Translations under genes and position numbers: made by a program
Source: an uncultured Actinomycetes bacterium
GTDB lineage: Bacteria > Actinomycetota > Coriobacteriia > Anaerosomatales > PHET01
Assembly (NCBI GenBank): GCA_947085035.1
Contig: CAMTUW010000003.1
Span: 27 to 64,026 of the forward strand
Direction of reading: 5' to 3'
Length of the DNA: 64,000 bases
Shown: positions 1 through 64,000 of the stretch, one piece after another
Numbering within the stretch: the stretch's first letter is position 1
Layout: every line of letters begins with the position of its first letter
The notes under the pieces: model-generated
Told to the model about the DNA's origin: nothing
The model's database searches: none
What the model saw: the letters and a program-made list of their open reading frames with translations, nothing else

Positions 1-161
1 ACGCCTCCGGCGGCCCGCGGCCCGAGTCCGGGCAGCGTGCGGACCAGACGCTCGACCGCTGCAATCACCGCCCCCAGCCAAGCTACGGGATGCACCCGTG
101 TCGGCGGGTCACCGAACACCGCGTCGAGCGCGAGCGCTACCAGCAGCGCCGCCGCGCGCAT
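1..161 (-). CDS. cbiB: adenosylcobinamide-phosphate synthase CbiB, N-terminal fragment (gene runs off window start)
   Basis: My own translation of the minus strand just downstream of the cobD stop gives MRAAALLVALALDAVFGDPPTRVHPVAWLGAVIAAVERLV... The LD-x3-GDP...HPV N-terminus is typical of CbiB. An alternative in-frame GTG at 212 directly follows the cobD stop. Confidence 0.7.
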   Translation of the reverse strand, partial: MRAAALLVALALDAVFGDPPTRVHPVAWLGAVIAAVERLVRTLPGLGPRAAGG

Positions 162-212
162 TGTAAGCGCCTCAGGTGCGAAGGCCGCCTCGAGCGCCGA
201 GAGCCACCACAC

Positions 213-1250
213 CTACCACACCTCCATCAACGCGGAGATGATGGCGCCGTTCTCGGCAGGTGAACGGATGCCTGTCCGGATCCAGCGCGCGGACAACCCC
301 GGAAACGTCGAGGCGTCTCGCACGGCGATACCTCGAGCGAGAAGATCCGCGCACAGCCGGGCGGCGGTGCGCTGGGCTGGCAGCTCGGCGAGGACCCACG
401 GAGCCACGCCCTGGGTGACGCGCACACCGGGCAGCGCGGCGACGGCGGCGGACATGCGCGCGCGCTCCGTGCACAGCAGGGCACGCGAGCGAGCCAGGTA
501 CTCGTCTTGTGCCGCGAGTTCGACCGCGGCCTCGGCGGCGATGCCGTTCACGCTCCAGGGATCGCGCATCCGGGAGATGCGCGCTACCAGCGGCTGGGCG
601 GCAGCGAGCAGGCCCAGGCGCAGCCCCGGTACACAGAACGTCTTCGTGAGCGAAGCGACGACGCTGATGCGATCGCCCACGTGTGATAGGAGCGAATGGG
701 CCGGCTCGCTGGACAGCGCGAGGAACGACTCGTCGACCAGCACGTGCGCACCCCGGGCGGCGAACGCGAGCAGCGACTCCGGCTCGACGAAGTGTCCGGT
801 GGGGTTGTTGGGCTGGCCCACGATCACGAGGTCGCCCTCGCAGAGCTTCTCGCCACCTTCCCACGCGAGAAGTTCGTCGCACGGCGTCTTCCACTCGTCG
901 CGGGAGAGCACGAGCGGCACCGAGACGCTCGGGACCCCTGCGGCTCGCGCTGCGGCGACGTACTCGGAGTAGCAAGGATCGAACACGATGACCCGGCGCG
1001 GCGCCACGGCACGAACGGTGAGGGAGATGAGCTCGCTCGCACCGTTGCCCACGAGAAGGCTCTCCACCGAGACGCCCAGCCGGTCCGCCCACGCCTCCCG
1101 CGCACTGAGCGCGTCGACCTCGGGGTAGCGGGCCGCGAGTTCGCGCGCACGCCGAAACACAGCGTCAAGCGAGGGCGGCGGCCCCATCGGGTTGACGTTG
1201 ACGCTGGCGTCGATGCGCGCCTGGGGGTCTCCCCCGTGATCGCGCCTCAT
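213..1250 (-). CDS. cobD: L-threonine-O-3-phosphate decarboxylase (class I/II aminotransferase fold, CobD/CobC type)
   Basis: ORF 213..1433 carries NPMGPP...LLVGNGASELI...GQPNNPTGHF...LVDESF aminotransferase-fold motifs. I trimmed the start to the ATG at 1250, which forms an ATGA overlap with the cobQ stop; upstream of it the frame is Arg/Pro-rich junk. Confidence 0.85.
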   Translation of the reverse strand: MRRDHGGDPQARIDASVNVNPMGPPPSLDAVFRRARELAARYPEVDALSAREAWADRLGVSVESLLVGNGASELISLTVRAVAPRRVIVFDPCYSEYVAAARAAGVPSVSVPLVLSRDEWKTPCDELLAWEGGEKLCEGDLVIVGQPNNPTGHFVEPESLLAFAARGAHVLVDESFLALSSEPAHSLLSHVGDRISVVASLTKTFCVPGLRLGLLAAAQPLVARISRMRDPWSVNGIAAEAAVELAAQDEYLARSRALLCTERARMSAAVAALPGVRVTQGVAPWVLAELPAQRTAARLCADLLARGIAVRDASTFPGLSARWIRTGIRSPAENGAIISALMEVW

Positions 1251-2821
1251 CGAGCGGCCTTCGAGGCCGCAGCGTCGCGCCCGAGCCCCGCGATGCGCGC
1301 GACAGCGTCGAGGTCGAGGTGCGCCTCGAGCATGTCCGCGAGACGGTCGGCCGGGTCTGTGGCGACATGCGGGCGCACCCCGGGGCCGTACAACGGCTCC
1401 AGGCCCTTGGCGGCGCGCAGTCGATCGAGCCACGCGCGACGTAGCGCGAAGTCGTCGAAGAGCCCGTGGAGGTAGGTGCCGCAGACCGGCTTCGAGCGCG
1501 ACTCGGCGCCCTCGTCGCCGAACGTTTCACCGGCCCCAGCGACCCGCGCGAACGGCGCCGCATCGGGGCCCCGAGTGGTGCGGCCCATGTGGATCTCGTA
1601 GCCGCTGACCGCAGATCCTGCCGGTCCGAGCTGCTCGCCGGAAAGCTCACCGCTCACGCGGACCGTGCGCTTCTCGGCGGCGAACACGGTGACGGTATCG
1701 AGCAGGCCGAGACCCTCGAGGATCGCTCCCGGCTCCCCTTCCACGCCGAGGGGATCTTCGACGCGAGCACCCAGCATCTGGAATCCGCCGCAGATGCCGA
1801 GAACCGGCGTTCCTGCGCGAGCAGCCGCCACGATGGCGTGGGCCAGCCCGCTGCTTCGCAGCCACGCGAGGCCGGAGATCGTGGACTTGGTACCGGGAAT
1901 CACCACGGCATCGGCTCCGTCGAGGTCACCGGGCGTCCGGGCCCAGCGGACCGACACGTCCGGCTCGAAGGAAAGCGAGGCCAGGTCGGTGAAGTTGGAG
2001 ATGTAGGGCAGGCGCACGGCAGCAACGGTGAGCGGTGCCCCGGGCTTCTCGGCGATGGTCTCGATACCGAGCGAGTCCTCCTCGTCACCACGCCAGTCAT
2101 CGAGATAGGGAAGCACCCCGAGCACCGGCACGCCGTAGCGCTGCTCGAGCATCTCGACGCCGGGGGCAAGCAGCGTGGCGTCGCCTCGGAAGCGGTTGAT
2201 GACGAAGCCGGCCACGAGCGCGCGCTCTTCGGGGGCGAGGAGCTCCATCGTGCCCACGAGCGCGGCGAAGACGCCGCCGCGATCGATGTCTGCGACGATG
2301 ATGACCGGCGCGTGCGCGTGGAGCGCGACCGCCATGTTGGCGATGTCTCGATGGCGGATGTTGATCTCGGCGGGGCTGCCCGCGCCCTCGATGATGACGA
2401 GGTCGCGGCCGTGTCGCAGACGTGCGAGCGCGTCGGTGACCTGCGGCCAGACGCGTGGCTGGTAGGCGTGGTACTCGCGCACCTGCATCACGCCCACCGG
2501 CGCGCCCAGTACGATGACCTGACTCCCCGTGGGCGAGCAGGGCTTGAGCAGCACGGGATTCATGTCGGCGTGCGGCTCGATGCCTGCGGCGTGCGCTTGG
2601 AACGCCTGCGCACGACCGATCTCGGCGCCTTCAGGGGTGACCGCCGAGTTGAGCGCCATGTTCTGGCTCTTGAAGGGGGCTACGTCCAGGCCGCGCCGGG
2701 CGAACACGCGCGCGAGCCCCGCCACGAGCACCGACTTTCCCGCGCTCGAGGTGGCGCCCTGGATCATGAGTACGCGCGCGGCGGCAGCGTCGCCAGTGGG
2801 CGGCTTCGAGGGCGTCGCCAC
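1247..2821 (-). CDS. cobQ: cobyric acid synthase
   Basis: 524 aa. It has an N-terminal P-loop-like IQGATSSAGKSVLVAGL and a C-terminal glutamine amidotransferase region (ICGGFQMLG, YEIHMG). GTG start overlaps the upstream stop by 1 nt. Confidence 0.93.
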   Translation of the reverse strand: MATPSKPPTGDAAAARVLMIQGATSSAGKSVLVAGLARVFARRGLDVAPFKSQNMALNSAVTPEGAEIGRAQAFQAHAAGIEPHADMNPVLLKPCSPTGSQVIVLGAPVGVMQVREYHAYQPRVWPQVTDALARLRHGRDLVIIEGAGSPAEINIRHRDIANMAVALHAHAPVIIVADIDRGGVFAALVGTMELLAPEERALVAGFVINRFRGDATLLAPGVEMLEQRYGVPVLGVLPYLDDWRGDEEDSLGIETIAEKPGAPLTVAAVRLPYISNFTDLASLSFEPDVSVRWARTPGDLDGADAVVIPGTKSTISGLAWLRSSGLAHAIVAAARAGTPVLGICGGFQMLGARVEDPLGVEGEPGAILEGLGLLDTVTVFAAEKRTVRVSGELSGEQLGPAGSAVSGYEIHMGRTTRGPDAAPFARVAGAGETFGDEGAESRSKPVCGTYLHGLFDDFALRRAWLDRLRAAKGLEPLYGPGVRPHVATDPADRLADMLEAHLDLDAVARIAGLGRDAAASKAAR

Positions 2822-4185
2822 TAGAACTCGACCCCCCGCCGAGCTGGGACGCCGCGCGCGAACGGGTGGCTGATCGGATGCATCTCGGTCACGTAATCGG
2901 CCATGGCGAGGAGCTGGTCCGGGGCGCCTCTACCGGTGAGAATGACTTCGACGTGGCCCGCCCGCTCGCTGATCGCGGCAACAAGATCGGCGGTGTCCAC
3001 GAGCCGCTTGGCGGCGGCGACGCACGCCTCGTCGAGCACGACGAGGTCGAACGCACCCGACAGCGCCGCGCGCGCGGCGGCCAGCGCGTCTGCGGCGGCC
3101 GCGCGATCGGCTGGGGTCGCGGCGCCTCGCATGAGGCCGCTGGAGCGCTCGGCCGGACGCGTGACCGCCACGCCCAGACGTCTGAGCACCGCGAGCTCGC
3201 TCGATTCGGGTCCGCCCTTGACGAACTGCACGAACGCGACGCGTTTGCCCGCACCCACCGCGCGCACGGCCAGTCCCACAGACGCGGTCGTCTTGCCCTT
3301 GCCGCTGCCGGTGTAGACGTGGACGAGCCCCGGGTGCGGCTCCGGCGGCGCGAGCGAGACGTCGCTCGTCTGCAGCGATGAGTCGAGCCCCGCTATCTCG
3401 CGCAGACGCGCCACGACCTCGGCGTTGGAGCGCACGGCGTCGTGGGCCGCCTCGGATGGGCGCGCGACGACAAAGGCCGTGGCCGATGCGAGCCGCGCGG
3501 CTTCGAGCTTGGCGTCCACGCCGCCTGCGGTGCCGCTGTCCTTCGTGACGAGCACCGACGCGCCGAGGTGGCGCAGAAGCGCCGCATCAAGCTCGGCCGA
3601 GGTGGGGCCCTGCATCGCGATCACGTCGGCGGGCGACAGGCCGGCCTCCTCGCACGCAGCGAGCGACCCGGCCACCGGCAACACGCGCGCGACGCACCGA
3701 ACGCCTGCGGCGCGACAGGCCGCCGCGTACACCGCGAGCGAGCGCGAGCCCACCGTGAGCAGCACCGTGCCGCCCGGACCGACCGCTTGGACCGCAGCGC
3801 GCGCAGCGTCTTCGGGCGACTCGCAGAGCACGGCGCCTTCGGTGGAGAGCGCGCCCTCGCGCTCGAAGCGCACGTACGCGGTACCGGCGAGGCGAGCGGC
3901 CTCGCGAGCGGTCTCGCTCGCGAGACGCGCGAAGGGGTGCGAGGCGTCGACGACCGCGACGCGGCCCGTGGCGAGTGCGGCCATTCCGGCGGCGTCGAGC
4001 GCCCCGAAACGCACGGCGCTGGCGTCGCAGGCTGCGAGCTGCTCGCCGTATGCGGTTGCGGTGCTCACGAGCACCTCGAAGCCGGCCTCCTTGAGCGCGC
4101 GGGCGATCTCGCGCGAATCGCTGGTGCCGCCGATGAGCAGCACGCGTGGCGCCTCGTGCCCGGGAGCGTGGGTTGGTGCGCTCAT
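2821..4185 (-). CDS. cbiJ/cobO: fusion protein: precorrin-6x reductase (CbiJ/CobK) N-terminal + cob(I)yrinic acid a,c-diamide adenosyltransferase (CobO/BtuR type) C-terminal
   Basis: The N-terminal ~265 aa (VLLIGGTSDSREIARAL...) is CbiJ-like. The C-terminal ~170 aa (VHVYTGSGKGKTTASVGLAVRA...FVKGG...LVVLDE...ILTGRGAP) is CobO-like with a P-loop. It is a single uninterrupted 454-aa frame. Confidence 0.85.
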   Translation of the reverse strand: MSAPTHAPGHEAPRVLLIGGTSDSREIARALKEAGFEVLVSTATAYGEQLAACDASAVRFGALDAAGMAALATGRVAVVDASHPFARLASETAREAARLAGTAYVRFEREGALSTEGAVLCESPEDAARAAVQAVGPGGTVLLTVGSRSLAVYAAACRAAGVRCVARVLPVAGSLAACEEAGLSPADVIAMQGPTSAELDAALLRHLGASVLVTKDSGTAGGVDAKLEAARLASATAFVVARPSEAAHDAVRSNAEVVARLREIAGLDSSLQTSDVSLAPPEPHPGLVHVYTGSGKGKTTASVGLAVRAVGAGKRVAFVQFVKGGPESSELAVLRRLGVAVTRPAERSSGLMRGAATPADRAAAADALAAARAALSGAFDLVVLDEACVAAAKRLVDTADLVAAISERAGHVEVILTGRGAPDQLLAMADYVTEMHPISHPFARGVPARRGVEF

Positions 4186-4994
4186 ACGGGATACCCCCTG
4201 GGCGTGACCATGCGACCGCAGATCACGCGCGTGAGCGAGTTGCCCACGATGAGCGTCGTGAACATGTCGACCTCTTCGGGATCGAGCTCGCCCAGCGTGG
4301 TCATGCGCGTCGACTGGCCCGCGCGGCCGGCGTCACGCACGACGCCCACCACCGTCTCGGGTCCGCGCGCGGCGCGCAGTACCTCGAGCGCGAGGTCGAG
4401 CGGGCGTGTGCGCGTGTGCGAACGCGGGTTGTAGAGCGCGACGACGAGGTCCGCTTCGGCGATCGCGGTCAGGCGACGCTCGATGACGGCAAGCGGTGTG
4501 AGCAGGTCGGAGAGTGATATGCACGCGAAGTCGTTTGTGAGCGGCGAGCCGAGAACGGCTGCCGCCATGAGCGCTGCGGTTACTCCGGGCACCACCTCCA
4601 CGTCGACGTTCGGATCCTCGCCAAGCACCTCGAGCACGAGCCCGGCCATGCCGTACACACCGGCGTCACCGCTGCTCACGACCGCCACGACACGGCCCTC
4701 GCGGGCGGCCGAGACGGCAGCGCGGGCGCGCTCGACCTCGGCGCGCATCCCCGAGGCCAGGACCTCGGCATGACCGAGATGCTCGCGCACCAGCTCCACG
4801 TACGGACGGTAGCCCACGACGACTTCGGCGCTCGCAAGAGCCGAAACGGCTGCGGGCGTCAGGTGCGCGGCGGCGCCGGGACCGATGCCGACGAGAAGCA
4901 GTCGTCCTGGGCTATCGCCACGGTCACCCCGTCTCTGGCAATCTGTGCGATCAGCATCGCATGGGGGTCTGACATCAGTGCCGCTGGAACACAT
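4182..4994 (-). CDS. cbiH: cobalt-factor III / precorrin-3B C17-methyltransferase
   Basis: LLLVGIGPG...VVVGY...SSGDAGVYGMAG tetrapyrrole methylase motifs. The only ATG in frame is at 4994, which overlaps the cbiG 3' end by 136 nt, so the true start may be a non-ATG codon nearer ~4900. Confidence 0.85.
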   Translation of the reverse strand: MCSSGTDVRPPCDADRTDCQRRGDRGDSPGRLLLVGIGPGAAAHLTPAAVSALASAEVVVGYRPYVELVREHLGHAEVLASGMRAEVERARAAVSAAREGRVVAVVSSGDAGVYGMAGLVLEVLGEDPNVDVEVVPGVTAALMAAAVLGSPLTNDFACISLSDLLTPLAVIERRLTAIAEADLVVALYNPRSHTRTRPLDLALEVLRAARGPETVVGVVRDAGRAGQSTRMTTLGELDPEEVDMFTTLIVGNSLTRVICGRMVTPRGYPV

Positions 4995-5680
4995 ACCGCT
5001 GCAACTCCCGTCACTTCCTCGGCGAACGTGGGCTCGCGCAGCGCGTCTTGCAACGCCTTGATGCGCGAGCGAGGCACGACGCGCAGTACCACGCCGAGCT
5101 CGTCGGCGGCCGCGCGGATGCCCGGCTCGCCCGCTTTCAGGTCTATCGTCGCGAGCGCGCGCACGTCAGCACGGGTTCGTGCGGTCGCTTCGAGCGCTTC
5201 GTCGATGGCGGCGAGCACGGCCTCGCACGACACGCCGCGCCGACTCCCCACTCCCACCACGACGCCCCTGCCGGCCTCGGTACCGGTGGTGACCACGGGC
5301 ACGGCGCCGGTGAACTGGGCGATGTCCTCGCACAGCGCGTTGGCGCCGCCCTCGTGTCCCGACAGCAGCGAGATCGCGAAGCGGCCGGCGTCATCGACAA
5401 CGACCACTGCCGGATCGTCGTACTTGCTCGCCACCCACGGCGCGATCGAGCGCACCGCGATGCCGGACGCCATCACGAAGACGATCCCCGCGCATCTCTC
5501 CCACAGCTCGCCCACATGCTCGACGAGCGACCCCTCCCAGACGCGCGCGCCCGGATGCAGTCCCTCGCGAGAGAGCGTGAGCTCGGCTTCGGGCAACAGC
5601 CCGGCGAGACGCGCGGCAAGCGCGGCCCCTTCCTCGGACACAGCGATCAGCGCGACCGGACCACGACGCTCGAACCTCAA
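4859..5680 (-). CDS. cbiG: cobalt-precorrin-5A hydrolase
   Basis: 273 aa with FVMASGIAVRSIAP...DDPAVVVVDDAGRFAISLLSGHEGGAN (CbiG N/C domains). TTG start in a TTGA overlap with the cbiF stop. Confidence 0.88.
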   Translation of the reverse strand: MRFERRGPVALIAVSEEGAALAARLAGLLPEAELTLSREGLHPGARVWEGSLVEHVGELWERCAGIVFVMASGIAVRSIAPWVASKYDDPAVVVVDDAGRFAISLLSGHEGGANALCEDIAQFTGAVPVVTTGTEAGRGVVVGVGSRRGVSCEAVLAAIDEALEATARTRADVRALATIDLKAGEPGIRAAADELGVVLRVVPRSRIKALQDALREPTFAEEVTGVAAVCVPAALMSDPHAMLIAQIARDGVTVAIAQDDCFSSASVPAPPRT

Positions 5681-6465
5681 CTCTGCACCTCCTCTTCGCA
5701 GGCGTCCCGGTACCCGTGGGCGAACGCCGGGTCGTAGAGGTGGCTGCGACGGCCCTCGGCGCCCGCGAGCGCGGGGCCCACGAGGATCATCGCGGTGCGG
5801 TCGATCCCCGAATCGGCGAGCGCGCCCTCAAGCGTGCCCACCGTGGCGCGCACGACGCGTTGCTCGGGCCACGACGCGCGCTGCACGATCGCGACCGGCG
5901 TGTCAGCCGGGTAGTGCGCGCCCAGGTCGGCGGCCACTCGGTCACCCATTCCCGCCGAGAGGAACACCGCCATCGTGGCGCGGTGGCTGGCAAGCGATGC
6001 GAGGTCTTGGCCCTCGGGCACCGGCGTGCGTCCAGCCGCGCGGCAGATGATGACCGTCTGCGAGACCCCCGGCACGGTGAGCTCGACGGGGAGAGCGGCG
6101 GCGGCGGCGAACAGCGAGCTCACGCCAGGAACCACCTCGTAAGGCACGCCCTCCTCGGCGAGGCGCTCCCACTGCTCGGCCGTGGCGCCGAACAGCGAGG
6201 GGTCGCCGGTGTGGAGGCGCACCACGCGTGCGCCGTCGCGGTACCCCGCCACCATCGCCGCGACCTGCTCGTCGAGCGAGAGCCCCGCCGAATCGATGAT
6301 CACGGCCCCCTCGCGCACCCACGCGAGCACCGCCTCGGGCACGAGCGAGCCGGCCCACAGCACCACGTCGGCGGCCTCGAGCACACGCATGCCGCGCACC
6401 GTGATGAGCTCGGGGTCGCCGGGACCGGCGCCCACGAACACGACGGGATGTCCCGACGATGTCAT
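5677..6465 (-). CDS. cbiF: cobalt-precorrin-4 / precorrin-4 C11-methyltransferase
   Basis: VVFVGAGPGDPELITVRG...RLHTGDPSLFG motifs. Start trimmed to the ATG at 6465 (ATGA overlap with the cbiL stop); the ORF-track N-terminal extension is Arg/Gly junk. Confidence 0.9.
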   Translation of the reverse strand: MTSSGHPVVFVGAGPGDPELITVRGMRVLEAADVVLWAGSLVPEAVLAWVREGAVIIDSAGLSLDEQVAAMVAGYRDGARVVRLHTGDPSLFGATAEQWERLAEEGVPYEVVPGVSSLFAAAAALPVELTVPGVSQTVIICRAAGRTPVPEGQDLASLASHRATMAVFLSAGMGDRVAADLGAHYPADTPVAIVQRASWPEQRVVRATVGTLEGALADSGIDRTAMILVGPALAGAEGRRSHLYDPAFAHGYRDACEEEVQS

Positions 6466-7166
6466 CGCTCCTCCTTGTGCAGAATCGCTGTGGTGAAGTA
6501 GTCGACCGGGCCGTCGAGCAGGTCGGCCGCGTCGCGCGATGCCTGCTCGCCATCCATGCCCAGGCGACGCACCGCCGCCACCCGTGCGCCCGCCTCGCGA
6601 GCAGAGCTGACAAGCGCCTCCAGGTGGCGGCCCACCTTCAGCGCGACCACGTTGGGCGCGAGCGCGAGCACGCTGTCCAGGTCGACCGGCCCCGGCGCGG
6701 GCCACACCAGCAGCGGCTCGCTCCCTTCGGCCAGCGGCTCGCCGAGACGCGCCGCGGCGGCGGCGAACGAAGTCACGCCCGGCACGGTCCGTACCGCGAC
6801 ATCGGCGTGGCGAGCGGCCAGCTCGCGCAGCACGTATCCCCAGGTCGAGTAGGTCATCGCATCGCCCAGGGTGATCATGGCGGCGACCCGGCCGCTGCGC
6901 GCGGCGACGGCGAGCCGCTCGGCTGCGTCGCGCGCAGCGTCACTACGCTTCCCGCAGTCATCCGACATCGGAAACACCGCCTCGAAGACCTCGCAGCCCT
7001 CGGGCAGGCGCGCTCGCACGATCGCGAGTGCGAGGCTACCGTTGTCGGCACTCGCACGCGGAGCGATCACGAGGTCGGCGCGGCCCAGGACCTCAGCGGC
7101 ACCAAGCGTGAGCAGCGACGGATCGCCGGGGCCCACCCCGATGCCGAAGACGGTGGCCGCGCTCAT
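6462..7166 (-). CDS. cbiL: cobalt-factor II / precorrin-2 C20-methyltransferase
   Basis: VFGIGVGPGDPSLLTLGA...ITLGDAMTYSTW motifs. Start trimmed to the ATG at 7166 (ATGA overlap with the cbiT stop). Confidence 0.88.
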   Translation of the reverse strand: MSAATVFGIGVGPGDPSLLTLGAAEVLGRADLVIAPRASADNGSLALAIVRARLPEGCEVFEAVFPMSDDCGKRSDAARDAAERLAVAARSGRVAAMITLGDAMTYSTWGYVLRELAARHADVAVRTVPGVTSFAAAAARLGEPLAEGSEPLLVWPAPGPVDLDSVLALAPNVVALKVGRHLEALVSSAREAGARVAAVRRLGMDGEQASRDAADLLDGPVDYFTTAILHKEER

Positions 7167-7771
7167 CGCGCGACTCCGGGAGCGAGCCGTGCGGCCAGCA
7201 CGAACACGGGATTGAGCGGCACCAAGCGGATGTCTCGGCCCAGCGGTTCGGCTCGCGAGACGCTCACCTGCGCGCACTCAGCATCCGCCCATGGCGCGGC
7301 CGCGAGCGCTTCAAGCGCCGCAGTGGCCGCTTTCAGTCCCACGACGTTTACCACCACGCGTCCGCCGGGCGCGAGCACAGCAGCCGCGCCCGCGAGCACC
7401 TCGGCGAGCCTGCCGCCGTGGCCGCCCACGAGCACAGCGTCGAACGGACCCGTGACCAGGGCGAGCACCTCGGGCGCAACGCCTTCGACGACCTCGACGT
7501 TTCCGGGAGCGAGCCGCTCGACGTTGGCGCGCAGAAGCGCGAGCGCCTCCTCATCGCACTCGACGGCCACCACGCTTCCGCCCGCGCACGCGCGCGCGAC
7601 TTCGACGGTGAGGCCACCGGTCCCCGCTCCGATGTCGAGCACCCGGGCGTCGTGGCCCACTTGCGCGTATGCCAGTGTGACCGCGCGCACCTCTCGCTTG
7701 GTCATAGGCACGTCGCCACGCTCGTACTGTTCATCGGGCACACCCGGTGCGAACCTCTCGGTCATACTCAT
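7163..7771 (-). CDS. cbiT: cobalt-precorrin-6B C15-methyltransferase (decarboxylating)
   Basis: 202 aa with PMTKREVRAVTLAYAQV...VLDIGAGTGGLTVE (CbiT SAM-binding motif). Confidence 0.88.
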   Translation of the reverse strand: MSMTERFAPGVPDEQYERGDVPMTKREVRAVTLAYAQVGHDARVLDIGAGTGGLTVEVARACAGGSVVAVECDEEALALLRANVERLAPGNVEVVEGVAPEVLALVTGPFDAVLVGGHGGRLAEVLAGAAAVLAPGGRVVVNVVGLKAATAALEALAAAPWADAECAQVSVSRAEPLGRDIRLVPLNPVFVLAARLAPGVAR

Positions 7772-7780
7772 ACTCCTCGA

Positions 7781-8845
7781 CTACTCGGGAACCGACACGC
7801 CCGCCTCGGCGAACGTGAGCATCCCGGAGATCATCCGTACCGATGCATCGATGATGCCCATCGTGAGCGCCGCGCCCGTGCCCTCGCCCAAGCGCATGTC
7901 GAGTTCGAGCACCGGCTCCATCTTCAGCGCGGCGAGCTGCAAGGCATGTGCGGGCTCAGCGGAACGGTGCGACGGGAACACATAGTCGGCGACGGCGGGA
8001 CACATCCGCACCGCAGCCAGAACGGCGGAGCCAGCGATCACGCCGTCGCTCACCACGCACACCCCGGCACGAGCGGCACCCAACACGACACCGGTCATCG
8101 CCGCGATCTCGAAGCCGCCCACGGCCGACAGCACGCCCAGCGCGTCGAGACCGCCTACGCCGTTTTCGAGAAGCGCGGTCTTGATGACTGCCACCTTGCG
8201 CGCAAGGATCTCATCGGTCGCGCCGGCCCCCGGGCCCACCACGTCTTCGACCGCCGCACCCGTGAACGCCGCAGTCAGCGCTGATGCGGCGGTGGTGTTG
8301 CCGATTCCCATCTCCCCGATGCCGAGCAGCGTGTAGCCCTGGGCGATGGCTTTCTCCGCCGCCTCGACACCCACCATGATCGCCTGCGAGCACTCCTCGC
8401 GAGTCATCGCGGGGCCGTGCGCCATGTTGGCGGTCCCCATCGCGATCTTCACGTGTTCGATGCCGGCGATCTCGCTGATGTCTCTGGCCACGCCCACATC
8501 GTGCACCCGGACATCGGCGCCCACGCTCGCGGCGATCTGGTTGATCGCGGCGCCCTTTGCGGCGAAGTTCGCCACCATCTGCCATGTGACGTCTTGCGGA
8601 AACATCGCCACGCCCTCGGCCACCACTCCGTGATCTCCCGCCATGAGTAAGATGATCTTCCTCGCCACCGTGGGGTGATCGGTGTCTTGCACGCGCGCGA
8701 CCCGTGCCGCGATGTGCTCGAGACGGCCCAGCGAGCGCGACGGTTTGGTGAGGTTGTCGAGACGCTCCCACGCCCTGGCCTCGGCGGTCGGGTCGGTGAG
8801 CTTGACGCCTGATACGACCTCATTGACTGCGGACTCTGAACTCAA
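7781..8845 (-). CDS. cobT: nicotinate-nucleotide--dimethylbenzimidazole phosphoribosyltransferase
   Basis: LTKPSRSLGRLE...MAGDHGV...GIGEMGIGNTTAASAL motifs. Start placed at TTG 8845, which is preceded by a GAGAGGGG RBS and lies after the upstream stop at 8859. Start codon is uncertain. Confidence 0.88.
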   Translation of the reverse strand: MSSESAVNEVVSGVKLTDPTAEARAWERLDNLTKPSRSLGRLEHIAARVARVQDTDHPTVARKIILLMAGDHGVVAEGVAMFPQDVTWQMVANFAAKGAAINQIAASVGADVRVHDVGVARDISEIAGIEHVKIAMGTANMAHGPAMTREECSQAIMVGVEAAEKAIAQGYTLLGIGEMGIGNTTAASALTAAFTGAAVEDVVGPGAGATDEILARKVAVIKTALLENGVGGLDALGVLSAVGGFEIAAMTGVVLGAARAGVCVVSDGVIAGSAVLAAVRMCPAVADYVFPSHRSAEPAHALQLAALKMEPVLELDMRLGEGTGAALTMGIIDASVRMISGMLTFAEAGVSVPE

Positions 8846-8858
8846 GATATGCCCCTCT

Positions 8859-10535
8859 CTACAGTGAACGGACCAACAGTACCGAGAGCGCATCGAAGTG
8901 ACCTGCGGCGATGACGCCCGCCGGGCCGGTGGTGATGCGCTCCTCGGGATAACCCAACCTCTCAAGCACGGTGACCTCGAAGCGCCCGAGCTCGCTCAAC
9001 GCCGCCGAGAAGACCTGCGGCGACACACTCCGGTCGACGAGCACCAACGTGCGCTCGTGCGTCGCACACGTCGCGAGCGCTTCTTCCGGCTCGCGGCCGT
9101 GGACACTTGCCACCGCGACCCCTTCCCAGCTCATCCCCAGTCGCGCAAGGGCTGTGGTGGCCGACGAGATGCCCGGCACCACGCGCACCGCAAGCTGCGG
9201 CGCGAAGCGACGCACCGACGCGAGCAGGCCGAAGAACGCCGGGTCCCCGCTTGAAAGCGCGACCACGCGTCTGCCGGCGTCGATGGCCCGGGCAACGTCG
9301 GCGAGCGCACTCGCGACATCGGCGCCGATCACGATGCGCTCGACGCCCTCGGGCGCGAACACGTCGAGCAGGCGCGTGCCGCCCGCGACGACCTCGGCGC
9401 GGCGGATCTCTCGCCATGCGGCGGCCGTGAGCAGATCCTCGGCACCGGGGCCCACGCCCACGATCACGAGCCCGTCAGTCGGCTGCGACGCACGCCCGGT
9501 CGCGCCCAACACCTCGCCACCGTAACCGAGCAGCACCACGTCGACCGGCAGACCCGCACGCTCGCTTGACCTGCGCGAGGCGCGCCGGGCTACAGCGTCC
9601 CACACGTGCGCGAGGTCGGCCCGCTCGAGCTCTGCGATCGCCGCTTGGACGGTGGGCAGCTCGAGCAGCCGCGCGACCAGCGGCCCCGCCGCGCCTTCGG
9701 CCGCCGCCACCGCAGCGACCGTCTCAAGGCGCGCGTCACCGGCCCGGTTGTGCGTGTCGAACACTCCCGCAGCGACCTTCACGAGCTTGCCCGCGTGGCC
9801 CACGAGCACCACGCGCTCCACGCCTGCACGCGCGCACGCGTCGAGCAGGTCGCCCACGAAGTTCGAGCAGATGACCACCGCTTCTGCCGGCGCGCCCAAC
9901 TCCTCGATCGCGAATCGCTCTCCGATGCCGCCGGGCGCGAGCCACACGGTGCGGTGCCCCGCAGAGACGGCCACGTCGACTTGGGGCAGCAACGAGCGCA
10001 TCCACGCCTCGGTCGATTTCGGCTCGACGCGCCCCGTGGTGCCGATGATCGAGATCCCGCCCTCGATGCCCAACCGCCGGTTGAACGTCTTCGCCGCGAG
10101 CTCGGAGCCGCCAAGCGCGCCCACCGTGACCAGCGCGTCCACACGATCGCCCAAGACCTCCGCCAACGCGGCGCGGATCATCTCGCGCGGCACGGGGTTG
10201 ATGGCGGGCTCGCCGGGTTCGAGCTGCAGCCCCGACTTGGTCACCACGCCCACGCCCTCACCTGCGGCGAATCGCACGCCCTCGCCACCGAGCTCCACCG
10301 TCACCACGATCGTGATGCCGTCGGTGACATCGGCATCGTCGCCGGCATCTTTCACCACGGCCGCGCGTGCGACGCCCTCGCCCACCAGCGCCGCCGAGAC
10401 GCCCTCGAGGGAGACCAGCGCGCCGCCGGGCAGCGCGACCTCGACCGCGCTGACAGCGTCTTGCCCGGCCAGCAGCAGCGCTGCGGCCTTCGCGGCCCCG
10501 GTCGCACACGTACCCGTGGTGAGCCCTGATCGCAT
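8859..10535 (-). CDS. cbiD/cbiE: fusion protein: cobalt-precorrin-5B C1-methyltransferase (CbiD) + cobalt-precorrin-7 C5-methyltransferase (CbiE)
   Basis: The N-terminus MRSGLTTGTCATGAAKAA... is CbiD-like. From about 9470 downwards, LVIVGVGPGAEDLLT...SSGDPAFFG is a CbiE-type tetrapyrrole methylase. Single 558-aa frame. Confidence 0.85.
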   Translation of the reverse strand: MRSGLTTGTCATGAAKAAALLLAGQDAVSAVEVALPGGALVSLEGVSAALVGEGVARAAVVKDAGDDADVTDGITIVVTVELGGEGVRFAAGEGVGVVTKSGLQLEPGEPAINPVPREMIRAALAEVLGDRVDALVTVGALGGSELAAKTFNRRLGIEGGISIIGTTGRVEPKSTEAWMRSLLPQVDVAVSAGHRTVWLAPGGIGERFAIEELGAPAEAVVICSNFVGDLLDACARAGVERVVLVGHAGKLVKVAAGVFDTHNRAGDARLETVAAVAAAEGAAGPLVARLLELPTVQAAIAELERADLAHVWDAVARRASRRSSERAGLPVDVVLLGYGGEVLGATGRASQPTDGLVIVGVGPGAEDLLTAAAWREIRRAEVVAGGTRLLDVFAPEGVERIVIGADVASALADVARAIDAGRRVVALSSGDPAFFGLLASVRRFAPQLAVRVVPGISSATTALARLGMSWEGVAVASVHGREPEEALATCATHERTLVLVDRSVSPQVFSAALSELGRFEVTVLERLGYPEERITTGPAGVIAAGHFDALSVLLVRSL

Positions 10536-10542
10536 GGGGAGT

Positions 10543-11538
10543 CTAGTCCTCCTCAGACAGTCTGAGCAGCGCGTTCACCGCAGTCGCAGCCAGGGGCGAG
10601 CCCCCGCGCGCACCACGGATCGTCACGAACTCCAGCCCGCTCGCCTCAAGCGCCGCCTTCGACTCGGCCGCGTCCACGAAGCCCACCGGGACACCCACCA
10701 CGAGCGCCGGGCGAGCCGTGCCCTGGGCCGCCAGCGCCATCACCTCGCGAAGCGCCGAGGGAGCGTTCCCAATGGCGAGAACCGCGCCGTCGATCTGCGC
10801 TCCGAAGCGCCGCATCGCGCTCGCCGCGCGGGTGCGACCGGAAGCGACGGCATCCTGGGCGACCAGCACGTCGTCGATCAAGCACTGTGTCCGCCCGCCG
10901 AGAAGCTCCAGCCGCCGCGAGTCGATGCCGGCTTCAACCATCCGCACGTCGGTGATGACCGTGGCACCCGCGCGCAGGGCCGCCACTCCCGCCGACACCG
11001 CACCGGGCGACAGCGCCACGACGCCTTGCAGCGACAGATCGCCGCTCGCGTGCACGAGCCGCCTGACCACCGCACGCGCGCCCGCATCCGCGAACCCCTC
11101 CAGCGCACCATCGATCACGCGCATGCTCTCGGCCTCGATCTCGTGCGGTTCGCGCGCGCCCCAGACCGTCTGGGGCGACCAGCCCAGCCGCTCGAGCAGC
11201 ACCTCGGTCACGCGCGGGTCCGGACCTATGGGCTCGCGCTGCTCGAAGACGACGCCCGGATACTCCTCGGACAGGCGTGCGATCTTCTTCGGGACGTCGT
11301 GCTTGATGTGGTTGCCCGTGAACAGGAAGCACGGCAACACCACGATCCGCCGCGCGCCCTCGGCGATGGCCAGCCCGACCGCGGAGGGAAGCGACGGCTC
11401 GGCCAGCTCCATGAACGCGGGATACACGCTCGCATCGGGAAGCCTCGGCGCAAGAGCGGCCGCGACACGGAAGAACTGCTCGGCTGCCTCGGGAGAACGA
11501 CTCCCGTGACCCAAAACGACAACGGCCAGATCACTCAT
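10543..11538 (-). CDS. cbiX/cbiC: fusion protein: small sirohydrochlorin cobaltochelatase (CbiX-type) + cobalt-precorrin-8 methylmutase (CbiC)
   Basis: The N-terminus VVVLGHGSRS...VLPCFLFTGNHIKHDVP is CbiX-like. The C-terminal ~200 aa (RLVHASGD...AIGNAPSAL...VVGVPVGFV...RGGSPLAAT) is CbiC-like. ATG at 11538 overlaps the cbiA stop by 8 nt. Confidence 0.85.
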   Translation of the reverse strand: MSDLAVVVLGHGSRSPEAAEQFFRVAAALAPRLPDASVYPAFMELAEPSLPSAVGLAIAEGARRIVVLPCFLFTGNHIKHDVPKKIARLSEEYPGVVFEQREPIGPDPRVTEVLLERLGWSPQTVWGAREPHEIEAESMRVIDGALEGFADAGARAVVRRLVHASGDLSLQGVVALSPGAVSAGVAALRAGATVITDVRMVEAGIDSRRLELLGGRTQCLIDDVLVAQDAVASGRTRAASAMRRFGAQIDGAVLAIGNAPSALREVMALAAQGTARPALVVGVPVGFVDAAESKAALEASGLEFVTIRGARGGSPLAATAVNALLRLSEED

Positions 11539-12937
11539 CGAAACCTCCGGAACCGGACACGGCATGCGCTGCGCACGCCTCGACGAACGCGCCGGCCACC
11601 TCGGGGCAGCCAGCGAAGTTCAGATGCAGATAGGATGCGATCACGTTGCGCGGCGCGGCACCGTCAGGGCCGGTCGCGAACCCCTGGCCTTCGCCGTCGA
11701 CGAGCCACGCGGGCGCCTCACCGCAGGTGGGCTCGCACGTCGAGTAGCGAAACTCGTGTCCGCGGACGCGGATCCCGGCCGCACCCAACACGCAATCGGA
11801 GGCAAGCTCCGCCTCGACGTAACCGACCCGGCGCACGCGATCGCCCATGCGACCCCTCGCCGACACGACCCCGGTCATGGCGTGGCTGACCCCATCGGCA
11901 TCGGTCAGCGATTCGAGCAGATAGAGCATCCCCCCGCACTCCGCGTAGACCGGCATGCCCGCTGCTGCGGCGACAGCCACGGACGCGCGCATCGACTCAT
12001 TCGCCGCCAGATGCTCGGCGTGCAGCTCGGGATACCCGCCGCCCAGGTAGAGGCCGCTCGTCTGGCAGGGAAGCGCCGCGTCGTGAAGCGGGCTGAATTC
12101 GACGATCTCGGCGCCGCATGCCTCGAGAATCTCCAGGTTGTCGACGTACGTGAACGAGAAGGCCTCGTCGCGCGCCACCGCGATGCGAGGACGGACGCCG
12201 GAGGCGACCACGTGCTCGCGAATCGCCGGTTCGACCTTCTGGCTCGGTTCGGCCGAGCGCGCCAGAGCGAGCAGCGCATCCACGTTGGCGTGTCGCTCGA
12301 CCCACTCGCCCAGCGCATCAATCGTGGCGCGGCCTGCGACCTCGTCTTCCGTGGCCTCGACCAGCCCCAGATGCCGTGCGCCCAGGGCGCCTCGCGAATC
12401 ATCAGGCAGCCAGCCCAGAACCGAGAGCCCCGTGCGCTCGAAGGCCTTCACGATCGACGCGCGCTCGCGATGCGCACCGAAACGGTTGAGCACGACGGCG
12501 GCCACCCGCAGATCGGGCTCGAGGGTCGCGAACCCGTGTGCGAGCGCAGCGACGCTTCCGCCCGCGCGCGACGAATCGACAACGAGTACCACGGGAGCGT
12601 CAAGCAGCTTGGCCACGTCAGCGGTAGAGGTGGCTGCGGCGCCGGTGCGGTGGCCGTCGAACAGCCCCATCACACCCTCGATGAGCACGACATCGGCGTC
12701 CTTCGCGGCACATGAGAACGCAGCGCGCACTCCCTCCTCGCCCATCGTCCACACGTCGAGGTTGCGCGCGGGGCGCCCGGCCGCAAGCGTGAGCCATCCG
12801 GTGTCGAGGTAGTCCGGCCCCACCTTGGCAAGGCCCACGGTGAGCCCCCTGGCACGCAACGCCGCAGCCAATCCGAGCGTCACCGAGGTCTTGCCCTCGC
12901 CACTGCGAGGAGCGGCGATCACCAGTCGCGCGCTCAT
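11531..12937 (-). CDS. cbiA: cobyrinic acid a,c-diamide synthase
   Basis: 468 aa with IAAPRSGEGKTSVTLGL...GPDYLD...YAECGGMLYL (ATPase + GATase). Confidence 0.92.
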   Translation of the reverse strand: MSARLVIAAPRSGEGKTSVTLGLAAALRARGLTVGLAKVGPDYLDTGWLTLAAGRPARNLDVWTMGEEGVRAAFSCAAKDADVVLIEGVMGLFDGHRTGAAATSTADVAKLLDAPVVLVVDSSRAGGSVAALAHGFATLEPDLRVAAVVLNRFGAHRERASIVKAFERTGLSVLGWLPDDSRGALGARHLGLVEATEDEVAGRATIDALGEWVERHANVDALLALARSAEPSQKVEPAIREHVVASGVRPRIAVARDEAFSFTYVDNLEILEACGAEIVEFSPLHDAALPCQTSGLYLGGGYPELHAEHLAANESMRASVAVAAAAGMPVYAECGGMLYLLESLTDADGVSHAMTGVVSARGRMGDRVRRVGYVEAELASDCVLGAAGIRVRGHEFRYSTCEPTCGEAPAWLVDGEGQGFATGPDGAAPRNVIASYLHLNFAGCPEVAGAFVEACAAHAVSGSGGFDE

Positions 12938-13614
12938 TCGCCCTCAAGCTCCTGGACGGCACACGCGCGCCAAGGCGCCCACGAGGCGACGAGCGAGACA
13001 TCAGCAAGCCTCGTCATCACCACGCCGGAAAGCACACTCTCGGTCAGGATCATCGGGATCTCGGCAGGCAGGTAACTCATGACGACGGCGAGAAACATAG
13101 CGGGAGCCCCTGCCGGCGAATCTGCAAGCGACCACGCCAACAGCGCAGCGGTGCTCAGATACGTGGCCGCGCAAGCAAGCGCGGACGCGACGGAGCCCGC
13201 GATGAACCGCGAGCCCTCGGCCCGACGGATCAACCGGTATGTCAGCCATGCGACCACGGGGCCCGCGACCCCCATCGAAAGCGTGCCGGCGCCCCATGCG
13301 GTCATTCCCCCGTGCCCGATGAGACTTTGGAGGAACACCACCACACCCGAGATCACCGCCACCGGTGCCGGGCCCAGAACGAGCGCCGCAAGAGGAGTCC
13401 CGAGCACGTGAGCGCTCGTGCCCGGCCACGCGGGGAGCGGCACGGCGGACGCGACGAACAGGGCGGCCGACGCGGCGCCCAGCGTAGCCACGGTGCGCGC
13501 CCGACTGATCCCGAGACGGCGGATGCGCGCCGCACTCACGGCGACTGCCCCCACAGCGACCGCAGTGGTGAGCGTGATGACCTCGGGGCCGAGAACCCCA
13601 TCCGCGATGTGCAC
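12934..13614 (-). CDS. cbiM: cobalt ECF-transporter substrate-capture component CbiM
   Basis: It begins (GTG start) MHIADGVL, the invariant CbiM N-terminus, followed by multiple hydrophobic helices. A GAGGAG RBS sits 6 nt upstream. No cbiN/Q/O follows. Confidence 0.85.
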   Translation of the reverse strand: MHIADGVLGPEVITLTTAVAVGAVAVSAARIRRLGISRARTVATLGAASAALFVASAVPLPAWPGTSAHVLGTPLAALVLGPAPVAVISGVVVFLQSLIGHGGMTAWGAGTLSMGVAGPVVAWLTYRLIRRAEGSRFIAGSVASALACAATYLSTAALLAWSLADSPAGAPAMFLAVVMSYLPAEIPMILTESVLSGVVMTRLADVSLVASWAPWRACAVQELEGE

Positions 13615-13639
13615 GATCGCTCCTCAGGTTCACCCGGAG

Positions 13640-13870
13640 CGGTTCTCGGAATGCGAGTCGTGAGACCCGATGAGTGTAGCCACGATGCCCTGAAGAAAGG
13701 CGCACCCAGCGGACTCGTCCTGTTTCCGAGGACTGCCCCGCGCCTACTTGGCAGGTCTCCCGACTTAGGACTCGCGATACGCGAAGCCCATCACGGTGGC
13801 GGACCCGTGCCGGATTCTCACCGGCTTCCCTATTCTCCGTCGGCATCGAGCCGTCGGCACCAAGGAGGCG
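13640..13870 (-). promoter_or_regulatory. cobalamin (AdoCbl) riboswitch, 5' leader of the cbiM-cobD operon
   Basis: The minus-strand read is GGTGCCGACGG...GAGAATAGGGAAGCCGGTGAGAATCCGGCACGGGTCCGCCACCGTGA...AGTCGGGAGACCTGCCAAG. That gives the conserved core plus the B12 box. Downstream, CGCTCC...GGAGCG can pair over the cbiM SD. Confidence 0.9.
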
Positions 13871-13938
13871 TGTTGACGTTGCAGAGGCAACGTTACCCCG
13901 CGCGACGTCAAGTCACAAGGGGGTCAGCACACCTCAGA

Positions 13939-15891
13939 TCACGCGTACGTCAGCCGAAGCGCCGTGGCCGCGTTGGGCTCCAAGGAGATCCCGAAGGCGG
14001 TGCCGCCCACTGCTACCGGCGCCCCGCCCCTCACGTCTGTGATCGAGGCGACGCGGCGCTCTGTCGAGAGTTGCGCGTCGACAGGTACGTCAGAGTGGTT
14101 CAAGGCGACTAACACGTCATCCGTATCGCCTTGGAAGAGCGCGACCTCGACGTCGGCCTGATCGCAGCCGATCGGCGCCCCCGCACCCGCTCCGCGCGCC
14201 ACGGCGCCGTAGACCTCGCGCGCAAGATGGCTGACGCTTTCCGGGGTCGCCCACTGATCGCCCTGCGCGATCGCGCGCTCAAGAGGTACCGCGCAGTAGA
14301 CGGCGCGCCCCTGCCCGGTCTGGTTGATCGTGAGCAGAGGGCTTCCCTTGGCGTCCGTCGCCACGATCGTCGCCGTGCCTCCCGACAGAAGCGCGTGGTT
14401 CGGCACGTCGAAACGCGCGTCGAAACTCTGCAGGTTCCCGAGGATGTCGGCGTGCGCCACCCGGCATGACAGCGTGGACCGTGGCCCGCCGTCGCCGAGG
14501 AACTCGATTCCGAACAGGTCGCGCAGCGCCGGGTGGGCGTCGCCGCCGCCGTAGCTCATCAGCAGCGTTCCCCCTCCTTGGACGAACTCGCTCAGACGCT
14601 CCCACGTGCGCTCGGTCAGATCGAACGCGCTCGGCACGATGAGCACCTGGAGCTCGTCGTAGGAGTCATCCTCGCGAATCACCGTCACGGGCACGTGCGC
14701 TTGCTTCGCGGTGATGAACGCCTGGAAGCACGCGCGCGGACCGAAGAGCCCCGCAAGCGAAGGAAGCGGAGCGAACCGCTCGTCCGGCACGACCACGGCG
14801 CTGCGCTCGGCGAGAAGGGTGTGCGTCTTGAGGTCGATGCGGGCGGCGGTGCGCACGAACTTGTAGAACTCGGTGAAGGCCGGCTTGGTCGCACCATCGG
14901 CGTCCGCCATGCCGATCAGCGTCTCGAACGGATCGAGGAAGTACGGCTCGCGCCTCTCGGTATCCATGTCGCGCAGCCTGCGGACCATGGCGCCGCCCGC
15001 CCGATTGATGAGGCCCGACCACAGAACCGAACGCAGGTACGCGGCCTCCTCGGTGGGCGAGTACTCAAGGGACTGCGCGCCGATCTCGTCCATGAGCACG
15101 GGGCAACCACGGTGAGCGTTGCGCAGCAGGTAGGCGTCGAGGTACGTGGACGGACCGCTTGAGAGCGGACCTTGCGAGGCGTAAGCCCGGTACGCCGCCG
15201 TCACGTGACTGACGGCGAACTCGCAGCGCTCGAGCGCCGCGCGGGCATCGACTCCGGTCGCGCGAAAGAGCGTCTCGGGGTCGGCACCCAGACCGATCGG
15301 GCGCTTGGGGTCATGCTCGCGAATGGACTCTCGCAAGGCGTCGACCCACGCATCGAGCTCGTCAGCTGAAGTGAACCCCGACAGGAACGCCTCGTTGCCC
15401 AGTTGCCAGGCGAAGACCCCGCGCTCGTGACGGAAGCGGCTCACGACCTTTGCCACGAGCGCCGTCTCGCGCTGGACCAGGTAACCGTCGGTTCGCGCAT
15501 CCCTACGCTTGCCCCACACGACCTCGGTGAGCTCGGCGTGACGGTCGTCGGCGAAGAAGCACACGATCGCCTGCATCTTGCGAGCACGCGCCCCCTCGAC
15601 GATGGCGACGAGCCGCTCCAACGCGTCCTCGTCGTACTGGCCCACCTGGGGCTCGAGGACTCGCCAGCTCACCAACAGGCGCACGAGCGCGCTCTTGCTC
15701 TGCGCGAGCACGTCGAGGTCTGACGTCAGATCACGCCCGTACCAGTCATCAGGACTCTGCGTCTCGGCGTCAAGCGGAGACAGCGTCACGCCCACCGGGA
15801 ACAGCGGGTTGCGTTGCAGCGTTTTCGCCGACGCGCCCGCAGCGGCGGCTTCCGCGCTCGCACGCCTCGGAGCGGAGGCGATCTCGTGCAT
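13939..15891 (-). CDS. putative clan GH-A glycoside hydrolase with C-terminal beta-galactosidase-trimerisation-like domain
   Basis: (beta/alpha)8-like region with WQLGNEAF (acid/base NE) and VLMDEIG (candidate nucleophile), followed by LIVPSAFDL...GGGTLLMSYGGG. Start trimmed to the ATG at 15891 (the ORF-track N-terminus overlaps the upstream TPR gene). No signal peptide seen. Confidence 0.6.
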   Translation of the reverse strand: MHEIASAPRRASAEAAAAGASAKTLQRNPLFPVGVTLSPLDAETQSPDDWYGRDLTSDLDVLAQSKSALVRLLVSWRVLEPQVGQYDEDALERLVAIVEGARARKMQAIVCFFADDRHAELTEVVWGKRRDARTDGYLVQRETALVAKVVSRFRHERGVFAWQLGNEAFLSGFTSADELDAWVDALRESIREHDPKRPIGLGADPETLFRATGVDARAALERCEFAVSHVTAAYRAYASQGPLSSGPSTYLDAYLLRNAHRGCPVLMDEIGAQSLEYSPTEEAAYLRSVLWSGLINRAGGAMVRRLRDMDTERREPYFLDPFETLIGMADADGATKPAFTEFYKFVRTAARIDLKTHTLLAERSAVVVPDERFAPLPSLAGLFGPRACFQAFITAKQAHVPVTVIREDDSYDELQVLIVPSAFDLTERTWERLSEFVQGGGTLLMSYGGGDAHPALRDLFGIEFLGDGGPRSTLSCRVAHADILGNLQSFDARFDVPNHALLSGGTATIVATDAKGSPLLTINQTGQGRAVYCAVPLERAIAQGDQWATPESVSHLAREVYGAVARGAGAGAPIGCDQADVEVALFQGDTDDVLVALNHSDVPVDAQLSTERRVASITDVRGGAPVAVGGTAFGISLEPNAATALRLTYA

Positions 15892-15955
15892 CTCCGCACC
15901 GGACTCGATGCGCTGGCGAGGCTGTCTGGGCCCGCCCTTGCGTGTTGGCACGGCG

Positions 15956-17119
15956 CTACTCCCTCCCCTCGGCGTATGCGTCATAGAGTTGCCAGAACGA
16001 CCCCTGCCTGCGGGTGTCGTGATATGCGGCCCGACGGATCTCGTGATGGGCGCGCGAGTGCCGCCCCTCGGCGATGAGCACCGCGGCGAGTCCGAACCGG
16101 GCCCGTACGAATGCGGGGTCCAGTTCGACCGCGCGCAGGTAGGCCTGCTTCGCCTGGCCGTAGCGTTGCAAGGAGAGCAAAGACTCCGCGAGGAGCACGT
16201 GCGGCATGGGCTGATCCGGTACCGCCTTGGCAAGCGCCCCGAAGACCCGTGCGGCGTTGCGGCTCAGGCCCGGACGCTTGGCGAACGCGGCGCCCAACAC
16301 GTAGACGGCGGTCGGCGTTTTGGTCGAGACGGCAAGCGCTCGCAAGGCGACCGCCATGGCCTCGTTGACCGCCTCCTGCTTCAGATACAGGTAGCCGGCC
16401 AGCGCGAGCGCCTCGGCGTCATCCGCGTCGTCGTCGAGGATGAGCCGAATGAGGTCGACCGCGTTGAAGAAGTCCTCCTCGAAGGCGAGGGAGAACGCGG
16501 CGTTGAGGCGGGAGTCGCGATCGGACGGCACGTCGATGGGGTCGGGTGCCGCGGCGCCGTCATCGTGGACCCCGGCGAGCGCGAAGAAGAAATCGTCTTG
16601 GCTCGGGTCTAGCTCACCGGCCTTGCGAAATCCCGGAAGCGCGGTCGCCATGCCCTCCTTCTTAAGTGCCGCCACCGCGAGGTTGTACATCGCGCGCGCT
16701 TCGTGCGGATCCAGTTCGAGGGCCGTCTTCCACGCGCCGATCGCCTCCTCATCGAAGGCCGCGGCAGAGAACGCCTCGCCAAGCTGCACGTGCGCCGTCA
16801 CCAGGTCGGGTACCACCTCGGCCAGCTCATGCCACACGAGAATCGACTGGTCCCAGTTCCCGCCGCGTCGGTCGTAGGCAAGCCCCAGCGACAGGTACGC
16901 GGGCGCGCAGCCGGGATCGAGCTCGATCGCGCGAGCGGCCGCGTGAATCGCCTCGTCGAAGAAATCGCCATCGAGGAACAGGTCCGAGAGCAAAGCGTGG
17001 ACGAGAGGATCGCTCTCGTCGAGCCTGAGCGCCTCGTAGCACGCCTCGACAGCAGGAGCCACGTGCCCCTGGCGGGCAAGCCCCTCGGCGAGGAGTACCT
17101 GTCGCGGGCGCGGGCTCAC
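15956..17119 (-). CDS. tetratricopeptide (TPR) repeat protein
   Basis: Repeated A-x3-Y/F-x2-A-h-x-LDP 34-aa units (AIELDPGCAPAYLSLGLAY, ALELDPHEARAMYNLAVA, AVELDPAFVRARFGLA). GTG start in a GTGA overlap with the upstream gene. Confidence 0.85.
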   Translation of the reverse strand: MSPRPRQVLLAEGLARQGHVAPAVEACYEALRLDESDPLVHALLSDLFLDGDFFDEAIHAAARAIELDPGCAPAYLSLGLAYDRRGGNWDQSILVWHELAEVVPDLVTAHVQLGEAFSAAAFDEEAIGAWKTALELDPHEARAMYNLAVAALKKEGMATALPGFRKAGELDPSQDDFFFALAGVHDDGAAAPDPIDVPSDRDSRLNAAFSLAFEEDFFNAVDLIRLILDDDADDAEALALAGYLYLKQEAVNEAMAVALRALAVSTKTPTAVYVLGAAFAKRPGLSRNAARVFGALAKAVPDQPMPHVLLAESLLSLQRYGQAKQAYLRAVELDPAFVRARFGLAAVLIAEGRHSRAHHEIRRAAYHDTRRQGSFWQLYDAYAEGRE

Positions 17120-17787
17120 TGGTCGCTTCCCGCCGAGACTGCGCCACCCGCGGCCGCCGTGACCTTCGCGACCAGCTTCAAGGCGCTTTCGGCACCGCGC
17201 ACGACGCCGTTGGCGCCCACCTGCCTGGCGAGGCTGACGTCCGCTTCGAACGGGCCACCCGCGACGAACAGCACGAGGTCGTCTCGCCCGCCCGCTGAAA
17301 ACATCTCGCGCACGCGTGAGACGCTCGCTGCGGTTCCCATCATCTGAGCGAACACGATGACGATCCGCGCGCCGGTCTCCTCAGCCCGCTCGAGGAACTC
17401 GGCGGGGCGCACGTCGCTGCCCAGGTCGATCACGCGGTGCCCCGCTTCTTTGAGTGCAGCGGCCGCAACGTCTTTGTCGATCGTGTGGAGGTCACGGTGC
17501 ATCGTGCCCAGAAGGATCGTGATCCCTGTGTCATGAGCGGTCGTGGGCGGCGTCACGAAACTCGTGATCTGCTCGGCGACGACCGCCGCTTGGGTGAAGG
17601 AGTACTCGTCGATCGCGCCGCTTGCCCATGAGCCGCCCAGAAGCGACATCGCCGGCGCGAACAGCGTGTCAAACAGTCGGGTCTGCGCGACACCGGTGGC
17701 CTTGACCTGCTCGATGACTCCGATCGCCGCTGCCGGATCCTGGCTCACGAAGGCCTGGTACAGGCGTGCCGCAGCATCATCCGCCAT
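17116..17787 (-). CDS. standalone cobalamin-binding domain protein (helical cap + Rossmann B12-binding domain, no DNA-binding or catalytic domain)
   Basis: ILLGTMHRDLHTIDKDVAAAALKEAGHRVIDLGSDVRPAEF...IVIVFAQM...VAGGPF aligns to the DxHxxG...SxL...GG B12-binding signature, with Gly replaced by Asp. Start trimmed to the ATG at 17787 because the longer ORF overlaps tRNA-Leu. Confidence 0.7.
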   Translation of the reverse strand: MADDAAARLYQAFVSQDPAAAIGVIEQVKATGVAQTRLFDTLFAPAMSLLGGSWASGAIDEYSFTQAAVVAEQITSFVTPPTTAHDTGITILLGTMHRDLHTIDKDVAAAALKEAGHRVIDLGSDVRPAEFLERAEETGARIVIVFAQMMGTAASVSRVREMFSAGGRDDLVLFVAGGPFEADVSLARQVGANGVVRGAESALKLVAKVTAAAGGAVSAGSDQ

Positions 17788-17840
17788 CCCGTCCGGCCTC
17801 CTTTCCCTCAAACATCGTGTCGCACGACTGTTCATTCCCG

Positions 17841-17925
17841 TGGTGGCGGCGGTGGGATTCGAACCCACAAGCCTTTCGGCCAGCGGATTTTAAGTCCGCC
17901 TCCTGTGCCTTTCGGATACGCCGCC
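17841..17925 (-). tRNA. tRNA-Leu (anticodon TAA)
   Basis: The minus strand reads GGCGGCGTATCCGAAAGGCACAGGAGGCGGACTTAAAATCCGC...GTGGGTTCGAATCCCACCGCCGCCACCA. It has a 7-bp acceptor stem, an anticodon loop CTTAAAA, a long variable arm, a T-loop GGTTCGAATCC and an encoded CCA. Confidence 0.9.
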
Positions 17926-18885
17926 TCATCGACCCCGTTCACGCAGGTCGGCAAAGGTGCCACCCAGTATCCCATACAGCACGTCGTGCTCGCTCACCGT
18001 CATGTGGCCAAGTCCGGACAGTGCGAGCACCGTCTCGAGGATGAGCGCGCCGGCAACGATCACGCCCGCCCGCTCAGGGTGCAGCCCCGTCACCGAGCGC
18101 CGCTCCTCCAGCGTGAGCGCAACAAGCATCTCGAGCAGGTCGGCGAGGTCAGAGCCTGACAGCTCGTACCCGTGCACCGCTTCGGCGTCGTAAGGATCAA
18201 GCGCGAGCCGGATGGCAGCGAGCGACGTCACGGTGCCGGCAAGCCCGATCATCTCTCGCGGCTTGGCGTCGAGTCGATCGAAGTAGGCGCGCATCTCGCG
18301 AGTCGCCCATTCGCGCGCGACGTCGAGTTCACCGGTCGTTGGCGGGTCGCCGTGCAGATACCTCTCGGTCATCCGCCGTGACCCCACGTCGATCGATCTG
18401 GCCGCGTCGATGCGCGTCTCGCGGACTCCGTCTCGCAGCTCCACGCTGCCAAGCACGAGCTCGGTCGAGCCGCCTCCGCTGTCCACGACCAAGAGTCCCT
18501 CACCGACGCGCGAGAACGTGGCGCCCGAAAACGCGAGCGCAGCCTCCTCGACACCGTCGATTATCATCGTCTCGGTCCCTCGGACGGCGAGCAGCGCGCG
18601 GAACTCCTCGCCGTTGTCGGCGTCGCGGCTGGCGCTCGTCGCAACGGCGCTCGTGCGCTCCGCCCCGTACTCGCCGATTCTCACGACATAGTCGGCGACG
18701 ACATCGGCCACCCGTCGCATCGCTTCATCGGCGAGCCGCCCGCTGCGTGCGAGGCCCTCGCCCAGATGCGTGATGTCGGTCGAACGGTAGACCTCGGTGA
18801 TCGCATCAGCGCCCACGTCGGCGATGAGCAACCGCGAGGTCACGGTTCCCAGATCGATCGCCGCGAGCCGCCGTGTCTCAGTCAC
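17926..18885 (-). CDS. ppx: Ppx/GppA-family exopolyphosphatase
   Basis: LAAIDLGTVTSRLLI...VATSASRDA.NG..F...VVDSGGGSTELVLG (ASKHA phosphatase motifs). GTG start at 18885 overlaps the upstream stop. Its stop codon abuts the tRNA-Leu 5' end. Confidence 0.88.
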   Translation of the reverse strand: MTETRRLAAIDLGTVTSRLLIADVGADAITEVYRSTDITHLGEGLARSGRLADEAMRRVADVVADYVVRIGEYGAERTSAVATSASRDADNGEEFRALLAVRGTETMIIDGVEEAALAFSGATFSRVGEGLLVVDSGGGSTELVLGSVELRDGVRETRIDAARSIDVGSRRMTERYLHGDPPTTGELDVAREWATREMRAYFDRLDAKPREMIGLAGTVTSLAAIRLALDPYDAEAVHGYELSGSDLADLLEMLVALTLEERRSVTGLHPERAGVIVAGALILETVLALSGLGHMTVSEHDVLYGILGGTFADLRERGR

Positions 18886-19387
18886 AGGAGCGCTCCTCGC
18901 ATCTTGCGTCAGGACAGGAGTCCCCGGTGAGCGCGAGCACCTCGGCGCCAACAGGATCATCCACGCCCGCGAGCGCGAGCGCGACGTGCGCGTGCAGGCA
19001 CTTGACCAGCAGTGGATCGCGCTGACCCGCGAGCCCGACGCTGGCGCACGCATCGTCTCCCCCGGACTCAGCCGATCGCAGAAGCCTCATCTGGGCGTCA
19101 GCCGCACGAAGGGCCACGGCCAGCTCCGGTTCGCTCGCCACACGTGTCGCCCAGCGAGCCACAGCGCCGCCCGATTCGAGAGTCGCGACCTGCTCGCTCA
19201 GGAACGGGCAGGTCAGCCAGGCCCATGTGGGAAACGGAGTCCCGTCTTCGAGCCGTGAGGGCGAGGCGATCACCGTGGGATACCCGTGGCGACACCGCGA
19301 GACAACGCGCCACGGAGCGCGAGGCATCCGGCCGATCTGTGACTCGACCAGCCTCGCTTCAAGTGTGATGGGCTCGTTTCGCGTCAC
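18878..19387 (-). CDS. DUF501 domain protein
   Basis: GTPFPTWAWLTCPFL...LES.G motif, and the conserved actinobacterial position between ftsB and ppx. GTG start in a GTGA overlap with ftsB. Confidence 0.75.
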   Translation of the reverse strand: MTRNEPITLEARLVESQIGRMPRAPWRVVSRCRHGYPTVIASPSRLEDGTPFPTWAWLTCPFLSEQVATLESGGAVARWATRVASEPELAVALRAADAQMRLLRSAESGGDDACASVGLAGQRDPLLVKCLHAHVALALAGVDDPVGAEVLALTGDSCPDARCEERSCD

Positions 19388-19947
19388 TGCACCTGGAAGA
19401 CGAAGTCGAGAAGCGCGGTCCACTGGTCGTCCGACCCGGTGGGTGTGTAGTCGCTGTCGATGCGAGGGCGCTTCGCCTTGCTCGGCTGCATGGACTCGGG
19501 CAGGCCTTGTACGACGGCGATGCTCTCGCCCCGCTTGACCAGACCGAGTCGCGTCCGGGCGTAGTCCTCGACGCCTTCGGGGGTTCTGAGCCGCTCGACC
19601 TCCTTGCTCAGGCGAACGTTGCGGGCCTCAAGCGCGGCGAATTCGTTCTCGAGCCGAGCCAGGTCCCTCGCCTCACGGTACTGCACACGAGCAACGGGAT
19701 AGTAGGTGAACACGAAGACGGTGACGACCAGAAGAATCACCAGCGGCGCCACCCACCAACCGTTTCCCGGCGCGTCGCATGAGCGAGTGGTCGCGACGGC
19801 TCGCTTCGCAGAGGTCTTCGGGGTGCGCGCAGAAGTCGTCGCGCGCGCTCCACCGTTTGTGGTGGATCGCCGCGTCGTCGCTGAAGCCCCATGTCGCGTG
19901 TTTCTCGGTATCATGCGCCCTGAGAAGTCCTGTAGGAAGGCCAGCAT
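19384..19947 (-). CDS. ftsB: septum formation initiator FtsB/DivIC family protein
   Basis: Basic N-terminal tail, a single TM (WWVAPLVILLVVTVFVFTYY), a coiled coil (REARDLARLENEFAALEARNVRLSKEVERL) and YARTRLGLVKRGE. The start codon is uncertain (19992/19947/19914). Confidence 0.8.
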   Translation of the reverse strand: MLAFLQDFSGRMIPRNTRHGASATTRRSTTNGGARATTSARTPKTSAKRAVATTRSCDAPGNGWWVAPLVILLVVTVFVFTYYPVARVQYREARDLARLENEFAALEARNVRLSKEVERLRTPEGVEDYARTRLGLVKRGESIAVVQGLPESMQPSKAKRPRIDSDYTPTGSDDQWTALLDFVFQVQ

Positions 19948-20066
19948 CTCGATGCGGTAGCGTCGTCCGCATCGACTCGATGGTAGCACCATTCCAGGCG
20001 CATGTCGTCTAGATGTCTACTTGAGGTTCACTGATACGAACAGGTGTTTGTGCTTCATCGACGGGG

Positions 20067-21461
20067 CTACAGCGTGTGCACGTGGATGAAGTCAGTGCCC
20101 CCCGGCACACTCGACCCGAGCCCTGCCGTGACGGCGATACGGTCTCCGGGGCCCGCGATTCCCGCCGCCCGAACCGCGACCATCGCAGCGTCGAGCAGCG
20201 CTCCTGTGTCGGTTGGCAGCGAAGCCGTGAGGGTCTGGACGCCCCAGATAAGCGAGAGACGACGAGCGACCGCCGGAGTCGGAGCGATGGCCACGATCGG
20301 AGTCTGCGGCCGATACCGCGAGACCGCGAGCGCCGTCGCCCCCGATTGCGTCATGGTGACGATAGCCGCCAGATCGAGTTCCGAGGCCAGATCGCTCACC
20401 GCGGCACTGACCGCGGCCTGCACATCGTTTCGAAGTCCCGGGTACGGCGGACCGACCGGCGGCGCGGCATCTTCAGCCGCCTCGGCGATACGCGCCATCG
20501 TGAGGACCGATTCCACCGGGTAGGCGCCCACGGCGGTCTCGCCCGAGAGCATCACGGCATCCGCCCGCCCGAAGATGGCATTGGCGACATCGCTCGCCTC
20601 CGCGCGTGTGGGACGCGGACGCTCGCGCATCGAATCGAGCATCTCGGTGGCGATGATCACCGGTTTTCTCAGTGCGCGGGCCGCCGTCACTATCCGGCGC
20701 TGCAGCACCGGGACGCGCTCCGGCGAAGTCTCGACGGCCAAATCACCCCGGGCCACCATGACCGCATCGGCCGCCTCGATGATCGCCTCCAAGTCGTCGG
20801 CCGCCTCGTGTTTCTCGATCTTGGCGACGATCGGGATCGGCATGTCTCCCATGAGCGCCCGCAACGCCTCCACGTCAGCGGCTGTGCGCACGAACGACTG
20901 TCCGATCCAGTCGATCCCGTTGGCAAGCGCCCATGTGATGAGCTCGACATCGCGTGGCGTGATCGGCTGGACCGACAGCGTCACTCCGGGCACGTTCACG
21001 CCCTTGCGGCTCTGTAACACCCCACCGGTCACAACGCGTGTCAGCACGCCGTCCTCGCTCGCCGATTCGACCACGAGCTCGATGCGGCCGTCGTCGATGA
21101 GGATGCGATCCGAAACCCGCACGTCGCTGGCGAGTCCCCGGTGGGTGACGCACGCACGGGTCGCGTCGCCGACACACTCTGTGAACGCGAGTGTGAACGC
21201 GCCGCCCGCCTCGAGCACGGTACCTGCGGCCATCTCGCCAACGCGCAGTTTCGGACCCGGCAGGTCGAGCAGGACCCCTATGTCGCGCCCCGCCCCTTCG
21301 GCCGCCGCCCGTACCGCCGAAAGCCGCTTCTCAAGCTCGGTCACATCGGAGTGGGCGCCGTTCAGGCGAACGACGTCGACCCCCGCCGCGATGACTTGTG
21401 CGAGCACATCTTGCGGGTCCGTGGAGGGTCCGAGCGTGACGACGATCCTCGTGCGCCGCAT
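20067..21461 (-). CDS. pyk: pyruvate kinase
   Basis: 464 aa with RRTRIVVTLGP...VVRLN.AH...MVARGDLAVE...TEMLDSM motifs. Confidence 0.93.
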   Translation of the reverse strand: MRRTRIVVTLGPSTDPQDVLAQVIAAGVDVVRLNGAHSDVTELEKRLSAVRAAAEGAGRDIGVLLDLPGPKLRVGEMAAGTVLEAGGAFTLAFTECVGDATRACVTHRGLASDVRVSDRILIDDGRIELVVESASEDGVLTRVVTGGVLQSRKGVNVPGVTLSVQPITPRDVELITWALANGIDWIGQSFVRTAADVEALRALMGDMPIPIVAKIEKHEAADDLEAIIEAADAVMVARGDLAVETSPERVPVLQRRIVTAARALRKPVIIATEMLDSMRERPRPTRAEASDVANAIFGRADAVMLSGETAVGAYPVESVLTMARIAEAAEDAAPPVGPPYPGLRNDVQAAVSAAVSDLASELDLAAIVTMTQSGATALAVSRYRPQTPIVAIAPTPAVARRLSLIWGVQTLTASLPTDTGALLDAAMVAVRAAGIAGPGDRIAVTAGLGSSVPGGTDFIHVHTL

Positions 21462-21469
21462 GATGTCCC

Positions 21470-22393
21470 CTAGTCGACGTGTTTGGGCAGTCTCACAAGT
21501 TGGATACCCTCGTCTACACGCCGCACGGTCAATTCGTCTCGAGCGAGTCGGTGAGCGGCGGTACGAAGATTCCCGTAGAGCCGCTCGATCCCCCCGGCTT
21601 CGGTGCGTAACAGAATGGCGCGATCTCCCCCCGCGAGGAAGTAGCGCACCAACCGAGTGGCCGCCCCCCGAGGCGCGGGATACGGCACTTCAAGCGAGCG
21701 CGCCTCGACCTCCCACGATTCGTCCGCTTCGCACCGCTGACACCACTTCTCGACGCCTGCCACTAATATGATCGCTCTTCGTTGTCCGCGCTCCCCGCAT
21801 TCACCGCTCGTGACGACACGAACGCGCACATCGAAACTCTGGATGGCCGCCGAGCGGGCGAGATACGCCCAGTCCATGGACCCGTCGTCATCGAGGAGCA
21901 TCACGATGCGATCGCGCACGTGGACGGCGAGCATGTTGAGCAGGGTGAGAAGCCCCATGCCGCGTCGCGGGGTGAACGTCACGACGGCGTTGTCGAACAC
22001 CGCGGCCTCGGTGAGGTCCTCCACCATCCCGAGCATGGTGGCGAGCTTCGGGTCGTTGGCGACGTCACTCACGAGCATGCGTCGCAGCAAGCCTTCCGAA
22101 GGCTCCAGAGCGATGAGCGAGTCAGCCCGCGTCAGAAGCGGACGAGTGAGAAGCCCCGTCGCCGCGCCCACTTCGAGCAGTGTCGAGCTGTAGGGAACCT
22201 CTTCGAGCAGCGCCTCGACCAGCTCTGGAAAGACACGCTCCTGACCGAACGCGTGATCGTAGCTGTTCGCGAGGCGCTCACGATGCGCCAAGGCGAACTC
22301 CAGCGGCATGCCGAAGCGTCTCTCCTCGGCTGTCGGTCCGTGTGACCCGCGCTCGCTCACGTCACGCTCCTCATTCGCCGGACGACCGGACAC
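21470..22393 (-). CDS. putative class I SAM-dependent methyltransferase-fold protein with uncharacterised C-terminal domain
   Basis: LLEVGAATGLLTRPL resembles SAM motif I and LIALEPSEG resembles motif II. The C-terminal ~120 aa has no motif I recognise. Start is uncertain (GTG 22393 or ATG 22309). Confidence 0.5.
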   Translation of the reverse strand: MSGRPANEERDVSERGSHGPTAEERRFGMPLEFALAHRERLANSYDHAFGQERVFPELVEALLEEVPYSSTLLEVGAATGLLTRPLLTRADSLIALEPSEGLLRRMLVSDVANDPKLATMLGMVEDLTEAAVFDNAVVTFTPRRGMGLLTLLNMLAVHVRDRIVMLLDDDGSMDWAYLARSAAIQSFDVRVRVVTSGECGERGQRRAIILVAGVEKWCQRCEADESWEVEARSLEVPYPAPRGAATRLVRYFLAGGDRAILLRTEAGGIERLYGNLRTAAHRLARDELTVRRVDEGIQLVRLPKHVD

Positions 22394-24483
<2,090 letters not shown>

Positions 24484-24484
24484 G

Positions 24485-25465
24485 CTACTTCGCGGTGGTT
24501 TCCTGCGACCCCTTGCCTGCAGCGGGGGTCTTCAGTTCCTCGACCAGGATCTCGATCTTGGCCTTCTTGCGAAGATCGTCGAGGAACTTCTGGTACGCGT
24601 CGGCGCGGCGCTGCTGGATCAGGATCTGCTCGATCTGATCCTTGACGTCGGCGAACTTCTTCTGTGACGCGGTCCGCACATCGGTGACGCGGATGATGTG
24701 CCACCCATAGGGGGTCTGAACGAGACCCGAGGTCTTGCCCTTGCCAAGCTTGGCGAGGGCGGCCTCGAACTCGGGCACATACGGAGTCGTGGGCCAGCCC
24801 AGATCGCCGCCGTTGGCCTTGGTGGCGGTGTCGACCGAGTACTGCTTCGCCAGCGCGCCGAAGTCACCACCGTTCTTGATCTGGTCGAGGACCTGCTGGG
24901 CGGTCTTCTTGTCCTCGGGCTTGAACAGGATGTGCGTGGCGCGCTTCGCGGCGGCCTGCGAGAACTGCGCTTTGTTCTTCTCGAAGTACGTCTTGAGCTC
25001 GGCTTCGGGGACCTTGGTGTCCTTGGCCAGCGACTCGATGAGCTTCTGGGTTATCAGCTGATCCCTGATCTGCTTCGTCAGGGACTCGAGCGTCATATTG
25101 GCGCTTTTGAGGGCCGACTGGAACTGAGCGTCGTCCTTGAATCCGGTCTTGAGCTGCTCGACTTGCTTGGCGACCTCTGCGTCGGTGACCTTGAGGCCCT
25201 TGTCAACGGCGGCTTGCTCGATGAGCTTCTGGTTGATCAGGCTGTCGAGAAGACGCTGCTTGAAGTCGATGAGGCGACCTTCGCCATCGGTGCCCTCGAA
25301 CATGTCGGGATACTGTTTCTTGAGTTGCTCGACCTGCTTGTCAAGCTCCTCGAGACTGATGCGATCGCCGTTCACCTTCGCGGCGACGTCAGCGCTCTTG
25401 CATCCTCCCGCGAAAGCCAGACCCGCGACAAGCGCCACGGCCAATACGATTCGAGTGAGCTTCAT
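24485..25465 (-). CDS. PrsA/SurA-like parvulin peptidyl-prolyl isomerase lipoprotein
   Basis: Start trimmed to MKLTRIVLAVALVAGLAFAGGC (lipobox). Parvulin core HILF...DLG...GWHIIRV. Confidence 0.85.
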   Translation of the reverse strand: MKLTRIVLAVALVAGLAFAGGCKSADVAAKVNGDRISLEELDKQVEQLKKQYPDMFEGTDGEGRLIDFKQRLLDSLINQKLIEQAAVDKGLKVTDAEVAKQVEQLKTGFKDDAQFQSALKSANMTLESLTKQIRDQLITQKLIESLAKDTKVPEAELKTYFEKNKAQFSQAAAKRATHILFKPEDKKTAQQVLDQIKNGGDFGALAKQYSVDTATKANGGDLGWPTTPYVPEFEAALAKLGKGKTSGLVQTPYGWHIIRVTDVRTASQKKFADVKDQIEQILIQQRRADAYQKFLDDLRKKAKIEILVEELKTPAAGKGSQETTAK

Positions 25466-25469
25466 CCGG

Positions 25470-28400
25470 TCATTCCTCCAGATAGCCAGTGTCGGACAGA
25501 GTGGAGTATATAGCACCAAGCATGCTAAGGGCGGCACGCGTCACAGACTCTCCATATCCTATCGGCAACGCGAGTTCCCTCTTGCGCTCAAGATGGACGG
25601 CGCCCAACGTTGCGGCGCGCCCGCGCTGCTCGTCGTCGAGGGAGACCGGCGAGAGCATGAGCCGGTTCCTCACGACCGCGATATTCGTCACCTTGTGGTC
25701 GGCGGCGATGGCCTTGATGCGCGCGATGTCGATGAGGTTGCGGACCGCCTCGGGCGGCGCCCCGTGACTCTCGGCGAGCTCGGCCGCGACGGCGTCAACC
25801 GTCTCGATCGTGGGCGCTCCGGCCAGACGCCGGTAGTAGCGGACGCGTTCGTCGACGTCGGCGACGTACTCCTCGGCGATGAACGCCGGGATCGGCAGAT
25901 CCACGCGGATGTCGGGATGCGCGACGACCGGCTCTCCGCGCGCCTCGCCCACGGCCTCCGTGAGCATCGCCGCGAACAGGTCGAACCCTACCGCCGAGAG
26001 GCTCCCGTGCTGCTCAGCACCGATGAGCGAGCCGGCACCGCGGATCTCGAGGTCGCGCATGGCCACCTTGATGCCGCTTCCCAGGTCGTCGTACTCGCGA
26101 ATGGCGGTGAGTCGCTCGACGGCGGATTCGGTGAGCGCACTTTCCCGAGGGAACAAGAAGAGCGCGTAGGCCTTCACGTGACTGCGGCCCACGCGCCCTT
26201 TGAGCTGGTAGAGCTGCGCGAGGCCCAGTCGTTGCGAGTCCTCGATGATGACGGTGTTCGAGTGCGGGTTGTCGATTCCCGACTCGATGATCGTCGTTGC
26301 CACGAGCACGTCGGCCTCATTGGCGGCGAACTGCTCCATGACCGCTTCGAGCTGCTTCTCGCTCATCTGGCCATGCGCGACGACTATGCGTGCCTCCGGA
26401 GCGGCAGCGCGTACGCGCTCAACCGCGTCGTCGATCGTCTTGACGCGGTTCGAGACGTAGTAGATCTGCCCGCCTCGCTCGAGTTCGCGCCTGATCGCCC
26501 CGCTCACGACGTCTTCGTCCCACTCGCCCACTTGGACTGAGACGGGGAAGCGGTTCGGCGGAGCCGTGTCGATGATCGACATGTCGCGCACGCCTGATAG
26601 CGACATCTGCAGCGTACGCGGAATCGGCGTCGCACTCATCGACAACACGTCGACTTGCTCGCGCAGGTTCGTGAGGTGCTCCTTGTGCTCGACGCCGAAG
26701 CGCTGCTCCTCGTCGATGATGATGAGCCCCAGGTCCTTCGGCACCACGTCTCGCGACAGAAGCCGGTGAGTGCCCACAAGCAACGAGACGTCACCTGCGG
26801 CGAAGGCTTCAAGAGCGACCTTCTGCTGCGCATCGGTACGGAAGCGCGAGAGGACCTCGACCTTCTCGTCGAAGGGCGCGAAGCGTTCGCTGAAGGTCGT
26901 GAAGTGCTGCTGCGCGAGGATCGTCGTCGGGCACAGCAGCATGACCTGCTTGCCGTCTTGGACCGCCTTGAACGCGGCCCGGATCGCAACCTCCGTCTTG
27001 CCGTAGCCCACGTCTCCGCAGATGAGGCGGTCCATGGGCTTGTCCGACTCCATGTCGGCCTTGACGTCGGCTATGGCGGCGAGCTGGTCGGGCGTCTCCA
27101 GATACGGGAACATCGCCTCCATCTCGAGCTGCCAGGGCGTGTCTGCCCCGTACGCGTGGCCGGCCACCGTCGATCGACGCGCGTAGAGATCCACGAGGTC
27201 GAACGCGAGTTGGCGCACCGACGCGCGCGCCTTGCCGGTCGCGCGGCTCCAGTCCGCGGTGTTGAGGCGCGTGACCCGGGGAGCCGACCCGTCGGGCCCG
27301 ACGTACTTGGTCACACGGTCGATCTGCTCGACCGGCACGAAGAGTCTGTCGCCCTTCGCGTACTCGAGGAGCAGGTAGTCGCGCTCGATGCCGAGCACTT
27401 CTTGGCGCACGACCTCCCTGAACAGCGCGATACCGTGCGTCACATGCACGACGTAGTCGCCGGGAGCGAAGGGGAACGTCATGCGCGTCGGATCGATCTC
27501 GCGGCGACGACGGCGCACCATGCTTCGAGGGTAGACGTCATCGACGCTGATGAGGGCGACGCGCGCATCCGGGATGACGAACCCGGCCGGCACGTCGGTA
27601 TCGGCGAGCTCAACGACATCGGCCCGCTGACGAGACGCGCCGGTCGGCGCGTCCGGAGTCGTATCCGACTCCTCGTGCGCGACGTGGTCGCGCTCCTCGC
27701 TGATCGACAGCCCGGTCTCGACGAGCAGGTCGCCGATGCGGCGACGCGCCCGGCGGTCGGGCACCGCGACCGTCACTCGGTACCCCGCCGACAGTAACGA
27801 ACGCACGCCGCCGACGAAGCGCTCCTCGCCACCGGAGACCTCGGGGCGGCGTGCGGCGAGCTCGGCGTCGACCCCGCTTCCCGCGCGAAGGAGCGAGAGC
27901 AGCGTGAGGCGCTGGCGGTCGCCGAAGTCGAGCTGCGACGGCGACAGGTACAGGCCGTCGAGCGGCGCTTTGCCCGGTACGACCGAGCGGTGACCAGCGG
28001 CCTTCGCGGCAGCGTCGATCTCCTCGCGCCGACGCACTGCGTCGTCGAACAATGAGCGGGGCTCGGCGACCACGACGAGCGTGTCGGAACCCAGATACTC
28101 AGTCGCGCACGCAGCGCGCTTGTAGAGCAGCGGCAGATAACGCTCGACGCCGTTGAAGACGACGCCTTGCTCGAGCAGCTCGAGTTCGTGAGCGAGCTCC
28201 GGATCCTTGAGTGCGCGCTCGCGCAGAATCTGGGAGGCCGCCTCGGCGCCGCGCTTCGAGAGGCGCAGCTCGCGGCAGGGGCTGATCTCGACCGGGCCGC
28301 TCGCACCGACCACCTGGCCCGTTCCCGGCAGATAGCGATTGAGCGTCTCGATCTCGTCGCCGAAGAGCTCTGCGCGCACGGGATGCTGGCTGCCCGCTCC

Positions 28401-28952
28401 GAAGATGTCGAGAATGCCGCCGCGCACCGCGAAGGTACCCGGCTCGTCGGCCGCCTCGACGCGCGAGTAGCCCATGCGCACGAGCAACGCGACGGTCTCC
28501 TCGAGGTCGATCTCGGCACCAGTGGAGAGCGTCAGCGGGTCGAAGATCCCGCTCCCCTGCGGAACCACCGCACGCAGGAGCGCAAGAACCGAGGCGACCA
28601 CAACGACAGGGCGGTTCTTATCGAGCGCATGAAGCGCCTTCGCCCGCGCGCCGATCTCGGCCAGATTCGGCGCGGCGGTGCCCCACGGCAGGTCCGAGCG
28701 AGCGGGAAGCCGCAAGACGCGCTCCTGCCCGAGGAAGGCGGCCGTCTGGCGCCAGAAGCGCTCGGCCGCCTCCTCGCCCGCAAGCGCGACGAAGATCGGA
28801 CGCGGACGGAGCACATAGACCGCGGCGACGAGCGCCGGTCGCACGAGCCCGGGAACGGCCAGCGTGGCGTCGTCGCCCCGCGAGAGCATGCCCTCGATCA
28901 CCGAGAAGGACTTCGAGTCGGACAGCGAGGTGGCGAGACGGTCGATGAGCAT
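25470..28952 (-). CDS. mfd: transcription-repair coupling factor
   Basis: About 1160 aa with the RNAP-interaction/CarD-like region (GDYVVHVTHGIALF), SF2 helicase motifs (GDVGYGKTEVA, DEEQRFG, SATPIPRT) and a TRG motif region. Start taken at ATG 28952 (the ORF-track start at 29054 is also possible). Confidence 0.93.
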   Translation of the reverse strand: MLIDRLATSLSDSKSFSVIEGMLSRGDDATLAVPGLVRPALVAAVYVLRPRPIFVALAGEEAAERFWRQTAAFLGQERVLRLPARSDLPWGTAAPNLAEIGARAKALHALDKNRPVVVVASVLALLRAVVPQGSGIFDPLTLSTGAEIDLEETVALLVRMGYSRVEAADEPGTFAVRGGILDIFGAGSQHPVRAELFGDEIETLNRYLPGTGQVVGASGPVEISPCRELRLSKRGAEAASQILRERALKDPELAHELELLEQGVVFNGVERYLPLLYKRAACATEYLGSDTLVVVAEPRSLFDDAVRRREEIDAAAKAAGHRSVVPGKAPLDGLYLSPSQLDFGDRQRLTLLSLLRAGSGVDAELAARRPEVSGGEERFVGGVRSLLSAGYRVTVAVPDRRARRRIGDLLVETGLSISEERDHVAHEESDTTPDAPTGASRQRADVVELADTDVPAGFVIPDARVALISVDDVYPRSMVRRRRREIDPTRMTFPFAPGDYVVHVTHGIALFREVVRQEVLGIERDYLLLEYAKGDRLFVPVEQIDRVTKYVGPDGSAPRVTRLNTADWSRATGKARASVRQLAFDLVDLYARRSTVAGHAYGADTPWQLEMEAMFPYLETPDQLAAIADVKADMESDKPMDRLICGDVGYGKTEVAIRAAFKAVQDGKQVMLLCPTTILAQQHFTTFSERFAPFDEKVEVLSRFRTDAQQKVALEAFAAGDVSLLVGTHRLLSRDVVPKDLGLIIIDEEQRFGVEHKEHLTNLREQVDVLSMSATPIPRTLQMSLSGVRDMSIIDTAPPNRFPVSVQVGEWDEDVVSGAIRRELERGGQIYYVSNRVKTIDDAVERVRAAAPEARIVVAHGQMSEKQLEAVMEQFAANEADVLVATTIIESGIDNPHSNTVIIEDSQRLGLAQLYQLKGRVGRSHVKAYALFLFPRESALTESAVERLTAIREYDDLGSGIKVAMRDLEIRGAGSLIGAEQHGSLSAVGFDLFAAMLTEAVGEARGEPVVAHPDIRVDLPIPAFIAEEYVADVDERVRYYRRLAGAPTIETVDAVAAELAESHGAPPEAVRNLIDIARIKAIAADHKVTNIAVVRNRLMLSPVSLDDEQRGRAATLGAVHLERKRELALPIGYGESVTRAALSMLGAIYSTLSDTGYLEE

Positions 28953-29124
28953 GGAAGCAGCTCCTTGAGAGCGGTCGCGAACAGCACGAACGCCCGCGGT
29001 CCGTATATGGACGCGCGGGTGGCCCAGCGTAGGGCGGGCGAGCGGCGAGGTCAAGGAAGCGCGAGCCGAGCGGTCCGACCGGCGAACGCAAGGAGTCCGC
29101 TCTCGATTCCATCAGTCACCGAGG

Positions 29125-29961
29125 CTAGCGCGAGCTGCTGGTCGCGAGTCCCGAGTCCATCATCTCGATCAAGTCGCACATCACCGAGAAGGCGTACTGT
29201 CGAAACTGCTCATCGTTCATGCCAGTGTAAGCCGTCAGAGGCCTCTGATTCAGGAGAGCGTCCACGCCCGCAGAGTCCGCGCAATCGAAGATCACAGCGA
29301 TGCTCTTTCGGGACTTCCTGAACCAAGCAGATTTCTGCGCGGCGAGCCGGACAAGCTCGGCTGCAATCAACCCTCGCCACTCCGGGAACGTATCAAGCAC
29401 GAAGAAGATGTAGTAGAGGTCCTTCTCCTTCTTGAGACGATCCCTGCGTTTCACAAACACCAGGGACTTGTGGAAGATGAAGGCACCGGGATTTGGTACG
29501 CGTACTGCGTAGCCGACCTCGCCATCCGTCAGCTCACCAAGATCGACGATCCAGGGATCCACAAGCATCAGCCCAACGTAGTGAAGCTCCTGAGCAGTGA
29601 GCCCCGATTGCACTGTGACCACTCCCTGCCTTGCCCCCGGAGCGTCGGTGATGAACTCAATCTCAATCTCTTGGCCGTCATCAACCGCCGAATACTTTGT
29701 CACCGGCGGCTTTGTGACCGAGGTGTACCGACACTCGAATTCGGCCGCGACGAGCATCTGATCGATGCTCGCGCCCCTGACTGGCACGGAGCGCGGAACG
29801 GCGAGGTCTATGTCCCGTGTACGGGGGGATCGCCCGGTGTTTGTGGCGTCGTATAGCAGTTCGTAAAGGTGAGGCACCCATCCGCCAGCGACCACCACCA
29901 CATCCAGATACGGCTCTATCGCTGACAGCCCTCTCGTAAGTACAGAATCTACGCCAATCAC
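29125..29961 (-). CDS. nucleotidyltransferase-fold protein (AbiEii / GSU2403-like), putative toxin/effector
   Basis: 278 aa. VVVAGGWVPHLY-x19-RTRDIDLAV fits the NTase G[GS]...DxD pattern used by AbiEii/DUF1814-type proteins. GTG start in a GTGA overlap with the upstream gene. Visibly lower GC than its neighbours. Confidence 0.55.
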   Translation of the reverse strand: MIGVDSVLTRGLSAIEPYLDVVVVAGGWVPHLYELLYDATNTGRSPRTRDIDLAVPRSVPVRGASIDQMLVAAEFECRYTSVTKPPVTKYSAVDDGQEIEIEFITDAPGARQGVVTVQSGLTAQELHYVGLMLVDPWIVDLGELTDGEVGYAVRVPNPGAFIFHKSLVFVKRRDRLKKEKDLYYIFFVLDTFPEWRGLIAAELVRLAAQKSAWFRKSRKSIAVIFDCADSAGVDALLNQRPLTAYTGMNDEQFRQYAFSVMCDLIEMMDSGLATSSSR

Positions 29962-31052
29962 AACTGATCCTCCTTTTCGATCATCGGGCGAATCCGACGA
30001 TCGAAGAGATGTTCGGCTTGTTCCCGCCCACGGACGGGATAGTCGTAGAGATCCAGATAGAGCTGGATGTCGGAAGCCACCCTGATTGGCCCGCTCTGCA
30101 TCTGTGCGTCGTAGAACGCTGACTCACGGTAGTACGGCCGTGACAGGTTGATGTTGCCACCACGCTCGACGCGACGTGCGTCCATCTCAAAGAGAGCAGC
30201 CTGCGCAGATTCGATGTTCCTCACGTAGACATCGACGACGTCGAAGTCAGCATGACGATCAACAATGCTCGCGCCAGCGTGTCCTGTGAACACATAGTCA
30301 ACGCCCTGGGCGCTGAATGAATTCGCGATCTCGGGCATCAAGGCCTCCGCACTCGATCTCGCAAGGAAGTAGCTCCTCGAGACCGGCTGCCGTCTCTGAC
30401 GATAGGAGACCAGCCAGTCGTTGAGCAGTTCGCTGACATGCCGGAGCACGATTCCGTCATCCAGTTTCGCTGCATAGCCTTGGCGCTTCAGCTCCTTGAC
30501 AATCTTCGAGACGAAGCCTGGGCTCAGCTTGATCTGCTCATCTCCGGAGCTCACGATGTCGGCAATCTGGCGGACTCCAATCGGAGACCGCGCACCTAGC
30601 AATATCCGCAACACGAGCGATGCCTTGTCAGAGAACAGATTTCGCTGCTCGCGCTCCTCTTTGTCCGGATTGCTGAACCCTCGTCGGTCAACGTGGACTC
30701 CGGGTGCCAGCAGCCATGCATTGCCGGCGTAGTCGATAAACGCCGCCCGTGCATCACGTAGGACCCTCTGCTTCGAGGTACTGAAGAATGGCGCGGCCAA
30801 CACCGGAATCGAGTCTCGTGCATCGTCTTGCGGGAGGTTCATCATCGCCAGAGCGTCGAGCAGTTGCGCGTTACCGGCACTCTTGAGAAGTTCTATCCGC
30901 AGGTGCAGTTGACCAGCGGAGGAGCGTACATCTGCCCATGCCGCTGGCGCATGCCCTCGTGACTGGACTGGCCGAAGTTCGAGAGAGCTGTCAGGAAAGA
31001 GTTCCCGAAGCGCGCGCGCGAGTTCTGAGTAGTCGCCTTCTCCAGCAGCCAT
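29958..31052 (-). CDS. wHTH regulator with AbiEi-like C-terminal domain, putative antitoxin/regulator
   Basis: 364 aa. It has a central wHTH-like segment (VRQIADIVSS...LSPGFVSKIVKELKRQGY) and a C-terminal ...RVASDIQLYLDLYDYPVRGREQAEHL, reminiscent of the AbiEi antitoxin C-terminus. An extra ~130-aa N-terminal domain is present. GGAGGA RBS before ATG 31052. Confidence 0.5.
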   Translation of the reverse strand: MAAGEGDYSELARALRELFPDSSLELRPVQSRGHAPAAWADVRSSAGQLHLRIELLKSAGNAQLLDALAMMNLPQDDARDSIPVLAAPFFSTSKQRVLRDARAAFIDYAGNAWLLAPGVHVDRRGFSNPDKEEREQRNLFSDKASLVLRILLGARSPIGVRQIADIVSSGDEQIKLSPGFVSKIVKELKRQGYAAKLDDGIVLRHVSELLNDWLVSYRQRRQPVSRSYFLARSSAEALMPEIANSFSAQGVDYVFTGHAGASIVDRHADFDVVDVYVRNIESAQAALFEMDARRVERGGNINLSRPYYRESAFYDAQMQSGPIRVASDIQLYLDLYDYPVRGREQAEHLFDRRIRPMIEKEDQL

Positions 31053-31070
31053 GTTTCCTCCAAGATAGCT

Positions 31071-31088
31071 GTTTCCCGTTCGGGAAAC
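31071..31088. promoter_or_regulatory. perfect inverted repeat GTTTCCCG-TT-CGGGAAAC, candidate operator of the AbiE-like cassette
   Basis: It lies 19-36 nt upstream of the 31052 start codon. Additional GGAAAC/GGAAGC/GGAAC half-site-like copies occur at 31101, 31110, 31125 and 31150 in the same intergenic region. Confidence 0.45.
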
Positions 31089-31205
31089 ATCATACTCTCA
31101 GGAAACACAGGAAGCAACTCAGCAGGAACGTCGCCCGCAACAGCGCCCCGGAAACGGGTATCCTCCAGCACACGACTCTCCTCACCGACCCCGGGAGCAC
31201 AGCAC

Positions 31206-31904
31206 ATGTCCGCAAAGGCCTCTGCCGAGCCGGTCGCCAACCTGCCGCGCGCCGAACGCGAGCGTCTCGCGGGTCTTTACTCCGAGCGCCTTGAGGCCCA
31301 CTACGGCGACCCGCACGCGGCACTCGATTTCGAGAACCCCTACCAGCTGCTCATCGCTGTGATCCTGTCTGCTCAGACCACGGACGCGAACGTGAACAAG
31401 GCCACTCCCGCCCTGTTCGAGCGCTTCCCCACCCCTGCCGCCCTGGCTGACGCCACTCAAGACGAGGTCGAGGGCCATGTGCGCTCGCTGGGCTTCTTTC
31501 GCCAGAAGGCGCGAAACATCATCGCCACGTGCCGAAGGATCGTCGCGGAGTACGACTGTGCGGTGCCCGACACGATGGCGGATCTCGTGACGCTGCCGGG
31601 GGTCGCGCGCAAGACGGCGAACATCGTGCTGGGCGAGGGCTTCGGGAAGACGGAGGGCATCGCGGTCGACACGCACGTCTTTCGGCTCGCTCGTCGTTTC
31701 GGGCTCTCGACCGAACACGATCCCGACAAGATCGAGCGCGACCTGATGTCGCTGTTCCCCCGCGACCACTGGCATCGCGTGAACTACGACCTCATCAACC
31801 ACGGGCGCGCGATCTGCGACGCCAAGCGCCCACGGTGCGGCCCGTGCTTCTTGAACGACGTGTGCCCGGCAGCCTTCAAGCCAGCAGGTTGGCGCGAGGA
31901 CTGA
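31206..31904 (+). CDS. nth: endonuclease III (DNA glycosylase/AP lyase)
   Basis: LLIAVILSAQTTD..VN...L.GVARKTANIVL (HhH-GPD) and a C-terminal CxxxxxxCxxCxxxxxC 4Fe-4S cluster loop (CDAKRPRCGPCFLNDVC). Confidence 0.93.
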   Translation: MSAKASAEPVANLPRAERERLAGLYSERLEAHYGDPHAALDFENPYQLLIAVILSAQTTDANVNKATPALFERFPTPAALADATQDEVEGHVRSLGFFRQKARNIIATCRRIVAEYDCAVPDTMADLVTLPGVARKTANIVLGEGFGKTEGIAVDTHVFRLARRFGLSTEHDPDKIERDLMSLFPRDHWHRVNYDLINHGRAICDAKRPRCGPCFLNDVCPAAFKPAGWRED

Positions 31905-31916
31905 GGGTAGGCGATT

Positions 31917-32639
31917 CTACCCTGCCTCGACCTTCATCTCCTCAGTCACGAGCACACCCGCGAGCTTGTGCAGCGTCTCGGAGTACTCGACGCGCCCCAC
32001 GCGACAGCCATCACCCAGCGTCACGCGCGCGCCCCTCACAAGCGAGGCGACCGTGTTGATGAGCTGGAGTTCACCGCCAACGACGCTCGTCACCGTCAGT
32101 TCGCGGTCAACGAACGCCGAGAGAACCGCCGAGACGCCCTCGGGTGCGCGCAGGATCATGCGATCGCACGTGACGTCGGCAGCAGAGCTTCGGCCGTGCG
32201 GCCGCAGATCCACGTCGCCCACCGCAAGCGCGTCTCGAACGGCGAAGCGGCCCTCGCCGAACAGCCGATCAGCCTGCACCCCGGCTCCCACGCGCAAGTC
32301 ACCCTTGAGGTCGATGTCACGCGCGTGAATCCCACCGTCAGCCGTGATCGAGCCCCTGATGCGCAGCACGCCCGCACCCACACCCGCGTGCACATCAGCG
32401 GATCCGTTCACGGCGAACTCGCCGGCTTGGACCGGACCGTCGAACGTACACGCGCCGTTCACCGTCACGATGTCGGCCTTGACCGCGCCGCGGCAGCGCC
32501 CAGCGCCGCTCATCCGCAACTCGCGGCAGACCACGTCACCCGTGACCGTGCCCGCGCCGTTGAGCGTGATCACCCCGTACGTTCCTCCGGCGACCGCGCC
32601 CTCGCCATTGATCTTCGCGTCGAACAGCTCGTCCGTCAT
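31917..32639 (-). CDS. polymer-forming cytoskeletal (bactofilin-like, beta-helical) protein
   Basis: 240 aa of degenerate G-x-h-x-G-D/x-V repeats (GTVTGDVVC, GAVKADIVTVNG, GSITADGGIHARDIDLKGDLRVG), typical of the CcmA/bactofilin family. Confidence 0.65.
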   Translation of the reverse strand: MTDELFDAKINGEGAVAGGTYGVITLNGAGTVTGDVVCRELRMSGAGRCRGAVKADIVTVNGACTFDGPVQAGEFAVNGSADVHAGVGAGVLRIRGSITADGGIHARDIDLKGDLRVGAGVQADRLFGEGRFAVRDALAVGDVDLRPHGRSSAADVTCDRMILRAPEGVSAVLSAFVDRELTVTSVVGGELQLINTVASLVRGARVTLGDGCRVGRVEYSETLHKLAGVLVTEEMKVEAG

Positions 32640-32676
32640 CCGTCTCGCCTCCTATCGCCAGAAGTGTGGTTCGCCT

Positions 32677-33195
32677 CTACATGCCCCGTGTCGGCAACAC
32701 CACAACGTTGAAGTAGACAACCGATCCCACGAGCAGCGCCGCCACAGGCACCGACACGACCGCCCACACCCGCTGGCGCTGCGCATATCGGGCCACGCTC
32801 ACGCGATCGCAGACACGTCTCCAGCCAACCCCGTTCGCGCGCTTGCCGAACCACCCCGCCATGGCCAGTGTCGCGAGAACCGCGAAACCCGCGGCGATTC
32901 GCCCGCCCACTCCCAACGAGGAGGCTGAGCGCACGATGCTGTCGGTGAACACCCACAGCGGGAGAAAGACCACACCGACCCACTGGCCATGCACGGGACC
33001 CCACAACATCGGCAGCAGGAACGCGGCGACGTTGAAGCGCGGGAGCGCCGGTGTCTGCTCGCCATCGCCCAGCACGATTCGTCCCGCGATCCCGGCGGCG
33101 GGGTGCCCTGCAGGGCAGCTCCCGTCGGATACGCGCTCGACGATGCGGTCGCAGTGCACGCAGTACCCGGCCTGACGCACTGACGCCTCGCTCAC
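32677..33195 (-). CDS. membrane protein with N-terminal zinc-ribbon-like motif
   Basis: CVHC-x12-C-x3-H at the N-terminus, then 3-4 hydrophobic helices. No family recognised. Confidence 0.5.
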   Translation of the reverse strand: MSEASVRQAGYCVHCDRIVERVSDGSCPAGHPAAGIAGRIVLGDGEQTPALPRFNVAAFLLPMLWGPVHGQWVGVVFLPLWVFTDSIVRSASSLGVGGRIAAGFAVLATLAMAGWFGKRANGVGWRRVCDRVSVARYAQRQRVWAVVSVPVAALLVGSVVYFNVVVLPTRGM

Positions 33196-33965
33196 GACAG
33201 CGCCACCGCGAGACCCATCGCGATGAAGACCGCGGGCAACATGTTGCCTACCGGCAGACGCTTGATGCCGGCGAGGTCCAGACCAATAGCGGCTATGAGC
33301 GTTCCGCCCACCGCTTCGATCGCCGCGAACACCTCGGGCGTGATCCCCGTGAGATTCGCGGCGGCAAGCGCGATGCCGCCCTGAATGACGGCGATCGGAA
33401 TCACAGACAGGCCAACACCCGCGCCGAGCGTCGAGGCGAGCGCGATCGACGCGAGCCCGTCAAGGGTTGCTTTGAGATAGAGCGTCGAGGGGTCGCCCAA
33501 CCCATCCTGAATCGAGCCGAGCACCGTCATGGCGCCCACGCAGTACAGCAGTGACGCCGTCACGAACCCCTCGACCAGTGTGTGGCCCTTCTCGCCGGGC
33601 TCATCAGAAGCCGATTTCGGGGTGGGAGCAAGCCACGGCATCCGGTACGCCAGGTCTTGGAGCAGGCGGCCGAAGCGCTCAAGCCAGTGCTCGATGCGCA
33701 GAGCCTCACCCACAAGTGCACCCAGCACGAGCGAACCCACGAATATGAGCGCCGCGTATTTGCCCAGGGCCCCGGCCGCATTCCCCATATCCGACATGCC
33801 GCCCACGCTCATGGCAAGGCCGATGACGAGCGTCGACAATCCTATCGCGCGAAAAGCCGTCTCGCGCATCCGTTCCGGGATCAGTCCCCCGAACAACAGG
33901 CCCACCGCCGTGCCCAGGAGCACCGTGGCCACATTCACGATCACGCCGATTCCCGGCACGTTCAC
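33192..33965 (-). CDS. DUF554 family membrane protein
   Basis: MNVPGIGVIVNVATVLLGTAVGLLFG... and an overall Gly/Ala-rich polytopic profile typical of YdfK/YqgA (DUF554). Confidence 0.7.
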   Translation of the reverse strand: MNVPGIGVIVNVATVLLGTAVGLLFGGLIPERMRETAFRAIGLSTLVIGLAMSVGGMSDMGNAAGALGKYAALIFVGSLVLGALVGEALRIEHWLERFGRLLQDLAYRMPWLAPTPKSASDEPGEKGHTLVEGFVTASLLYCVGAMTVLGSIQDGLGDPSTLYLKATLDGLASIALASTLGAGVGLSVIPIAVIQGGIALAAANLTGITPEVFAAIEAVGGTLIAAIGLDLAGIKRLPVGNMLPAVFIAMGLAVALS

Positions 33966-34453
33966 TCCTCGTCGTCAGGCAGCCACAGCCCCTCGAGCTC
34001 GGCGGTGATCTCTTTTTTCGTCCCCTCGGGCAACGCCTTGTCGCCGCCGGGAGTTCTTCCCGACGATGCGGGCCTCGCCTTGTCCGCGCGGGCCTCCAGC
34101 AACGAGACGTCACGATACTCCACATGACGTCCAACGTCTTGCGAGATGCGCATTCGCAGACGGATGTCATCCGTGTAGACGACGACCTGGCCTCTCACCG
34201 CCTCGCACCGCCGCACGATCTCGTCGTCGGCGTTGTTCGCGAACACGGTGGTCACCCGCCCCACGGTCGCAGACGAAGTTCCCAGCGAGGAGTGCGCGTC
34301 GAACACCACCGTGACTCGCCCTCCCCTGCCCGCGATCGAGGTCGCGAGCAGGCGCAGCCGCTCGACGAGCGCGTCTCGCTGCGCCTCTTTCGAGCGGCCG
34401 GACAGTGCCGGATCACGCATCGTGACGTTGTATCCGTCGATGAGAACGAGCAC
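33962..34453 (-). CDS. YacP-like NYN-domain ribonuclease
   Basis: MLVLIDGYNV......VVFD....A.NADDEI motifs of the YacP/Rae1-type NYN family. Confidence 0.7.
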   Translation of the reverse strand: MLVLIDGYNVTMRDPALSGRSKEAQRDALVERLRLLATSIAGRGGRVTVVFDAHSSLGTSSATVGRVTTVFANNADDEIVRRCEAVRGQVVVYTDDIRLRMRISQDVGRHVEYRDVSLLEARADKARPASSGRTPGGDKALPEGTKKEITAELEGLWLPDDEE

Positions 34454-34456
34454 GAC

Positions 34457-35722
34457 CTACACCGAGGGATCGCCGAAGTAGCGCCAGTACAACAACCAGA
34501 ACGACATGGTCCCTCGGAAGTGCGGTGTGTACTTGAACAACGAGTACGTCGCCGCGTTCGTGGGGTGCACCGTGCTCCCGTTGATCGGCATCGAGATACC
34601 CGGTCGCCAGCGCCGACCGTTGTTCGCGAGCTTGTCGGCGCCTGACCAGATCTGCTGCCCGAACCCTTTGAACTGCACGAACGTACGACTGTCGGTCTTG
34701 CCGCAGCCCATCGCCCAGTCGTAGGCGTTTTGCGTGGGATTGCGCCGCCCCAACAGCGATTGCTCCTTTTGAAGCTTCACGAGAATGACCTTCGGATTGA
34801 CCCCCCAGGCCTGCGCCGCATCAGCGATGATCTGCGAGGCGGGCTTCACCTTGCCTGCGTGGTCGCGCGCCCGGTAAGTGGCGAGCGTGCCGGGCTGCTC
34901 CTCGAGAAACGCCTGTATCTGCTCGACGGTCATCGACGAGGAGTCACGAAACGTCGCCTCGGCGATCACGGTGTCGGGATTGAAGCCGCCCTGCGGTGCC
35001 AACGAGCCACCGCCCGGTGCCCACATCAGTCGCGCGAGGTCCACGGCCAGCCGCGCGGCGCGAGCCTGCTGCGCCTCGAGTTCGGCCTCTATGCGGACAC
35101 GCCGCTCGTCAGCGTCTCGCCGCAGCTCGTTCAAGTGGTCCATCTTGCTGAGTAGATTCTCGCGAAGCCACAGGGCCTCCGAGCGAGCGAGACGGACGCC
35201 CGTGATCAGCCGCGCGTCCCTCGACGTGATCCTCGTGAGATAGCTCGCGCGCACCCACAGGTCCTCAAAGGAGCTGGACGAGAACAAGACGTCGAGCATG
35301 TCGAGGCGCTCGCCTCGGTAAAGCTCGATCGCGCGACCGCTGAGCGCGCGTTCGCTGTTGTCGAGCTCGATCTCCTTTTGCGCCAGATCGATGGTGGCCT
35401 GCGCGATCTCGGTCTTCGTCCGCTCGATCAGCTTGCTGGTCTCGACGTAGGAGGCGACTTCGATCTCAAGGTCAAGACGCGTCTGCTCGAGAATCTGGCG
35501 CAGGGCGGCTTCCTCGGCCTTCAGCGCGCCCAACGTCGTCGCCGTGCTCGTAACCGATGGTGTGGCGAGCGCCTCGCCCGCACCGAGCACGCCCATCAAG
35601 GCACACGCGATCAGGGTACATGCGACCTTGAGTGAACTCTGTGAGGGGTACGGTGCCACTCGTCCTCCAGGCGGCCTACTTCTTGCGACGCCCCACTGAG
35701 CATACGGCCGTCGCGCACCCAT
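34457..35722 (-). CDS. secreted coiled-coil protein with conserved C-terminal globular domain (function unknown)
   Basis: Signal-peptide-like CTLIACALMGVLGAGEALA, about 200 aa of heptad-rich sequence, then a C-terminal Trp/Gly-rich domain (NPKVILVKLQKEQSLL...DWAMGCG). The exact start is uncertain. Confidence 0.55.
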   Translation of the reverse strand: MGARRPYAQWGVARSRPPGGRVAPYPSQSSLKVACTLIACALMGVLGAGEALATPSVTSTATTLGALKAEEAALRQILEQTRLDLEIEVASYVETSKLIERTKTEIAQATIDLAQKEIELDNSERALSGRAIELYRGERLDMLDVLFSSSSFEDLWVRASYLTRITSRDARLITGVRLARSEALWLRENLLSKMDHLNELRRDADERRVRIEAELEAQQARAARLAVDLARLMWAPGGGSLAPQGGFNPDTVIAEATFRDSSSMTVEQIQAFLEEQPGTLATYRARDHAGKVKPASQIIADAAQAWGVNPKVILVKLQKEQSLLGRRNPTQNAYDWAMGCGKTDSRTFVQFKGFGQQIWSGADKLANNGRRWRPGISMPINGSTVHPTNAATYSLFKYTPHFRGTMSFWLLYWRYFGDPSV

Positions 35723-35737
35723 AAGCGTAACACGGCG

Positions 35738-36046
35738 TCACGGGCGGCTCACTGGCGTCACCAGTCGCCGAATCACGAGCACGTCGAGCACCGCCGCGAT
35801 CAACAGCAACGGGATGGAAAGAACGATCAGTCCCGCGAACGACGTGAGGTCCTCCCATGTGTCCGCAGCACCTAGGTAATTGAAGTAGATCCACCAGCCA
35901 GCAAACCCTGCGACCACGAGCCCCTTCAACGCCAACGCGACTACGGGCAAACGGCCCGCGACCTTCCTGCGCAGAGCAAGCACGTCAACGGCAATCGTGG
36001 CGATCGCGATCAGCCCGAGTCCCCAGAACGCGTATACCCACGCCAT
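35738..36046 (-). CDS. small membrane protein (3 predicted TM helices)
   Basis: Start trimmed to MAWVYAFWGLGLIAIATIAV... The call rests on hydrophobic segments only. Confidence 0.4.
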   Translation of the reverse strand: MAWVYAFWGLGLIAIATIAVDVLALRRKVAGRLPVVALALKGLVVAGFAGWWIYFNYLGAADTWEDLTSFAGLIVLSIPLLLIAAVLDVLVIRRLVTPVSRP

Positions 36047-36201
36047 GCCATCCTCCGCTTTCGCTGTCGACAATAGGCCTTGGTCTTGTTCTCCTCTTCG
36101 AGCAGAGGATCGATCTCTCGTCACGCCTCTCCACAGTACATCTGTAACCGTCACGAATTCCTCGCAGACTATCGCACCAGTTCGTCAACAGGGCATGGCC
36201 C

Positions 36202-37065
36202 TCAGATCGCGAGGTCTAGCGGAAGGTCCGAGATGTCCTTGAGGCGGTCGCCGTCGACCATGATCGCGAGCATGTCAGCAGCATCCTGCATCCCTAGTGC
36301 GCTCACCGTTTCCTGCAGCTCATAAAGCGCGAAATGGTACACGCAGTCGACATCGCCAGTGCCGAGGGCAATCGATGCGAGTCGGCTGGGCGTGGGCTCC
36401 GCCGTCACCACGACCACGTGAGGCAGACGCCCTTTACGGTTGCGAACCAGATTCAAGGCCTCTGACCTCGCGTTCTGTGCTCGGTCGCTACGAATCGTCC
36501 ATTTGCACGAGATACTAGCGTGTAGCAACGGCAGCCCGCCATTCCTGAGTCTCAGGCTGGCGAGCGTCGCCACACTGCCATCGACCAACACCTCTGGCGT
36601 ATTGATCGCGTCGTCATCCTCGGGTTCCCGCGCGATGACGACGTCCGGCGTGATCGTATAGTCGCTTCCGAGGGCTGCAGCGAGTTCAGGGTCATTCTTC
36701 GCGGCCCGGTCGAGAGCAACCAGATGCGAATACTGTTCGTAGCGCGCGATCTCAAGTCGATTGCGCCCCCGGACATGCTGGACGTCCCACTTGCCGGGTC
36801 GCAGATGCCCGAGCTTCAAGAATGTCTCCCGCACGAAGTCAGCACACGCGATCTCGAACTGATTGCCCGAGGTCTGACCGGCAGAACGTTCGCCGACGGT
36901 TTCCGCCTTGAGGAGGTCAGCTATGCCCCTAGCCAACCTGATACTTGGTTGATTAGTGCCGTCACAGTTGCTGGGCCGACCCTGGGAGTCGATGGTCAAG
37001 CACGACTGAAGCAGGGCATTATGGAAGGCTCTGCGCGCCTCTACGAATTCGACGGGTCCGTGCAT
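36202..37065 (-). CDS. type II restriction endonuclease, NgoMIV / CCGG-family
   Basis: ISCKWTIRSDRAQN contains the S-x-K catalytic motif and the R-S-D-R CCGG-recognition motif described for NgoMIV (S185/K187, R191/D193/R194). An upstream ITPDVV Asp and downstream SEALNL Glu are plausible D140/E201 equivalents. ATG shares 1 nt with the methylase stop. Confidence 0.8.
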   Translation of the reverse strand: MHGPVEFVEARRAFHNALLQSCLTIDSQGRPSNCDGTNQPSIRLARGIADLLKAETVGERSAGQTSGNQFEIACADFVRETFLKLGHLRPGKWDVQHVRGRNRLEIARYEQYSHLVALDRAAKNDPELAAALGSDYTITPDVVIAREPEDDDAINTPEVLVDGSVATLASLRLRNGGLPLLHASISCKWTIRSDRAQNARSEALNLVRNRKGRLPHVVVVTAEPTPSRLASIALGTGDVDCVYHFALYELQETVSALGMQDAADMLAIMVDGDRLKDISDLPLDLAI

Positions 37066-38018
37066 CAGGCGACCCTGAAACTACGTCTGGCGGAAAGTGC
37101 GGTGACTATCTGCCTAGCAACAGCCTCCGCGACCGGCGCAGGAAAAGCGTTCCCGATCTGCCTGTACGTGGCTGTCTTGCGACCGGCGAACTGCCAATGA
37201 TCAGGGAATCCTTGGATGCGTGCGGTCATTCGCGTGGTAAGCCGGGGCATACCCACGAAATCGGGATCAGGGGCGGCATCCCAAAGTCCGCGACCGTCGA
37301 CGCTCAGGGACTCCCACGCGCGGCGGGCACGAGTGGGACCCAGGTCTGGCCCGCCATGCTTCTTCGATCCACCGACGAGTGTCGGCGCAATAGCGTCGGC
37401 GCGCTCCCGCCAATCATCAACTGAACGCCAGCCGTTCGCGCCCATGAGGTCGTGCAGAAGCACACCCACCGTGGCAGGTTCTACTGAATGAGGTAACGGC
37501 CACTCGAAATGGTCCGCGACGTCTTTCCTCATTCCGACGAAGATGACTCTGGGCCGCAACTGAGAAACGCCGTAGTCGGATGCATTGAGCAAGCGCCAGC
37601 TGGGGACATAGCCAAGATCCCTCAGTTGTTTCTCGACCTTGTTGCGGTAGTCGTCAAAGAGGGCATCCAGGAGTCCGCGAACGTTTTCGAGCATCACGGC
37701 GCGAGGACGGATTTCGTCGACCAACCGAATGGCCTCGGGGAACATGTCTCGTTCATCGCTGGCGCCGAGCTGCTTGCCAGCTTTCGAGAACGGGGGACAC
37801 GGAACACCCCCGGCCAACAGATCGATGCCCTTGTACGGAGCGCCGCAAAACTCGCGCAGATCGCCCTCTATCACGTTCCACTCGGGCCGGTTCAGCCGAA
37901 GGGTTTCACACGCTACAGGCTCAATCTCAACAAGAGCCGAGTGAGCAAAGCCGGCCAGCTCCAAACCCAACGCTTGGCCACCCGCTCCAGAGCAGATTTC
38001 AACCGAGTTGAAGTCCAA
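37065..38018 (-). CDS. DNA (cytosine-5)-methyltransferase
   Basis: Motif I EICSGAGGQALGL, motif IV GGVPCPPFS, motif VI ENVRGL, motif VIII QLRPRVIFVG and motif X YRQIGNAFPAPVA. TTG start preceded by an AAGGGGAG RBS. Confidence 0.9.
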   Translation of the reverse strand: MDFNSVEICSGAGGQALGLELAGFAHSALVEIEPVACETLRLNRPEWNVIEGDLREFCGAPYKGIDLLAGGVPCPPFSKAGKQLGASDERDMFPEAIRLVDEIRPRAVMLENVRGLLDALFDDYRNKVEKQLRDLGYVPSWRLLNASDYGVSQLRPRVIFVGMRKDVADHFEWPLPHSVEPATVGVLLHDLMGANGWRSVDDWRERADAIAPTLVGGSKKHGGPDLGPTRARRAWESLSVDGRGLWDAAPDPDFVGMPRLTTRMTARIQGFPDHWQFAGRKTATYRQIGNAFPAPVAEAVARQIVTALSARRSFRVA

Positions 38019-38125
38019 CTAGTGCTCTCCCCTTAGTCGCAGTACAGGTAGACAACTGCACCCGGATAGTAGCAGGATTCCGGTTTTCTCCCGCCACGAA
38101 TCGACATTCTCCGAAGCCAGTATAT

Positions 38126-38139
38126 ACGAACACATGTTC
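38126..38139. promoter_or_regulatory. LexA/SOS box of the Gram-positive (Cheo box) type: CGAACACATGTTCG
   Basis: It is a perfect match to CGAAC-N4-GTTCG, ~108 nt upstream of the methylase start. On the minus strand it sits between TAGCAA and TATACT (17-nt spacing), a plausible -35/-10 pair. Confidence 0.6.
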
Positions 38140-38277
38140 GTTTGCTAGACCCGTTCACCGCGCTCGTCCATCAATTCGAGGTTGAGCCGTACTCCGTCCG
38201 GGAGCGACCGAGTTCCGCCTCCCACCACGCCCGGAGCGACGAACAACTGATGCTCATCCCATCCGCGAAGCGAGACG

Positions 38278-38727
38278 TCAGCTCACGGCTCTCCTGATGA
38301 GCCTGGCGATCTCTTCTTCCACGGTGGATGTCAGTTCTTTGAGCGCGAAGGAGGTCGGCCACATGTCGCCTTCGTCCAGGTTCGCGGCATCGCTGAACCC
38401 GAGAGTCGAGTATCTGAACTTGAACTTGCTCGCGATTTGGAAGAAGCACACGACTTTGCCGTTGAGTGCGTATGCGGGCATACCGTACCAAGTCTTCGGC
38501 GTCAGCTCCGGCGCGCTGGCCTTGACGATCTCGTGAAGCCGCAAGGCCATCTGCCGGTCCGGCTCAGGCATCTCAGCGATCTTTGCGAGCACATCGTCTT
38601 CCCCGTCATGCTTCGAACGCGCACCGCTCCGTACTTCTGCCTTGAGCTCTTGCGTGCGCTCCTTCATCGCGGCTCGTTCTTCGGCCGAGAATCCCTCGGA
38701 TTTCCGCGCTTCCTTCTCCGGACTCAT
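38278..38727 (-). CDS. DUF1801 (YdhG-like) domain protein
   Basis: Start trimmed to MSPEKEARK... [34 protein letters not shown] is typical of DUF1801. Confidence 0.65.
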
Positions 38728-38776
38728 GTGACGCTCCCTTTCACTAGACGGTCCATCGTGCACCTCGGGGATTCGA

Positions 38777-39589
38777 TCACGACGACGGAGGTGCGTCCTG
38801 AGTCTGCGCAGCACCCCAACTCGAAACGGTCGAGCTACGAGCCTCTTCGAGGTGGTAGGCGGCGCGCCCGTACATGCCGAAGTAGTACGAATTCGCCAAA
38901 CCCAGATAGAGCCCAAGCGCCATCGCGAACACGATGTAGCCGAAGTAGCCAACAACTCCCAGGACAAGGATGGCGATTGCCTTCAGTTCCGACGAACCAG
39001 GAAGCAACACGATCAACAGGCCGAACGAGCCGAAATACAGGATCATCGCCGCAAGCGATATGCCCATGTTGAGTGAGGTGAATCCCCACGCCCTCATCAG
39101 CTTGGGCTTCTGTGCCTTCATCAGGCGCCAGATCTCTTTGAACTGGAAACCCGACTCGAACGTCCCGTAGAGCGCCACACGCAAGATCGTTGAGGAAGTG
39201 AAGGGGATGATCAGCACTGTCAACGTCATGACCACGAACAACGAAATCCCGGTGACCACTGCCATGCGCACCCATACCGTCGCTGGATCAAAATCTCCCA
39301 GCAGGCCGCCCATCAATGGCACCGCCATCATCATTGGAGTGAGAAATAGGCTCAGCACGACGGAGTACGGGAGGACGGCGACCGTGGCCTTGAGTCCCGC
39401 CAGTGCCTGCCCGGAGAAGTCAGACCAACCGGGTATTCGCCCGTCATCACCCCAGGCGACGTTGCGCTGGTACTCCATCTGCCAGCCGATCATCCACACC
39501 GTGCCGACATACGGGATAAGGGTGATGAGTACTCCGAGGCCGAGCTTGCGCTTCCACTGAGGATCCTTTCGGATGGCGGAGAATGCCAT
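38777..39589 (-). CDS. DUF4013 family membrane protein
   Basis: Start trimmed to [44 protein letters not shown] (DUF4013 N-terminal signature), followed by 5-6 TM helices. Confidence 0.65.
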
Positions 39590-39745
39590 TCTATAGTCGA
39601 CCACAAAACCCTCCTTCTTGACTGTCGCGTCATCGGTGCCGCTGTCGCCCGACTCTCGATCCAATGATGCGCGTAACCCGCAAGGCGCTCCAAGCGCCTG
39701 CAACCCGAGGATGGAAGTCAGTGGGGACCGCTTGTCAGCCAGACA

Positions 39746-40252
39746 TCACTGCCTGGGCATCCACCGTGTCTTCCAGAGTCCGTCGACCTTGTGAACCGGC
39801 CACCACTCACCAGGCTCATCGACGGTGACGGGACGAATTGCGCTGCTCGGCGGGTTTGTCGTGACGGCGTAGACGACACGGACCCACGCCGCATCGCTGG
39901 CGGTGACCCTGACCTCAAGGATACGGAAGTCCAGATAGGTTTCGCGCGCCTCGGCCCACTCACGCGCCGCAGTCGCATAGTCCATCGACGGAGAAGCGTA
40001 GGAGGAGTAGGCCGTCTGCCATGCCGTCTTGTTCAGAGCGTCGACAAGCGCGAGAACGGCCTCGCCAGGCAACTGTCCGGCTGCATCAGCACGCTCAAGC
40101 AACGGATCATCCTGAGGCAGATCCGCTCCGAGAGATGTCTCCTCACTCGGAGCACTGGTCGAATCCATGTTCTCAGCAGGCGTCGGTACTACGCTTGAGG
40201 TGCACCCGATCAACATCAACATGACCACGCACAACGCGATCCCGAGTCGCAT
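39746..40252 (-). CDS. lipoprotein, function unknown
   Basis: Start trimmed to MRLGIALCVVMLMLIGC (lipobox). The mature part is acidic with no recognised motif. Confidence 0.5.
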   Translation of the reverse strand: MRLGIALCVVMLMLIGCTSSVVPTPAENMDSTSAPSEETSLGADLPQDDPLLERADAAGQLPGEAVLALVDALNKTAWQTAYSSYASPSMDYATAAREWAEARETYLDFRILEVRVTASDAAWVRVVYAVTTNPPSSAIRPVTVDEPGEWWPVHKVDGLWKTRWMPRQ

Positions 40253-40462
40253 CGTTCCCCCAGTTCTGTCGAACGTCTGTGGCATGGCCCGCAAGCCGCA
40301 GCCGTGCCGGTTCCTACTCAGACTACCGCCCCTGCCGCGGTTTGTCAGTGCAGCGACTCCGGCAACCGCAGGCTGATGCTGCCGTCTCAGCCGGCGTCCT
40401 TGTGCAAGATGTCGTCGATGCTCTTGAATCCGCGCACTGCCGATCCCCAGCTCAGAATCACA

Positions 40463-40489
40463 GAAGCCCCTCCAGAATGGAGAGGCTTC
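40463..40489 (-). terminator. hairpin terminator downstream of tRNA-Phe
   Basis: The minus strand reads GAAGCCTCTCCA-TTC-TGGAGGGGCTTC (one G-U pair at the 7th position of the stem) followed by TGTGATTCTG. Confidence 0.5.
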
Positions 40490-40501
40490 CGACGTTTTCG
40501 A

Positions 40502-40577
40502 TGGTGGCCAGAGAGGGACTTGAACCCCCGGCACGGGGATTTTCAGTCCCCTGCTCTACCACCTGAGCTACCTGGCC
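40502..40577 (-). tRNA. tRNA-Phe (anticodon GAA)
   Basis: The minus strand reads GGCCAGGTAGCTCAGGTGGTAGAGCAGGGGACTGAAAATCCCCGTGCCGGGGGTTCAAGTCCCTCTCTGGCCACCA, a canonical cloverleaf with encoded CCA. Confidence 0.92.
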
Positions 40578-40664
40578 GTTTCGCGTGCCCACGTATGTTA
40601 GCGACGAGGGTGTTACGCGTCAAACAACGCGCCCGCGCGAAAGCCGCGCGAAAGTCCGCATCCG

Positions 40665-42062
40665 TCACGGCCCGATCGCGTAGAACAGCACGACCGGACT
40701 GCCTCGCTGCGCCTTCGCGCCTGCGGCCGGCAACTGAGCGACGACTTGGTTCGTCGGCTTGCCCGTACCCGTGCTTCCTGCAGGCACGGTTTGGAAGCCG
40801 GCATCAGCGAGCGTCTGCTCCGCATCGGCAAGCGTCGCTCCCACCACGTTTGGAATCTCCACAGCGTCGGCGGTTGGCGGCCCGCTTGAGACCACGATGC
40901 CCACCCGAGAGCCCTCAAGCACCTTCTCGCCAGCCAAAGGCGTCTGACTGATCACGACGTCGGAGGCGACCGCATCGCTTGCAGCTCCAGCCACTGAGAT
41001 CACGAACCCGGCCTCGCGAAGCACGCGCTCAGCATCGACTCGGGTCAGGCCCTCCACGTCAGGTATCTGCACATCTTTCGGCTGCTTACCCTCAGAGATC
41101 ACGATCTCGATGGTGGTGCCGGGCAGGGCCATCGCGCCCCCGGAAGGGGTCTGATCGGCTACGAGACCCCTGTTCACGAACAGGTTGGGCAACCGAGTGA
41201 CCATCGTCTTGAACCCGGCCTTCTCAATGGCCTTGGTCGCCTGCACCTGGTTCATCCCGGCGACATCCGGCACCAACACGAGCGCGGGACCGGTCGAAAG
41301 AGCCAGGTTCACCGCGCTGCCCTTCGAGGCCTGGGTCCGCGCCGCCGGGGACTGCGAGACGACCGTGCCGACGGGCACATTCGCGCTCGCCGTCTCGTCA
41401 ACACTCCCTACAACGAACCCCGCTGCCACGATGATCCTCGATGCCTCCGCCTCAGTCATCCCTGCGACGTCCGGAACGCTGGGACGGCCGCCGCTGAACA
41501 TCGCCACGAGCAGCGCGACCGCCACAAGGAGCGCGCCGATTCCGGCAGCCCACATCCACGGCTTCGGGCGACCCGGCTCCCCACTCGCCAACGAGTCGTG
41601 ATCCGGGAGTTGCGCGATGACGACCCCCTCCGGAACAGTGTTGCTGTGCTCGTGCACGAACTTCGGAGCGAACCCGGCGGATTGGATCAGCGAGACGGCC
41701 TCTGATTCAGTCATGCCGACCGTATCGGGTAGGAGTATCTGTGTAGAGGGGGCCGGTGGCGACCCGCTTGAGACCAGGATCACGGCCTGCGAACCAGCGC
41801 TCGCACTCGCCGCGCCCTGCGGGAGCTGCGCGATCACGGAGCCCTTGCGTCGCGTCTGGTTGTAGTCGTTGAAGACCTGAACCGGTAGCCCGGCCTCCTG
41901 GAAGGCGGAAAGCGCATCCCCCTGAGGTAGCCCCCTCACATCAGGAACCTCGACCTGCGGCGATGGCGCGAACTGCGAGGGGCCTGCCGAGATCATGAGG
42001 ATGATACGAGATCCCCTCGCCAGAAGGGGTCTGGTCTTCGCTGGCGCCTGGCTGGTGGACAT
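40665..42062 (-). CDS. multi-PASTA-domain membrane protein (no kinase or transpeptidase domain)
   Basis: Six PDV.G......A...L...G repeats of ~65 aa. One central TM (PWMWAAGIGALLVAVALLVAMF) has two repeats before it and four after it. Confidence 0.75.
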   Translation of the reverse strand: MSTSQAPAKTRPLLARGSRIILMISAGPSQFAPSPQVEVPDVRGLPQGDALSAFQEAGLPVQVFNDYNQTRRKGSVIAQLPQGAASASAGSQAVILVSSGSPPAPSTQILLPDTVGMTESEAVSLIQSAGFAPKFVHEHSNTVPEGVVIAQLPDHDSLASGEPGRPKPWMWAAGIGALLVAVALLVAMFSGGRPSVPDVAGMTEAEASRIIVAAGFVVGSVDETASANVPVGTVVSQSPAARTQASKGSAVNLALSTGPALVLVPDVAGMNQVQATKAIEKAGFKTMVTRLPNLFVNRGLVADQTPSGGAMALPGTTIEIVISEGKQPKDVQIPDVEGLTRVDAERVLREAGFVISVAGAASDAVASDVVISQTPLAGEKVLEGSRVGIVVSSGPPTADAVEIPNVVGATLADAEQTLADAGFQTVPAGSTGTGKPTNQVVAQLPAAGAKAQRGSPVVLFYAIGP

Positions 42063-42185
42063 GGAGTCTCCTCGCGGTATGGCATCAAAGGGCGTGTGGC
42101 GAGCAACTCATTCTGTCATTCTCTACCCTATGTTCCCCGACACGAACTCCGCACGCCCGGCTGTTTCGACGCGAAAGGACCCCCG

Positions 42186-42887
42186 ATGACTCCGGAAGCA
42201 AAACGTGGTGACGCGCTCCAGTTCATCTTCTCACTCTTCTTAGGAGTGCTGCTCCTCGTCTTCGTGGGCGTCGGAGTCTGGACCTTTTACCCGGAGCCTC
42301 GCACGACACCTGAGGCTCAGGCGCAACTCGACAGGCTGTATCAGGAGCAGGCGCGTCTGGACGGCAAGTACTCGGATCTCGATGGCACGAGAGAGCTCCT
42401 CCCCGCCGAGGAGAAGCGACGCGAAGAGGTTCGCAAGAAGCTTGACGCCCTGCAAAAGATCAGCGAGAACGAGCGCAATACGTGGACCCGCAACACGAGC
42501 ATCGTTCTTCTGGCCTTCGCCACGGTGTTCATGGCCATCTCATTGACGCTTCCCGAAGCCATGAAGGTGTTCAGCAACGGGCTACTCCTCGGCGGCATGT
42601 TCACGCTCATCTACGGCACCGGATGGTCGTTTGCCGGCGGTGACTCGCGGGCGAGGTTCTACGTCGTGGCTGTCGCGTTGCTTCTCAGCGTGGGCTTCGG
42701 CTATCTGCGATTCATCCGGAGAAAGCGCGCGCAGTCCCAGACAGAGCTCGCGTCCACGGCGAGCGCTGTCGGCGAGGGGCCCGCTGTGGACACCACAGCG
42801 CTGAGCGACCTCGGTCGACGAGTGGCCGATCTGGAGCATCGCGTCTCGGCCGCAGCGGCGGCACTCGCGCCAGACGTGGACGAATAA
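42186..42887 (+). CDS. membrane protein with coiled-coil loop, function unknown
   Basis: Start trimmed to MTPEAKRGDALQFIFSLFLGVLLLVFVGV. It has four hydrophobic helices and a charged helical insert. Confidence 0.5.
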   Translation: MTPEAKRGDALQFIFSLFLGVLLLVFVGVGVWTFYPEPRTTPEAQAQLDRLYQEQARLDGKYSDLDGTRELLPAEEKRREEVRKKLDALQKISENERNTWTRNTSIVLLAFATVFMAISLTLPEAMKVFSNGLLLGGMFTLIYGTGWSFAGGDSRARFYVVAVALLLSVGFGYLRFIRRKRAQSQTELASTASAVGEGPAVDTTALSDLGRRVADLEHRVSAAAAALAPDVDE

Positions 42888-42995
42888 CGCGCGCGTACTC
42901 GCGCGCACGCCTGATGCGCCACGGCCGATTCTGTGTTCCAATGAACTCAGGGTGCGCCGGGGAGGATCGACGCCGTCACTTTTTGGGAGGAACCC

Positions 42996-45422
42996 ATGAC
43001 GTTTACCGTCAGACACACCTCGGCTCGACTGTTCGTCCTGCTCGCATTATGTGCGGCACTGCTCGCTCTGGGCACCGTGAGCGCACATGCGACACCGCTC
43101 GAGCCGACCCTGTCCATCACCCAGATCGAGGCGAGACTGGCCGCGAGCCCTCCCGGTCTTCCGGGGTACTTCAAGACGGTCGTGCGCGGCTCAGAGGTCG
43201 TGACCATCCCGGCACTGATCATAGGCACGACGTCGGGCTTCGGAGCCGTCGAGGATAACGACGCCGACTCACTGGTCATGTTCGAATCGAGCGGTCCGAT
43301 CATCGAGCGCATCGGTGGAATCGCCATGGGCATGAGCGGCAGCCCCCTCTACATCGTCGATGGCGACGGGGACAAGCTGGTCGGAGCTGTGGCTTACGGG
43401 GACTGGTTCACGCTTCGGGGCACTGGTCTCGCCACCCCGATCGGTGCGATGGGCGCCGTGGGAGGCAACATCGAGGTGTCCAGGATCGTGCGCACGTCTC
43501 GCCCGATCGTCACCTCGAAAGGCGTGAAGTCCACCGTCATCATCACAACCGATCCCGAGAGCTTCAAAGCCGCCGAGGAAGGCGGAGCGATCGTGGTCGA
43601 GCCGCTCTCATCGGTGTTCGTGGGCGGGCTCAAGCCAGGATCCGCGGCATTCAAGGCCCTCGAGAAGGCAAGCCGCGTCGCCGGGCTCACCCTGCGCACG
43701 GAGGCTCCCTTGGGTCGTCGGGATACGTTCGAGACCACATTCACTCCCGGCTCCGCCATGGCCGCCCTGATCACCCGGGGCGACCTGTTGTTCGGCGGTA
43801 TCGGAACGGTGACCTACGTCAACGACGACAACGTCGTCGGCTTCGGCCACCCGCTGATGCACGAAGGCGAGACCGGTATCTATCTCGCGAACGCATGGAT
43901 CGAGGGCGTCTGGCCCAGCACCATGTTCCCCTTCAAGCTGGCTCGTCCCGGAAAGATCCAGGGCACCCTGCTCGAGGACCGATGGGCGGCCGTCGCGGGG
44001 CGCGTGGGTGAGACACCGCATGAGCTGATCGTGACGGCGCGCGCGACCGACGCCGCCACCGGGCGCTCAGCCGATACGACCTCGTGGATACCCCAGCACG
44101 CCATGGAGTCACCCTCTTTGATGGACTTCCCACTGGCACCTTTCGCCACTTCGATCGCCGGATCTCGTCTCTACGACCAGCGGGTGAGGGCCGGAAGCGC
44201 GCAGACGACGACAACGGTGATGGTCCATGACGGAACCGACATGCACACCATCGTCCAGACGAACACCGTCGACAGCGCCTGGGACGTTTTGGGCCGCGTG
44301 AATGACGACGTCTGGGAGATCACGTCGAGACTGAACAGCGTCAACGCGAACGGCATCACCGTCGCACATGTCCACTCGGTCAACCTCGAGTCAACCTTCA
44401 GCACCGCGCGTCGCGCCGCGAGCATCGTGGATGTACGCGTTCCGCAAGGCCTGAAGACGGGCGAGAACCGCGTCACCGTGATGTATCACCAGTTCGGACG
44501 CGCGGCGACTCAGACCGTCGACGTCACGCTGACCATTCCCGCTGACGTTCCTCTCAACGGCACCCTCACGGTGACCGGCGGCGCGGACCAGTCGAGCGGA
44601 GACTTCCCTGGGGTGGATGAGGTGGATGAGAAGGAGCCAAGCTCGCAGAGCAACATCGACCGCCGCAGCCTAGCCGACGTGATCAAGGAGATTGAAGACG
44701 TCCCTGCGGTGGGCAACATCGCCCTTTCATACACCTCGCCCGGCGAGGAACCTGAACTGGACGAGGATCTCGATATCGAGTTCAACTCATTGAGCGGGCC
44801 CTCGACTCCCGCAACCGCGAGCGTCGAGACCGATCTTGTCATGAGCGGCTTCGTGAGCAAGTCCGCCACGCAGATCACGCTGATGCCGGTCGGGCCCGTC
44901 GCTTACAAGGCGAGCGCCCTGATCGAAGGCGTCGTGAAAGGCGCCGACAGTGGCGAGGTCGAGATATACCGCACCTTCGTCGGCGAGTCGGAGCATCTGC
45001 TCACGAAGGTCAAGCTCTCCTCAGAGGGCATGTTCGAGGCACCGGCCCCGCAGATGACCAAGAACGCCAAGTTCCGCGTGGTCTACCTGGGAACGAGCTC
45101 CACGCTTGAGAGCAACGCCCTACTGTCGGTGAAGACGAGAGCCGCGATCATGCTTCGCACCTCGACGACATCGGTCGCGCGTGGCAAGTACCTGACGCTC
45201 ACAGCGTCCGTCATGCCCACCGGAACCACAGGCACCGTGGTCTTCGAGCGACTCAACGGTAGAAGCTGGACCCGCATCGGTACGCGTTCGCTCAGCGCGG
45301 GTAGCGCGTCGCTGCGATTCAAGGCGACCACCCTGGGCAGTAACTCCGTGCGAGTGCGCTACGTGGGCGGCGCTGTCAACGCGGCGGCCACGAGTTCTGT
45401 GAAGCGCTTCACGGTCAGGTAA
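42996..45422 (+). CDS. secreted SpoIVB-type (peptidase S55) serine protease with C-terminal Ig-like repeats
   Basis: Signal peptide (LFVLLALCAALLALGTVSAHA), GGIAMGMSGSPLY (the GxSGSP catalytic Ser motif of S55) and a beta-rich C-terminal ~250 aa. GGGAGGA RBS. Confidence 0.65.
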   Translation: MTFTVRHTSARLFVLLALCAALLALGTVSAHATPLEPTLSITQIEARLAASPPGLPGYFKTVVRGSEVVTIPALIIGTTSGFGAVEDNDADSLVMFESSGPIIERIGGIAMGMSGSPLYIVDGDGDKLVGAVAYGDWFTLRGTGLATPIGAMGAVGGNIEVSRIVRTSRPIVTSKGVKSTVIITTDPESFKAAEEGGAIVVEPLSSVFVGGLKPGSAAFKALEKASRVAGLTLRTEAPLGRRDTFETTFTPGSAMAALITRGDLLFGGIGTVTYVNDDNVVGFGHPLMHEGETGIYLANAWIEGVWPSTMFPFKLARPGKIQGTLLEDRWAAVAGRVGETPHELIVTARATDAATGRSADTTSWIPQHAMESPSLMDFPLAPFATSIAGSRLYDQRVRAGSAQTTTTVMVHDGTDMHTIVQTNTVDSAWDVLGRVNDDVWEITSRLNSVNANGITVAHVHSVNLESTFSTARRAASIVDVRVPQGLKTGENRVTVMYHQFGRAATQTVDVTLTIPADVPLNGTLTVTGGADQSSGDFPGVDEVDEKEPSSQSNIDRRSLADVIKEIEDVPAVGNIALSYTSPGEEPELDEDLDIEFNSLSGPSTPATASVETDLVMSGFVSKSATQITLMPVGPVAYKASALIEGVVKGADSGEVEIYRTFVGESEHLLTKVKLSSEGMFEAPAPQMTKNAKFRVVYLGTSSTLESNALLSVKTRAAIMLRTSTTSVARGKYLTLTASVMPTGTTGTVVFERLNGRSWTRIGTRSLSAGSASLRFKATTLGSNSVRVRYVGGAVNAAATSSVKRFTVR

Positions 45423-45442
45423 CCGCACCACGAGAAACCAAC

Positions 45443-45480
45443 GGCCGTCCGCACCGGGCTCACGCTCAGTGCGGACGGCC
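45443..45480. terminator. bidirectional rho-independent terminator between convergent genes
   Basis: GGCCGTCCGCAC-14 nt loop-GTGCGGACGGCC (12-bp stem) followed by TTCTTGTT. Confidence 0.7.
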
Positions 45481-45486
45481 TTCTTG

Positions 45487-46479
45487 TTACTTGACGATGT
45501 GGACCTTCGTGCCAACCGGCACGCGATCGAACAGGTCCTCGACATCCTCGCGAAGCATGCGCAGGCAGCCCTTGCTCGCCGCCGTGCCGATCGAGTAACG
45601 CTTCGAGGTCCCGTGGATGCGGATCCCGGGCGCATCGAGATTGAGCGCCCGCGTACCCAGCGGGTTGTACGGGCTGGGGCCGATGAACCTCGGCATGCGG
45701 CGAGCCCATGCGCTTCCGGGATTGCCCCACGTGGGATTCTTGCGCTTCGCGGTGATAGTGAACGTCCCGGTGGGAGTCGCGTACCCGCGTGCTCCGACGG
45801 CGCAGCGATACTTCTTCAGGAGCTTGCCCTTGTCGTAGAGCCTGATCCGGCGCTCGGACAGGTCGGCATGGACCACTTTGCCCAACTTGGCCTTCGTGAC
45901 ACGCGGTGCGATCGAGTTGACCTTGAGCGGCACGGTCGCCGTCGTGGTCTCACCTGAGGTCAGCGCGGAGGCGACGGCCGCGCGCACTATGGCGACAGAA
46001 GCCGCACGATCGAGTCCGCGCCCTGCGACGTGAGGCTTCACGATCATCTTGGCGTCACGGGCGACGTACTTCGCGTCCACCGGCGCCCTCGCTACGCTGC
46101 TTACCCTACCCGCGACCCACGAAGAGATGACCGCACCCTTGATCGAGTACTTGGGCGCTATCTCGAAACCAACCGTGGTCGTTGGCTCGTAGGCCTGCGC
46201 GAGCATCGCCTCGATGTCGAGGGCAAGCGCTGTACGCGTCGAGAACACGAAGATCTTCCCAGCAGCGGTAACGGTCAGCGGCGCGAACCCCGGAAGCGGC
46301 GTCGCACTCGCGATCAGTGCGCGCGCCTCGGCCGAATCGAGCCCGAGAAGCGGATGCCCGCCCACAGTGCAGTCATTCGGGACCGGCCCCACGACCTCGA
46401 CCGCGAACGCCGGAAGCGCCGGAGCCGTCAGGGCAACGACAAGGCCAATCGAGACAAGACGAGCGAGAAGAGAGTTCAT
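45487..46479 (-). CDS. L,D-transpeptidase (YkuD domain)
   Basis: The C-terminus has GTFTI....NPTW...IHGT.....G...S.GCLRM (catalytic His/Cys motif). Start trimmed to MNSLLARLVSIGLVVALTAPALPAFA (signal peptide). Confidence 0.85.
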   Translation of the reverse strand: MNSLLARLVSIGLVVALTAPALPAFAVEVVGPVPNDCTVGGHPLLGLDSAEARALIASATPLPGFAPLTVTAAGKIFVFSTRTALALDIEAMLAQAYEPTTTVGFEIAPKYSIKGAVISSWVAGRVSSVARAPVDAKYVARDAKMIVKPHVAGRGLDRAASVAIVRAAVASALTSGETTTATVPLKVNSIAPRVTKAKLGKVVHADLSERRIRLYDKGKLLKKYRCAVGARGYATPTGTFTITAKRKNPTWGNPGSAWARRMPRFIGPSPYNPLGTRALNLDAPGIRIHGTSKRYSIGTAASKGCLRMLREDVEDLFDRVPVGTKVHIVK

Positions 46480-46566
46480 CACAGACCCCAGACCGAACGA
46501 GGGTTGTTCGTGAAGTATAGGGGGATGCATGCGATCACCGCCAGAACTCTTCCGCCACCGAGGAGG

Positions 46567-47034
46567 TCAGCGCGACTGCTGAGCGATCAGGCGCTCGAGT
46601 TGCTCGCTGAAATGCTCGCGGTCCTCGTCGGTGAACGCCCGCGGGCCAGCGGTGCGCCCACCGCCACGACGATGCTTCGCCTCGGCGTGGCGGACCTCCA
46701 TCTCGATGTCGATGGTGGCCTGGTAGAAGATGCGTCCGCGCGGGCTGATGGCACCGGCGCCGCGCCCGAGCACCATGGCCGCCACGCCGATGTCCTGGGT
46801 CACGACGATGTCGTCAGGCGCGATGCGCTCGACGATCGCGAAGTCGGCGGCGTCGCGTCCGCCGCTCACCTGAACAGCTTCCACGCCCGAGCGCCGCGTG
46901 TGCTTCTCGAGGTTCTGCGTCGAGTTGGCCACAAGGACCACCTTGATGCCATGTGCGCGTGCGATGCTGATCGTCTCGCGGGTCACCGGACACGCATCGG
47001 CATCGATGAAGACCGTCACGATGCCACATCGCAA
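46567..47034 (-). CDS. YaiI/YqxD family protein (UPF0178/DUF188)
   Basis: VFIDADACPVTRE...VVLVAN...VTQDIGVAAMVLGRGA is typical of UPF0178. Confidence 0.75.
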   Translation of the reverse strand: MRCGIVTVFIDADACPVTRETISIARAHGIKVVLVANSTQNLEKHTRRSGVEAVQVSGGRDAADFAIVERIAPDDIVVTQDIGVAAMVLGRGAGAISPRGRIFYQATIDIEMEVRHAEAKHRRGGGRTAGPRAFTDEDREHFSEQLERLIAQQSR

Positions 47035-47041
47035 TCGCGCC

Positions 47042-48319
47042 TCATGCCATCGTCACCCGATTCCGACCATCGTTCTTCGAGCGATACATCGCCGCATCGG
47101 CGCGCGCCGTCACGTCTTCCGGAGTCTCCCCCGCCCTCGCGACCGCGGCCCCCACGCTGATCGAGACCTCGATGTCCGCATCTGCGGTTCGCACGGGCGC
47201 GTCACCAACGCGCTCGCGGGCACGCTCGGCGATCGCGAGCAACGTCGCAGGATCCGCGTCCGGCACGATCGCGATGAACTCCTCGCCACCGATGCGGCCG
47301 ATGAGGTCGTAGCCGCGCACGGTGTCTTTGAGCCTTTCCGCCACCGCACGGAGCACCTCGTCGCCTCGAGCATGACCGTGGGTGTCATTGACCGCCTTGA
47401 AGTGGTCGATGTCTGCGACGAGAATCCCGTACGGTCTGCCTGAGCGCGCTGCACGCTCGTGCTCTTCGGCGAACCGCTCGAGAATATGGCGCCGATTCCA
47501 AAGCCCCGTGAGCGAGTCGGTCGTCGCAAGCCGCGCGAGATCGTGCTCGAACATCTCTAACTGCCGTGTCATGCGACGGGTGCTGATCTCCACGACACCA
47601 AGAAAAACGACTCCGCCAACGAGCACGATGAGGCCCAGGCGAATCGCGTCAGGCAGACGTTGCTCATCCAACGTCTGCAAGGGAATCGAGACGCTGATGG
47701 CGCCCCTCAGGTCGCCGATCTCTTCCCCTCTGACCTTGTGACACGTCAGACACCGTTGATCGATGCGCAACGGGACGATGTAGCGATACACACGTCCAGC
47801 ATCGGTCTTGACGACGGCGTCTCTGGGCGCGTCATCGTCGTCGGTGAACTCCCGAAGAGAGGCTGTCTCCCAGTCGTCGGGTGCGTTATCGGGGTTCACG
47901 GGGCTCAGACTGGTGAGCCGGAAGCTCAAACCGTTCCTGTCAACGAGCAGTTCGGAGATCTCACGCGTCATCAGCGCAGGATTTCGAAGCGTCAGAACCT
48001 CGCCCGTCTCGGTTCTGATGTCAGGAACGACACCGAGTCCTCGAAGGTACGGATTGGACTGCGCCCCTTGGTCCTTCGACACCCACACCCCTCCGTGTGA
48101 GGCATTCCACTGGCGAGCCGTGACGATGAGATCCACGTAGGATTCCGCCTGGCGTTTCACACCAGCCATGATCTGAGACTCCATGCTCGCGTACACGCCT
48201 TCGAACACGATGAGGCTGAACACGACGCCCAGCACGAAGAGATGAAGGGTCAGGCTACGACGGACAAGGGTCTTGACCTGAGAGCCCCCCTGACGCCTCT
48301 CGCGCTTCCCCGGCATCAC
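47042..48319 (-). CDS. diguanylate cyclase with extracytoplasmic c-type-heme (DUF3365-like) sensor domain
   Basis: A TM, then ~190 aa containing CLTCH (CXXCH), a second TM and a GGDEF domain (RIGGEEFIAIV, DHFKAVNDTHGH). Confidence 0.8.
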   Translation of the reverse strand: MMPGKRERRQGGSQVKTLVRRSLTLHLFVLGVVFSLIVFEGVYASMESQIMAGVKRQAESYVDLIVTARQWNASHGGVWVSKDQGAQSNPYLRGLGVVPDIRTETGEVLTLRNPALMTREISELLVDRNGLSFRLTSLSPVNPDNAPDDWETASLREFTDDDDAPRDAVVKTDAGRVYRYIVPLRIDQRCLTCHKVRGEEIGDLRGAISVSIPLQTLDEQRLPDAIRLGLIVLVGGVVFLGVVEISTRRMTRQLEMFEHDLARLATTDSLTGLWNRRHILERFAEEHERAARSGRPYGILVADIDHFKAVNDTHGHARGDEVLRAVAERLKDTVRGYDLIGRIGGEEFIAIVPDADPATLLAIAERARERVGDAPVRTADADIEVSISVGAAVARAGETPEDVTARADAAMYRSKNDGRNRVTMA

Positions 48320-48431
48320 CTGACCCTACCCCTTTGCTCCGTCTCCGCGCACATGCGGCCTCAGTGGCTTCGCCATCGTAAAGGATGCGCGCGCGCTATG
48401 ACACCCTCATGAGGTTTTCCGCCAAGGCGCT

Positions 48432-48650
48432 CTACTCGACGAGATCAGGCTCGAAGCCGATCGCCCGTATTCGTGTGCAGAGATCCTCCTTGTCCACGAT
48501 CTCCGGGTCGAAGAGAATCGACGTGAGCCCGAGCGAGCGCACTGCGACGACGTCAGACACCCCATCCAGCGCGCCGATCGCCTTCTCAACGACTTTCGGA
48601 CACGCCCCGCAGTAGAAGCCGCCGGTCCTGATATGCACTGCAGCCTTCAC
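48432..48650 (-). CDS. heavy-metal-associated (HMA) domain protein, atypical metal motif
   Basis: 72 aa with a ferredoxin-like HMA pattern, but with GFYCGAC in place of GMxCxxC. Confidence 0.65.
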   Translation of the reverse strand: MKAAVHIRTGGFYCGACPKVVEKAIGALDGVSDVVAVRSLGLTSILFDPEIVDKEDLCTRIRAIGFEPDLVE

Positions 48651-48663
48651 TATGGACTCCGAT

Positions 48664-49101
48664 TCACTCGGCGATGAATGTGATCTCCTGACGCACGGGA
48701 GGGTCGAAGGGGCGCGTGTTGTTCTGCACGAGTTCCGCGACGAGGGTATGTTCGCCCGGGGCCACGTCCTCGAGTTCCGCGTCGGGAGTCACGCTCATGA
48801 TGAACGGGCGATCGTCCAGCGTGTAGTGAACGTGGCCTTCTCTCGCGACGTTCGTGTTGCTCGCCATGACGAACTTCAATCCTGTGGTGTCAACATCGAC
48901 CGGAACCGTTCCCGCTGGCACGCGGGCATCCTGAAGCGGTGCGGTCAGCACCATCGTCGGGAGCTTCACCGCCGCAGGCGCCGTCGCCGCCCCACCGACA
49001 TCGGCGGAAGTGGCTCCGCCACAGCCGGACAGGGTAGCCGCCACGAGCACCACAAGGCCGATGAGCCCCGCACAACGAAGAGCCGCACGAATGCGTGACA
49101 T
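48664..49101 (-). CDS. lipoprotein, DUF4399-like
   Basis: Start trimmed to MSRIRAALRCAGLIGLVVLVAATLSGC (lipobox). EGHVHYTLDD resembles the GHxHxxxD motif of DUF4399. GGAGGA RBS. Confidence 0.55.
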   Translation of the reverse strand: MSRIRAALRCAGLIGLVVLVAATLSGCGGATSADVGGAATAPAAVKLPTMVLTAPLQDARVPAGTVPVDVDTTGLKFVMASNTNVAREGHVHYTLDDRPFIMSVTPDAELEDVAPGEHTLVAELVQNNTRPFDPPVRQEITFIAE

Positions 49102-49151
49102 GATTCCTCCAGAATCAGATGGTTTGAAGATGGTTTGAAGAACCGGTGATG

Positions 49152-49189
49152 GGCCACCGTTCGATCCGAACCCGGACCGAACGGTGGCC
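49152..49189 (-). terminator. intra-cluster hairpin (terminator/attenuator) after the 4x-repeat gene
   Basis: GGCCACCGTTCG-14 nt-CGAACGGTGGCC (12-bp stem) immediately after the stop at 49196, followed on the minus strand by a tandem TTCAAACCATC x2. Confidence 0.55.
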
Positions 49190-49195
49190 ACCTGT

Positions 49196-50746
49196 TTACC
49201 GGATGAGCCTCAACGGGACCGCGACCTCCATGTCCCCTACAAAGTAGGGTTGGTCAGAACTGTTGACCCCGTCCATCGTGTTGAACTCGAAAACGTCCAC
49301 CTCACCACGGTCGGCGTGAAGAGCGACGAGCAGCGTGTCGGTGAACATCATCGAAGCGTCGAGCTGGACGGCGACCAACCGGCTCTCGCCTGCACGAACC
49401 CGTGCGAGCCCCACTCGTTTGCCGGGCATCCCGTTGTTGTCAAGATGCACGACGACCCAAGCGTCTGCGGGAGTGACGACACGGGCGACTTGGATGGTGG
49501 CGTTGTTGATGGACTGAGGTACCACCTGAAGGGAGGCATCCATCATCTCGACTGGAACGCCGAACGAGCGCACCTTGATCGCGATCGCGACTTCCTCGCC
49601 ATCCACGAAGAACGGCTGATCGTCGCTTCCGAGCTTGTCCCTCATGTCGAAGTCGAAGACCTCCTCGTTACCGTTGTCGGCGTGCAGCGCCACGAAGACC
49701 TTCTCGGACAGCATTTCCGTGTCCAGTTCGACCGTGACGTCTGTTGAGGTACCCGCCTCGACGCGCTTCAGGCCCACACGTGGCCCAGGCGAGCCGTCAG
49801 CGTCCTTATGCACGACGATCCAGCCGTCCGCCGGTGCGACCACTCGGTCGATCGTGAGCGAGGTGGTAGCTCCGACCTGATCCGTCGCCTCGATCGAGCC
49901 CCTCTCGACAGATACGCCGAAGGGGCCTACATCGAAGGCTGCGGCGACCTCCATGCCGTCAGCGAAGAACGGCTGATCGGGGCTCTCGACCGGATCTTCC
50001 ATATCGAACTCGAGCGTGCCCGCCACGCCACGATCCGCATGGATCACGGCCAGCAATGTGGTGCGCTTCTCGAACTCCTCAGTCAGCTTCACTTCAACGC
50101 CGGTGCTCTCGCCAGCCTTGATGGGCGCATAGCCCACTCGCTCACCGGGCATGCCTTCCGGTGTCGCCTTGTGGACCACGACGAAAGCGTCGGTCGGAGC
50201 GATGGCCTTCGAGATGGTGACGGTGTCGCCCAAAGGCTGGTCGCCGACCTCGATGGCAGCGTCGCCCATCTGGGTCGGCACCCCGAACTCGACCGCCTTG
50301 AACACGACGGCGACCTCCTTGCCGTCCACGAAGTACGGCTTATCCGGACTGTAATCCACCTTCTCCATATCGAACTCGAGCTTGCCTCGGACACCGGCGT
50401 CGACATGCACGGCGGCGAGGAGCTCGGGCGTCATGGGCACGTCAGCGTCGAGCTTGACCACCACGTTGCGCGTGGTGCCCCGCTTGATGGCCGTGTACCC
50501 GAGGCGCTTGCCGGGCATGCCGCCGTCATTCTGATGCACGACGACGAACGAGTCCTTGGGCGCGCGTACGAGATCGATGGTGACGGTGCGATCCCCGTCG
50601 GGCTGATCGCTCACGGCGATACCGGTGGTCTTGGCCGTCGCAAGCACGCCCATGACCTCTTGCGAGCTCGCAACCGTTCCCCAGCCCACCAGCCCGAAGG
50701 ACAGAACCGCGACCGCGCCGATGACTGCGATACGACTCTTCTTCAT
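49196..50746 (-). CDS. secreted protein made of four ~120-aa tandem repeats (DUF7282-like)
   Basis: Signal peptide MKKSRIAVIGAVAVLSFGLVGWGTVASS. Each repeat has ..D.FVVVH....G.PG.R.G......G....V.V.L.......L.A..H.D.G....EFD......D.P(Y/F)F. This resembles the haloarchaeal DUF7282 pattern as I recall it. Confidence 0.6.
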   Translation of the reverse strand: MKKSRIAVIGAVAVLSFGLVGWGTVASSQEVMGVLATAKTTGIAVSDQPDGDRTVTIDLVRAPKDSFVVVHQNDGGMPGKRLGYTAIKRGTTRNVVVKLDADVPMTPELLAAVHVDAGVRGKLEFDMEKVDYSPDKPYFVDGKEVAVVFKAVEFGVPTQMGDAAIEVGDQPLGDTVTISKAIAPTDAFVVVHKATPEGMPGERVGYAPIKAGESTGVEVKLTEEFEKRTTLLAVIHADRGVAGTLEFDMEDPVESPDQPFFADGMEVAAAFDVGPFGVSVERGSIEATDQVGATTSLTIDRVVAPADGWIVVHKDADGSPGPRVGLKRVEAGTSTDVTVELDTEMLSEKVFVALHADNGNEEVFDFDMRDKLGSDDQPFFVDGEEVAIAIKVRSFGVPVEMMDASLQVVPQSINNATIQVARVVTPADAWVVVHLDNNGMPGKRVGLARVRAGESRLVAVQLDASMMFTDTLLVALHADRGEVDVFEFNTMDGVNSSDQPYFVGDMEVAVPLRLIR

Positions 50747-50748
50747 GT

Positions 50749-53628
50749 CTAGTTCACTCCCTTGCTCGCCAGCGAGGCCGGGGCCAGGCTCGGCTTGAAT
50801 CGGCGCAGTAGCAGCGAGCTCGTGACGACACTGACACTGGAAAGCGCCATTGCCGCACCAGCCAACTCGGGTCGCAGCAGCCCCAACGCGGCCACCGGAA
50901 TACCCATCGTGTTGTAGCCCAGCGCCCAGAAGAAGTTCTGGTAGATCTTGCGCATCGTGCGCTTCGAGAGTTCGATCGCCGTGACGACGTCTCGCAGGTC
51001 GTTCTTCATCAGAACGATCCCGCCGGTCTCCATGGCCACATCGGTTCCCGCGCCCATCGCGATGCCCACGTCAGCCTGAGCGAGCGCCGGCGTGTCGTTG
51101 ATACCGTCGCCCACCATGGCGGTGGTCAGACCGCGCTGCTGGAGCTTGGCGACCTCTTGTGCCTTGTGCTCGGGGAGCACCTCGGCAAGGACATTCGTCG
51201 CGAGGATTCCGGCCTGACTTGCGATGGCCTCTGCTGTGCGACGGTTGTCTCCGGTGATCATGAAGACCTCGACGCCCATCTTGGTGAGCCGCTCGACTGC
51301 TTCTCGCGAGTTCTCCTTGAGCGTATCCGCCACTGCGACCAGGCCAGCGGCCTCGCCGTCGATGGCGGCGAGCATGACGGTCTTGCCTTGGGTTTCAAGC
51401 ATCTCGACGCGAGCCAGATACTGTGAGACATCCACGCCGTCGCGGGCCATCAGTCTGCGATTGCCAAGCACGACACGGCGATTCTCAACGATGCCTTCGA
51501 CTCCATGGCCGGGAATGGCCGCAAAGCCGGTGACGTCCGAGAGCACGAGCCCGGCGTCGTTGGCGTGACTGACGATCGCTTCGGCGAGCGGATGCTCCGA
51601 GGACTTCTCAAGCGCGGCCGCAAGACGAAGCGTCTCGATGCTATCGAAGGTGCCGAAGGACTCGAACTCCGTGACGATGGGTTTGCCGTAGGTGAGTGTT
51701 CCGGTCTTGTCGAACACGATCGCCTTGATCTTGTGAGCGGTCTCAAGGGCGTCTCCGCTCTTGATGAGCACGCCGTTCTCGGCACCCTTGCCCGTACCGA
51801 CCATGATCGCGGTCGGCGTGGCCAGCCCAAGCGCGCAGGGGCAGGCGATGACGATGACGGCGGTACCGGCCAGAAGCGCCTTCACGAAGATCGACGTCTG
51901 GGCGAAATACTCGGGCGAGACGAAGTTCGGAACCACGTACAACCAGACGAAGAAGGTCGCCACCGCGATCACGAGCACGGCCGGCACGAACACCGCGGAG
52001 ATGGCGTCGGCGAATCTCTGGACCGGGGCCTTTGAGCCCTGGGCCTCTTCCACGAGTCTGACGATCTGCGCAAGGGCGGTATCGCGACCGACCTTGGTCG
52101 CACGGAACTTGAAGGAGCCGAGCTTGTTCATCGTGGCTCCGATGACGGTGTCGCCATCGTGCTTCTCCACGGGGATGGACTCACCGGTCAGCATCGACTC
52201 GTCTACCGAGCTGCTGCCGTCTATGACAACGCCGTCGACCGGGACCTTGTCTCCGGGACGCACGACGATGACTTCACCGACCACGACCTCCTCGACCGGG
52301 ATATCGACCTCGACGCCACCTCGCACCACGCGCGCGGTCTTGGCCGCCAGGCCCATGAGTTTCTTGATCGCGTCAGAAGTGCGACCCTTCGCGCTGGCCT
52401 CGAGCAACTTGCCCAACAAGACGAACGCGATCAGCATCGCTGCGACCTCGTAGAAAACGGGTTCCTTCTGTAGGAAGGGAACGAAAGTGGCTCCCAGCGA
52501 GTAGAAGTAAGCGGCCGAGGTACCAATGGCGATCAGCGTGTCCATGTTGCCTGTTCTGCGCTTCAGCGCGTGCCAGAAGCCCCGGTAGAACTGGGCACCA
52601 GCCCAGAACTGAACCGGCGTGGCCAGCGCGAACGTCATGTACTTCATGACCATCATCGGATCCCACGCGCCACCGATGGTGTTGGTGAGAAACTGCGCCA
52701 TCGCGACCGGCACCCGGTCCATGAAGGGCGGAACCATCGAGATGAGAAGCGCCGGGACCGCCAACGCGAAGCTCACAAGGAACAGGAACATCTGTGACTC
52801 GAAATGAGCCTTCTGGGCCTCTCGCTGGACGTCACCGCGGTCGGTCCCTACCCCGACCGACTCGACCTTGAGGGTGGCACCGTAGCCTGCGCCCTGAACT
52901 GCGGCGATGAGTTCGTTGGGGCCAACCCTGCCCGGATCGAAGTTGACGGTGGCGGTCTCGGTGGCGAGATTCACGTTCGCGGAGGTCACGCCATCGACCT
53001 TCATGAGGGATTTCTCAACGATCGCCGAGCACGATGAGCACGTCATGCCGGAAAGAGCGATCAAGACATGCCCGCCCTGACCCGAGTCCGCCGCTTCACT
53101 CAGAGGGGTTGCTCCATAACCGGCCTGTTTGACCGCAGCAACGATCCCGTCTTGCATGATACGCGCGGCGTCGTAGGTGACGGTGAGTTTCTCGGTGGCG
53201 AGATTCACATTCGCCGAGAGAACCCCGTCGACCTTGCCGAGGCTCTTCTCGATGACAGCGACGCACGAGGCGCACGTCATTCCCGTGACCGCGAACGACT
53301 CCTCGGTGGTCTTGACGTCTCCGACCACAGGTACCGCATCGGGGACTACGGTCGCCGCCAGCTCCACCCGAGCACCGGCGACCTCACCCGACTCGAGAAC
53401 GAGGGGCTCGCCGGGAACGAAGCCTGCCTCGATGATCGCGTTCACGATGATCTCGGTAGACACGAGCGTACCATCGATGTGCAGCGAAAGCGTCCCCGCC
53501 GAAGCATCGGCGTGAACCGCCTGAACCCCCGGGATGCTCCTGAACTGCGTTGTGAGCAGGGCCTCGCACGAGCGGCATTTCATGCCCTCGATGCGAATCC
53601 TGATCACTTGATGCGTACTGTTCGACAT
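50749..53628 (-). CDS. copA: copper-translocating P1B-type ATPase with three N-terminal HMA domains
   Basis: GMKCRSC, GMTCASC and GMTCSSC HMA motifs, the TM CPC motif ([11 protein letters not shown]), the DKTGTLT phosphorylation site, and the SEHPLA and [10 protein letters not shown] motifs. Confidence 0.95.
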
Positions 53629-53644
53629 TACTCCTCCATCCTTG

Positions 53645-54244
53645 TCACTCGACCACGAGCGTGGCCGAGATCATCTGCATCTGGCAGAAGAACGTGTACG
53701 TCCCCGCCTCGAGCGCCGGCAACTTCACGGTCTTCGGACCCGCAGTGAGGTCCTCCTGGATGCCGAAGTCCGGGAACAGGACGCCGGCCAGGCAACCGCC
53801 CGGGGCCTGTGAGAACGCGATCTCGATGGGGATGCCAGCCTTCGCCTTGATCACGTTAGGGCTGAAGTTCCCCGACGAGGTGTCGACGGCGATCGTCTGG
53901 ACGTCGCCCGTGACGCTGGTTGCTCCCTCAACGGGTGCACCACCGCCACTGCCGCAGCCGCCACAACCGGCACCGCCACCGGCGCCGCCCGCGCCACCGG
54001 ACGTCCCGCACCCACTACCGGCGGCTGGCCCGCCCGCGCCCTGGAACACACCTTGGGGCGCCCCCGCTCCTTGGCCACCTCTCTCTTGAGCAGAAGCGAA
54101 GCTGTACGACGCCATGAAGGCGACCGCCATGAGGCTGAGAATCACGACCAACCGGCTGGAGGTGAGTCCTTGTGGGGCGGCAACGGCCGTCGCGGGACGC
54201 CTCGTACTCACGTCTCGGTGGCCCGTCTCCTTGTCGGTCATCAC
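53645..54244 (-). CDS. membrane-anchored cupredoxin-like domain protein with Gly/Cys-rich linker
   Basis: TM ([19 protein letters not shown]), a linker [27 protein letters not shown], and a C-terminal cupredoxin-like fold ending [18 protein letters not shown] (Cys/Met ligand-like). Confidence 0.65.
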
Positions 54245-54474
54245 TGATCTCCTCTCTCAGGTGCGGTCTCGGCCTCGTAGCCGGACTCCTCGATGGCGCG
54301 GCGGATGGCCTCGACACCGATTATTGACTCGTCGAACTCAACGACCGTCTTGCCAGTTGCGTACTCGCACTCAACCGACGTCACGCCGGCTATATCAGTG
54401 AGATTCATCGTCACGAGCATCGAGCACGAACCGCAGTGCATTCCTTTCGTGATGAACTTGGCAGTAGTTACCAT
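54241..54474 (-). CDS. copZ: copper chaperone CopZ (HMA domain)
   Basis: 77 aa with GMHCGSC and a ferredoxin-like HMA pattern. Confidence 0.85.
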   Translation of the reverse strand: MVTTAKFITKGMHCGSCSMLVTMNLTDIAGVTSVECEYATGKTVVEFDESIIGVEAIRRAIEESGYEAETAPERGDQ

Positions 54475-54505
54475 TCCCTTGTCCTTTCGGATCGACTCAG
54501 TGTTT

Positions 54506-55822
54506 TCAGCTGAAGAATCCGCCGAACGTCAGTCCGGCGAAGATCGCGAGTCCCACACCTCCCGTCGCAAGCAGGAACTCAGGTGGACTCAGTCCCAACA
54601 CGAACGCTGGCCCAGGAGCCGGACGCGCGACCCGAGCGGGTTTGCCCGGTGTCCGCCTCCCGCGTGCTTCACGCTCGGCGGCCTCTCGCTGCTTCTTCGC
54701 GTTCGTACGCAAGGCAATGCCCGCAACGACCGCGATGGCCATGACGGCGAGCAGGAACCCCCGCATGCCACCACCGGCCTGGGCCGCACCTGCACCGACC
54801 TGCAAGACACCGGACATCATGCCCATCTGGCACGTCATCTGAAACGAGCCGGCCTTCGACGCAGGCAGATCTATCACGGTGGTGCCGAATGCTGTGAGCG
54901 GCGCCTGGATCCCAAGACTCGGGATGAAGAGCTGGTCTGAGCACAGGTTGTTCTCGCGGCGATCGACGATGAGACGCACCGGCTTGTCGGCCGGAATCGC
55001 GAGCGTCTGCGGCTGGAACTGAACGTTCTCGATCACCAGTGGTATTTCGATCACTCCGTCGGCGCCCACGGTGAACGCCGACTCGTCGAATGCAACGGAT
55101 CCGCTGCCAACGACGGTCTGCTTGATGGTGTTGAACGTGACCGGGGAGCCCAGCGCGGTCGCACCACGATTGAGCATCACGAGACCGAGCACGATGATCA
55201 CGATCGCTGCAGCCACAGCCATGTACTTCTTGAGGCGCGTGCCAAGAAAACTCGCGAATGCGCCATAGCCGAGCATGAGCGGTGCCGTGCCCAGACCGAA
55301 TCCGAGCATCGCAAGCGACCCGTTGATGGGTGAACCGGCGCCCGCCGCCGCGAGCTGTGCCGCGATGAGGGGACCGCACGGCATCAACCCGGTCATCAGA
55401 CCGAAAGTGAGCGGTGTCGCCAGAGTCGATTCGCCGTGGCTTTCATCATCGGCGGCCTTGCGTCGCAGCTTGGACAGAGCGGTCATGAGGAAGCGCGGGG
55501 GTCGGGGCTCGATGTGACGCAGCATGGGAAACCTGCCGGTCATGTTCAAACCGAGCAGAACCATGAACACGCCAGCGAGAACGCTCACCCAACTGCGCGC
55601 GTCTTGGCTGATGAACACGCCGATACTGCCCAGCGCAAGGCCAACGAGCGCGTAGCTGAAGATCTTCGCCGCATGGTAGGCGAGGTGGGGTCGCATGCGC
55701 CGGGCAAGCGGTCCTTCCTCATTGCCTTTCACAGCGTAGGAAAGAACCATGTTGCCGCACATCATCACGCAATGGGCGCTGGTCAAAAGCCCCGTGATAA
55801 GCATCGGGTAGAACAGATTCAA
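54506..55822 (-). CDS. TauE/SafE- or DsbD_2-like permease fused to a C-terminal cupredoxin-like domain and extra TM
   Basis: The N-terminus has LLTSAHCVMMCGNM and GLMPCGPL (paired Cys motifs in TM helices). The C-terminus KPVRLIVDRRENNLCSDQLFIPSLGI...GSFQMTCQMGMMSGVLQV parallels the neighbouring cupredoxin. TTG start with a GTGAGGA RBS. Confidence 0.65.
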   Translation of the reverse strand: MNLFYPMLITGLLTSAHCVMMCGNMVLSYAVKGNEEGPLARRMRPHLAYHAAKIFSYALVGLALGSIGVFISQDARSWVSVLAGVFMVLLGLNMTGRFPMLRHIEPRPPRFLMTALSKLRRKAADDESHGESTLATPLTFGLMTGLMPCGPLIAAQLAAAGAGSPINGSLAMLGFGLGTAPLMLGYGAFASFLGTRLKKYMAVAAAIVIIVLGLVMLNRGATALGSPVTFNTIKQTVVGSGSVAFDESAFTVGADGVIEIPLVIENVQFQPQTLAIPADKPVRLIVDRRENNLCSDQLFIPSLGIQAPLTAFGTTVIDLPASKAGSFQMTCQMGMMSGVLQVGAGAAQAGGGMRGFLLAVMAIAVVAGIALRTNAKKQREAAEREARGRRTPGKPARVARPAPGPAFVLGLSPPEFLLATGGVGLAIFAGLTFGGFFS

Positions 55823-55829
55823 GAGAATT

Positions 55830-55957
55830 CCTCACTTCGGTAGGCTCGGCGCATCGGCGTCGAGCAATCCCAAGACGCTTCAGATCGCGGACGCTCGCTT
55901 CGAAGCGAGGTGCGATCATCCGACAGGCGCACCGTTTTCGGGTACGCCGAAGTGAGG
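55830..55957 (-). promoter_or_regulatory. structured 5' leader: 11-bp helix (anti-SD CCUCACUUCGG : CCGAAGUGAGG SD) enclosing three hairpins
   Basis: The arms are at 55947..55957 and 55830..55840, and the latter contains the RBS of the 55822 gene. Internal stems are GGUGCG/CGCACC (55909..55933), the 16-nt perfect palindrome CUCGCUUCGAAGCGAG (55894..55909) and GCGUC/GACGC (55857..55878). Confidence 0.45.
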
Positions 55958-55962
55958 CGAAA

Positions 55963-56307
55963 TCAGAGTCTGAGCGGAGTAGGACGAGCGAGCGGGGGCG
56001 GATGCGCGTCTCCGCGAACCTGACGCAAGAACGAGCGGGGCGGCCCATCGGGGCCGACAAACACCGCAGAGACGACACGCGACACTTCCCACAAGGGCGT
56101 GTTCTGCCCCACAGCCTGCGCGGCTTCCAGTGGATTCTGATGAGGACAGGAGCTCACGGACATGTCCCCGGGCGAGTCCTCGCATCCCGAGAGGAGAGCG
56201 GCACTCATGGGCATCGCGAACGCCGAGGACGCGAACGCCAAGCAAGCGGGACCGATGATCGCCGCGACGAAGATCGTCGTGAACACCATCGTCGTCGCCC
56301 GGCGCAT
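55963..56307 (-). CDS. hypothetical small secreted protein
   Basis: MRRATTMVFTTIFVAAIIGPACLAFASSAFA signal-like N-terminus, followed by a Cys/Met/His-containing segment (MPMSAALLSGCEDSPGDMSVSSCPHQ). No family recognised and the start is uncertain (56328/56307). Coding status is not certain. Confidence 0.35.
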   Translation of the reverse strand: MRRATTMVFTTIFVAAIIGPACLAFASSAFAMPMSAALLSGCEDSPGDMSVSSCPHQNPLEAAQAVGQNTPLWEVSRVVSAVFVGPDGPPRSFLRQVRGDAHPPPLARPTPLRL

Positions 56308-56426
56308 ATGTGTGAACGTCGTCAGCATTCGGTCGTTTCCCTTAGGTGCTTGTGTAAGCGGAACCCGCATTTCACGTGCCGAAACAGCAACCCATGTTCC
56401 TATTGTCGTCCAACGAAGCAAAAATA

Positions 56427-56888
56427 TTACGCCCCTTTTCTGTGCGATTTCGCCGTGAAGCGAAGACCGAGGGCGTATACCTTGCAGCCCACACAAAACC
56501 CCGCCAGCGCCTCGAGCAATGCACACACCACGAGAACCCCGACGATCGCCGAGGCTGCCTGGGGCGCACCCGCCACGTGGAGCAACCCGCCAGCAAGCGA
56601 GAAAGCGATGCCGATACGGGCAGCGAAGCGTTTCGGGGCGGCGTCAACCAATCGCGCCTCCGAGGACAATCTCGCAACAACGCCGCGCGCGATCATCGCA
56701 AGGGGGCTGTACTCGGGCGATAGCAGTCCGCGCACCGCAAAATCGGCCGCCAGCGCGAATAGTATCCATATCGCGACCGCGGATTCGGCCAGAATCGCGG
56801 TCGTTGCCATGAGTACCACGCTTCCGGCGACGACCCTGACTGCACGCTCGTCTCGAAGTTCCCCCGAGATCGGACACGCTGCGTACAT
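56427..56888 (-). CDS. DUF4395 domain membrane protein
   Basis: 153 aa. DERAVRVVAG...four hydrophobic helices...LEALAGFCVGCKVY resembles the C-terminal CxGC of DUF4395. Confidence 0.6.
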   Translation of the reverse strand: MYAACPISGELRDERAVRVVAGSVVLMATTAILAESAVAIWILFALAADFAVRGLLSPEYSPLAMIARGVVARLSSEARLVDAAPKRFAARIGIAFSLAGGLLHVAGAPQAASAIVGVLVVCALLEALAGFCVGCKVYALGLRFTAKSHRKGA

Positions 56889-56982
56889 GAGCTCAACTCC
56901 TCAGTCGCGAAACCATCTCGCGTGAGGTGAGCAGGTTGCACGCCACAATCACGCACTGATAATATGCGTTTTTCCGCGTTAT

Positions 56983-57756
56983 CTATACCATACCGAGGAA
57001 CACAGCGTTCACCAGAGTTGGCACGGCCTGAAGAAGCCCCGTCACCGCGATGAACGTCACGATGCCTGTCACCGCGCGCTTGCGCTCGAAACCGACCGCT
57101 TGAGACAGCAGCGCGGCGAAGAGAATGGCAACGCCCCACAGCACCCACAGATCCACCTGAACAAGCGCCGCGTACAGCACCCCAGGCGCCTCGCTCTGTT
57201 TCGCGGGCGCGACAAGTGCCCCGAGCCCCGAGTGCTCCAGCCACGTGTTGGTCGCAGACATGTAGAGCGTCTGCACGACGTTACGCAAGGCGTGTGGCAT
57301 CAGGCTGAGCGCGGCGACCGTGAGCATCGTGGTGTAGCCAACGGGGTTCGCCCACGTCTTCGCCGCGACGAAGAAGAACGTGGCGATGTAGACGATCGCC
57401 CCGATCGCCCCCAAGACCGCGAACACCATGGCCGCAGTCGCGACGACTCCGCCTCCCGTATTGACGCTGTCCGTAGGCCCTTCTGCTTGGGCTTTGAGCG
57501 ACTCCTCGTAGTCTTTACGGTCCGCCTCGGGCCATTTCGCCATTTCCTCCTTCAACTGGGCGTCAGCCGCCTCCTGACTGGCGACGATCGACATCGGCGT
57601 GCTGACAGACGCCTTCACCGCCACCGAGCCCACCAGAATCAGCGTCAGCGGAATCCACAGCCACTTGAGAACAGCGGCTGCTCGGTCGATCCCCTTCGCA
57701 GGCCTGACCAGCGCCAGTAAGACGTTTCCCAAGGTACTCATGAACCCCTCCATCAC
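56983..57756 (-). CDS. Yip1-domain membrane protein
   Basis: Five TM helices with a long extracytoplasmic loop after TM1. The position and profile match Yip1-family proteins associated with ABC systems. ATGA overlap with the upstream permease. Confidence 0.55.
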   Translation of the reverse strand: MMEGFMSTLGNVLLALVRPAKGIDRAAAVLKWLWIPLTLILVGSVAVKASVSTPMSIVASQEAADAQLKEEMAKWPEADRKDYEESLKAQAEGPTDSVNTGGGVVATAAMVFAVLGAIGAIVYIATFFFVAAKTWANPVGYTTMLTVAALSLMPHALRNVVQTLYMSATNTWLEHSGLGALVAPAKQSEAPGVLYAALVQVDLWVLWGVAILFAALLSQAVGFERKRAVTGIVTFIAVTGLLQAVPTLVNAVFLGMV

Positions 57757-59042
57757 TCGTGGCGAAGCGCGGTCAACGGGTCGAGATTGGCTGCCCGAAC
57801 GGCCGGGAGCACACCGGCGAGTAGCCCGACACCCGCCGCGAACGTGATCGCGAACAGCGCAAGCCCCGGCGAGATGTCGAAGAACGACCTGGTCTGGGGC
57901 ATCGTGCCTCCCGAGGCGGTGGACTGCGATGCGATCAACCCTTGCACGAACAGGTTCGCAAGAGCCGCCCCTGTTGCCGAGAACAGCAGCCCCCCAAGTC
58001 CACCGAGAATCCCGATGAAGGCGGCCTCGCCCAAGAACACCCGCTTGATCTGTCGGTTTGAAGCCCCAACGGCCTTCATGATCCCGATTTCGCGGGTCCT
58101 CTCGTAGATCGACATCGTCATGGTGTTGGCGATGCCAAGAGAGGCCACAAGCATCGCGATGCCCCCCAAGGCGCCAAGCACCCCTTGGATGATGAGAAAC
58201 GTGTTCTTCAACCCCTCTTGCATAGAGCGCAGCGAGTAGGTCGAATACCCCTGACCCTGGAGCTCCTTCTCGACGTCAGCCGCGACGACGGGCGTGTCGA
58301 CCTTCACCGTCACCTGCTCGTATGTGGGGCGGCGACGCGACATACCGTTGAAATCGATTGCCGCATCAAGGGTCACGAAGGCCGACTGGTCCACTTGCAT
58401 GTCGACCTCGGAGAGCACCCCCACGACCGTGAGCTTGCGCTTGACCTCCGCCGGCTCCTGGTGCGCCATCTCGCTGGCCCCCGGGTCCGCTGGTATCTCG
58501 ATGAACGTCGCGATCAGTCTCTTGCCGACAAGGTCGGCATTTTTCAGCGTCGAGAGCCGACCCGCCCCCGTTGAGAAGGCCTGTCCGGCCCCAGCGCCTA
58601 GGAGTATCTCCTTCTCATTGCGGGGAAGCCGACCGGTCTCGACTGTGTAGCCGAGTTTCGCGATCTCATCCATGGGAACCCCTTGCGCGTTCAGGTAGCC
58701 GTCGTGCTTCTTGTAACTGACAGCCTGAAGCGAGTGGAGCATGAGCGCGGGAACTACGGTCTCGACGTGCTCGAGCGTCTTGATCTCCTCGATGGCGCGG
58801 TCGTTCAATGGCTGCTGCTCGGCGGCACCGGGCGCCATCATCCCGCCCATCACGATGATGTGAGTGGCCGAGCCGACGTTTCCCAACTCCGCAGTGATGT
58901 TCTTCTGCAGCCCGATGCCCAAAGAGAGCATCAACACGATCGCGGACGTCCCGATCACGACGCCCAAAGAGGTCAGCGCGAGACGCATCTTCATCCGTCG
59001 CAGGTTCGCACCTACGAGAAATACGAGGTCGCGCAAGCGCAT
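57753..59042 (-). CDS. ABC transporter permease, FtsX/MacB type
   Basis: N-terminal TM, a large periplasmic domain and a C-terminal FtsX 3-TM bundle (ERTREIGIMKAVGA..RQI...F..EA). Confidence 0.88.
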   Translation of the reverse strand: MRLRDLVFLVGANLRRMKMRLALTSLGVVIGTSAIVLMLSLGIGLQKNITAELGNVGSATHIIVMGGMMAPGAAEQQPLNDRAIEEIKTLEHVETVVPALMLHSLQAVSYKKHDGYLNAQGVPMDEIAKLGYTVETGRLPRNEKEILLGAGAGQAFSTGAGRLSTLKNADLVGKRLIATFIEIPADPGASEMAHQEPAEVKRKLTVVGVLSEVDMQVDQSAFVTLDAAIDFNGMSRRRPTYEQVTVKVDTPVVAADVEKELQGQGYSTYSLRSMQEGLKNTFLIIQGVLGALGGIAMLVASLGIANTMTMSIYERTREIGIMKAVGASNRQIKRVFLGEAAFIGILGGLGGLLFSATGAALANLFVQGLIASQSTASGGTMPQTRSFFDISPGLALFAITFAAGVGLLAGVLPAVRAANLDPLTALRHE

Positions 59043-59044
59043 GA

Positions 59045-60016
59045 CTACGACCCCAGTCCGAACAGGGCCTTGATGAAGCGCACCAACCAGTTGCCTGTCT
59101 CTTTGTCTTCAGCGTCAGGGCCGCCGTCAGTCGTGCCATCCACCGGCTTGGGCTCACCCTCGACCTTGACGGTGTGAACCGAGCGGAAGGTCTTCTCGCG
59201 CCCGAAGTCGTCTCGATACTTCGCGACGACCGTGACCTCGAGAGGGCCAGCCTTCTCGGGCGTGATCGACACGTCGATGGTCTCGGCCGATGCCGCCTCG
59301 AAAGCGCCCACGTACATGTTTCCGTCGGTCACGGTCGCACCGGTGGCCTCAACGCTCAGGGAGAAACCCGTCAGCGTGAACCCGCCGGAGTTCGCGAGCT
59401 CGAAGCTCGCCTCGAACGGCTGGCCAACGCGAGCTGTCGCGGGAATCTCGGCGGCGGCGATCGCCAGGACGGCATCGCGCTCCAGCACGAGGCCGATGGT
59501 GTAGGTCAGATCGTGACGCTCGCCGTCGTATTCGAAACTGATGGTCACGGGAATCGTGGTCGCACCGGGAGTGGTGCCGGGACCAGCGACCACCTTGAAC
59601 GTGACCGCCTGCTCGCTTCGTCCCCGCAGCGGCCCCAAGAACTTCGCGTTACCCGTGCCGAGCACGGTCAGACCGCCACCGGGCCCTCCCCCTTCGGGCG
59701 GCGCCCCGGAAGCTCCAGCGAGCGACACCACGACGTTTTCCGCACGTCGCGGCGTCTCGTTTCGGATATCGAGCGTCAGCACGAAGGGCGATCCCACGAG
59801 CAGCCGCTTCGCGGAGGTCTCGTAGGAGGAGACGACGAGCACCGGCGCGGGACGCACGACCGGTGGCGTCGTGGGGTCAACGATCTCCTGTGCGGCCACG
59901 GCGGTCACCGAATCGGGCGACGCTGACGCGAGGCTGGCGAACCCCATGACCGAGACGACCACCGCGGCACAGACGATGATTCCTCGGACACACTTCACGA
60001 CCCCGTTGTGTTTCAC
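59045..60016 (-). CDS. secreted beta-rich protein (CARDB/COG1361-like), ABC-system associated
   Basis: Signal peptide (IIVCAAVVVSVMGFASLASA) and two Ig-like segments (VGSPFVLTLDIRN...; VGQPFEASFELAN...). The family call is tentative. Confidence 0.5.
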   Translation of the reverse strand: MKHNGVVKCVRGIIVCAAVVVSVMGFASLASASPDSVTAVAAQEIVDPTTPPVVRPAPVLVVSSYETSAKRLLVGSPFVLTLDIRNETPRRAENVVVSLAGASGAPPEGGGPGGGLTVLGTGNAKFLGPLRGRSEQAVTFKVVAGPGTTPGATTIPVTISFEYDGERHDLTYTIGLVLERDAVLAIAAAEIPATARVGQPFEASFELANSGGFTLTGFSLSVEATGATVTDGNMYVGAFEAASAETIDVSITPEKAGPLEVTVVAKYRDDFGREKTFRSVHTVKVEGEPKPVDGTTDGGPDAEDKETGNWLVRFIKALFGLGS

Positions 60017-60720
60017 GCGCTGCCTCCCGATTCGATGCTCACTATCGCCCCGTCGACGATGGTGATGATCCGATTCGCCACGGACTCGGCGATACTGCGG
60101 TCATGCGTGGTGATGAGGAACGTGCGCCCCTCGGCGTTCATCCGCCGGATGAGCTCGAGAATCTCGTGCCCCGTACGGCTGTCGAGGTTTCCCGTGGGCT
60201 CGTCCGCAAGCACGATCGAGGGATCGTTGACGGCCGCGCGAGCCACCGCCACACGCTGCTGTTCGCCACCTGAAAGCTCGGTGGGGCGGTGGTCGATTCG
60301 ATGACCTAGGCCGACCGCCTCCAAAGCAGCCTGGGATCGCGCGATTCTGTCAGCCGGCGCCACGCCTGCGAACACGAGCGGGAGCTCGACGTTGCCGCGC
60401 GCGGTCATCGTGGAGATGAGGTTGAACGACTGGAAGACGAAACCGACCTGGTGGCGGCGGTACTCGGCGAGCCGTTCGTCGTCCATGCTGGCGAGGTCCT
60501 GGCCGTCGACCAGTACGGCACCCGCACTGGGGCGATCAAGGCCGCCGATGATGTTGAGCAGCGTCGACTTGCCCGAGCCGGAAGGGCCCATCACGCACAC
60601 GATCTCGCCGTGCTCCATGACGAGGTCCACATCTCTGAGCACCTCCAGAACGGCGGCGCCCATGACATATGTTCTGCCAAGCCCCCTGACTTCGACCGCG
60701 CGGCCCATTTCACCCCTCAC
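60013..60720 (-). CDS. ABC transporter ATP-binding protein (MacB/LolD-like)
   Basis: Walker A GPSGSGKST, Q-loop, signature LSGGEQQRVAVARA, Walker B IVLADEPTGNLD and H-loop THD. Confidence 0.93.
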   Translation of the reverse strand: MRGEMGRAVEVRGLGRTYVMGAAVLEVLRDVDLVMEHGEIVCVMGPSGSGKSTLLNIIGGLDRPSAGAVLVDGQDLASMDDERLAEYRRHQVGFVFQSFNLISTMTARGNVELPLVFAGVAPADRIARSQAALEAVGLGHRIDHRPTELSGGEQQRVAVARAAVNDPSIVLADEPTGNLDSRTGHEILELIRRMNAEGRTFLITTHDRSIAESVANRIITIVDGAIVSIESGGSA

Positions 60721-60803
60721 TCGCGATGCCCCTGAGACAGACTACCCCAGTGCGCCCGAGAATGGCGTGGTGATTTGTGATTTCAGTCACTCTATTGCGA
60801 GGT

Positions 60804-61226
60804 CTACTGGGTCGTGGCCTCGAAGCTCAGTGACTCGATGCCGGCCTTGTCGAACAGGGTGAGCGTCGTGTCGGTCGCCTTGAAAAACGCGGCCTTGCTG
60901 AGCCGATCGAGGAACGTCGCCTCGGCCGCCATCGCGGGCTCGGGGCCTGCCATGAGCGTGCTGGCGAGCTGCCCTACCGAGAACGCGTCGTCAGGACCCT
61001 GCGTGTAGCCTCCGCTGAAACTGTTCACCCCGCTGTTGCCCGCCACCTGCCCGTTGGCGAACTCGAGCGTGATCGCCACGTCGCCCACATCAACCGAACC
61101 GATCGCTGAGTCCGCGAGCTTCCACTGTGTCCCATCCAGCGAAGGACCGCCTGGCACGCAGCCGACCAGGGCGGCGGAAAAGACGATAGCGAGCGCTGTG
61201 ACGAGAATTCTTGGTGACCGCATCAT
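60804..61226 (-). CDS. META-domain (HslJ-like) lipoprotein
   Basis: Start trimmed to MMRSPRILVTALAIVFSAALVGC (lipobox). LDGTQWKL...GNSGVNSFSGGY...STLMAGP is the META pattern. Confidence 0.75.
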   Translation of the reverse strand: MMRSPRILVTALAIVFSAALVGCVPGGPSLDGTQWKLADSAIGSVDVGDVAITLEFANGQVAGNSGVNSFSGGYTQGPDDAFSVGQLASTLMAGPEPAMAAEATFLDRLSKAAFFKATDTTLTLFDKAGIESLSFEATTQ

Positions 61227-61384
61227 TGTCTGCCCCTTCACGAAATGGCCTTTGGAGTTCAGACGCCTCACGCGCAGATATGGTTCGGCGACGTTGCGAA
61301 GCCGGACGCGTCGTCCCCCGTTTGACGGTCTGGGTTCACGGTAATACTCTTGATACCACAATCAATACCACCGAAGGTGATCCT

Positions 61385-61681
61385 ATGGCGAAGACGACGA
61401 TATCCATACCAGACTCCATGCTCGCCGAAATCAATCAGCGGGCCAGCGAGGCCGGCATCACACGCAGCGGCTTCGTGCAAGAGGCCGCCGCTCACTACAT
61501 CGCGGCACTCAACGAGAAGCAGGCGCGCGTTGAGCGCCAGGAGCGCATCGGCAAGGCCATCGCGGGAATGCGCGAGGTCGCCAAGCACATACCGCCGGGC
61601 ACGGACGGGACTGCGATCATCAGACACTTCCGTGACCTACCCGAGCCATGGCTTGCGCCGCGTGAGAAGGTCGAGGAATGA
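61385..61681 (+). CDS. vapB: ribbon-helix-helix (CopG/VapB-type) antitoxin
   Basis: MAKTTISIPDSMLAEINQRASEAGITRSGFVQEAA is an RHH motif. ATGA overlap with the downstream PIN gene. Confidence 0.8.
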   Translation: MAKTTISIPDSMLAEINQRASEAGITRSGFVQEAAAHYIAALNEKQARVERQERIGKAIAGMREVAKHIPPGTDGTAIIRHFRDLPEPWLAPREKVEE

Positions 61682-62106
61682 ACAACCCGATTTCCGTCCT
61701 CGTCATCGATAGCTCCGTCGCGTACAAATGGTTCAACGCCGAAGGCGAGTCGCACGTCGACGTCGCGCTGGAGCTACTCTCCAAGCACTCCTGCGGAGCG
61801 ATCACCCTCGCTGCGCCGGACCACATGCCCTCCGAGGTGATCAACGGACTCCGATATGCGCGCATCGAAGTCGAATACCTGCGAAGAGCGGCGAAGGCGC
61901 TGATGGGCGTCGAAATCGTCACGGTGCCCCTCGATGCAGAGCTGCTCGCCGCGGCGCTCGACCTCGCGCTCGCCCACGACCTGACGATTCATGACGCGCT
62001 CTTCCCGGCCCTTGCGATCAGGCTGAACTGCGAACTCGTGACTGCTGACCGAGCGCAGGCGCGCGTAACTGAGTGCCCCGTGACGCTGTTGGGTAGGTCA
62101 TCCTGA
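61678..62106 (+). CDS. vapC: PIN-domain toxin VapC
   Basis: VLVIDSSVAYKW (first Asp), PSEV (Glu), IHDALF (Asp) and VTADR (Asp) form the four-acidic-residue PIN signature. Confidence 0.82.
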   Translation: MNNPISVLVIDSSVAYKWFNAEGESHVDVALELLSKHSCGAITLAAPDHMPSEVINGLRYARIEVEYLRRAAKALMGVEIVTVPLDAELLAAALDLALAHDLTIHDALFPALAIRLNCELVTADRAQARVTECPVTLLGRSS

Positions 62107-62201
62107 CCAGATGGTCAAGATCTGCGGCGTACCGCGACGCACTGGAGCTGCGTGTACCCGAAGCGGGCACAGCGCTCCTGGCCGCATCAGCGCCCAACGG
62201 A

Positions 62202-62231
62202 GTTGGCCCCCCGATTGCGCGGGGGGCCAAC
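62202..62231. terminator. bidirectional hairpin terminator between convergent genes
   Basis: GTTGGCCCCCC-GATTGCGC-GGGGGGCCAAC (11-bp stem). Confidence 0.6.
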
Positions 62232-62270
62232 TGGTCAACAACCTACAGGACCGTCAGAAGCGGCTGTCGG

Positions 62271-64000
62271 CTACCTGACCTTGACGATGTCGTAGCCGCT
62301 CGACCACGCGCTCTTGTGGGCGGAATCGGTCGGGGCATACGCGCGCAACCTCCAGGTGCCTGTATAGGGCAGGCGAATTCTGGCCGAGTACTTCGAGTAT
62401 GAGCCGTAGTTCGACGCCGTGGCCTTCACGTACCCATAGGCCTTCCACGAACCAGACGCTGTCTTCTTCCAGCGATATACGTGCACTGGGTAGGTCCCGG
62501 CCCTGTGATGGGGTTTGAGGATGCCCCATACGGTGTAGGACTTCGAGCGGGACATGGTCAGCGGCGCCTTGGGCGTCGAGACCCACGCCTTGGGATACAC
62601 CGAACGATCCGCGCTCAAGGCGGCCTTGTTGAACCGGTCGCCCGCGAAGCGCATACGGTACTTCGTGCGCGCCGAGGGCCTGAGCGTACGGCGATACTCC
62701 CCGGCGGCCGCGCCAGCGGTCGCGTTGGCGACATGGATCCACGCACCCACACCGCTGTCCCAGCGCTCGACCACGACCGCCTTTCGGGAGAGAGGTGTCT
62801 GTGAGGCGTTCTCTGTGAGGCGTCCGACCAGCGTCGCCGAACCGCCGTATCCGACTACGATCTCGGAGCGCGTGTCAGTCGCTGTGCCGAGCCCTGCGAC
62901 AAGCGTCGTGGCCGTGTCGATCGAGGAAGACTCGGCGAACGCGAACGGAGACAGACCTCTGACCGTGAAGGTCACGGTGTGTGCGACCGTGTCGACCGCC
63001 GTCGGGGTGATGGTCTCCCACGCGCCACCGGTCCAGTGCATGATCCTGACGTTGCGGATCCGTGCGTCCGGGATCGCCGGATCATAGGGTACGGTGATGG
63101 TGACGACGGCATCATTCGCCATCTCGCCGGAGAAGTCGACGTCAAAGTACAGGCCCATGAAGTGGAAGCCCGTATCCGGGCCGGCCGGAGGAGCGTTGGT
63201 CAGCGTCACCGTGATCGTGCCGGGGCTCACCACGCCATCGATCTTGACGACGAAATCACCGACCACATCAACAGGGATGGTCTTTATGACAGAGCCTGTG
63301 CCTTCAACGGAAGCCGAGCCGCCTGAAACGGGCATGGCGACACGAAGAGCTGTCGAGGTCGCAGATGCGTTGCCTACATTATCGAGCGCCACCACCGTGA
63401 ACTCATGTGACGAGCCGGCGGACAGTCCGACGATCTTTAGCGACATCGCCTGAACCGTGGCAAGGAGCACGTCGTCCTTGTAGACCTGATACGCCCCGAC
63501 ACCGCTGCCGCCATCAGTCGAGGCACTCCACGACAGCGTGACAGTAGACGTCGCGATCGACGACCAGTTGAGGCCAGCCGGAGTACTCGGCGCCGCATTG
63601 TCGACCCAGACCGTGTCAGTGACGACGGCCGAGCCGTTGCCGAGCCTATCGGTTGCGCGGTGGCCTATGTCGACACCGCCCTCGAATCCTGCCAGTGCGC
63701 TCACTGCGAACCCTGCGTCGTAGGCCCGTTCAGACTCGCCGGTCCTGGCGTAGTAGACCGCGTGAACACCTGAGGCTGCATCAGCGGCCTCGATTGTGAC
63801 CGTCACCGGCGACGAGGCCCACTTACCTGACTTCTTGGGGTAAGAGATCGTCGTGTTCGGTGCGGTGCCGTCGCTCTTGATGGTCTCCGTCTTGGTCGCT
63901 GAGACGTTGCCGACCTCGTCGGTGGCCCAGTAGGTCACCTCGACGGTGCCCGCGGGGACCTCGAAGGGAGCGGCGTAGAGGGTGTCTGGACCCGAGCCGA
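62271..64000 (-). CDS. large secreted/surface protein with FN3/Ig-like repeats (C-terminal part; gene continues past window end)
   Basis: The frame stays open to position 64000 (my translation upstream of the listed start gives ...GSGPDTLYAAPFEVPAGTVEVTYWATDEVGNVS). It has recurrent Y.A.D..GN motifs, an FN3-like segment (PSTPAGLNWSSIATSTVTLSWSAS) and a basic Tyr/Trp-rich C-terminal domain. Confidence 0.7.
   Translation of the reverse strand, partial: GSGPDTLYAAPFEVPAGTVEVTYWATDEVGNVSATKTETIKSDGTAPNTTISYPKKSGKWASSPVTVTIEAADAASGVHAVYYARTGESERAYDAGFAVSALAGFEGGVDIGHRATDRLGNGSAVVTDTVWVDNAAPSTPAGLNWSSIATSTVTLSWSASTDGGSGVGAYQVYKDDVLLATVQAMSLKIVGLSAGSSHEFTVVALDNVGNASATSTALRVAMPVSGGSASVEGTGSVIKTIPVDVVGDFVVKIDGVVSPGTITVTLTNAPPAGPDTGFHFMGLYFDVDFSGEMANDAVVTITVPYDPAIPDARIRNVRIMHWTGGAWETITPTAVDTVAHTVTFTVRGLSPFAFAESSSIDTATTLVAGLGTATDTRSEIVVGYGGSATLVGRLTENASQTPLSRKAVVVERWDSGVGAWIHVANATAGAAAGEYRRTLRPSARTKYRMRFAGDRFNKAALSADRSVYPKAWVSTPKAPLTMSRSKSYTVWGILKPHHRAGTYPVHVYRWKKTASGSWKAYGYVKATASNYGSYSKYSARIRLPYTGTWRLRAYAPTDSAHKSAWSSGYDIVKVR

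Follow-up and report, generated by a model that had tools for sequence, protein, structure and literature searches.

A two-gene cassette set between mfd and nth in the genome of an uncultured Actinomycetes bacterium is a horizontally acquired pair, and it is probably a self-contained module of a COG4861 (AbiEi_2) protein and an NTP_transf_8 protein, belonging to a less-studied branch of the AbiE/MenAT nucleotidyltransferase (NTase) toxin-antitoxin (TA) theme. In this genome, it would represent a small acquired islet of TA or defence type at a variable mfd-nth junction. Both genes lie on the minus strand of the window, which is the whole stretch of 64,000 nt that was analysed. Gene A (29958-31052) starts with ATG and encodes a 364-aa protein, putatively the regulator and antitoxin, of the COG4861/AbiEi_2 family. 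Gene B (29125-29961) starts with GTG and encodes a 278-aa protein, which is an intact NTase of the Pol-beta superfamily with all catalytic residues kept and, as its predicted structure suggests, a putative MenT-like toxin. As an earlier note on this DNA had proposed, the two are joined by a GTGA overlap (29961-29958, 4 nt), where the TGA stop of A overlaps the GTG start of B; an AGGAGG Shine-Dalgarno sequence of B's own is found at 29974-29969.

The specific calls of the same note were borne out, although the pair is no unusual diverged variant of AbiE: A-B is typical of a kind of pair already catalogued, and close homologues of B bear the NCBI name 'GSU2403 family nucleotidyltransferase fold protein'. 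COG4861-COG4849 was predicted as an AbiE-like pair (Dy et al. 2014; PMC3985639), and PF09952 (AbiEi_2) corresponds to COG4861 in a published table (PMC7251935). No report of toxicity, target, antitoxicity or phage defence was found in the literature for the COG4861/PF09952 and PF12281 branch, which is annotated by analogy only. The anatomy of A-B gives handles for probing the function of this branch, namely a MenT-like active site with an acceptor Thr, a pseudo-NTase domain, a degenerate nuclease-like domain and a four-site operator.

Protein B and related nucleotidyltransferases

Protein B matches Pfam NTP_transf_8 (PF12281, 'GSU2403 family') at E 7.4e-18, with 65.8 bits against a gathering cutoff of 26.3, in agreement with its earlier reading as a GSU2403-type NTase. 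The parallel reading as AbiEii/DUF1814 found no counterpart, neither protein matching AbiEii/DUF1814 (PF08843), PF13338, PF11459 or PF17194 at E <= 1. Sequence and profile searches of B against PDB sequences returned nothing. At the level of predicted structure (pLDDT 92.3, pTM 0.91), the top Foldseek matches in the PDB are to MenT3/Rv1045 (7c46 at E 1.6e-4, 8xhr and 6y5u; probability 1.00, with a modest TM of ~0.40), with further matches to 5uvd and to MenT1 (8an5_B; probability 0.98, TMt 0.50). Weaker matches include ANT(3'')(9), at E 1.8e-2, and other non-toxin NTases.

Conservation was assessed over 37 sequences, down to ~30% identity. Residues invariant or nearly so are G26 (36/37), G27, D50, D52, E100, E102 (36/37), K165, R172, K177, K180 and D181, and these hold the Pol-beta NTase motifs G26-G27 (hG[GS]), D50-x-D52 and the third carboxylate, E100/E102. 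The GGW...RTRDIDLAV arrangement noticed earlier is present, with a spacer of 19 residues between GG and RTRDIDLAV in place of the ~30 first given. Counted from G27 to D50, 22 residues lie between, longer than the 9-13 residues of the canonical Pol-beta GG-to-D spacer. The catalytic DxD stands behind an invariant Thr in T48-R49-D50-I51-D52 (29806-29820, minus strand; placed by conservation and MenT1 register), T48 being found in 37/37 sequences and standing two positions ahead of the first catalytic Asp. This segment is in the same register as T39-R40-D41-x-D43 of MenT1, in which T39 is auto-phosphorylated upon antitoxin binding (PMC11375011). MenT1 and MenT3 share with B the hGG, the T-R-D-x-D and the third carboxylate strand (E100/E102), and K165 and D181 of B compare with the catalytic Lys K137 and with D152 of MenT1, respectively; the similarity amounts to 12-14% identity and TM ~0.4-0.5, with no HMM-level link. 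Further along, K165-x-L-x-[FYH]-x-x-R172 approximates DUF1814 motif III (K-L-x-A-a-x-x-R), and the place of motif IV (+DxxD) is held by K180-D181-L-Y-Y184, where the second Asp has become an invariant Tyr.

If B is a toxin of this kind, the free protein would add nucleotides to the 3' end of RNA, most likely at tRNA acceptor stems, like MenT and AbiEii, and translation would be arrested. The C-terminal domain of A would bind and neutralise B, probably via induced auto-phosphorylation of the invariant Thr48, which neighbours catalytic Asp50, in the type VII manner demonstrated for MenA1-MenT1, MenA3-MenT3 and AbiEi-AbiEii, the last of which has been reclassified as type VII (bioRxiv 10.64898/2026.01.19.700257). 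Phage abortive infection, addiction or stabilisation, and stress-linked growth control are candidate biological roles.

The partners of these toxins are not alike: MenA1 is a small helical protein and MenA3 a COG5340 protein of two domains, whereas A is a COG4861 protein of three. MNT-HEPN type VII systems also consist of an NTase-fold protein and a partner, the activity of the partner being set by covalent modification, but there the NTase is the antitoxin and an RNase the toxin, whereas in A-B the putative toxin is the NTase that is intact, the NTase-like domain of A having no conserved catalytic carboxylates. MenA2-MenT2 of Mycobacterium tuberculosis (Rv0837c-Rv0836c) resembles A-B in layout, with a gene for a large COG4861-type putative antitoxin followed by an NTase-fold gene (PMC7450476, PMC7319586), and likewise comes from an actinobacterium, its putative antitoxin being much larger than the putative toxin and encoded directly upstream. 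Compared by description, MenT2 is a DUF1814 protein of ~217 aa, and B is a PF12281 protein of 278 aa without a DUF1814 match. MenT2 (Rv0836c) showed no toxicity in either M. smegmatis or Escherichia coli (PMC7450476), nor was a phosphopeptide of it detected (PMC11375011). It is the only COG4861-partnered toxin tested and, having shown no toxicity or activity, it provides no mechanism for B. Although MenAT2 of M. tuberculosis was inactive in vitro, an infection defect is reported for its mutant.

The lack of toxicity of MenT2, as the sole COG4861-partnered NTase tested, fits another reading of the pair, in which B is a benign enzyme that modifies a small molecule (e.g. an antibiotic, in an ANT-like manner) or a non-lethal target, and A is its dedicated transcriptional regulator. 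The ANT(3'')(9) and other non-toxin NTases among the weaker matches of B point the same way, as do the resemblance of the C-terminal domain of A to ANT(2'')-Ia and the absence of a PADLOC match. We regard this reading as unlikely, because B has its best structural matches in MenT toxins and not in ANT (E 1.6e-4 vs 1.8e-2) and because its invariant T-R-D-x-D fits the MenT phospho-regulation motif; the regulation and the distribution of the pair, described below, also speak against it.

Protein A, its domains and the putative operator

Homologues of A number 448, the best 120 of which are mostly full length. The predicted structure of A (pLDDT 85.9, pTM 0.81) has three parts, beginning with a degenerate domain of restriction-endonuclease-like fold, going on with a MarR-like winged helix and closing with an NTase-like C-terminal domain that is also degenerate. 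The segments LHLRIELLKS, FIDYAGNAWL and VASDIQLYLDLYDYPVRGREQAEHL, singled out earlier, are all found in it. The AbiEi-like character then suggested for A is supported by Pfam AbiEi_2 (PF09952), which matches residues 206-353 at E 3.8e-8, with 34.2 bits against a gathering cutoff of 21; the C-terminal domain by itself reaches 28.1 bits. At E <= 1 or 0.1, neither A nor B has any match in NCBIfam, PADLOC or PHROGs, so that the PADLOC and NCBIfam searches proposed for the locus yielded no match, nor did the other AbiEi models of Pfam.

The AbiEi_2 C-terminal domain (A residues 216-358; 29979-30407, minus strand), delimited with PF09952 and Foldseek, aligns over ~165-172 columns with ANT(2'')-Ia (4wqk; E 2.9e-3, TMt 0.51) and MenT1 (8an4; probability 1.0). 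In the model, its topology runs strand, G260-x-S262, helix and a strand carrying D271..D274. Across the A family, these carboxylates are poorly kept (D271 in 47%, D274 in 45%), and G260, G298, N300, Q330, D334, R341, G342, E344 and Q345 are invariant save in one gapped sequence. It is the putative toxin-neutralising domain. An NTase-like fold has already been reported for AbiEi's C-terminal domain (PMC7319586), and the AbiEi antitoxin domain and that of A are alike in having NTase-like structural neighbours. The possibility that the C-terminal domain of A is a recognisable paralogue of B was rejected at the sequence level because profile-profile comparison showed no similarity; the N-terminal domain of A, compared with the B family in the same way, showed none either.

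The central segment of A had been described as winged-helix-like, and a MarR-like winged helix-turn-helix (wHTH) can indeed be placed at residues ~140-205 (30438-30635, minus strand) from profile and model. Against PDB sequences, A and its profile gave weak MarR-type wHTH matches and nothing else (MarR regulators at E 0.023, profile positions 146-191), the model has three helices and a hairpin at residues 142-203, and Pfam MarR/IclR HTH matches occur in A homologues. The recognition helix would correspond to residues ~178-190 (PGFVSKIVKELKR).

Just upstream of A lies a putative operator of four half-sites (31052-31107, minus strand), read from the sequence: TGTTTCC (31107-31101), N11, TGTTTCC (31089-31083), CGAACG, GGAAACA (31076-31070), N11 and GGAAACA (31058-31052), in the arrangement > > < <. 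The array spans the -10 box to the ATG, the final A of the fourth half-site being the A of that start codon. The pattern has one match in the window and none in 100 shuffles, even with two mismatches allowed. A homologues in 37 fetched loci are closely preceded by the same geometry, which is absent from all nth-anchored loci (L006-L069). In a distant clade, the half-site becomes TGTTG[TC]C, and residues 183-185 in the helix of A co-vary with it. The earlier expectation of a regulator gene placed first and controlled through inverted repeats is matched by the order of A and B and by conserved inverted repeats in the A promoter. That promoter (31089-31117, minus strand) is assigned by inference from cross-locus conservation and would comprise a -35-like TTGCTT (31117-31112), a 17-nt spacer holding the first half-site and a -10-like TATGAT (31094-31089) abutting the second. 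These positions are conserved in homologous loci, a low-GC clade having TTGAC(A/T) and TATAnT; a consensus promoter and terminator scan called no promoter at the cassette.

Under the TA reading, A would bind the four half-sites through its winged helix, and in covering the -10 box, the transcription start and the ribosome-binding region it would keep its own operon repressed. Such putative tight auto-repression, together with the 4-nt overlap, is typical of TA modules and argues against a benign enzyme under a dedicated regulator. It also recalls AbiEi-AbiEii of Streptococcus agalactiae and Lactococcus, which is likewise bicistronic, with a wHTH regulator first and a Pol-beta NTase second, and is autoregulated through promoter inverted repeats, to which the inverted half-sites of the putative A operator may be compared. 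The likeness to AbiE is one of analogy. No detectable sequence similarity links A-type proteins to AbiEi (Dy et al. 2014), and the models for AbiE sensu stricto (PADLOC; Pfam AbiEii, AbiEi_3 and AbiEi_4) do not match A-B. The wHTH is N-terminal in AbiEi but central in A, after the nuclease-like domain, and the AbiE operator has two 23-bp inverted repeats whereas the putative one of A has four 7-bp half-sites.

The N-terminal part of A (residues 1-125; 30678-31052, minus strand) had been speculated to be PD-(D/E)xK-like and an extra addition. At the fold level, the speculation gains support from Foldseek and the model: the domain, whose modelled secondary-structure order is a-b-b-b-a-b, matches EndoMS (5gkj_B; E 8.6e-4), MspJI, NucS (2vld) and Cap4 at probability ~1.0 over ~107-117 aligned columns each, the residue ranges aligned not being given. 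Sequence and profile searches of the domain against PDB sequences gave nothing meaningful. It is no extra addition, being standard for the subfamily of A. Short forms of A that lack it (L005, P0333) pair with the same NTase family, which argues that it is dispensable for the core system; P0333 is a single fusion protein of wHTH, AbiEi_2 and NTP_transf_8.

These nuclease matches raise the alternative that A is itself the effector, its N-terminal domain acting as a nuclease or DNA sensor with a non-canonical site (D107, [DE]122, [RK]123, D142, K143) and B modulating it or acting alongside. Across ~55 A-family sequences, D107, G110, N111 and G125 are invariant, position 122 is always D/E and 123 always R/K, and D142-K143 is also absolutely conserved. 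Matches to Hjc and REase Pfam models occur among A homologues, sporadically (Hjc at E 0.0024 in 1/28 members tested). Such an effector role for A is nonetheless improbable: the canonical catalytic D...(D/E)-x-K triad is degenerate, the corresponding residues of A being A37, E54, L56 and K57, its positions are not conserved as such in the family (D37 58%, E54 87%, K56 11%), and the short forms dispense with the domain altogether. Similarly doubtful is a combined role, in which a three-domain A would be a sensor-effector whose N-terminal domain, with its conserved acidic/basic cluster, recognises or cuts invading or damaged DNA, the signal passing by way of the wHTH and then the pseudo-NTase domain until B is freed. 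We know of no AbiE or MenAT system for which a DNA-sensing trigger has been described; such a trigger might explain the apparent inactivity of MenT2 under standard conditions.

Genomic setting and distribution of the cassette

The cassette is a ~2-kb low-GC patch, and the AT-richness judged earlier by eye is confirmed by calculation. Its GC content is 0.582, the window as a whole having 0.656 (sd 0.035, 2081-nt windows), and lies within the lowest 0.2% of 2081-nt windows, and GC3 is 0.658 in A and 0.706 in B vs 0.80-0.85 in nine flanking genes, a deficit of 0.10-0.19. On one side, nth (31206-31904, plus strand) is divergent from the pair; on the other, mfd follows downstream on the same strand, probably starting at ATG 28952 rather than TTG 29054, after 172 nt in which no terminator is predicted. 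Rfam searches found no RNA element within the cassette. No tRNA genes, flanking direct repeats, integrase or IS elements were found around it as signatures of insertion; the nearest tRNAs are >9 kb away, and repeats near the cassette look like chance matches, being short, imperfect and not at its ends.

An insertion between mfd and nth, as claimed earlier, is well supported, the pair being missing from this junction in 11 related Coriobacteriia genomes, in which its place is taken by an MFS transporter, by nrdDG or by different genes. The unit that appears to have been transferred consists of operator, A and B (29150-31106, minus strand), as delimited by 80.3% DNA identity over 1957 nt to locus L001 (7947-9902), which has another genomic context; similarity ends at both edges. 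The notion that the pair is native to the lineage, a housekeeping operon inherited vertically and regulated together with mfd and nth, with an incidentally low GC, could draw on the unterminated 172-nt interval to mfd and on the four to five same-species contigs that all carry the cassette at the same site, but is effectively refuted by the 11 junctions without the pair, the GC3 deficit, the 80% DNA identity to a cassette set in unrelated surroundings and the homologues scattered over many unrelated contexts, a plasmid among them. Within the species, no empty-site allele was found, every contig with an identical Nth carrying the cassette.

Elsewhere, the pair recurs in 50 of the 61 homologous loci with enough downstream sequence (a B homologue <=400 nt downstream of A). 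Phage genomes and viral contigs gave no homologues of the pair, and a viral structure library gave generic NTase folds and no homologues. The neighbourhoods of homologues contain AbiEi_4/AbiEii, other TA genes and transposases, and homologues also occur on a conjugative plasmid; such a patchy, mobile distribution beside TA and defence genes argues for a TA module rather than a benign enzyme. So does the closest relative, in which B is frameshifted and A intact, the order of decay expected for a toxin. An NgoMIV-type restriction-modification islet is also located near the cassette in the same genome.

Gene pair and family membership

Between mfd and nth lies a cassette of an operator and two minus-strand open reading frames, A (putative antitoxin gene; 29958-31052, ATG start, 364 aa) and B (putative nucleotidyltransferase, or NTase, toxin gene; 29125-29961, GTG start, 278 aa). 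Open reading frames and sequence agree with an earlier note, made from the sequence alone, that these are two real genes joined by a GTGA overlap, in which the A stop codon (TGA) and the B start codon (GTG) coincide at 29961-29958; a separate ribosome-binding site for B (AGGAGG) lies 7 nt 5' of its start. All peptide motifs quoted in that note were found in the two proteins, and the spacer between GG and RTRDIDLAV in B, given there as about 30 residues, is 19. The AT-richness it had judged by eye is correct and strong: GC is 0.582 in the cassette vs 0.656 in the window (bottom 0.2% among windows of equal size), and GC3 is 0.658 in A and 0.706 in B vs 0.80-0.85 in nine flanking genes. On the same strand, mfd, a SurA-like PPIase gene and mazG follow 3' of the cassette, and nth and then a bactofilin gene lie divergently on its 5' side.

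Both proteins score above curated Pfam thresholds, A with AbiEi_2 (PF09952, residues 206-353; 34.2 bits, cutoff 21) and B with NTP_transf_8 (PF12281, residues 20-195; 65.8 bits, cutoff 26.3), which bears out their reading as an AbiEi-like protein and a GSU2403-type NTase. Scans of both against NCBIfam, PADLOC and PHROGs gave zero matches, as did the AbiEii/DUF1814 model and the other AbiEi Pfam models at E <= 1. Because the DUF1814, other AbiEi and PADLOC models gave no match, the pair is not assigned to AbiE sensu stricto. Full-length homologues number in the hundreds for A and for B, mainly in Coriobacteriia and Thermoleophilia MAGs, and carry the NCBI names 'type IV toxin-antitoxin system AbiEi family antitoxin' and 'GSU2403 family nucleotidyltransferase fold protein', respectively. 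An exhaustive profile search among 1.84 billion representatives recovered 1,738 50%-identity clusters of B relatives, almost all stand-alone proteins of ~270-290 aa. The earlier note identified the pair correctly, but within its family the locus is ordinary, not an unusual diverged variant. A B homologue lies within 400 nt downstream of the A homologue in 50 of the 61 loci where downstream sequence extends for 850 nt or more. In a single database protein (P0333, 486 aa), a MarR-like HTH, AbiEi_2 (residues 73-218) and NTP_transf_8 (residues 243-417) occur in one chain, which may be a natural fusion of antitoxin with toxin or else an artefact of gene calling or of a frameshift.

Two associated pairs have been described, COG5340-COG2253 (AbiE proper) and COG4861-COG4849, both with the predicted regulator before the predicted NTase and without shared sequence identity between COG5340 and COG4861 (Dy et al. 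2014; PMC3985639). Since PF09952 equals COG4861 in a published table (PMC7251935) and such regulator-NTase pairs are catalogued, the A-B pair is placed by sequence in the COG4861-type branch. The domain anatomy and operator definition reported here are what the present locus adds to this branch. In Mycobacterium tuberculosis, the COG4861 protein Rv0837c (MenA2) precedes Rv0836c (MenT2); set side by side with the descriptions of that pair, A-B has the same order of COG4861-type protein and NTase.

Domain anatomy of A and the active site of B

The model of A (pLDDT 85.9, pTM 0.81) has three domains. The first (residues 1-125) runs alpha-beta-beta-beta-alpha-beta-alpha and then into a beta-meander, and Foldseek matches it to the nuclease domains of EndoMS/NucS, MspJI and Cap4 (E 8.6e-4 to 1.6e-2; ~107-117 columns). 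The PD-(D/E)xK module guessed for it in the earlier note is consistent with this at the level of fold, but the canonical triad is not kept: across the family D37 is kept in 58%, E54 in 87% and K56 in 11%, the window protein has A37, and sequence-level support is sporadic (Hjc matched by 1 of 28 family members, E 0.0024). This domain is standard in the subfamily: among 80 metagenomic homologues, almost every one aligns from about residue 10. It is dispensable in the wider family, because a short-form Thermoleophilia protein and a Paraburkholderia partner occur without it. The most conserved stretch of A (residues 95-145, ~30618-30770) covers the end of this domain and the linker, not the winged helix or the Pfam domain. 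Over ~55 sequences, D107, G110, N111, G125, R137, D142 and K143 are invariant, position 122 is always [DE], position 123 always [RK], and F126 is nearly invariant.

The second domain (residues ~140-205) is a MarR-like winged helix, and the third (residues 216-358) is the AbiEi_2 region. Foldseek aligns the latter with the small NTases ANT(2'')-Ia (TMt 0.51) and MenT1, an M. tuberculosis tRNA NTase toxin, over ~165-172 columns, and residues 253-277 show the NTase-core layout of strand, G-x-S-helix and acidic strand. Because the carboxylates are poorly kept family-wide (D271 47%, D274 45%) and no profile similarity to B was detected, the most fitting reading of this predicted domain is a degenerate NTase-like fold. 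The C-terminal domain of Streptococcus agalactiae AbiEi, structurally close to adenylyltransferases and 5UVD (Beck et al.; PMC7319586), has the same kind of neighbours.

The best PDB match of the B model (pLDDT 92.3, pTM 0.91) is M. tuberculosis MenT3/Rv1045 (7c46; E 1.6e-4, prob 1.00, TM ~0.40), followed among the top matches by a fungal DUF1814-like NTase (5uvd) and MenT1 (8an5_B, TMt 0.50); these three outrank ANT enzymes, CCA-adding enzymes and poly(A) polymerases. The NTase site is intact: among 37 family members with identity down to ~30%, G26-G27, T48, D50, D52, E100, E102, K165, R172, K177, K180 and D181 are invariant or nearly so (G26 and E102 in 36/37). A MenT-like threonine is present, since T48-R49-D50-x-D52 falls in the same register as T39-R40-D41-x-D43 of MenT1, where T39 is auto-phosphorylated upon antitoxin binding and D41 coordinates Mg2+ (PMC11375011). 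A sequence-level link between B and the MenT/AbiEii class was not found. From the model matches, the invariant residues and the shared TRDxD register, B looks like an active enzyme carrying the regulatory threonine of that class.

Operator and proposed mechanism

Directly 5' of A, an operator of four half-sites (31107-31052, minus strand) reads TGTTTCC - N11 - TGTTTCC - CGAACG - GGAAACA - N11 - GGAAACA, its last A doubling as the first base of the ATG. Nowhere else in the window is this pattern seen, and 100 shuffles gave none even with two mismatches allowed. The same geometry (> > < <) stands directly 5' of A homologues in 37 fetched loci and was not found in the cassette-free, nth-anchored loci L006-L069. 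The predicted promoter (minus strand) has a -35-like TTGCTT (31117-31112), a 17-nt spacer and a -10-like TATGAT (31094-31089); half-site 1 lies inside the spacer, half-site 2 abuts the -10 box, and half-site 4 overlaps the Shine-Dalgarno/ATG region. A low-GC clade has near-consensus TTGACA and TATAAT at matching positions. Half-site sequence co-varies with the recognition helix of A, though few independent evolutionary events lie behind this: TGTTTC[CA] pairs with ...PGYVSK[VI][VI]..., TGTTG[TC]C with ...PG[YF][VI]SRMA..., and the sub-variant TGTTTCA with an LER to LDR change. Such co-variation is expected from direct readout by that helix.

In the proposed toxin-antitoxin mechanism, A would bind the four sites and repress its own operon, B would be a growth-arresting RNA or tRNA 3'-nucleotidyltransferase, and the C-terminal domain of A would neutralise B by binding and by inducing auto-phosphorylation of T48. 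By analogy, the pair most plausibly works like MenAT/AbiE: the antitoxin brings about auto-phosphorylation of the toxin in AbiEi-AbiEii, MenA1-MenT1 and MenA3-MenT3, and the toxins AbiEii, MenT1 and MenT3 extend tRNA 3' ends. This mechanism is given slightly better than even chances. The main rival, in which B would be an enzyme without toxicity and A just its regulator, is judged rather unlikely, yet it is kept alive by MenT2, which showed no toxicity in either M. smegmatis or E. coli, was omitted from later biochemistry 'due to a lack of detectable activity' and yielded no phosphopeptide; a guinea-pig infection defect has been reported for a menT2 mutant.

Insertion site, relatives and neighbourhood

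In 11/11 related Coriobacteriia MAGs, mfd and nth are divergent neighbours (Nth 63-81%, Mfd 69-76% identical) and neither A nor B lies between them. The junction measures 1.5-4.1 kb in L007-L018 with variable contents, most commonly a ~480-aa MFS_3 transporter gene (L011-L018) that has no counterpart anywhere in the window; L008 holds nrdD-nrdG (nrdD and a radical-SAM activase) and L007 small unknown ORFs of lower GC. These differing fillers mark the junction as a variable spot and, on sequence comparison, the cassette as a lineage-specific acquisition. It seems to be fixed in the species, being present on every contig with identical Nth or A. No tRNA, integrase, IS element or target duplication was found at the cassette. 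Family assignment and horizontal acquisition of the pair are held with high confidence.

With the closest cassette (L001-L003, three independent assemblies; A 78% identical), DNA identity is 80.3% over precisely the stretch 29150-31106 of the window, which takes in operator, A and B; similarity ends on both sides. In those assemblies A is intact and B (~9090-9930) is frameshifted near residue 125, its N-terminal half 91% identical and its C-terminal half in another frame, which may reflect a true pseudogene or an assembly error common to all three. The pair is a mobile unit and occurs in widely different contexts, from ABC transporters (L001) and an AbiEi_4/AbiEii pair with a sigma factor (L004) to MNT-like and RHH genes (L138-L143) and DEAD/MZB helicase genes with a second pair (L005). 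In L005 (Thermoleophilia), this short-form pair (11563-13049) lies 2.6 kb downstream of the long-form pair, with DEAD/Helicase_C/MZB genes upstream; a 213-aa protein with a wHTH and weak AbiEi_2, lacking the N-terminal domain, adjoins a PF12281 NTase that also weakly matches AbiEii (E 0.067). A distant proteobacterial pair (L150, 3820-5792) sits between transposase genes on the Paraburkholderia phenoliruptrix conjugative megaplasmid pSYMBR3459; its A-like partner, annotated 'hypothetical protein', aligns with A over the wHTH and C-terminal domain only, and the region upstream of it carries distinct repeats (TAACATGGCC, GGCCATGTTA, TAACGTGGCC). No homologue of A or B was found on viral contigs or phage genomes.

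The longest mfd ORF has a TTG start at 29054; because alignments of relatives begin only at ~residue 9-34 and AAGGAG precedes an ATG at 28952 with an 8-nt spacer, the true start is probably 28952. From the B stop to that start, no terminator is predicted in 172 nt, so transcripts of the cassette may run on into mfd. An NgoMIV-type restriction enzyme (PF09015, E 9.5e-122) and, adjoining it, a C-5 cytosine DNA methylase (PF00145, E 7.9e-69) make up a type II restriction-modification islet (36202-38018, minus strand) some 5 kb from the cassette, inside a patch (~36000-39500) whose GC (near 0.58-0.61) is low like that of the cassette. Unrelated to the cassette, a cobalamin riboswitch lies at 13733-13879 (minus strand; Rfam RF00174, 76.3 bits).

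Follow-up and report, generated by a model that had tools for sequence, protein, structure and literature searches.

An NgoMIV-type restriction-modification cassette in an actinobacterial chromosome

The window analysed here, by which we mean the whole stretch of 64 kb of DNA, is chromosomal, with mfd, enolase, pyruvate kinase, cobalamin genes and a P-type ATPase, and has a GC content of 65.6%. Its minus strand encodes a C5 cytosine DNA methyltransferase (M) followed by a restriction endonuclease (R), whose coordinates are given in Table 1 together with those of the upstream elements. Both proteins are full length, with PF00145 covering residues 3-305 of M (profile positions 1-323 of 324) and PF09015 matching R over positions 1-275 of 275, and their genes are adjacent and co-oriented, which makes them a type II restriction-modification (R-M) system of the NgoMIV family. 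The translational linkage of the two genes claimed in the original prediction was borne out, as they overlap in CTGATG, where the TGA stop codon shares one base with the ATG start codon.

When compared with the NgoMIV R-M system of N. gonorrhoeae, M is 69% identical over 309 residues and R matches PF09015 from end to end, whereas the upstream regulatory region is unrelated, and the LexA-box module described below is restricted to a single clade of the M tree. Based on its similarity to the NgoMIV system, the specificity of M is most likely GCCGGC. Homologs of M are extremely widespread across phyla, with 75-90% identity between M and its cassette relatives, and Coriobacteriia MAGs are the named members of its 90%-identity cluster, which makes an uncultured bacterium of the Coriobacteriia (Actinomycetota) the very probable host. 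An NCBI record of M holds a 269-aa version of the protein; the 317-aa version adopted here, which begins at a TTG codon, is supported by Pfam coverage from residue 3 onwards and by a conserved Shine-Dalgarno sequence.

Upstream of M, on the same strand, lies a gene for a DUF1801 protein (38278..38727), followed by one for a DUF4013 membrane protein. The GC content dips to 0.57-0.62 over 35.8-40.6 kb (35800-40600), against 0.65-0.68 on either side, and since this dip also covers the DUF1801, DUF4013 and 262-aa ORFs, the acquired region may exceed the 1.95-kb cassette. About 5 kb from the R-M genes, at 29125-31052 on the minus strand and adjoining mfd, is an AbiEi_2 / NTP_transf_8 (AbiEii) toxin-antitoxin pair, located in a stretch of 57-60% GC, and this pair forms a small defence island with the R-M genes. 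The position after R, occupied by vsr (PF03852) in most relatives, is taken in the window by a 102-aa ORF. Nothing resembling vsr was found anywhere in the window, so that this C5-methylating cassette lacks a cognate T:G mismatch endonuclease nearby. One relative, a Coriobacteriia MAG (L094, positions 2388-3260; NCBI GCA_054640275.1), lacks a called R gene between M and vsr, although the NgoMIV-type gene is intact at that place in its sister contigs L093, L095 and L096; the gene could be a pseudogene in L094, or there could be a gap in assembly or annotation.

Table 1. Coordinates of the M-R genes and of the elements upstream of them, as positions in the window.
Feature	Position	Strand	Remarks
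C5 cytosine DNA methyltransferase (M), 317 aa, TTG start	37065..38018	-	PF00145, E=8e-69
NgoMIV-family restriction endonuclease (R), 287 aa	36202..37065	-	PF09015, E=1e-121
102-aa ORF, 3' of R	35738-36046	-	No Pfam match
Shine-Dalgarno-like AAGGGGAG, upstream of the TTG start	38027..38034	-	Conserved in L093
TGCTACTAT, extended -10-like element of putative promoter P2	38066..38074	-	Conserved in relatives; probably LexA-independent
TATACT, predicted -10 hexamer of putative promoter P1	38119..38124	-	TAYnnT at the same offset in 11/11 cassettes
LexA-type (Cheo/actinobacterial SOS) box CGAACACATGTTCG	38127..38140	-	Minus-strand reading CGAACATGTGTTCG
TAGCAA, predicted -35-like hexamer of putative promoter P1	38142..38147	-	Relatives there: GTGACA/TGACAA/TGTCAA

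A LexA-type box within a predicted promoter of M

The region upstream of M contains a palindrome of the form CGAAC-N4-GTTCG (in the context ...GCCAGTATATACGAACACATGTTCGTTTGCTAGACC...), which is the single perfect occurrence of this pattern in the window. The original prediction had recognised the palindrome as perfect, which it is, with coordinates one base off (38126..38139), and had placed it about 108 nt from the start of M, which agrees with the gap of exactly 108 nt that separates it from the TTG codon at 38016-38018. Taken by itself, this match is not significant: 0.20 perfect boxes are expected per window, and at least one was obtained in 19 of 100 dinucleotide shuffles, so that the case for the box is made by comparison with relatives. 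The window has a second GAAC-N4-GTTC, at position 1801, inside a CobQ-like ORF (1247..2929). Sites with one mismatch to CGAAC-N4-GTTCG number 13 (e.g. 20037, 30002 and 43781), against a shuffle mean of 5.2 and above every one of the 100 shuffles. At least two of these sites lie inside ORFs, namely, 30002, in the AbiEi coding region, and 43781, and most of the 13 have GC-rich spacers; this excess may be an effect of codon usage, which the shuffle model does not contain.

Read on the minus strand, TAGCAA and TATACT are separated by a 17-nt spacer, which is filled by the box; both hexamers and the spacer length agree with those originally proposed. The box thus overlaps the core elements of a predicted promoter that would read into M, referred to here as P1. 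A scan of 37900-38400 with a strict sigma-70 consensus and for terminators returned neither promoter nor terminator, the former because TAGCAA matches the consensus at only three of its six positions, and a search of the same interval against Rfam gave a sub-threshold chance match only.

The box and its -10 hexamer are conserved in related cassettes

For comparison we used 80 genome loci, nine viral loci and nine places retrieved by look-ups of exact proteins. Between the window and its Actinomycetota relatives, alignable DNA is confined to the coding sequences of M and R (window 36200-38019, 70-75% identity). No flanking gene is common to the window and these relatives, whose neighbours include HEPN_AbiU2/DUF5677, a sigma factor, an acetyltransferase/PASTA pair and Dabb/TfoX. 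The box is nevertheless present in 11 cassettes from Actinomycetota/Coriobacteriia, the window included. It is perfect in nine (window, L004, L005, L023, L031, L034, L098, L099 and L100) and one base off in the other two, namely, L093 (AGAACAAGTGTTCG), whose M is more than 90% identical to that of the window and which is its closest relative, and L097 (CAAACATACGTTCG). The distance from the end of the box to the start of M ranges from 77 to 109 nt, and all box-carrying hosts have a GC content of 58-68%.

Anchoring these 11 sequences on the box gives 1.91 bits per column for its arms and 1.08 for the N4 spacer (consensus CGAACAc.TGTTCG), against 0.25 in the 33 columns upstream and 0.56 downstream. 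Adjacent to the box, a TAYnnT hexamer (TATACT, TATGCT, TATAAT, TACAAT and similar) is found at a fixed +3..+8, that is, after a gap of 2 nt, in all 11 cassettes, and in several of them GTGACA or TGACAA abuts the opposite side. A perfect GAAC-N4-GTTC within 250 nt upstream of M occurs in seven of nine Actinomycetota loci, against 0.024 expected, and in none of 62 loci from Beta-, Gammaproteobacteria and others. Among 96 loci (~0.9 Mb) perfect 14-mers are found at this position only, the sole exception being a copy in L021 that lies about 1 kb away from M. This phylogenetic footprint is strong, and it shows that selection acts on the box and the -10 hexamer as components of the mobile M-R cassette.

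In the M tree the box loci form one clade, with the box-less L013 and L049 nested inside it, a pattern most simply explained if the box was acquired once, then maintained for long and lost occasionally. The box is dispensable, since these two clade members lack it, as does L048, a Coriobacteriia locus that is more distant. The window and L093 are homologous from about the -35 position through the leader, so that the mobile unit has its upstream edge at the box-containing promoter. The nine relatives of M on viral contigs all lack the box and are of proteobacterial type, and the 16 matches to M in a plasmid collection are essentially all from Proteobacteria, with no close actinobacterial copy among them.

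The box matches the LexA operator of Actinobacteria

The claim that the box corresponds to the LexA operator consensus of Gram-positive bacteria and Actinobacteria is upheld by published motifs. The consensus of M. tuberculosis LexA is TCGAAC(N4)GTTCGA, described there as similar to that of B. subtilis (PMC3381160), and that of C. glutamicum is TcGAAmAnnTGTtCGA (PMC5014011). The core of the box is exact, and 14 of the 16 positions of the C. glutamicum consensus are matched. The two remaining positions, the outer T...A of the 16-mer, are absent from all 11 cassettes, which have A, G or C on the 5' flank and T or C on the 3' flank; the latter is constrained by the adjoining -10 hexamer. SOS boxes of S. 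venezuelae also vary at the outer positions, for instance CCGAACGCATGTGT, which is without the outer T...A, and this pair is an auxiliary rather than a defining feature of LexA operators.

With the operators in the recA, lexA and dnaE2 promoters of Actinobacteria and other Gram-positives, the box shares the CGAAC-N4-GTTCG core, the A..T preference in the spacer and the overlap with core promoter elements. It differs from them in its unmatched outer T/A and in its target, which is a mobile defence cassette and not a repair gene. The box is confined to hosts that are expected to use the CGAAC-N4-GTTCG motif. Searches with E. coli and B. subtilis LexA (approximate sequences) found no LexA-like ORF in the window or in the fetched loci, and no signature motifs of lexA, recA or uvr, nor any other SOS gene, were found in the window. 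The assignment to LexA is drawn from the consensus match and from taxonomy. Conservation strongly backs the reading of the box as a LexA operator, and LexA is probably not the only control.

A proximal promoter-like element shared with box-less cassettes

About 50 nt downstream of the box, between it and M, lies a further element, TGCTACTAT, which fits the pattern of an extended -10 promoter (TGnTAnnnT) and which we refer to as P2. The pattern TG[CA]TA[GC][TC]AT is found at -43..-65 from M in 13 loci, and 9-mers of this type were recorded in the window and in L004, L005, L013, L048, L051, L053, L093 and L097-L100, with variants such as TGCTAGTAT in L004, L005 and L100, and TGCTACCAT in L098. 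The 9-mer is thus kept from Actinomycetota to Pseudomonas (L051 and L053), while the non-coding DNA around it does not align, and it is also present in two of the box-less loci, L013 and L048. P2 may serve the cassette as a core promoter with a broad host range. We infer that it is the ancestral one, to which the actinobacterial clade would have added the LexA-gated P1 upstream. Because LexA bound at P1 would sit upstream of P2, the latter should be LexA-independent, and since P2 also occurs in box-less copies, LexA probably gates an add-on promoter and not all expression. With P2 downstream of the box, the effect of LexA on total M-R expression may be modest only.

The controller question

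As stated in the original prediction, a gene for a C protein is missing: none of the small intergenic ORFs (51, 41 and 44 aa) matches a Pfam family, nor does the 102-aa ORF that follows R, and M has no N-terminal extension. We also considered a hidden controller or a leader peptide and rejected both, as the leader ORFs have no Pfam match and a 24-aa ORF picked out by eye in the window is absent from L093. The further proposal that LexA substitutes for the usual timing control of R-M systems holds only in part. It agrees with the lack of a controller gene; P2, however, would make LexA the modulator of an extra promoter, and neither the sole control nor a timing device.

R-M systems with C proteins (PvuII, BamHI, Esp1396I, Csp231I; e.g. 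PMC6765115) resemble the box cassette in having a repressor-type operator in the promoter of the R-M operon, which in both cases presumably limits or times expression. They differ in that the regulator of the box cassette would be a global repressor of the host and not a cassette-encoded HTH protein; moreover, gene order apart, there is no sign in the box cassette that R lags behind M.

Other relatives carry something else in the ~200 nt directly upstream of M. A conserved ORF of ~70 aa, which abuts M and ends 2 nt before its start, is found in 21 of the 80 loci, from Proteobacteria and from Thermomicrobium L006 (L006-L020, L028, L032, L033, L036, L043, L044, L046 and L047). Its product follows the pattern VGLRIRIEKELRE.FQ.AC.AENR.ASEVLREFM..., has no Pfam match and, by eye, the look of a ribbon-helix-helix protein, which makes it a candidate for an uncharacterised, cassette-encoded R-M controller. 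Its presence in relatives fits the idea of LexA standing in for a cassette controller.

A model for SOS-responsive expression and its alternatives

From these sequence comparisons, we consider it likely that a LexA operator occludes the spacer of P1, that basal M-R expression comes from P2, and that P1 provides a boost induced by the SOS response. The 14-bp palindrome would be the operator of the host SOS repressor, LexA, within a sigma-A-type promoter (TAGCAA, 17 nt, TATACT), and P1 with this operator would stand at the upstream edge of a mobile M-R cassette of about 1.95 kb. In undamaged cells, LexA bound in the spacer would block RNA polymerase at P1, and the operon would be transcribed at a basal level from the proximal extended -10 promoter. 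When RecA filaments form, be it after DNA damage, during phage replication or at breaks caused by self-restriction, LexA would cleave itself, and P1 would add transcription of M and, through the overlapping stop and start codons, expression of R.

The alternative that fares best, which we nonetheless regard as unlikely, is that LexA binds the box with a negligible effect on M and R, expression being set by P2, and the distal P1 being weak or vestigial. This would be in keeping with the retention of TGCTACTAT and TGCTAGTAT downstream of the box and in box-less cassettes, with the fact that L013, L048 and L049 manage without the box, and with ChIP-seq of M. tuberculosis, where LexA is bound at some sites with no apparent regulation (PMC3381160). 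It is at odds with the pairing of box and -10 hexamer at a fixed gap of 2 nt in 11 of 11 cassettes whose surrounding DNA has diverged beyond alignment, which argues for selection on a working repressible promoter, and with the analogous cglIM of C. glutamicum, which rises strongly on ciprofloxacin (PMC5055667).

Less probable still is that the palindrome only looks like a LexA site and is the operator of another protein, either a host factor or M or R acting on their own genes. In favour of such a look-alike, the LexA motif of the host is assumed from the consensus, and the outer T...A is never present. Yet the match of the arms to the LexA consensus is exact, and the spacer shows the A..T preference of corynebacterial sites; no regulator is encoded in the cassette, and M is without an HTH extension; GCCGGC, the presumed recognition site, is unrelated to the box; and the box does not occur beyond hosts in which this LexA motif is expected.

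We give little credence to the palindrome being a recombination boundary of the mobile cassette, that is, an insertion or recombination site or a hairpin, instead of an operator. The end of the window-L093 homology, just upstream of the box at about the -35 position, is what such a boundary would produce, but in ten loci there is no second copy or partner repeat downstream of R (or vsr), only scattered matches with two mismatches, no recombinase travels with the cassette, and the fixed spacing between palindrome and -10 hexamer is as expected for an operator in a promoter. Finally, a functionless chance occurrence, for which the perfect matches in shuffles of the window could be invoked, is effectively refuted by the comparative data, namely, the excess of perfect cores at the same place in the Actinomycetota loci and the finding of the box in four further cassettes fetched later.

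Host-type LexA-like boxes upstream of M in other phyla

LexA-like boxes also occur upstream of M in a few loci outside the Actinomycetota. First, an E. coli-type SOS box, TACTGTATGCTTAAACAGTT, lies 38 nt before M in the Comamonadaceae locus L077 (~5525-5544); it is conserved in L101, where it is also perfect (~728), and in L102, both of which share the context of L077, and boxes of this type with one mismatch are found upstream of M in L069, L074 and L106. These E. coli-type boxes lie 37-92 nt before the M homolog, whose partner is an HNH nuclease and not an NgoMIV-type enzyme. Second, a Sphingomonas MAG (L079) has GAACATTAAGAGAAC, which conforms to the alphaproteobacterial LexA motif GAAC-N7-GAAC, at ~5959-5973, 42 nt before M; it is part of a TTGACG...TAATCT promoter that has ssb on one side and an M-NaeI-type pair on the other. 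Third, a Candidatus Paceibacterota MAG (L040) has AGAACGAACGTTCT, a perfect GAAC-N4-GTTC, at ~2103-2116, 75 nt before M.

Perfect matches outside the Actinomycetota amount to 1 in 62 loci against 0.16 expected, 1 in 7 against 0.046 and 1 in 1 against 0.002, with two off-diagonal matches of the alpha type against 0.41 expected, and these box statistics are only suggestive. It is no more than a tentative proposal, which we think more doubtful than not, that cassettes with GCCGGC-type M have repeatedly captured the LexA operator of their current host, and that DNA damage is a convergent, general input to R-M systems. If this were true, the SOS repressor of the host would replace a controller encoded by the cassette.

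Discussion

Textbook control of type II R-M systems is encoded by the cassette, in the form of C proteins, autoregulation by the methyltransferase or antisense RNA. A lead from elsewhere is given by the ydiO-ydiP genes of B. subtilis (BsuM methylases), which may be LexA-regulated, and a precedent by the cgl system of C. glutamicum, located in prophage CGP3, the endonucleases of which are of a family different from NgoMIV. Like the cassette of the window, cglIM-cglIR(-cglIIR) is a type II system of an actinobacterium in which the gene for the C5-methyltransferase leads. Its genes cglIM and cglIR belong to the LexA regulon according to Jochmann et al. 2009, as cited in PMC5055667, and they are drug-induced, with M-values upon ciprofloxacin of 3.41 for cglIM and 1.38 for cglIR, compared with 3.86 for recA (PMC5055667). 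The operon of the window can be placed beside these genes, being an M-first actinobacterial R-M operon with an SOS box in its predicted promoter. The view expressed in the original prediction, that SOS-coupled expression of a restriction enzyme would be unusual, is correct in that such coupling is uncommon, and has to be qualified by this precedent. Among the papers searched in full text, none presents LexA boxes as a general means of controlling R-M systems.

The wiring of selfish or defence modules to the DNA-damage signal of the host is known from other elements. LexA control on mobile elements has been described for SOS-induced toxins such as symE (PMC1891008) and for the switch of phage GIL01 (PMC4551915), and WYL regulators link DNA damage to defence systems and islands (PMC9122601, PMC12392091). 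The box cassette is like them in this wiring. It is unlike them in what is wired, as those cases concern toxins, lysogeny switches or a WYL regulator of the system's own, whereas here a classical type II R-M system is predicted to use the LexA of the host directly.

Based on the features of its upstream region, the R-M system of the window is probably turned up by the SOS response, a trait that would be uncommon and would have one precedent. That a mobile cassette keeps an operator for a host repressor through extensive divergence suggests that coupling methylation and restriction to the SOS response is selectively useful. The benefit may lie in extra methyltransferase when repair and recombination make unmethylated DNA, which would be a transcriptional analogue of restriction alleviation; in a stronger defence when phage or prophage activity triggers the SOS response; or in a low cost in unstressed cells. 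What had been a single entry in a regulon list of C. glutamicum would in this way become a comparative pattern across cassettes.
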